This document shows positions 1 through 35,609 of a stretch of 35,609 nucleotides of DNA, in pieces. Each line of letters starts with the position of its first letter. Position 1 is the first letter of the stretch. The translations under genes were made by a program, and so were the position numbers. This stretch comes from Ionaspis alba (Eukaryota), in contig CAXUUL010000080.1 in NCBI GenBank assembly GCA_964255285.1, positions 1 to 35,609 of the forward strand, written 5' to 3'. The notes under the pieces are model-generated. The model worked only from the letters and a program-made list of their open reading frames with translations, was not told where the DNA came from and ran no database searches.

Positions 1-265
1 GTGCCCTCACCATGGTCATTGGGATAGCAGGCGCACTGGGAAACACGAATTTGACCTGGCTGAACTTCTCGGGCCAGAGCCACTCTGTGACCAACTTCAT
101 CCTTTCCCCATTGTCAGATGCGATACTAGCATAGGGATTGTCTACGTACCAACTGAGGCCATTGTCCCCCAGGCCATGAGCCAGAATGACTGTGGCGGTA
201 TGCGTCGCTGTTGCTGGAAGACATGATATGTCAGAAGCATAAGATTGGTCCGAGGAATTAGACAT
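1..265 (-). CDS. Acyl-protein thioesterase 1 / phospholipase-carboxylesterase family, 5' part (continues beyond the window start)
   Basis: Exons 265-150 and 101-11 (GTACGT...AAG intron; next donor GTGAGG at 10) give MSNSSDQSYASDISCLPATATHTATVILAHGLGDNGLSWMKLVTEWLWPEKFSQVKFVFPSAPAIPMTM. HTATVIxxHGLGD and KFVFPxAP are typical APT1 motifs. Not shown in this frame by the ORF track. Confidence 0.9.
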   Translation of the reverse strand, partial: MSNSSDQSYASDISCLPATATHTATVILAHGLGDNGLSWYVDNPYASIASDNGERMKLVTEWLWPEKFSQVKFVFPSAPAIPMTMVRA

Positions 266-687
266 TGCAGATTGAGTGTGAAATGATGGCCGAGCATGTC
301 ACATAAGAAGATTTTATGCGAGGAGAGGGGGGAGGTCGGGGAATGGGGAAGGCATATGAGTGAGTAGGATGCGGCTCCATCGCTCTCGAATCTGCTGCTG
401 TAAGCGAGCCCTAGTTTCACACAGTGCCACAATAAGGTGGCAATGGACTTAGTAATGTCTTAGTCATGGTATGGATGTTTAGGGGCGAACAGGAATAGCA
501 TAGATTACGTAGTACAAGCAACTTCAACGTCACAAAGGACAAGTGGAGAGCATTATTGTATATGTCGCCACAAATTTATGATACCCATCACTCCGGGTAC
601 GAAACCGAGTCAGCTAGTATGCCAGATCTTCCCATATTCAAGAAGAATAGCAGATCCTGTTATAGCTCTTAGGAATTCCGATGTCCT

Positions 688-714
688 CCATCTTTCTTAT
701 CTTTCCTATCTTTC
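688..714 (-). repeat. Three-copy 9-bp tandem repeat spanning a stop codon
   Basis: Minus strand reads GAAAGATAG GAAAGATAA GAAAGATGG, in frame with the end of the membrane-protein gene. Confidence 0.75.
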
Positions 715-2257
715 TAGATCACTCCCCGTCATAGACCTTGCTTCCGGTTCTCTGAGTTTTTGGTTTGATGAGCCGGGAGCAGCATCGAGTGGAATCCAGG
801 ATTGAGGTACATCGTTACGATCTACCTGCTCATCGTCATCAGTGTCATCATCTTCCGCTTCTTCCTTATCAAGTCCTAATTAATTGAAGCATTAGCACAG
901 ACCTCGGCTCTTATGATTAGGGACAATACACACCGGCAGCAGATTCCAGCAACGCCACAAACGGAAGAGCGAGAAGAATAAGCGGAACAATCTGTCCGAA
1001 TCCCAAGAAATCCTCATTCTCGTCAGGCTGGAAGATATCCCTTGCTTTGCCTCGAAGAAACCTGATATTGTAAATAGCATAACCGTAGGTAACCACCGCA
1101 GGCACCTGCGAAATAAACAAGAAGATGGGCTTGATCCAATGTTCCGCGATGATAAAAAGATCCGCCAGCACTTTCAAAATACAGACCACGATCGAGAACA
1201 GCGCAGCCCCAAGCGTCATCCAGAATGCGCGAGCGTAGCTACCAAGCCCGGTATCTCGCGACGAAGGAGCATCGAAACCCGTAAAGCAAACAGCTCTGGC
1301 TCCCATAAGCGGTTCCGGGAACTCGGGGAACCCACTCCGAGAATGCTGCGCATACCACAGGGGCTCGAGACCCAGAATCACCAACGTGAAAAGCAGGGCT
1401 AATCTGATCAAACATCCGGTGATCCTTCGCTTCTTCCAGCGCCCCGCTCGATCCTTCCAGGCGAAGAAGGCGACGAGACTGGCAACGCTGGTGGAAGAGG
1501 TCGAGACTATGATGGCGAAGATCCAGCAAACAACTTGGTAGTGGTAGGCGCTCATGAGGCAGGGTTGGTGTCGCAGGGCTCCGTACATAGCTAGGCCGGT
1601 GAAGATTTGGGCGTCGCTGAGGCCGAGCTCGAGGGAGTAGATTAGGGCTGGGATGCCCAGGGCTCGGAAGTCGGTGAAGCGGTTGGGGGTTTTCGCTGGG
1701 GTGGTGTTAGTAAGGGTCGGCTAGTTGAGTATGGTGCTTTGGCATACCTTTTTTTCGCTTGGATGTGAAGAGCTTTTTCCAGATTCCGCGGATCACGACG
1801 GCGTAGCCGAGCGTGAGGAGGAAGCCGGAGATGAAGGAGAAGGAGAGGAAGACCTTGGGGAAGTTTGTCAGCCGTAGGGAGTAACAGTCGAGAAGTGAGG
1901 GAATCATACTCCCAAGCCGGCAATGTCCCCATCGGTCGTCAGTTTGAAGAGTGGTTCAGGTTCACCTGGATTGTAGAACCAACCTCCCTGAGGTCCGGCC
2001 GTCACGTCAAACCAGTTCTTGGTTTCTGGAGTCGTGGCGGGTGTCAAAGTGGTATTGACTGGCATGGTTGTCTGATTCCACCAGTTCGAAGTGTCGTATT
2101 TTATGGGGTCAAAGAAGGATATGATACCTCCATCCGAGCCCGTGGGCACCAACGTCGGCCTCTCTGCTTCAGGTGCAACAGTATGATTGTTTATCCATGG
2201 ACATGTTATTTGATGCTGACCCTGACATACCGAAATGGAACTCAGAGTGGCACCCAT
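706..2257 (-). CDS. Uncharacterised fungal multi-pass membrane protein
   Basis: Four exons (2257-1910, 1853-1748, 1695-934, 875-706) join in frame through GT-AG introns. Motifs DGDIAGLGV, LSDAQIFTGLA, CLMSAYHYQVV and LGFGQIVPLILLALP; several hydrophobic helices and an acidic C-terminal tail. Confidence 0.8.
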
Positions 2258-3433
2258 TTTTATTTCGCTGAAGCGCTCGCAAGATAAAATGGAAGAGAGT
2301 TGGGTGTTTTGTCTATACGGGATCTAAATCAAAGCACATTCAAAAGCATCGCGGATATGAGCACGTGAAAGGCAGAACGTTCTCGAGAGTAGGTGGGCAT
2401 CTCTAAGGTCTATATATTCTGTATTTTGGGCCCCAGGACATCGGACGGTATTAAGACCGATATGATCGGCGACTCTGGACGCCACACAAAAGAGGGAACG
2501 CAACTATAGGCGGACATCCTAGTTCAGATGTAGCGTTGCATCAACAGCTAGAGGTTATCTGGCGCTAAGTCCCAGAACGAGATGCCTTGATATGCGTCAA
2601 TCATACCATTATGACTCCCGTCTTTGGTGTGTATATTACACAGGCGTGGGCAGTGCTGGTAGAGATGTGGATCCACGAGCTTGGAGATGTAGACACACCA
2701 AGAAATTCGTTGTGCCGCAGTTGTCAGCTCTCATCAGAACCTCTTCCATCATCACCTCAACCTGGCGAACTGCCAGAGGTTGTCGTCGTCAAAAGGCAAC
2801 GAATAAGAAGCCTCCTCAGGCGAGTTCCAGGTGCTGAAACACCGAACTGGTGTAATTTTGGAGTTGTGGCTGAGACTAAGAGCGGACTGCTGTGTGATTT
2901 GCTCGTCTAGTCCTCAGCCCAAAGCTAAAATGTCGGCATTTGCAAAGTTCCGTGTGATGAAAATGCCCCAAGCTTGCATACCAGTTGGGTCAGGCTGAGC
3001 CGCAGAAACTGTTACCAAGTTCGAGATCTTGTCCATTCAAGGATCTTTCATCAATCCTAGGCAACGGGTCGGAAGTCGCTGTTAGCTAGACCGGTGCGGT
3101 AACCTGTTCGTGGCACCCCATAAATCGAAGTTGAGCATCGTCAAAAAGGCTTATATGATCTTTAGAGTCAGGATATTAGTCTGAATATTGATGTGCACAT
3201 ATACTCTATTGTGCCTTGAATCACGTGCCTGCGGATTCGGGAAGTTACTTTGCACTGCAGAGTGGGGCTTAGCACCCACATCTCTCTTTCCGCCGCATGG
3301 TCATCGCGTGGCATTATTGTAGTTCCGGGTTTAGGTTTAAATCTCACATTGTACATACGGCACTGCATCCCGACCCCGACAGTCGATCCTCCGTGACCAC
3401 AGAGCCTCTCGCTACGAACTGAACGTGACCACA

Positions 3434-3805
3434 ATGGCTTCAAACTCTACTCCTGCTGCACCACAACCCCCAGCACTCTCCACAACACCTGATCAGACGC
3501 TCTCACCGCTCGAGCAGGAGGTCCTGGAGGAATATGCCAAGTTGCTGGATAACTTGAACAAAGTGCGTCGACCCCCTAGCATGATCACTCCTGGCCTCTG
3601 GGTTTGAAGTATCGTGAAACTTCCTACTGATCATTCTCTGTAGCTCTCACCACTCCTCTCCTCCCTATCAGCAAACCCTACAGCCCAAGTCCTGGATGGC
3701 TTGCGATTGCTGGAGCGCAAGACGAGTCTCGTGAGCACATTGTTGAAGGCCAGTGTCTACAGCATTGTGCTGCAGCAGCAGATGCTTGAGGGAGAAGGTG
3801 AATAA
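3434..3805 (+). CDS. DAD3: DASH/Dam1 kinetochore complex subunit Dad3
   Basis: Exons 3434-3562 and 3644-3805: LSPLEQEVLEEYAKLLDNLNK / ...VLDGLRLLERKTSLVSTLLKASVYSIVLQQQ, the Dad3 signature. Confidence 0.93.
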
Positions 3806-4253
3806 AACATGTATTCGACACGAGTTAGATACTCGAAGGGTGCAGGATGAGGACGGAGATTGATTGTGGGAGACAATCTGTGAGACAAAGACTTGGATGC
3901 CGAAGGAGGCGCACTATCTCGAACGTGCTGCAGAGAAGGCGTCAGTGAATTCGAAAGAAGTTTAATGCGCCATTGAATCGGAAGAGGCGCCATCAGACAG
4001 CAGGTACTGGACGGTACGTGGAGGTTACAGAAATACCCCGATGGTTTTTATGATGGACGACACGAAGAACGTGGGAGCTAGCGTTCTCGAAGCAGGGGCG
4101 ATTTACGTAGGGAGCAGTTTCTGCAAAAGTGCAAATCCTTGTCAAACCTTCGCTGGAAGAAATTGTGATCAATTTGACATTTTGCTTTACGCTATGTCCC
4201 GACGAGAAAGCTGCAGATCTAACCATTGTTTTGAGTCCTCATCACTACACTCC

Positions 4254-5853
4254 CTACGTACTCCCCGGTCCTCCGATCAAATTGAACCTCCTAACAATAG
4301 ACGGTCCAATCTCATCATACTCGGCTTTAGTATGGCAATAGCTCCTGAATTCGGGCGTCTGCCCCAACAAACTCCCCCCAAACCACGGGCCATATTTCTG
4401 CCTCTTGTGCGTCACAACCTGCACTTCCAGCCCTCCACTCCTCGCACCTCCACTCCGTGCTTCCGACGCTCTGATGCGCGCATCCACCAAGTGCCGTATA
4501 TCACGCTGCAACCGCCTGCCGAAATCCTTGTAGAGTGTCGATCCGCCCGAGAGGACAATGTTCTTGTACAGACCTCGTCGGACGTCGATAGGAGAGGATT
4601 GGATGACACCGTCGACAACTGTGGGGAGGGGTGTCAGGAAGTCGGAGGAGTAGATCTCGGGGTTGAAGAAGATTTCGGGGGCGAGGAAACGCTCGTAGCC
4701 GACGTCAACGGTTACGCTTCGGCCGTTGGGAGAGGTAACGGTGTGTTTCATAAAACGATCGGGTTCTCGATCGAAGCGGGCGAACTCCTTGACGAGATCG
4801 GGACACACGTAGCAGTATTCTTCTTTGATGTCGCCTGCAGTCTTGAGACTGCTGTCGGGCTCTCCTCGATCGCGCAGTAGGGATTGTACGAAGTAGGTAA
4901 TGTCGCGACCGGCGATGGGTATGCTTTTGATGGAGCTGCCGATTACGTAGCCCTCTGCTACGGGGATGACGTGGGTGACGCCGTCGCCGGAGTCGATGAC
5001 TGTGCCTGTGAGGGAGCGGTCGGAGACTTTGGAGGATGTCCAGGAGGCGGCGAGGGCGAGGACGGCTTGGACGGCGATGTAGAGGCCGGCACAGTTGAAC
5101 GATTCGAACATTATCTCTGCGGTGTTTTCTCGGTTTTCGGGAGGGTTTAGAGGCTGTGAGCCCGATCAGTAGTGTTCCAACCTTGACAGGTATTCGAAGA
5201 CGTACAGGTTCTGTGAGGAGGAAATAGTGGTCTTCCGGTTCTACCCGAAGGTATTTGAATATTGAGTTCGACCAGAACCGCTCCATGTGATCCTGATTGC
5301 ATTAGTATTCTATTTGCTCCCTCCGAATGTATGGCACGAACCCAATTCTCCACCTGTCCGTGTCGTACTGGGTAATGAATACCATATCCTGGTCAGAGCA
5401 TCAGCATCTCTGGCCACCCAGGTTCCACAAGCATATATGCTCCATCATACCGGGTCCACTGGCAGCCGTCAAGGCCTCTTCGCCAATGAAGAAATCCAAA
5501 TCTTCCGTCCCTCTCTTGGCTGACAAAGATCCTCCAGAGCCTCCTCCTGTCAGGTATGACGGTTTATTCGCAACGGCTGGGCGACCTGATCCCGTACCAC
5601 CAGCACCACCAGGTCCACCTTTGGTTGCAATCGCAGTAGGGAAAACGAAGGATGGGCGGTCATTTCCAGCAAAGCCTAGAAGAAGTTTAGAGGTTTCAAG
5701 AAAGAGAAAGCCTCCAAGGGATGAGTATACCAAGCTTAGAGTAACCCGTGCCGCTGATATTTAATCAGCTATCTGCATCGGCGCATTGGATTTATGGTGA
5801 GTGGGGGGTAGAGCTTACTTGTCCATGACAACAGCAGGAGTTTGTGATGCCAT
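4254..5853 (-). CDS. ARP3: Actin-related protein 3 (Arp2/3 complex)
   Basis: Six exons (5853-5819, 5753-5731, 5675-5451, 5388-5342, 5292-5206, 5153-4254). [24 protein letters not shown]..., [43 protein letters not shown]. Confidence 0.97.
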
Positions 5854-6829
5854 ATTTGATCTGGCTTATGGTTAAGGAAAAGAAGACCAGACGAGCACTT
5901 GTAGAAAAACCTGGTCTTAATCCATGGCTGCCTGTCGGTGAGCAGTGCGCGTCCACTTGAAATGCTGGTACCAATGTGGGATTGCATCAGTGAGGATTAA
6001 ACGCGCGTCAGCCCTGTCGCAGACTGATAGACGCACCTGCAATTCCGGGAACTCGCGAGCACCACTTCTGTATGGATCTGGCCATAATGGGGGAGGGCAG
6101 AGCATACTCGTGCTTTCTGAGTATGGTTAGTCCATCGCAAAGCAGAAAGACTAACGGCACATGTCTTTATATGGTTCTGGCATGATGTAAACAAGCAAGA
6201 GCGCAATCGTCCTAGCGACTATCTTGTTGATTCCCCTCGATGTTTTCTCATCATTCTCACTATACCTACTTCTACAGCACATTCGCTTTACGGTCACAGT
6301 GCTTCTTGTCTGTATTCTTACAGACTGATTTGTGACCTTCACTAGAGTACTGGCTACTCTGCTCACATCACACCTATTACACTTACTCTCTCTCATCCTA
6401 CAAACCAAGCACTCCCCAGCTCCCTCTATTCTCTTAAGACGTGTGTTACGTCCTTGAAGCTCATGCATTCCAAAGCCCCATCTTGAAGGCTGCTCGAGGC
6501 AGAGAATCGCAAATCCGCCCTACGGCACAAAAGACTGATTTGCGGGTCTGTTGTCCGGCAATTTGGCTCACTCGACTCTCATCCAATCTCACGGTGTGAC
6601 AGAGTATTTCTGCTCATTCCTCGCGTCACCCATTTTCCTAGCTTGACGACGGATCAGACGCATCGGGTGAGCCTCACATAAGTGTGTCTCGACTGAGACG
6701 ACTCGGACCTCCAACTCTACAGCGTGCGCCACCGTGTCATAGCTCGAAGGCATACCCTACAAGAGAGCCTCGAAGTTGAGGCAATTGCTATTCGCAGCCG
6801 ACAGCCTGCGAGATCATTTCCCGAAAGAG

Positions 6830-8925
6830 ATGCCGTTTCACCATCAGAAGCGGCGACTCCCCGGCGATGTCTCAGCCATTTTTGTGCATGCCGGAGCAGG
6901 TTATCACAGTGTTCAGAACGAGAAGATTCACTTGCAAGCATGTGCCGAGTATGTTCACTTTGTTTCAGAGTCTACTTACCAGAATTGTGATTGCGCGCGT
7001 CGGCATGTTGCTAATCAAACATATTTAGTGCAACGAAGGCCGCTATGGCTTTTCTGAAGAACGGTGGTAGCGCTGTTGACGCCGTCGAGGTGGCTATTAA
7101 GGTCTTGGAAGACAAGGAAATCACTAATGCAGGATATGGGAGTAATCTAGCCATGGATGGCACAGTCGAGTGTGACGCTACCATTGTTGATCATCTTGGT
7201 CGTAGCGGTGCGTGTGGAGCAGTCGGGCGTAAGTCCCTCGTCATCTCTAATCCACATAGAAGTGGTGGCGATTGACCGATACCAGAAATTCTCAATCCAA
7301 TCCATTTAGCACGACTTGTTCTAGAAAACACCACCAAGCCCATGTCCCTTCGTCGAGTGCCACCGAATCTTCTCGTTGGGCAAGGAGCCGCGGACTTTGC
7401 CTTCGAATCAGGAATGGCCGTTTTACCCCACGATTGCCTCATCTCACAGGGTGCAAAGGAGAGATGGAGGAGGTGGAAATACGATTTGAAAAAGGTCAAA
7501 AGGCAAGCTTCAAGCGGAATGACTAGTGACTTTGAGAATGACAAGTCGGAGGAAGAAAAGCTGGAGCGTCCCCACGTCTCGAGATCTCGGAGTTCTCAGA
7601 ATCGTCTCATGGCTGGACTGCAGAACGAAAGTCAACCATACTCCCCTCAACCCGGACCTTCCAAAGGAGAAGCCAACAGAACACCTGAGTCACATATTCC
7701 AAGCGAGAGCCTTGCAACACCGCAATCGTCACCTCTCTGGCATCAGCTTTACACTGATTCCGCTCCCTCGCCTCAAAGCTGGAAGCATGCTGGAAACCAC
7801 AGTCACGGAGAAGATGGACACAACTCCCAGTATCTGCAAGACTCGATGGATGATGAGACGGATGGCGAGAGTTTCATCGATACTGATCCACAATGGACCC
7901 CATTCAGACCGATACCTGTACCTGCTTCAGAGGGGAAGCACAGAGACGAAACTGGAACCACAACGTCCCCCACCCTCAGTTCGCCATCATTTCCAGCGTC
8001 AATGTCTCCCGACCCAATGGACCGTCCCCATTTCCGCGAGCTCAGTGACCGTGTAGACGACATCACTGACACTGTGGGAGCAATAGCAGTCGATTGCTTC
8101 GGGAACATTGCTGCTGGTTCTTCTTCAGGAGGCATTGGAATGAAGCACAAAGGGCGGACTGGACCGGCCGCTTTAGTTGGAATAGGGACCACTGTCATAC
8201 CTATCGAGTCGGATGACAAGACCAAGACGTGTGTGGCAGCTGTGACGAGTGGTACAGGCGAGCATATGGCTACGACAATGGCTGCCAGTACCTGCGCCAG
8301 GCGCTTGGCAACGAGCACCAAGCGAGGTAAAGGCGGCAAGAGTGTGGTGACTGACGAGGAAGATGCAATGCGACAATTTGTGGAAACAGATTTCATGAGT
8401 ATGTGGAGCCGTGTGATCGTCTATAAAGGGTTCTCGATTGACCTTCACTTAGAACATCCTTCAGTAAAGAGCAGTCACTCCGCCGGCGCCATTGGTGTTA
8501 TGGCAGTTAAGAAGACGGTTGACGGAATGTACCTCCACTTCGCCCACAACACAGACTCCTTTGTAAGAACACTCTCTCTTCGCCAGCCAGTTTATGATAG
8601 CATGAGATTGACTAATGACTGCTACTAGGCACTTGCGTCAATGGATACTGAATCACCTGAACCCGTCTGCGTCATGTCCCGCAGCAAAGGTAGCAACAAA
8701 ATCACAACCGGCGCTCGCAGCTTTAGATACATCGAAGAAACCCGGCCGTCTAAAACACGTCGGATTGTAGATCGCGAGCCGAAAATCAAGAAACAGAAGC
8801 CTTCTAAAGAACCGCGTGTACCTTCACAGCAAGAGATAGATGATAATTGGAGATTCACCATGGCTACAGCGGCTGTCACTACTGCTGCCGCTGGCGCTGC
8901 ATGCAGCGGCGGTGGCGGATGCTAA
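6830..8925 (+). CDS. Taspase1-like threonine aspartase (asparaginase 2 family, Ntn hydrolase)
   Basis: Exons 6830-6948, 7029-7228, 7286-8398, 8453-8562, 8629-8925. IFVHAGAGYHS, TNAGYGSNL...VECDA, autocleavage and nucleophile site ITD/TVGAIAVD, GSSSGGIGMKHKGRTGPAA, TSGTGE. Confidence 0.9.
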
Positions 8926-9546
8926 GCTTATCTAACGCGAAGCTAGGAACGACGATCTGCTTGCCGACACGGAGGGAAGGGACAATATCAAATGGAGTGA
9001 AAGGCAATTCGCGGGAGGTTTTGTTTCACATAGACCTGTGACCTTGCATAGCGGCGGCGTGCTCAAAGCTGGACTGGCTTGCATCTTGGCGTTGGGTGTC
9101 GTACGGCTCTGGAATCGAGCATTCGGCTCTTCTAATGGGCTTTATGGCGAACGGACTTTATGCTTCACGATGAGATGCCATAGATGACGACTTCAGTCTT
9201 TCAATTTTTCTTCTCCTTTGAATACCCGGAGCCTTGCCCATCGCAATCGAATTCTTCGCCACTTTCCATCGTAGAAAGTTTCGCCGCCGATTCGTTCATC
9301 AAACGGAGTCCACCATAGTTGCCCATAGATGTAGCCACAAGGCTCACGGCGAGCACTGATGTTCGCACTAACAACTGGTTGCCTTTACAACTCTCATCAT
9401 CGTACCGCCTTCTTCCCATTCTCTCTCATCGAAGCGTAGACCTCGCGACAGCATCTCCACTCGTCATAGTCACGAGCCAAGCCCAGATTGCATTAATAAA
9501 CGAAAAGGACCTCTTTTCGTTAAAGAAATGACCATTACACGATTTC

Positions 9547-10750
9547 TCAGCCCGGCGTTGCCCCTTCCGCCCTCCTCTCCTTCTTTTTCTTCCTCATAGC
9601 TCTCACAACCGGCTTCTTCCCGTAATCTCCTAACTTTAGCGCCGTCCCGCATGTATAGCAGATCTTCTCCTCTGGCACCTCGCAGAAAATGCTCAAGCAA
9701 ACACTACACACAAAGCCGATATCCACGACGCGTCTATGGCAGAAACATGCGGCACGAAAATCGACCTCTCGCTCTGTAGGTGGAACAAGGTGTTTCCTGG
9801 CTGTTGTGTCGGGAAGGTAGGCGAAGAGTAGGTATTGCAGCAGCCCCTGGGGATGCGTTAAAGAGATGTAGGTCCCTCCTGTGGCGTCTGCTGCTTGCTG
9901 TAATAGAGAGGGTGAGCCGCGAAGGTGTGCGATATCAACCGGGATGCGCAGACGTTGGGCAGCGAAGATTGTGTTCATGAGGGGGATGTAGTGGGATGCA
10001 GAGGCAGGTGAGGCGGTGAGGAGGAAAATGCGTGGGACGAGCGGGATTGGTGCTGCTTGACCGGTTGTGCTGAGTGGTGGGGTCAGAAGGGTGAGCTGTT
10101 TGGAGGTGTAGGTCAGAGCTAGAGTCAACGCGCCGGCAAGAGAGGTATACGATGTCTCGGTAAGGGTGCGAGCGGTGGTGGTAGCTAGAAGACGGGACAG
10201 GGTTTGTCGGAGAGCCACGGCAACCTGGTGGAAAGGACGGTAGACGTTGGCATCGTCAGTGGGATGAGAAGTGTTGGAGTGAATGAGTGAAGGTGGGTGG
10301 CCGTTTGTTTGAACTTTCCGAGAGTTCAGAGCGGCAACATCAGCCATCTCTGTGTCAGAGTCGCCGTTGACCGCCGTAGTGGTTGAGACGCCATTGATTG
10401 TGACGGAGTCGCTGGCTGGGATTGGATAGAGAAACTCGGCGCGTTGGAGATGGCTGGCTATGACGGCTACCTTGTTTGCATTGTTGAAGGCTAGGTGGGC
10501 GTTTATGAAGACAAGGAGATTTGCAACGGCCTTGGACAGCGGTAGAGTGGGAGAAAGCAGGGCCCAGGCATGGGGATTTGTGTCGATTATAATGGTCAGG
10601 AGGGCTGGAGGTGGTTCTGTGGAGCATCAGTATTGCCACAGCTTGAGCAATTATATCAAGCAATCTCATCCACGAGAACAATAGAGAACATCAAAATGCC
10701 TGACCATTTGAAGCTGTATTGTAATGCTCAGAGTCGTCAACATTATCCAT
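9547..10750 (-). CDS. TFB4: TFIIH core subunit Tfb4 (p34)
   Basis: Exons 10750-10705 and 10616-9547. LLTIIIDTNPHAW...LLVFINAHLAFNNANKVAVIASH, YIPLMNTIFAAQR, LQQAADATGG, C-terminal VDFRAACFCH...CSVCLSIFC...CYTC zinc finger. Confidence 0.95.
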
Positions 10751-11158
10751 AATTGATCACCTTTTCTGTTACGATTGATCGGTGCTTAGAAACCTAGAGC
10801 TGTCCATATGTTCTGTAATGAGTGGCCCAATGATCATTACTGCTGTGACATACACGGAGGAGTCGATAAGCCTAGCCCAGAACATGTTATGCTGATTTTA
10901 AGACGGCAGTAATGGAGAGGGTTCTTCGGGTACAAAATCTGATATTGCATAAATTTATTGCACAAAGTCAGCCTAAGCTCTTATACCTCTCGAGCCTTGG
11001 CGCTGCAACAGAATATCTACTTGTCAAGTGGACGAATCTATAAATTTTCCTGGGGCTGTAATCCTGTAGCTCCATGAGGAAAGGTTCTTAATCAACCTAG
11101 CTAGGCATCATACGTAGTCTCTAGGCAACTGGTATGGAGATGAAGCTCGTTTCTACCT

Positions 11159-11860
11159 TCAAGCACGCCGAATCTCCCATCTCACATCCTTAATAGTCAC
11201 TTCTTCCGAAGCCTTCTCGTCATAATCGTACCACTCCCCTTCCTGCAAGTCAATCTCTCCGAAAACTGTGGGAGTCTCGAGTCCCTTAGCTTTCCATTGC
11301 CCCTGGCGGTATAGTTAGTATTGTTTGTCTATCTTGTGGCTAGGTTTCACAGACGTCAGCCAGGAATTCAGTGAACTCTAGGCCACGACAATCGAACTCG
11401 ACGATGTTTTGTCGTGTTGGAGGAGATGCGTGCTGGTAGGCGACTGGAGGATTCTTGATGGAAGCTGTAGACTCTCTCTGATCGTACAGTAAACATGTAG
11501 CGCATAACATCTTTAGCCATGAAGGCACTCCAACCTTACATGTCTTGCATTTCCAAACGAAGTTGGCTTCACTTCTGCTGCCAGACACTTCATGAGATTC
11601 CTAGGAAGTGTCACCAAGGATTGCTCCTTCATGTGACAACGTAACGACAAAAACATACAAATCGGTTGAGATTGATCCAATTGGGATGGACGTCCCGACA
11701 TGAAGTACATTGCACTTTGAAGGTAAAGAAATAGGGATCTTCGGGTGTATCGACCGGAGTCAGGTCAGTTACCCTGGTTTACCATTAGCTCGTACTTCTG
11801 ATCAGTTGAAGCAGCATTGTCTCACCCGGTCAAGTCAGCGGTCAGTGTCAAAGCCAGCAT
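11159..11860 (-). CDS. DUF866 / UPF0587 CXXC-motif zinc-binding protein (C1orf123/CZIB-like)
   Basis: Five exons (11860-11826, 11773-11659, 11600-11535, 11477-11355, 11302-11159). MLALTLTADLTGVTDL...FKVQCTSCR...GSRSEANFVWKCKTCKRE...FDCRGLEFTEF...EWYDYDEK. Confidence 0.92.
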
Positions 11861-12100
11861 GTTCGTAGGTCACATCACTCGTGGCAATCCGCTGATCCTG
11901 TAGGCATCATCTAAAATCAAATAGAGCAGCATCCGAGGAACGATCAAATTACTAGCAAGTCTAACCGAGTTCGTCAATCGCCGGATATCACCAAAACGAT
12001 GCCATGCCCTGTTTCCCTGCAGCCATTACACCTTGTCTCTTCCAGTATCGATCTGCTGAAATCCTGACAGAACTGCGTTACCGGAGCAGAAGCTCAAGGA

Positions 12101-14625
12101 ATGTAGAAGATATGGTCGAGAGTCATAGAAACCAAGTGTACCTATAATTGTCCCTCCTGCTTCTCTCCTCCAACAGCAATCTCGAGGCGCGCAACCACCG
12201 CAGCTGCAAGACGACGACTGCGCTTCGGTGATGTCTTCACGGTGTTCTATTCTTCGATCTTGGCGACTGCGGCGGTAGCAGATGCGAACCGGAAAGATGC
12301 TAGGAGAAAAGACCTCGATGCTTCGATCAAGGAAGTGGGGGATGGATTGAAGGCAATCAAGGCCGATCAAGAGCAGAGGTTAGAAGCTTTGTCGACAAGT
12401 AATTTCGGTCTGTGGAAAGTGACACTCAGCACAATGAGGTTCTAAGAGCTTCTTTCAGCTGCGATTGACTAGTAGAGGTTGCTAGAGCTGGACGACTTGT
12501 GCACGGTGCTGGACCGATCGCAGGTTCGTTGGATTCTGCTCAAGCCACAACAAGAGACCATGCTCTGTCGATAGAATCTGGTCGGGATTGGATCCGAAAG
12601 CCATCGACACACCAGCGAACCATTTCCTTCACTCCTCCGGTAGTCGACAATGAGCAGATCTGCAAGCTGGAGATCGTAGCATCGCGTAAGCAGTCCGACA
12701 ATCATCGCGAAGCCCATCCACAACACTGAGGCGAGAAAGTATTTGAATACTCCCATGGTGCACAAGAAGGAGATCTACAAGCAAGAGAATGAGGCGCCAA
12801 GCAAGCAACTCGGAGGTCACCGCGAATCTCCTCAACATGGCATGAAGGCGGCAATCCTATCAAGCTAGTCGGTAAGGCAGGTGAAGTGAGGAAAGATCCT
12901 GCAAAAACCATGAAAGATGTCCATTCTACATTCAAGAGGTCGCGTCTGAAGCCGGCGTGCACAGCCAGATTATCGAAACTCTGGGTTGCTTCAGCCGTCT
13001 GGCGCAGAATCTCCCTGATACCTACGGATACTCAACCAGTCCAAGAAGTTCAGCAGGACACACCGGTCAAGAGCAAATGAGATAGCAGAAGGAGAGCATT
13101 GGTGGTAGAGTGCTCGGTCTCGAAGTTGATCTATCGCCTTCTCCTTCACATGATCGAGGCCAGAGATGATGGTAGAGCCACATAAGATTTTCCAAACGGT
13201 GAAACTTTGCAATTGTCCGATCATGACAAAGCTGAAATCCACGAGAATATTCAGAAGATGGAGAGTCGTATTCGACAACTGAACATGACCTTTGATCCTC
13301 ATCACCTCGTCTTTCGAGAGGCTTCAGTGCAGCAAATACCCTTTCTCCATTACACACGAGTTGCGAACGCAACAGTGGAACTAGAGCACCTTCACACTCA
13401 CATATCACGGCTTTTTGAGGTCGAATTCAGTGCTCAAAAGACCCTTTCGAAACTCTGCAATCACCTCGTCCGGTCGCCCGACCCACCTGATACCGATACT
13501 TGCAATGTTCTAATTACCCGACTATGCCATTCCCAACCCTAAGACGTAGTTTCTTGCGTGGTGGATTGCATGGATGAATATAAGGTTGGTGCAAATGAAA
13601 CAACTACAGTGGCTCTACTACGCTATTACACCTTGGCCGATCATAGAAGGAAATTCCATGACTACAACAACGGTATGACAGGACAAGATGGTCATGGCCT
13701 GGAGCTAGCTGATCTTTTGGAAGAGGTCACACCAGAGAACAAACATCAGTTTGTCATGTCAAGTTCTATGGCTGCAACTTCCTATCTTGATTATTGCATA
13801 TTCAAGAGGAAGCTGGTCCAGAAAGCCCCAATGAACCATGAGATCTACTCTGCTCTCATTATCGGAATGGCTAAGTTCTCTAACGCAATGGGCGCCGTCG
13901 ATGCGTTTGAGTGCATGGTCAGGGCCGGCTCCGACCCCGATTCAAGTGTCTATCTTGCTATGCTCCGATGCTTTATATGTTTGAGGGACTGAGATGCAGG
14001 AGATGTGATCTGGAAAGTCATTTGTGATAATCTACCTGAGCTGACACAACCGGCTTACTACCGGGTGTTGCAACTATGCGATACATGTGATCAGGACGAG
14101 GCTTTTAACCTCATTCGGGAGCAGGGCATAAACAGTAACTTGGTGAACTCAAATTTGCAGAGGAATTTCGTCCTTCTTGGGGGTTCGTGGCATCTGTTGG
14201 GGAGTCAAGTGAATTTATTACAGGAGCTGCAGTACCATCTATCGTCACTAGATGGTAAGATGGTGGAAGGACATGATTGGTATCATACTACGGAAAGCCC
14301 AAGAATGGTAGTCCAGCCCTTTAGCCTGGCGGAATTAGTGACAAAGGAGCTACAATCACTTTGGTCACGGATGAATATTGAGCAGAGAAGAGTTTTCAAA
14401 GAGATTGAGGAGAGACGAGCCCACGGCATACGTCTCATAAAGAAGTTGTCATCCGGAGAAGTCGCAACCGTCATGAGATTCCGTGGTTCTCGCGTTGTTC
14501 GAGTCCACCGCGCCCTTGGAGAACGACATCGCCAAAGCTCTTACTTCAGACATGGCACCGGAGATGTTGGGGACGTCATTGAAACCAGGTCACAGCCACA
14601 TAGTTCTGAAAGCGGGTTTGAATAG
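12101..14625 (+). pseudogene. Disrupted mitochondrial pentatricopeptide-repeat (PPR)-like gene
   Basis: N-terminus M*KIWSR...CPSC...RRATTAAARRRLRFGDVFTVFYSSILATAAVADANRKDARR resembles the start of a conserved Pezizomycotina PPR-like family. PPR-like helices follow (PDTDTCNVLITRL, ANETTTVALLRYY, NHEIYSALIIGMAK...AFECMVRAGSDPDSSVYLAMLRC). Stops: TAG 12104, TGA 12727, TGA 12790, TGA 13078, TAA 13183, TAA 13540, TGA 13990. A putative intron (12399 to 12472 or 12475) links the two frames. Confidence 0.75.
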
Positions 14626-16111
14626 CCAGCAGAGCATCTGCCCATAGCTACGAGCAAAGTGGTTTCAAAGGTGGACCCGTATATCGTGGGAACGCTGCGC
14701 ATAGGCCGAAGAGGAGCGCTCGTTGGACAAGATCCCAGCTTGTTCCCCTCCGCACGCTGTCTGGGGGTCGATTTTTGCCTGTCTAAGCCTACAGCACTCG
14801 GAATAACGCACGCTGAATCTGCCGTCAAACCTCGTCGTCTGCCGTTCGAGAGATCATCTATTCATCTACCCCCTGCCCCACGTACGCAGTCTCCATGGCC
14901 AAGACTTTCAGGCTATAGCAGACACGGTTCACCATTCTTTATGACTGGTCCACTGCTTACATATCATGCCACTCAAGTTGAATGACCATGCATTGCAATG
15001 TCTATGTCCACTAAATTCTCGCGCCGCAGGGAGCCTGACAGGATAAGCTTGAGTCTTAGTACGCGCAGTCGAACGGCACGTGGAGTCTCTGGGTAAAGGC
15101 CCTTGAACCGGCTTATGAAACATTCCGTGAAAGCTGGTCATTGGCTCGGTCATGACAAGGATCAGTCCGGAAGGGGCTCGAAATCTTTTTCTTGTGGGTG
15201 CCTTTGAATCTTCGTCGATGTCACGGGCTCCATATAACGACCATCAGCATGTGCTGCAGGCGTACTGTCAACATGAAGGTCTGGCAGCCGTGAGCGTGGC
15301 TCTTCGTGTATGTAGCAACAATGGCTAACCAAGCCACGAAGTGATAATGCTAGGCATGATTATGTGATAGTCCCCTCCGTGGCAATTTGATTATCGTTGA
15401 GATGTCCGTGTTCCTTTGTGGACATGCTTTTCTATCCTATCCTTTCAATTTTCGCCACAGATACATATTCGCTCTCGCCAAGACCAATGAATCCTGACAG
15501 GTATAGTCTCGGCCAAAGTTTCTCATCTTGCCAAGGCATGCTTGAATGCCTCGGAGTACCTTTCGATTGATGGCTGGCCCTGATGGTGGTCACTGCCATG
15601 GCTGGAACTTACATCACAGTTTCAGGCATGGTAATAGCGATATTTGATACCAAAGATGATGATTTCGACGCTAGAAGTCGCCTATGACTCCACAATCAGG
15701 AACGAGATTGTAACTCGCTACCCGGGAGTCTGAAATATATCACTCAGGAGCCAGCAGTCACTACTGGGAATTAAAACCTAATTGTAATTCGGACCAACTG
15801 AAAGGCAACCACGTTTGAACCGAAATGACTGCGGCTCCATGTCAGAGTCAGGCCTTCGGTTTCTGGCTCCTCATCAGGTCATCTTGCACATCATGAGTGC
15901 TGTTTCTGCTTCTCCATATCTCATCGTGCCCCCGCGCTCTCGACCAAGATTCGTGCTTACTATATTGGAGAGCAGAGACACCAGCATCCATCACTCAGAA
16001 CGATATTCTTTATACTGGAGATTTGCTTCAAGTACGCATCGAGTTATCGTTCTCCAAGGCTTCGTTCCGGTCACAATCAACCGCCATCTTGCAGCTAGCT
16101 ACCGCCTCAAA

Positions 16112-16494
16112 ATGTGCAAAGTCACCTGCAACCAGTACACGGCCTGCTACGCAGACTGTCCCAAGCGCGGCTTCTTTGAAACCAGGAGACGCTGCTATTG
16201 GTTTGGGATGAAGCCGTGCCTCAGCACATTCGTTCAAAAACTGCTGCGTAGGAAATGCTGGAGGTGCACCAGGGTGATGCATGCCAACAACCTGGANNNN
16301 NNNNNNNNNNNNNNNNNNNNNNNNNNNNNNNNNNNNNNNNNNNNNNNNNNNNNNNNNNNNNNNNNNNNNNNNNNNNNNNNNNNNNNNNNNNNNNNNTGCT
16401 GCGTAGGAAATGCTGGAGGTGCACCAGGGTGATGCATGCCAACAACCTGGAAGTGGAGGGAAGTGAAATCACGTGGAGAGAGGTCCGATGGTGA
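16112..16494 (+). CDS. Small cysteine-rich hypothetical protein (75 aa once the assembly gap is collapsed)
   Basis: ATG in CAAAATG context. Joining 16112-16296 to 16452-16494 gives 228 nt: MCKVTCNQYTACYADCPKRGFFETRRRCYWFGMKPCLSTFVQKLLRRKCWRCTRVMHANNLEVEGSEITWREVRW*, with 8 Cys. Confidence 0.55.
16242..16451. other. 100-N scaffold gap flanked by an exact 55-bp direct duplication (overlapping contig ends)
   Basis: 16242-16296 is identical to 16397-16451; the N run covers 16297-16396. Confidence 0.92.
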
Positions 16495-16707
16495 AAACTT
16501 CAGATGGGCACGTCTTCTTTTTGGTGTTTGGAAGAGCTGGTGGAAAGATCTAGAGGTTGTTTCTAGGAATTATGCCAAAGATCTCAAAAAGTCGCTCATG
16601 AATGCATGAAAGTGCTACCTGTCTTCAACTGTCTTCTCGCCACCGTAAGAGCCCATAAAATCCAACGCCGATAACACCCGAAAACCACTCTGCGCCCACT
16701 GTAAATC

Positions 16708-19376
16708 TCAGTAACCACCGGTTCCACTAGCCCCATGATATCCGCCCTGTCCTTGCGGCGGTTGCTCGTACCCATAAGCGTATGCTCCAGGCCCATGCTG
16801 TCCGAGATTCTGTTCCGGCTGATAAGATGGTGCTTGGGAGCTGGCGTCGTACCCATATCCGTGCTGAGGATATCCGTGCTGTGGGTAGCCTTCGCTGGTG
16901 CCTTGTCCATAGCCTTGCTGTTGCTGCCCATAATCCTGCCCGTAGACTTGTGGTGGAGGAGCGCCATATGTGTTATGATTCTGGTCCGGAGGTGGCGGGG
17001 AGGCATAAGCTGACTGATTGTAGGTGTCCTGCTGGTATGATGACTCGTGCTGCGAGTAAGGTGCGTGCTCAAATTGAGGCTGGCCATACTGGTACTCATT
17101 CGCAGGACCAGTCGGAGGACGGGTAGCATCGAAGGATGTTGATGTACCTGGGAAGATGGAGCCGATGGTGTTTGTGTTTCCATGCCCGGATTCGTCGATT
17201 CCATCGCGAGTGAGACCTGTAGCCTTTCCTAGCTTACTGAGCTTCTCCCATGGGGCGCCAGCGACTTTACTGTGAGAGCCCGTGCCTCCGCCAGATCCGA
17301 AGATGTTTCCCATTTGTGGCAAGCTTCCATGGTTATGGGGAGCATGAACAGGGTCATAAGAGCCACCTGAGTGGTTTTTCCCTGCACGAACACCTTCAGA
17401 GCTCAGGATGTGTTCGAGATTGGCACCACGGTTAGGCTGTTTGTGCGCCCACTGCTCAACAACGTTGAACATCTTGGTGTGAAGGTCGCAATGTGGGTCG
17501 CGATTTGCGGGATGATGGAAGACACGCGCGACATCGTTGAGGACCTCGTCGAGTGGAACGTCGGGGTGTTCCCAAGCGAACAGAATACGAGGCGCGACGT
17601 ACTGGAGGATAGTCGCAGCAACCTGACCTGCTGGCTCGTTGAGGACATTGCTGAAATGATCTTTTGAGAGAAGAGAATGTGTTGGATCGGAGCAGTGAGG
17701 ATCGGTCCAAACTTCGTACTGGTGTTTGCCGCTAGCGTCAACGACCGTAGAAGAGCCCATTTTGAGCTGTTTGGAAACAGCAGTGATGATGGGTCTTATA
17801 AAGGGCGCGAGAAGGGATAGTACGAAGAGCGTCAGGGTTTCGGTGATCTTTTCTACAAGGGCCTCTAGACCAGGAATCTTTTCAATGGTGGCCGAGATGG
17901 CTTTGACGACCTTATCGCGGAATTCCAGTATCGGGTATATTTGAGCGGCGGTCTTGGCCGGATCGAAGTTTGGGCTCATGCCCGGGATACCTGGGCCGGG
18001 CGGACCACCGACTGAACCTGGGGGAGCTTGGAAAGTCTGTGTCTGACCTGGCTGAGAAGAACGTGAGTCCCCATAGTTGTGCTGCGAAGCAAGCATTCGC
18101 TCTTGTGCTTGAGACTGCGCCTGTAGCTGCTCGGCTTCCTGACACAATGCGCCGGCACCTGGAACTTGAGAGAGCAAGCCAGTCAAAGCCGAGGCTTGTG
18201 TCTGAGAAGGGGGGCCAAAGTTTCGCGAGGCGGGCGCCGAGGATTGCTTCGAATGTGTTTGAGCATCTCCAAGAGCAATGTCCATCTCATCGATCTCTGT
18301 TTGAGCCAAATTATCTGTTGCTTCTCCGACCACTGAATGCAGAAAGTCGACCGCTCCGAAGGTGCCGGTCACCAGGGGAAAGACATGTTTCCCACGGAGG
18401 CTGATTTCCGTTGCGGTTCCAGTATGAGGAAAGACATTTCTGAACCCAATTTCTCGAAGCGCAAGTTCCGTGTAGTTTGTATGAGCACCAAAGTCCTCCA
18501 AACAATGCAGTCCTTGACCCAAGCATCTTAATGCTTCACATAGGTCGGCTTCTTTTCCCTTGGTACTATGAGAGCCACTGGTGTACAAACGGCCAAAATG
18601 AATGCTTCTACTGAAGCTATGCTTGATATAGCCAGAGCTGGTGGCAATTCCAAGGTTCTCATTGGCAATATAGTTCTTCATGCCTGTTTGGGGGTCGACT
18701 TGGAGCTCGATAGGCTGCACAGGAGGCCGTAGTCTCGTGTCGTATTGTCGTGCGTCCTGATTATCGGCGTAATCTTTGGGATTGTCGATATGCTCTTCCG
18801 GCCTATATGTCCCGAGGCGCTCCTCCGTGACCTCAAATTCAGCTGCGTCAAGGTCAGTTTGAATCTCCTTTTGATGTATGGGAGGTCGTACCCGTAGCAT
18901 ATCCAAAACTCAGAAAGCTCAAGACCCACACCAAGATTCTGCCCACAATCAGCTGTCTATCACCTCTAAGGCTTCTTCATAGTATCCTTCCTCGACGTAC
19001 CTGATAGTCCCTGCCTGAACTCCCTTCAACGTCCCCACATCAACGGCCTGGCTGTAGTCTCTGAGCCAGTTCCCGAAATACACCCTCTTGACCATCATCG
19101 ACGTCCATTTATGGCCCTTGATAAACGCCACGGTCTTGAGCATGTCTTCGATGTCGCCATGGCGCCAATTACGGCCTTCGATCTTGGCTATCGAAGCTGA
19201 AACCTTGTAAGCATGGCGTGGAAGTCGAGGACACTAGAATAAGAGTACTGACCGATGTTTCCTGCGCCAAACGCTGCAGCAGGAGAAGCTTGTAGGACGA
19301 CTAGGGCGAGCACGAGAAGGCAGACTGTGCCGGGGCTCATAGCACTAGAGGTACCCATACTGGTGGAATGTGACAT
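16708..19376 (-). CDS. het-c: HET-C family heterokaryon incompatibility protein (het-c/hch-like)
   Basis: Exons 19376-19253, 19196-19001, 18938-18892, 18842-16708. Signal peptide, then AFGAGNIASIAKIEGRNWRHGDIED, VYFGNWLRDYSQAVDVG, EFEVTEERLG, HIDNPKDY, LHCLEDFGAHTNY, DPTHSLLSKDHF; G/Y/Q-rich tail. The start could instead be a downstream Met in exon 1. Confidence 0.93.
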
Positions 19377-20095
19377 GTGTTTAGTGGTGTAGCCAGAGTG
19401 TGTGTAGCTGTGGTGATTGTATTCCTAAGATAGCAAGGTTCAGAAGCTTCTACGATTGCGACTTCGTCATATTGGTTTCAAGGTATGATAGATCTCCAGT
19501 ACAACTTGGAAGTGAAAGCTTTATATCGCTGGTGAAGCTATTCGATGTCACATGTCACAGCAAGCGTTAGCAGCGTGTCAGTTAATGCTTATGCTCCTCT
19601 GGTAGGCTTCTGCCATGAAGGGAAAAGGCATTACTTGGCACGCGCTTGCCCAAAAAAGTGCACCAAACGAGACATTCAACTGGCTCACCAATTTAAGTCC
19701 CCTACAAATCGGAGACTTTAGGTGGATGAATTGGGGAGCACGTCCGTCGTAAACGTTAACCCGCCTGCGCAATAACAGGAACACCGCGCTGAACAGGAAT
19801 TCTAAATAGGAAAGCGCTGCATATCACAGCGGAGTGGAATGGCTCACTGAAACTATTGAAGCGCTGAATTATTGCATTTTTGGTCTATCGAACAAACACA
19901 AGTCTTCCTACCATTACACGACAACCGAATCTCAAGCGCTCTGCTATGCACAGCCATAGTAAACTTTCTCTATACAGTAAATGCCAGACGCTCCGGTACT
20001 CCATGTGTCTTTCATGCGTGACGTCTCATCATCCCATCATATCATCATGCAGGCAACATACACACAGTAAGAGAAGTCGTCAAGTTGGTAGAAGC

Positions 20096-23000
20096 CTAGC
20101 GGCCAGCAGCGAGTTGTTGTTTCTGAGCTTCCATGGCTTGGTGACCTTGAACAGCTTCCATTAAGCGCGTCTTCTCGACTTCCGTGAGCTCACCGTAGAG
20201 AGTTTGGAAGTAAGGATCAGAGCCAACACGCATGAAGAAACCGAGAAGATGTTTCTGAACGACGTCGTCGGTGACAGGGCTCAGGCTAGAGGTGCCACTC
20301 TCGGATTCCCAAGAGTCATCAGAACCGCGGCGACCTTGAGCGTGGCCGTTGGCAGCCGGAAGGACTTGATGACCATTGGGTTTGTAGGGCACCAGTTCGT
20401 TGACAAGCAGCTTCAGAATCTTGAGCTCAGCAGAGACAACAGTGAATTGAATCGGACGAAGTTTTGCCTGGGAGCGTGTCTTGATGCGACTGGAATTGTT
20501 GTCGATGATGAGATCGCCATTGACCTGAAGAGTTGTAAGGCGTCGATCGTGCACTCCGTAGATAGTAGTCAGAGCCTGCATGTTCTGACGAATAGCTTCG
20601 AAGCCAACGAAGTGGGTGGAAGACTCCAGCCATTTGGTGATCACGACCTCTAGTGCACTAGACTGGCCAATCTGAAGTTCCCCCAGGAAGTTGAGAACGT
20701 CCTGCGCGTTGAGGATGGACAGACGAGCGAAGACAATAACCAAACTCTGAACAAGACCAGGGTGCTGAGCAGTGCTGAGACGACCAGCGATGACTTGAAA
20801 GAGTTCGCGCATCGAGGGACCAAGGGCATCGGGGCCAGCTTTCTCGACAACCTCAACCGCAAGTTCTCCAACTTCGGCTGCAGAGGCATCATCCACCTGA
20901 GGACCAAGTAAATGAGCGATAACTAGAAGCATCATCTCAAGTCCACCTTTTTGGAACTCTGGGTCCACCCATGCGAAGACTCGAGCATGGTCGTTGGAAA
21001 GCATGAACTTTATGGCGAGTGTGGCCTGCTGGTGAAGGTAAAAGTCGGCATCAGCGAGGATGATGCGACAAAGCCGAGGCATAGATTCGGCGATAAACTC
21101 TGCAGGCAGAGGGCTGAGTGCACACTCGGCGACGATTTTAAGGAGGTTCAACGCGACATCTGTGAGCGCAGATTTGGCCGACTCGTCCGGTTCATTGGCA
21201 TCTAGTACAGAGATGATAGGTGGCAAGATCCTGGCACATAGCTGGACGTATGAATCAGCTCCCATCTTGGCCATAGCACGAGCAGCGGACTCGAATGCTT
21301 CTTCGATGAGGACGAACGTGGTGTCGTTACGAGCAGCTCCAAATTTGACCATGGTAAGCATGAAGTCGAGACCGTTGTGATCAAGACAAGTAGCTGGATG
21401 AGCCATGACAGTGTCGCGAAGAGTATGCAAGACGGCGTCAATGAGGTCAACATTCTCATCCATGTCATCCAAGTCCTGAGTCTCCAGAAACTTGGCGATA
21501 GCGTTGACAAGCGGGACTTGAAGCTCTGTGGCTGCTGCCTTGGGGAGGGCTAGTAGGTAGTCACGGAATAGACGGATGCAGGAGGTCTTGACAATATCGC
21601 TCTCATCGTTCTCGAGAGTGCTGAGGGACTGACGAGCAAACCCAAGGGCGATTTCGAAGCTTGACTCCGGTCCGACCAGCCAGGCGGTCATGATAGCAGC
21701 CATGACAATGTGACCACGAGCACGAAGGAAAGGGTTTTCTATGGTTGATTAGCTCCAATAGCCATAACAATAGTATTGTGAATAGGCTGCAGCGGCCTTA
21801 CCATCAGTCATTGTCATACGGACATGTTCCACGCATGCATTAATTGTCTCGTCCTTGATGATACGTTCTTCGCCCTTGAACTCCTCCACGATCTGCTGCA
21901 ACATGTAGAGAGCTGCTTCCTTGTGACGCCATCTGCAAGAGATATTCAGCAATGATTACCAAGCATGAGAACGTGGAACAGACCCCTTGCTGCCATCATG
22001 AAAGACAACCTTCATATAAGCAATCAGGCTGTCCAGGGCCTGTGCTGGTAACCAAGAGCATATCTTCCAAACGAAAGAAGCACAGGCACTACGCGGCGAA
22101 TTGTTGGTCTCAGCGAACGTCTCCTCACTAAGGAAGACGTTGAAGTCGATCTCCCAAAGACCCTCGGATTCGGCAGTTATGCAAGAGAAGGTAACCAGTG
22201 AGCCCATCACTTGCATGATCCAGTTCGCAATCGTGCTACCGTTCGAAGCACAATCGGCAGCATACATCTGTTCGAGACGAACTTTGACCTCGCCCGAATC
22301 AAGCAAGGTCTGCAAATAGTCAAGCTCCTCGATGACAAGCGAGTCGAACGTGTAGGGCAAGCCATAGATGTTGACGAGGCCACCTTGACGATCACCATCC
22401 ACGTACGATGCATAGTAAGGTTCTCCATGAGCTTGCAGTGCTTCCCAACATGCGGTGAAAAGTTCTTGAGTGCCTAGTAAGTCTGGAAGGATGACTTGGA
22501 TCTTGCCTAGGGTCTAACTATTGTAAGCCACTCGCGGTCGAAGCTCTTATTAGCTTTCGGACTTGAGGCCACTTACCAATAACACCTGCACTTTCAACGC
22601 GATGACTCCGTGCCAGGTAACCACAGCTGGGCCCTGCGAGGCTTCATCTTCTTCTTGGACAGTGGGCAAAGCTGGCATACTTTCCTTGACGACGTTGAGA
22701 AAGAAGGGTGCCCACACGGCGATGATAGCCTTGGCAAACCCCTTGATGCTGTCCTCATCTTTCAACTTGAGAGTGTCGACGAAGTCCCAACAAAGACGAA
22801 AGATGTTCACTGCATGAGCTCGGACAGTAAGTTTCTTGGATCCATCGACAGCAATGTCATGCAGGCACTTGACCAACACATTGGCGTATTGAGAAAATTG
22901 GTCTTCGTCGATACCACCCTGGACCAACTCGCTGAGGACGACGAGGATGCCCTGAACCTGCGCGTCGTTACTCTGCTGCACGTGGTTCAAAAGTGAGTCA

Positions 23001-23392
23001 AGCAATCCAGGCCATGCCTCAGGAAAGTCAGCCTTCGCGATCTTGGTCACGACCGCTGCGGTAGCAGAAACGACTTTGCTATCAGAGCCGCCATCGAATA
23101 CAATCGCCAACAAACCATCTTTGATCTGGTTCTTGACCTCGCTGTTGATGACTTCCTTACCCGCAAACTCATCAAGCGAAGGGGACCAAACCTCGCCAAC
23201 GACCAACTTCAGATAGATCAATGCCGCGAGACGGTCATTGACGGCGATTTCTTTATGAGCGCCAATGACGACTAAAGCGCCAGCGAAAGCCTCGTTAGTG
23301 TAAAGCTGCTTTAGACGAAGCTCTGCCTCCAAGCGAGGTTGCACCTCGGAACGTTGAGTCGCGCCCAGAAGCTCAAGTACTTGCTGCTCCAT
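20096..23392 (-). CDS. KAP114: Importin-9 / Kap114-like karyopherin-beta
   Basis: Exons 23392-22577, 22513-21984, 21932-21802, 21738-20096. IBN_N-type N-terminus, KIAKADFPEAWPGLL, GLPYTFDSLVIEELD, LWEIDFNVFLSEET, PFLRARG, AAEVGEL, GDLIID...RIKTRSQAK. Confidence 0.85.
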
Positions 23393-23702
23393 CGTGGACT
23401 CTTGATTGTGACTGGAGCGAGAGCTAAGTCAACGACGGGTAAAGAGCGATGAGTTGAAAGAGTGAATGAGTTAAAGAAGTGTGTCACACTGAGTGTGTTG
23501 TGCTGTCGTTGCCACCGCGTGTGAGTCGGTTTGTTGTGAAGACGCGATATCAACCGGAAGGAGCCCAACAGGCCTCGCTGGCGGCGGAGGCTAAGGAGTA
23601 TGTGCCTCTAGTCTTGCTAGGCGGGCACTAAGGGTATCTCGTCCTGTTGGCGGACCTGTTCTGGCGATGTTGAAACCGTCCTGACAAGCTCCAGAAAGCC
23701 CA

Positions 23703-25190
23703 ATGGCTCCAAATAATACTTCCACCGCGGTGCTGGATACCTATCAGGCCGTCGTCTCAGCCTTCTGTGAGTTCCTCACCGTCGCCGTCCACACGATTCT
23801 CTACGAGCGGAACATCTACCCGCGTACTTCGTTCCTCAATGCTCGAAAGTACAACTACCCGGTCTGTCAAAACAGGCATCCGAAGGTTTGCAAGTGGATT
23901 CAGGATGCCGTCGCCGCGGTCGAAGTCGAATTGCTGAAGGTATGTTGATCTTTTTTTTAGTGCCGTACTATCGCATGGTCCATTTGTGTCTCAATTCCAG
24001 CCGTTGTGGTTGTTTCGTTGTTGATCCACCGAAGGCGCGCTTTACCGTTCGAGTCAATGTATCCAGAGTCTATTGTTGTTTGTGAACGCCGGATAATCTT
24101 CGGGAGCTTGACTACGCCCTACAAGGCGTCGGAGATTACTCCTATCTCCGAACCTGCTTTTCGCCTTTGTGCACGAGGCTACGACCTTTCCTCAGCCACT
24201 ATTCTTATGTGGCTGTCCATTCTCAATCCATGTCAGTCGTCGCAAATCATGCGTTCTGACTGCATGGTTGCACGTGCGTCGTGCCTCTATCAGCTCATCA
24301 TCCCCTGGCTGCAGCACAAACAAGCAAATGAATCTTCACATCTAGCCCTCCTCCTCCTCCCTTCAAAGAACTGACAACGCGCACCTCAACAGGGTACAGT
24401 TCAGCAAACGTCCTTAATTATCTACTCTCCGGCCACCATACCACTCGAGCGCTTCATCTTCTCCACCATCAATTTCCCAAGAGTGCCTGCAAACGAAATC
24501 CTCACCACCTTCGAGCCCGCCCCTCCACGGTCCCCTTCCTCATCTCCACCCCCTGAACCAACCACACCCTCGAAACTTCCTCTCGATGAGCCACCATCAA
24601 GCCCTCCTCCCACAGGGCCACCTCCCGTAGTGACAGATCCCTCCCCAAATCTGCAGACCCCACTAATCGACCTCACCGCCCAATTCCCTCCTGTCATTGC
24701 GCGCCTCTCTACTCTCTCCAGCATACTCTCTCCTCTTCCTCCCAACTGCACCTTCACATTAGCAATTGAGCTACGCGAGACGCCGCCCGGTGCGCACGAA
24801 GCTCCCATAGGCTGGCCTCAGCCGTGGGTACCAGCAGTACCAGGTTTACAACATCGTGATTCTAAGGCAAAGACTGCTGACGAAGCAGAGTCCAGTGACA
24901 GCGGCGCGCCTGTTACAAGTGAAGAACCCAGTACAGCGAGCGGTGGTAAGGAAATTAAGGGCAGAGGTCAGGGCGACAGCGAAGGGTTGGGAGAGAAAAG
25001 TGACAAGGCAGGAGAAAAGCCCTATCAGAGCCAAAAGGGCAAGTATCTCGGTGGTGTGAAGACAACGCCAGTTAGGAGCGTGGAGGCAGGACCATTCGTA
25101 ATGGAGATGTGGGTTGAAGAAGGTGTAGATAAAGCAGAGGTGCTTGCAGCAGCGAGACAAGAGGCGGGAAGTTCAGGTGAAACTGGGTAG
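23703..25190 (+). CDS. REV7: Rev7/MAD2B HORMA-domain protein (DNA polymerase zeta subunit)
   Basis: Exons 23703-23939 and 24393-25190 (GTATGT...CTGAC...CAG intron). EFLTVAVHTILYERNIYP..F..ARKYNYPV.QNRHPKVCKWI, PLERFIF, PLPPNCTFTLAIEL, PQPWVP, TTPVRSVEAGPFVMEMWVEE. Confidence 0.9.
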
Positions 25191-25618
25191 GAGAACCTTG
25201 CATAATACTATGTTGGGGCGAGGGAAGATGCTTGATGGTAGTTTTTGCGTTGGTCACGGGAATATTACTCCAGATGTATCATTAAGCAATTGAGCTGAAC
25301 AACCGAAGGCAAAGTCAGTGCCATTTTCCCTACCACAGCCCCAAACTCTTCGATATGCGAAATCAGCCAGTAGCTGGCGTGCAGGGGGTATCTATGTACA
25401 AGCCAAGTGAATCAAGAACCAACAGACGCCGTGGCAAATTCCGAACTGAGCACGCGTTTCCGAAAGCGCCGTTATCCGTTCGATTCAGCATCATCCACCT
25501 TGTGGGCCAGTTACATGCTCCCTTGATCTCACTCCCGAAAATGCTCCCACGAGTTTGAACTTCAGTTTGCCATCTTCATCTCCCCGTAATTAAATAGTCT
25601 TGATACTCCAACTATACC

Positions 25619-28600
25619 TCAATTATCCAGCCCATCCTGCCAGGGGTTGGCTGGCGCGAACAACCACTGAGGCGGTTGCTCTTGTGGTGATAAAGGCCAC
25701 TCGTCGAAGGAACCCTCAAATTCGTTCTTGTCATCAAGCTTCTTGCCTTCGTCTTTTTCTTTAGGCTCTTGAGTAAGGTCCAGCGGAGGAGGAAAGCGAT
25801 ACAGAGTCTCGCGAATGGCATTGCTGGCGTCCAGCCCCATGGGTCGGCGTGGAGGGAGTTTCGGCATCATGAGATCTGGTTCTGGTCCTGGTCCGAGTGA
25901 CTGAATGGGAGGATGGCGCACGACCGCTTTCCCTTTGCTGTTGGGCCACAGATCTTCGTCGGAATCAAGGTCGATATACTCCGTACGTCGGCGACGGGGG
26001 AGAGGCGGTGGTGGAATGGTACCAGAGATTTCTACATCAGAGGCTAGATTGCCAGTAAGGCCCGTCGTATTTCTCCGCAATGGCTTGGACTTGAGGGGAT
26101 TGTCTGATGCCCCAACAAATTCCGAATCGTGTGCGAATGGATTGTGTCTTCGAGTGTTTCGACCAAGTAGTGTCTCCATCTCAGAAAGCGGAGCTACAGT
26201 ACTCCATGTATTGTGGGGAGGCAGACCAGAACCACGCGGCTCCATACCTCCTGTTATATCCTGCTTTCCCATTCCTACGTCTCGGATCTTATCATATGGA
26301 CCGGGCATGTACCAATTCTGTAGACCCTTTGGGCCACTTGATTGCTGGTTCAATCCCTCAATCCTGGGATCAATCGGTTCGGTCAATTGTGCTATTCTTC
26401 CAATGTTCATTCGCTCATCAAAGGTAAGGTTGTGAGCTTGGGGAACAGTTGCAGTATTGGGACGTGGCGGTAGGATTCTGTCATTCTGATAAGTTTGGTC
26501 ATTTGTAGACGGAGGTGGGGCGTAATTGAAGAGATCGTTGGCATGTCGTTTCGTGCGTGGCATTCGGGGTGCGAAAGCTAAGGGTTCATGAGTTGAAGGA
26601 CCTTGGCCATCTGGAAGAAGTCCTCCCACCATTATACCAGGTCCCCCGATATTTTTGTTGCCCATATGAGCTGCCCGGCGTGCAAGTAGAGCTGATTGAA
26701 GACGGTGGGTCTCCCGAAGCCGTTGCGCGTTCTGGTCCATTAGTAAGTCTTCCATTCTCGGCAAGGGAACGTTTGGGCCTAATGGATTGCCAGGCGGTTC
26801 AACCACTCCCAGAGGTCTTACAAGTCCCATTGCTGCATAGTTCGGAAGATTTGGGTGAAATCTGCGGTGCAAGGAATTATTCGGGTCCGCAGGGAGCTGC
26901 ACTGACTCGCTGAATTTGATCTTGAGATCTTCTTCGGATATACCAGGATTTTCCGCCCGAATTTGTGCTATTGCCTCTTTCTCGGCGGCTTCGATCCTTT
27001 TCTTGTTACGATTATCTGTATCGTCATGTGGTGGACATCCCTTTCCCTTCCGTGGAGCCCCGTCACGCGTAGTTCCGCTGTTGTTGAAATGATTGTAGCC
27101 AGTCCGGCTTATATCCTCACCACAATAATCACAGACTGCAGTGTGACACTTACTGCAGATCATCTTGTTGCACCCTCCTTCTTTCACAATTGAAACACCA
27201 CATTTAGGGCAAGTCTTTAGCAGAGCTTTTGTCATCGCTTCTTCCAAAACATGACGTTCTTCCACACCTTGCTCCTTCTTGTACTCCTCGCAAGTCTTGG
27301 GGATGTGCGATATTAGTCTGCAGAGGCGGCAGCTTATGATTTCGCAGGTTGGCATAAGGCATCGGAATTCTTTATCCTCTTCGACCGGCGGATAGATGGC
27401 AGCATAATCGCAAAATGGGCAAGACTCTAAGCCTTCGACATCTGCGGCCCGTAGATCTGCTTGTTGCTGAAGCCGCTCCAACAGATCTAGCATTTTCGTG
27501 TCCAGAAAACGATGCTTCTCCTCCCTACTGAACTCTTCTTTGCACCCGCTTCCATCCATACAGGAAAGCCTGTACCTTGAGAGTTCTACCTGGGCTTTTG
27601 TATTGCTTCGTACACACTCGAAGCAGAATGGGTGACCTGAAGGGCATGCCGTAGCCTTTGGAAGAGGCGTGTCCGTGAAGCAACATTGGCATTCTACCAT
27701 CTCTCCTCTTTCCATACATTCTCTATCCCGCGCTGCCTCAGCTTCTGCTTCGAGTCGTTCCTTCAAGGATTGTGCTATCGAAATGGTTAGTAACGTAAAA
27801 TTATCCTATCTCCTACCGATACTAGACATTCACAATGTGGAACAGGAAATTGGAACAGCCATGGGATAATGTGTGGTTGCAGCTTACCAAGTTCCTCTGC
27901 CCGTTTCTTCTTCGCCGCAAGAAGCTCTGCAACGAGTCGCGACTGTCCATGTCCCATTTCGTCTACCAGTGATCGGGGTTTTCTCGACGTTTTCAGTTTG
28001 GTGTATGGTGGGTTGGCTTCATCAAAAGTTCTCTCGGCAAGCTCGACGGCGAGATACGCGTGGTAGAGATGACCGCGTTGTTTCAGCTGCTGGTCAATGA
28101 ATTTGAGTGGCACCCGGGAAAACTCCCATAGTAGCAGCATCCTACTTTGAGTATGTCAGCACAACTGGACATGAAGTGGCAAGGGGGCTGTCAAAAATAA
28201 AATATGACCAGGTCTTGCATGTGAATATTGGGCTTTTAGGGAGTAAGTCAGAGTCAGACTCACGCTTCCTGAGTTTCTTGTAGCCTGAGTCTGGGACGAT
28301 CTACGGTCGCAAATTCATCGTCATCGCGTTCTCCATCTGACACTGTCGAACGCTTTCTCTTCAGCTTCTTCGTTGTATCTTTCTGCTTGGGATATTTCTC
28401 AGCATCCAATATCTGCATAATGACACCCTGTGACATATCCTCGCTGGCACTCGTTGACCTTTGAGGTCCGAAAGCCTGGACTCGGGTGTCGTAGAGCAGA
28501 CGGACATGGTCATGACAGATATCTGGGAAGACTTCGAGAACTTTGTCAAGGTAGAGCTGGTAAAGTACTTCTGGGTCGGTCACAAGTTCTGGGGAAGGTG

Positions 28601-28778
28601 TAGGTTCGCTGATTTGAGTTGGGGCTTCGGGTATCGGTGCATCAAAGTCATTCTCCAGCATTGCGAAGGGAAGAACTTCGTTGCCATCCCGGATGGTGGC
28701 ATAGAAATCTCCCAACAGGTCATCATCGTCGCTGTCGCTGTCGATTTGGATGACATCGGTCTGCACATCTGCCTGCAT
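25619..28778 (-). CDS. RBR (RING1-IBR-RING2) E3 ubiquitin ligase, RNF216/TRIAD3-like
   Basis: Exons 28778-28264, about 28141-27888, and 27774-25619. ECQCCF...CPSGHPFCFEC...CMDGSGC; CPFCDYAA...FRC...C..SCRLC...HIPKTC; EEAMTKALLKTCPKC...KEGGCNKMICSKC...CDYC. N-terminal VLEVFPDICHDH motif. The start codon is inferred. Confidence 0.88.
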
Positions 28779-30680
28779 GACGGAGCGCAACGGGTAGATT
28801 CTTGATGGCGTCCTCCAACGTCGAAAGATCCTTCGACGTGCTTGAAACGAAGACCTCTATGCTTCTTGAACGACTCCAGGATCGATAGGAGCACTGCAGG
28901 ACTCCTTAAATGTGCGAACTACCAAGCTACTAAGAGAACGACCAGTATCGGACATCATAGATTGCTCGTGCCAAGGAAGGTGTTGAGACCAATGAAGTCA
29001 AGAATTGATTGTATTCTGCCTCGTGAACAGTAGCAGGATAAGGTTCCTTGATGCTAGACTAAGGCATGGATTTACTTTTCTTGCCATTCAACACTCCACG
29101 GCTTAAAATCGTAGAGCTTCGGACATCCCATTCGAGTCTTTGCCTGGAAAAGTGCCTCTAGTGAAGGGAGACTACACACACGAATCCCGTTTCGAATATT
29201 GGCTCTTGAGCTCAGGCTGTTCGTGGCGGGTGTTGGAGAAGGGAATGAGGCAGGGCCGAACATGAAGAGAGAGATGAAGTGGTTCGCGGCCCCACGGTGT
29301 TGAGGTACCAGAGGCTCCGTCGGCTGCCAATCCTTGCCTTGCCAAGCTTGTGCCAAGGCCGCTTCGACAGCACACGAGATCGGTCTAGCCTCGTCTGGGC
29401 CTACTCTATTGCTCTTCTGCAGATTGCATAAATCTGTACCCAGAAAGTCTGCTTGCAAAAGGTCCCTACTTTTCGGAGAAGATGCTTGGTAGTTAGGACA
29501 GCAACCGCTCTCTCTGTATTTCCGGGCTCTCAAAGCTACCGCAATATATAGCCCTACTGCTTGGCGTGCATTACTACACCTATTGTCGACCAAAACTGCG
29601 TCTTTCGCTCAGCTCACCCGGACTTTCTCCTAAGTGTGAACCAATTACATCGAAGGACCAGAATCAGAATCTCGACGTCGTCGTTGTCTTCCTCAAAAAG
29701 CGTTGCAGATGTACTTGTCTTCGTCGACGTCTCTCGCTTCTTCATCTTCTGACCAAGTGCTTTCGATGTCCTTGGTTGCATAGTCAAGCTGTCGTTGGCG
29801 TCTACTTTCAATCCTGCTCATTCCTTTCTTTCCGCTCACGTGATTGAGAATCCTCTTTTCCTCCGGAGGCAGGTTCCCAAGGTATGTAGACGAATACCGA
29901 CTTTATTATCCGTAATGATCACCATGCTTCCTTGTTCATCCTAAAGCCGAGGACTATCTGTGCTCATGGAGTGGTAGTGTTTCATTTTTGGTGTTGGCAA
30001 GCTCTACTGCATTTACATCGGGGACCTACACTGGTCGTTCGCTCATGGCAACGTCGCACTATTCCGCCCTCAAAACTCATCGCGTGGCACACGCCACCAA
30101 CGTGAGAATAGGCACTTACGGTGATACTGTCTTATAAACATCATTATCTTGATTTCAATGGCTAGGTTGATGACGGACAGATGGCCTGCACACCACTCCA
30201 AGACTACCCTTGGAATGTATAGTCTCGTTAAAGGTGGTTGCAACTTTCTAATAGTTGGAGGAAGAAGGAAATCCTCTCTCTAAGGATCTTTCTGATCAGA
30301 TGGAAGCATGCAAGTCGTATCATTGAATCTTGTTTCAGCGCTTTCTGTCTTCGCAGCCTCGCTTGTTGCAACAAAAATCCTCGAGGCTCGGACCAACGGC
30401 GGTCTAAAAGTCCGAACCCGTGACTGGCACCACCACATCCAACATTCCGGAGGCCGAAGGCAGCGCGAATCCTGAGACACGCCGTGTTTCTGGCTTACTG
30501 ATCATGTTGATGAGCCGCAAATTGCTAGTAAACCATTGATATAAGTAACGAAGCAAAATCGCATTGAATCAATCTGGTCCAGCCTACTCGCTAATGAATA
30601 ATTGTGGGAGTCTCATTCTTTCTCAATTTCAAGAAGATTAACAAAACATTATCGATTTGATTGTCCCATTGATCTACAAC

Positions 30681-31786
30681 ATGGCAGAAAAAGAAGCAAT
30701 CCTCAAGCTTGGAGAGATGGATCCCGAACTTTCAGAAGTAGATCTTTCGTCATCCCCTTTGACGACTTGTACTCACCTTCGCAGTTCCTGAACAACTTGA
30801 AGGCTCCCCTTCCAGTTCCCGACCGCTCCGATGTTGCTGCTGGTCGCAAGATGTCAACAGAGCGCGAAGAAGCTGTTCTCGTAGCCCTCGGCCCAGCATC
30901 GCCCGAGCTTACAGAGGTGACCGAGAAGGTCCAGATGCGCGACGGCTACACAAGCCACATGGTGGTCGTCAAACCGTCCAGCGCACCTCCGGCTACAGGC
31001 CGTCCGCTTCTCGTCCTCTTCCACGGCGGCGGCTTCTGCATGGGCTCGCCCAAGCAAATCATTCCGTACGCACGAAGCTTTGCTCAACTTTTCGATGCCG
31101 TCTGCGTCTGTCCTGCTTATAGGCTAGCTCCTGAGCATAAGTTTCCTATCGCAGCGCAGGATGCCTGGGATGCCTTCTCCTGGATCACTGCAAATGTGTC
31201 CGCACTCGGCGCTACAGCATCTAAGGGGTTCATCGTTGGCGGTGTCTCCGCGGGAGGAAACCTAGCTGCTGTGCTGGCCCAAATGGCAAAGGAGCAGCAG
31301 CTGGAGCCGAAACTTACCGGACAATGGCTTTCAATTCCCGTGCTTTTGGACCCAGCGGTGGTACCGGAGAAATACAAGGATATGTACCTTGCATGGGAAC
31401 AAAACTCCGGAAAGCCTGGATTGAACACCGAGGCCATGAAAGCTGTCTTCGCGCATTGGGAGCCGGATGTGCATTCGCCGCTTTATTCACCTTTCAATAG
31501 CCCGAACACAGGTGCGGGAATGCCTCCGGCGTATTTGCAAAGCTGTGGGATGGACCCGCTGAGGGATGATGCGTTTATCTACGAGAAGGTGTTGAAAGAG
31601 AAGGGTGTGAAGACGCGCTTGGATGTCTATCCAGGGCTACCACACGGGTTTTGGGCTCTCTTCCCACAGCTAAAGAGCGGGAAGAAAGTGGCAGTAGATA
31701 TAGCACTCGGCATGGGTTGGCTCTTGGGAAAGGAGGTAGATCCAGAGGAGGCCCGTAAAGTGATGAGGCTGTCTGCTATGGCTTAA
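30681..31786 (+). CDS. Alpha/beta hydrolase fold-3 (HSL/GDXG-family) esterase/lipase
   Basis: Exon 1 30681-30737 (MAEKEAILKLGEMDPELSE), 47-nt intron, exon 2 30785-31786. HGGG oxyanion motif, YRLAPEHKFP, GGVSAGG nucleophile, DPLRDD, PHGF. Confidence 0.92.
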
Positions 31787-32302
31787 GATGATTGATCAAG
31801 CAGAGACTCTCTGCGGCTGGGCGAAGTTGCTACCTGTTAGCTCTCGCTAGTCTCTCAAGACCACGAATTTAAGGTCTGGAAGTCGACTATAGCTTGCGCG
31901 GATTTATCTCGGCTAGTATCAAATCTCTTCGTAACATTGGTAGGCTACTTACTTGTAAGCAACAGTCCGTAGACTGAGGTCTAAGTCACAGTGAGCGAGA
32001 GTTCAGACTTAGAGCAGACTCTAGCAAATGTCATAGTATGAATTTTTAAGTACCACTACCCAGTATCTCCCCGTTGCAGTGCTGCCGCATCTATTCCTCC
32101 AGCTTGAGATAGGACCATTCGAAAAAGTGCTGCTCGGCTTGTCGCGGCAAACAGCGGTTCCATACAGCAAATTTGTCTTCCACATTCCTTCCAATAATAT
32201 TTACCATGCTCATATAATGCCTCTCTGTTCCCAGATTCTCTGTATGACCTCTAATCACCATACACTTAGTTCGCCCGCCTTCTCACTCTCTGCGTATTCA
32301 TA

Positions 32303-33566
32303 ATGGGCGACCCCAGCTCCGATCCCCCCCTCCCATCCTCGGCATCCCGCACTCTCCACCTCACCCATCCCACCCCGTCCGAAAAAGAAGCCTTCTGGGC
32401 TCTCAACTCCCGCATATGGCGCGGCGCTCTCTCCCTCCCTGCCTACGTTGCCCGCGAGCGGCATCTCGCAGCTCAATCGCTGACGAAAGACGGGGGGATA
32501 ACGTATTGGGTGCTTGTGGACTCTGCCGCCCCTAGATCCGTCAATCCTGCAGGTCCGAGGAGGCTTTTAGCAGGTTGCGAGACGATCAGGAAGAAGGGCA
32601 TCATTGCAAAGCGGAAACATGGAGATGGGGCCGAGCGGGGAGAGGTGCAGGAGACGGTGGCACATGGCATTGGAAGTGTGTTTTGTCCTGATGAGTACAG
32701 AGGGAGAGGGTACGCGGGAAGAATGATGGAGGAGCTGGGGAAGATGTTGAAAACGTGGCAGGCATGGGAAAGAGGAGTCGGGTTTTCTGTGCTCTTTTCG
32801 GATATTGGCAAGGTGGGTCAACGATGTCGTGGAAGGAACCACATAGCCTGTTAGACGGACGCTGACCGTATTGAGCCTTCAGGAGTTCTACGCGAGGAGG
32901 GGCTGGAAGGCTTTCAGATCGAGCCATATTGCGCTGCCGTCAGTACCTAAGAACCAGGAAAGAGCTGGAGTGTCTAGAATGCTACCAACATCGAAGCCGC
33001 TTTATGCTGAAGATCTACGCGTGCTGTGTGAGATCGATGAGGCACAATTACGACAAGAGATCCTTAGATTTCCTATCGCCGGACCGGAGGCACGGGTAGC
33101 GGTCATACCAGACGTTGAAACCATGCAGTGGCACCATGCAAGAGAGGAGTTCGTAGCAAGAGAGCTCATAGGTAGATTTCCGGATGTCAAAGGTGCTATG
33201 TCTACCATGGGAGATGGGAAGAGGGTGTGGTGCATTTGGACACGGGTCTTTGGGAGTGAGAAGGATGGTTACACCTTGTATATTCTACGCTTGGTTGTCG
33301 AAGGGGAAGATGGTTCGCAAGACGTCGATGAGGAGCATGCTACGGCAACAGCAGCAGTACTTCGTGCTGCCCAAGAGGAGGCAGCGACGTGGGAGATGCA
33401 AGCCGTGGAGATCTGGAATCCTTCCCCAACGATTGTTGCGGCGGCAAATAAGGTACTTCCCGGTTCTGTGGTTGTGGAACGAGAAAGTGAGAGCATCACA
33501 AGTCTGATGTGGTATGGCAGTGAGGAAGTGGACTGGATTGCTAATGATAAATATGGATGGTGTTGA
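32303..33566 (+). CDS. GNAT-family N-acetyltransferase, LYC1 (lysine acetyltransferase)-like
   Basis: Exons 32303-32812 and 32883-33566. W.GALS...Y..RE, LAGCETIRK, GIGSVFCPDEYRGRGYAGRMM (acetyl-CoA motif A), SVLFSDIGKEFYARRGW, WHHARE, C-terminal WIANDKYGWC. Confidence 0.88.
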
Positions 33567-33852
33567 CGACAATAACCGGCATACACGGATAGATCGGTGT
33601 TGGACAATAGGTGTCTAGTAACAGGGATTATCGGGCTTAAGGATTAGGTAGAAGCTGACCCTTGATCCCCATGACCCATTAATTCGATGTCGCGCTTTGC
33701 AGGCGTAGATTCGAAGAGTAGTTCTCACAGACCAAATAATGGCGCGACATGTTTGTCCATGTTGGACAGATCCTTTGCTCAACTGCGCAGAGCTTCTGAG
33801 AGAGTCCATATCGTAAATACTGACGCCACTATACCTTGAACCAGGTAAGGGT

Positions 33853-35048
33853 TCAGGACACATTGGCGCTCTTGAACTTGTCGTGCCACTTACTGTTACC
33901 TTTGGCAGCGGTAGTGGTGGGAAGTGTTGTACTCTGATCATTAGCCACTGTCGTTTCAGACTTTAGAGCAATGAAACCGTCGCCTTTCAAGATGAATTTA
34001 TCCTGTTCAACGATCAAAATAGCTCCAGTTGATCAAGAGCTGGAACGTACATCGAGGAGCTCAAGCCTAGCTTCCCCCCGCCACGCTTCTGGTAATTGGT
34101 CTTGCCATTTTTGCAGGAGATGAGAGATTGACACATCTCCGCTCCCTTCCGATTCTAGGATGACACCTCCAAGCCATGGGACGCATTTTTTCTGATCAAG
34201 AATTGTCCCTGTCCGATTAGTAAGCTACAAAACACTTCGAATACCGCACTCACATCCTTCCATAGGGTCTTCATCTTCCGAAGCTAGTCTCTTGAGTACA
34301 GATCCTGCGAGTTGCTCGGGGTGCCCATCTTCTGCAGCTAGATTCAATAATACTTTTCCCTCAAATGGTTTCGTGAGATTTATGCCTTTCATGGTTGCTG
34401 CAGTGAAAATAGAAGTCCAGACGATGCGAAGAGCATCAGGTGATGGACGCCATGCCTGGTTCTGAGTCTCGAATCCACAAAGCTGGGTCCAAGCCTTGAC
34501 GAACTCCCCAACGGAACAGGGTGCATCTAACAGGAGTGATCTCTTGCTGCCTTTCCAATTAGATGCATCGACAGATTCTGGGTCCGCTGATGAAGCTGTA
34601 TAGGTCGGTAATGCTTGCTTTAGAAAACCCGCAGCGTTGGCCGGCACTGAGACGAGCTCGAGCAGAGCTTTACATTGGCCAATGGCTTGGACGCTTAGCG
34701 GTGGAGATACACCATACTCATCTGCCAAGGCTGATTCGAACGGCTCCAGAACATAGAGTATGTTGGATGACTGAACCTGGCGAACCTCAAAAGTCTGGTC
34801 ATAGCTACAGACAAGAGCAGTTGAGCCCGAGTCATTCAATGATGAAGGATTCGCGGTTGCAGACTTAAGATGTAGACTCCCTGTTACGTTAGTAATATTT
34901 AAAGCGGTAGGAAATAGGAAGAGCAATACATCGGAGGGTTCCGTGAAGTGATCAAGCTAAGGAGTGTAGCTGGAAGCTCCAGGAGGCGAAAGTTCTGCTG
35001 GTCATGGTCTATCTCAAAGGCAACACCTTCTTCGTCTTTGAGAGGCAT
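33853..35048 (-). CDS. DCC1: Sister chromatid cohesion protein Dcc1 (Ctf18-RFC subunit)
   Basis: Exons 35048-34930, 34876-34254, 34208-34051, 34002-33853. FRLLELP..LL, LHLKS...ALVCSYDQTFEVRQVQSSN, W.DQLPEAW, C-terminal KWHDKFK. Confidence 0.88.
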
Positions 35049-35609
35049 TCAGGAGCGTCAACGAAATGTCAATGGATTCCCACCTAGCTAAGTCGATGTA
35101 TGTCGAGGCAGTGGATGATATTTGGTTTAAGGGCAAGGAGGTGCCTGCAGTAGGAGGCCTAAGCGAGGACCCTAGTTATCGGTTACCGGCAGGCGCGTCA
35201 TCATTTGTTGACAGCCACGCGATTCGAGGACTCTTCCGAGACTTCCTATGTCGTCTAGGCCTCAACTTCGGCCTAGGTCGTCCTTCTCAATCTACGACAT
35301 GAAACAGGTGGCTCGTTGGCAAGCCTCATGCGACCAATTGACTTTGCATCTTTGGGACGCTCTTCCTACCCATCTGATTGTCCTCCGACCCATCTATCCA
35401 ACAGCGCCGAGGCAAGCTCAGGAGCCGGCACGCTTTCTATGCCATTATGAGATTTTGAACTTCACGACATGAGGAACTCTGCTACACGTCACAGAACTTC
35501 TACCTTCTCCGTCCGGATGAACTACCACGCTCGTTTCCCTGTGCGATAAGTTAAGGACAACTCCAGCTATGGTCGTGGTAGCTCCGGCTCCAGCTGAGCT
35601 GGACACTAA

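Follow-up and report, generated by a model that had tools for sequence, protein, structure and literature searches.

The 35,609 nucleotides of Ionaspis alba DNA analysed here (contig CAXUUL010000080.1 of assembly GCA_964255285.1; in the following, the window) contain a PPR-like gene whose start codon is followed directly by a stop codon. Is this gene dead, and if so, is it a discarded duplicate or the remains of the only copy that the fungus had? The original prediction, made from the letters alone, had counted seven nonsense codons and proposed two histories, a dead or RIPed duplicate or a unitary loss after the mitochondrial target of the gene was lost or moved to the nucleus. The parts of the disabled gene are listed below, where X1 and X2 are sequencing runs that were compared with the window as Logan contigs.

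12101..14625 (+): pseudogene from a PPR family that spans the Pezizomycotina, some 840 codons with an uncertain 3' end (homology searches, family profile)
12101..12223 (+): start codon and presequence-like N-terminus with the CxCxxC motif of the family (homologue alignment; presumed targeting)
12104..12106 (+): stop 1, a TAG directly after the start codon, where 93 of 124 homologues have Gln; probably CAG to TAG
12224..12400 (+): moderately hydrophobic helix (codons 42-60), then a long helix; best conserved block, 44-67% identity to homologues
12419..12424 (+): probable -1 frameshift from the ATG frame to the body frame (three of four Xylographa-group alignments; intron-free orthologues)
12466..12468 (+): stop 2, TGA, revealed by the frameshift near 12421 and absent from the original prediction
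12727..12729 (+): stop 3, TGA, variable linker; no alternative letter listed in runs X1 or X2
12790..12792 (+): stop 4, TGA, variable linker (sequence, run contigs)
13078..13080 (+): stop 5, TGA, polymorphic; CGA on the deeper X1 contig (85 of 133 in depth)
13183..13185 (+): stop 6, TAA where the closest relatives have Leu/Val (homologue alignment, run contigs)
13440..14160 (+): core of the PPR solenoid, for which an intact orthologue has about seven helix pairs (PF13041, family profile, model of orthologue P0009)
13540..13542 (+): stop 7, TAA at a Tyr position; third base probably polymorphic in X1, judged from contig ends (letter not listed)
13990..13992 (+): stop 8, a TGA where 104 of 124 homologues have Trp; probably TGG to TGA
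14070..14070 (+): one-base insertion, a second frameshift, on a minor X1 haplotype (40 of 110 in depth) and not in the window

The ATG at 12101 is indeed followed by a TAG at 12104, and the six later stops that had been predicted (12727, 12790, 13078, 13183, 13540 and 13990) are all present, in one frame that runs from 12469 to the TAG at 14623-14625. However, the claim that no frameshift is obligatory was not confirmed. The conserved N-terminal block (12101-12400) and the PPR body are read in two different frames. In frameshift-aware alignments with four Xylographa-group proteins the frames are joined by a -1 shift, which three of the proteins place at 12421-12424 and the remaining one at 12469; a fifth, more distant protein aligned with the first block only. 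Because the two frames differ and all 30 orthologous loci are free of introns, there is a frameshift at about 12420, and with it an eighth stop at 12466. In total, the lesions amount to eight stops (one TAG, five TGA, two TAA) and at least one frameshift. The body frame is clearly not random, as between 13033 and 14160 it contains four stops against 16 and 26 in the other two forward frames, and it scores 238 bits with the family profile. The linker (12470-13030) aligns poorly and may hide paired compensating shifts.

At the 3' end, the body frame stays open for 119 codons past 14625 (14626-14985, +) and the closest relatives have 936-1106 amino acids, so the TAG at 14623-14625 may itself be premature, as a ninth such stop. 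Homology could be shown only up to about 14300, which leaves the position of the true stop uncertain.

A 74-base GT-AG intron (12399-12472) that would bridge the two frames is disfavoured, as each of the 30 orthologous loci is one uninterrupted ORF. Downstream of the branch-like CTAAG (12442), the first YAG has its end at 12459, which would lead into the wrong frame.

Could the gene still be expressed, by A-to-I correction of its stops, by readthrough or by splicing? Correction of premature stops exists in filamentous ascomycetes, according to the available part of PMC10776026. In the present gene the best conserved columns are intact, and the GT-AG pair could join the frames. However, the system described in that part of the source acts on UAG stops of Sordariomycetes, where 6 of 71 genes have two sites. 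The corrected pseudogenes in Fusarium graminearum as well as Neurospora crassa are likewise conserved genes with premature stops, but one or two TAGs in an otherwise open frame would be expected of them. Here there are eight stops, seven of them not TAG, in a lineage outside the Sordariomycetes; the stops vary between haplotypes, the orthologues are intron-free, and A-to-I editing cannot mend a frameshift. We therefore consider continued expression extremely improbable.

The PPR-like identity, in contrast to the frame, was recognised correctly from the start. A search with the N-terminal block gave 14 proteins, their profile gave 70, and a wider profile raised the number to 561 clusters with E values of 1e-30 or better. 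Those members that carry a name belong to Lecanoromycetes, Candelaria, Sarcosagium, Leotiomycetes and Dothideomycetes. PF13041 is found above its cut-off in the orthologues P0003, P0004 and P0009, while the read-through of the pseudogene matches at E 9.4e-5, below the curated cut-off. By homology, the pseudogene belongs to a PPR family that is found across filamentous ascomycetes. The structural model of P0009, i.e., of an orthologue and not of the pseudogene itself, has a pLDDT of 77 and forms a PPR-type helix-turn-helix solenoid; its top Foldseek and VIA matches are designed PPR proteins (Z 16.4, rmsd 5.8, 248 aligned).

Proteins of the family begin with an N-terminus that is basic and acid-free and contains CxCxxC; then follow a weakly hydrophobic helix (42-60), a variable linker and the PPR core. 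Over the first 42 residues, 145 homologues have on average 0.1 acidic and 7.5 basic residues, and 130 of them have the CxCxxC motif. In the orthologue model a helix covers 42-93; the hydropathy is 1.49 for the hydrophobic helix. From the fold and the roles of fungal PPR proteins, the ancestral protein would have been mitochondrial and would have bound RNA. A CxCxxC motif would be unusual in a targeting signal that is cleaved off; the gene also has a CXXC zinc-binding protein as its head-to-head neighbour.

In a FastTree tree of 39 selected rows the read-through groups with Xylographa, Lambiella and Trapelia (support 95), but its branch is long (1.59), which makes the placement unsure, and its closest intact orthologue is at best 31% identical. 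A Pfam scan of the four separate ORF fragments gave no match, and neither did a homology search with the middle fragment (13543-13989). PDB sequence and fold searches gave generic PPR proteins, with no named fungal orthologue among the matches listed. The ESM Atlas gave only unnamed ascomycete PPR clusters, with no usable match for the N-terminal 300 residues.

Next, the position of the gene bears on whether it is a duplicate. Its neighbours on the other side of the start codon are:

6830..8679 (+): Asparaginase_2/taspase-like gene, in the syntenic block of 14 of 30 loci
9547..10626 (-): Tfb4 gene, open frame, in the syntenic block of 12 of 30 loci
11159..11860 (-): intact DUF866/CXXC zinc-binding gene (PF05907), conserved head-to-head neighbour (Pfam, synteny, stop-free exons)

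The intact head-to-head neighbour seen earlier at 240 bp is thus the DUF866/CXXC gene, with its ATG at 11860 (-), 240 bases from 12101. For comparison, 31 orthologous loci were retrieved, from which a short unrelated PPR match (L057) was dropped; five of the remaining 30 are cut by a contig end. All 30 are uninterrupted, and at 90% identity they fall into 14 groups. In 27 of them the DUF866 gene is the head-to-head neighbour, and the other three have 506 bases or fewer upstream. Since the DUF866, taspase-like and Tfb4 neighbours are shared with 27, 14 and 12 of the 30 loci, the window contains the ancestral locus of the family.

Is there another copy elsewhere? Searches of the assembly with two window peptides, an intact orthologue and a DNA query found only the locus itself. 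The family profile scores 247 and 157 bits at the pseudogene and at most 36.5 bits at the other PPR loci of the assembly. These negatives are limited by the assembly, which has 18.3 Mb in 1282 contigs and may be incomplete; PF00137, for instance, matched only two V-ATPase c genes in it. The sequencing runs extend the search, although a third run, X3, gave no matching contig. At 80% likeness, a single X1 contig covers 11300-13012 (depth 101), the depth inside the pseudogene is 93-121, and no contig is less than 90% alike. An intact paralog, which had been named as evidence against a unitary loss, was found neither in the assembly nor in the X1 contigs; as some contigs are filtered from the run comparison, a distant intact copy could in principle exist.

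A dead copy left by duplication or by a hybrid subgenome, with the intact working copy in unassembled DNA, is favoured by the small and fragmented assembly. The CENP-L gene is also broken, and fractionation after a genome doubling could produce such a pattern. However, it is the broken copy that occupies the ancestral locus, and the X1 contigs contain no second copy of the pseudogene or of its DUF866 neighbour at 80% likeness, although the same comparison did recover an 82% match from another fungus in X2. The depth is also flat over the gene and its neighbour. A hidden working copy is therefore improbable, and the reading as a dead duplicate was not upheld.

RIP of a duplicate fares still worse. 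Its best arguments are that one stop fits CAG to TAG at CpA and that 22 of the 28 listed X1 differences are transitions. RIPed DNA has a raised TpA/ApT and is depleted in CpA+TpG. The RIP indices, proposed originally as a check, are at background here: TpA/ApT is 0.58 and does not rise over the 0.66 of the whole window, (CpA+TpG)/(ApC+GpT) is 1.34 against 1.28, and GC, at 48.6%, agrees with the rest of the window. In addition, a near-identical second copy was not found, the sole DNA match in the assembly being the locus itself. Among the substitutions first suggested for the stops, CAG to TAG is supported (Gln in 93 of 124 homologues) but CAA to TAA is not, as the closest relatives have Leu/Val and Tyr where the TAAs stand. 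The stops further include CGA to TGA, as an X1 allele shows, TGG to TGA and two probable transversions. In the assembly, which may be incomplete, there is also just one C5 methyltransferase match. We consider the inactivation by RIP very unlikely indeed.

This sole C5 DNA methyltransferase match (C72:8790-9008) is presumably DNMT5-like. No RID- or DIM-2-like methyltransferase was matched in the assembly, which could reflect a loss or an assembly gap.

What then remains of the two original histories is the unitary nature of the loss, as the locus is syntenic and no second copy was found; the proposed cause of the loss is discussed below. We conclude that the locus is, with high probability, a unitary pseudogene. 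It is the only detected copy of its family, decayed at its ancestral place, i.e., a natural knockout of an otherwise ordinary kind of gene loss. Like other unitary pseudogenes it has several disabling lesions, a syntenic position, no paralogue found and neutral-looking variation. Nothing is different in kind from these, and what is unusual is only the gene family, which has 561 clusters and no broken gene among the 30 loci.

Base-call errors had to be considered, but a separate assembly of X1, at a depth of about 100, carries the stops. Stop 1 is present on the X1 contig of depth 101, and the X1 contigs have no indel near 12420. Neither run is independent evidence, since X1 could stem from the very sample of the window and X2, from the same study and with a depth of about 3, could be carry-over. 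The possible origin of X1 from the source sample and six places at which the window differs from the main X1 contigs speak for an artefact of assembly or base calling, but the same stops in a separate assembly and the stop-free neighbouring genes speak against it, and the chance of such an artefact is minimal. As Logan contigs collapse simple variants, sense alleles on minor haplotypes may be hidden.

The runs also show variation within the pseudogene. Over 13013-14170, X1 contains two or three haplotypes with depths of about 65, 44 and 38, which differ by up to nine differences and an indel in 163 bases. The X1 sample is a mixture of genotypes or heterozygous. From the positions at which its contigs end, a further variant that the listing lacks is deduced at 13542, where stop 13540 has its third base; the same rule fits the other bubbles.

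Variation of this kind can be used to ask whether selection still acts. Between 13033 and 14140, 15 of the 21 X1 variants are non-synonymous and six synonymous, which agrees with the neutral expectation of 22-29% synonymous (p 0.81); an omega of 0.2 is rejected (p 0.0009), while in this small sample an omega of 0.5 is not rejected (p 0.27). In the exons of the DUF866 neighbour both X1 variants (2 of 2) are synonymous. The haplotype variation in the pseudogene thus looks neutral. Over 13411-13572 each haplotype has its own change at a conserved residue. The window has Cys at 13502 where the other haplotypes have the Tyr of the motif, and Arg at 14062 where one haplotype has Trp, while other haplotypes have changes of their own at a conserved Pro and Leu.

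The time since death can be estimated roughly. Seven to eight stops imply about 6.5-9.5% divergence since then, with a wide error (the Poisson range for eight stops is 3.5-15.8). All 19 columns that are conserved at 90% are intact in the read-through, as are 37 of the 46 conserved at 80%, of which five close relatives keep 85-96%. As 25 of the 124 intact homologues score as low as the read-through on the 80% columns, conserved residues have decayed less than the 14-18% that the stop count would predict, which speaks against heavy decay.

What might the lost protein have done? We suggest that the ancestor combined an N-terminus resembling a mitochondrial presequence with a weakly hydrophobic helix and a PPR solenoid; the architecture is seen in the orthologues, while the location and the RNA binding are those deduced above. 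It would probably have stabilised or processed one or a few mitochondrial transcripts, or aided their translation. The reference set for such a role are the fungal mitochondrial P-type PPR factors, which include Pet309, Aep2, Aep3 and Sov1 of S. cerevisiae, Ppr4/7/11/13 of C. albicans, and Cya-5, NCU07684 and NCU08674 of N. crassa. Mitochondrial PPR factors are described in the available parts of PMC11630760, PMC7874006 and PMC5295593 for C. albicans and N. crassa, and in those of PMC5449143 (Aep3) and PMC7337963 (Sov1) for yeast. Filamentous ascomycetes have few PPR proteins, and for a minority of these a target has been assigned; in N. crassa the number is given as nine (cited in PMC7874006 and PMC11630760). 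The present family resembles these factors in its PPR solenoid, its presequence-like N-terminus, its low sequence conservation and its single copy.

No orthology to a named yeast or Neurospora factor was found by sequence. Synteny offers a hint: in the supplement of PMC12506109, the N. crassa DUF866 gene is NCU08505, and its numerical neighbours NCU08504 and NCU08506 are each a 'hypothetical protein'. If the head-to-head pair holds there, the N. crassa orthologue may be one of these two, a proposal from synteny and not from sequence. By the same synteny it would be none of Cya-5, NCU07684 and NCU08674 (Solotoff et al. 2015, as cited in the available part of PMC11630760). No paper was found on NCU08504 or NCU08506, and our search of the fungal PPR literature found no study that deals with this family or with a pseudogenised PPR gene of a lichen fungus.

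The history that we propose for the unitary pseudogene is that the gene became dispensable in this lineage, that selection ceased, and that point mutations and one indel then accumulated at the original locus. Respiration appears to be retained, judging from the open frames of other PPR genes and of a complex I subunit. PF13041 has 18 matches on 10 other contigs, all stop-free inside (C4 holds three, and the one on C237 runs into a gap); one of these loci, whose match is also stop-free, we take to be the mitochondrial RNA polymerase. The genes of ATP13 (PF12921, C416) and of the complex I 49-kDa subunit are open, with no stop within the matches. As ten other PPR-like loci are free of stops, the loss is specific to this PPR gene.

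As an example of a lost target, atp9 had been named. A loss of the PPR gene through the loss or nuclear transfer of mitochondrial atp9 has some appeal: according to the accessible part of PMC6467859, atp9 is the sole variable core gene among 58 lichen mitogenomes, and the available text of PMC5449143 offers a precedent in yeast, where a nuclear ATP8 bypasses the PPR factor Aep3. Mitochondrial atp9 is reported lost in four Pseudogymnoascus species (PMC6877775, in part), with an atp9 fragment retained in P. destructans (PMC7799954, in part); further losses are reported in Alectoria fallacina (bioRxiv 10.1101/2021.03.17.435722) and in Xanthoparmelia (PMC12886410, in part). However, full-length family members are found in five Pseudogymnoascus proteins, in Alectoria sarmentosa and in Cornicularia, to be set against the absence of atp9 from the four Pseudogymnoascus species and A. 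fallacina, which are congeners and not the same strains. Genera without atp9 in their sequenced mitochondria thus still have full-length members of the family, which makes atp9 an improbable target. The ATP13/Aep2-type gene, i.e., the atp9 factor, is open in this genome and is a different locus, as PF12921 was not reported for the five orthologues scanned and has its only match in the assembly on contig C416. PF00137 matches two V-ATPase c genes (contigs C11 and C620) but neither a third V-ATPase c gene nor a nuclear ATP9 in the assembly, a weak negative. PF13929 (Atp25) gave no match anywhere, not even in the controls, and is therefore uninformative. We give the atp9 explanation little credence.

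This leaves a change in a core transcript, a change in the rnl intron or rps3, or plain dispensability. The assembly itself does not help to choose, as cox1 was not found and the assembly is without mitochondrial DNA; cox2, nad3 and rps3/VAR1 were found neither as mitochondrial genes nor as nuclear transfers, blanks that are weak negatives, and atp8 gave one spurious match inside another gene, an equally weak negative.

We weigh two routes to dispensability about evenly, namely that the mitochondrial RNA changed (UTR, intron or transcript layout), or that a non-essential accessory factor was dropped amid a general loss of conserved genes. More narrowly, it can be tentatively speculated that the PPR gene was lost because a mitogenome element kept by most filamentous ascomycetes was lost or rewired. 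Candidates would then be the rnl intron with rps3, the UTR of a core mRNA or a processing site. As the family survives in Pseudogymnoascus, whose small mitogenomes lack atp9 and have no more than one or two introns, such an element would be a core feature.

The CENP-L gene of the same genome (C670:4144-5145) has stops inside three of four matches. This broken CENP-L favours a general shedding of conserved genes, and together with the PPR gene it would make this a lichen-type fungus that is shedding conserved single-copy genes. The relic at 12101 proves a recent natural loss of the family rather than an assembly gap, and it permits a cheap comparison of mitogenomes. If a mitochondrial element was lost, the comparison with Xylographa, Lambiella and Trapelia would name the target of a conserved PPR family, while an ordinary mitogenome would merely show that the family is dispensable.

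Downstream of the pseudogene, three minor features were observed in the window. A Het-C gene with an open frame of 733 codons (16708-18909, -) lies 2 kb away and was not seen beside the orthologues in the retrieved loci. Between the two, an N run at about 16298-16396 (within 16244-16450) has the same stretch of about 50 bases on both flanks and resembles a scaffolding artefact. From a start near 16113, a small ORF rich in Cys enters this run.
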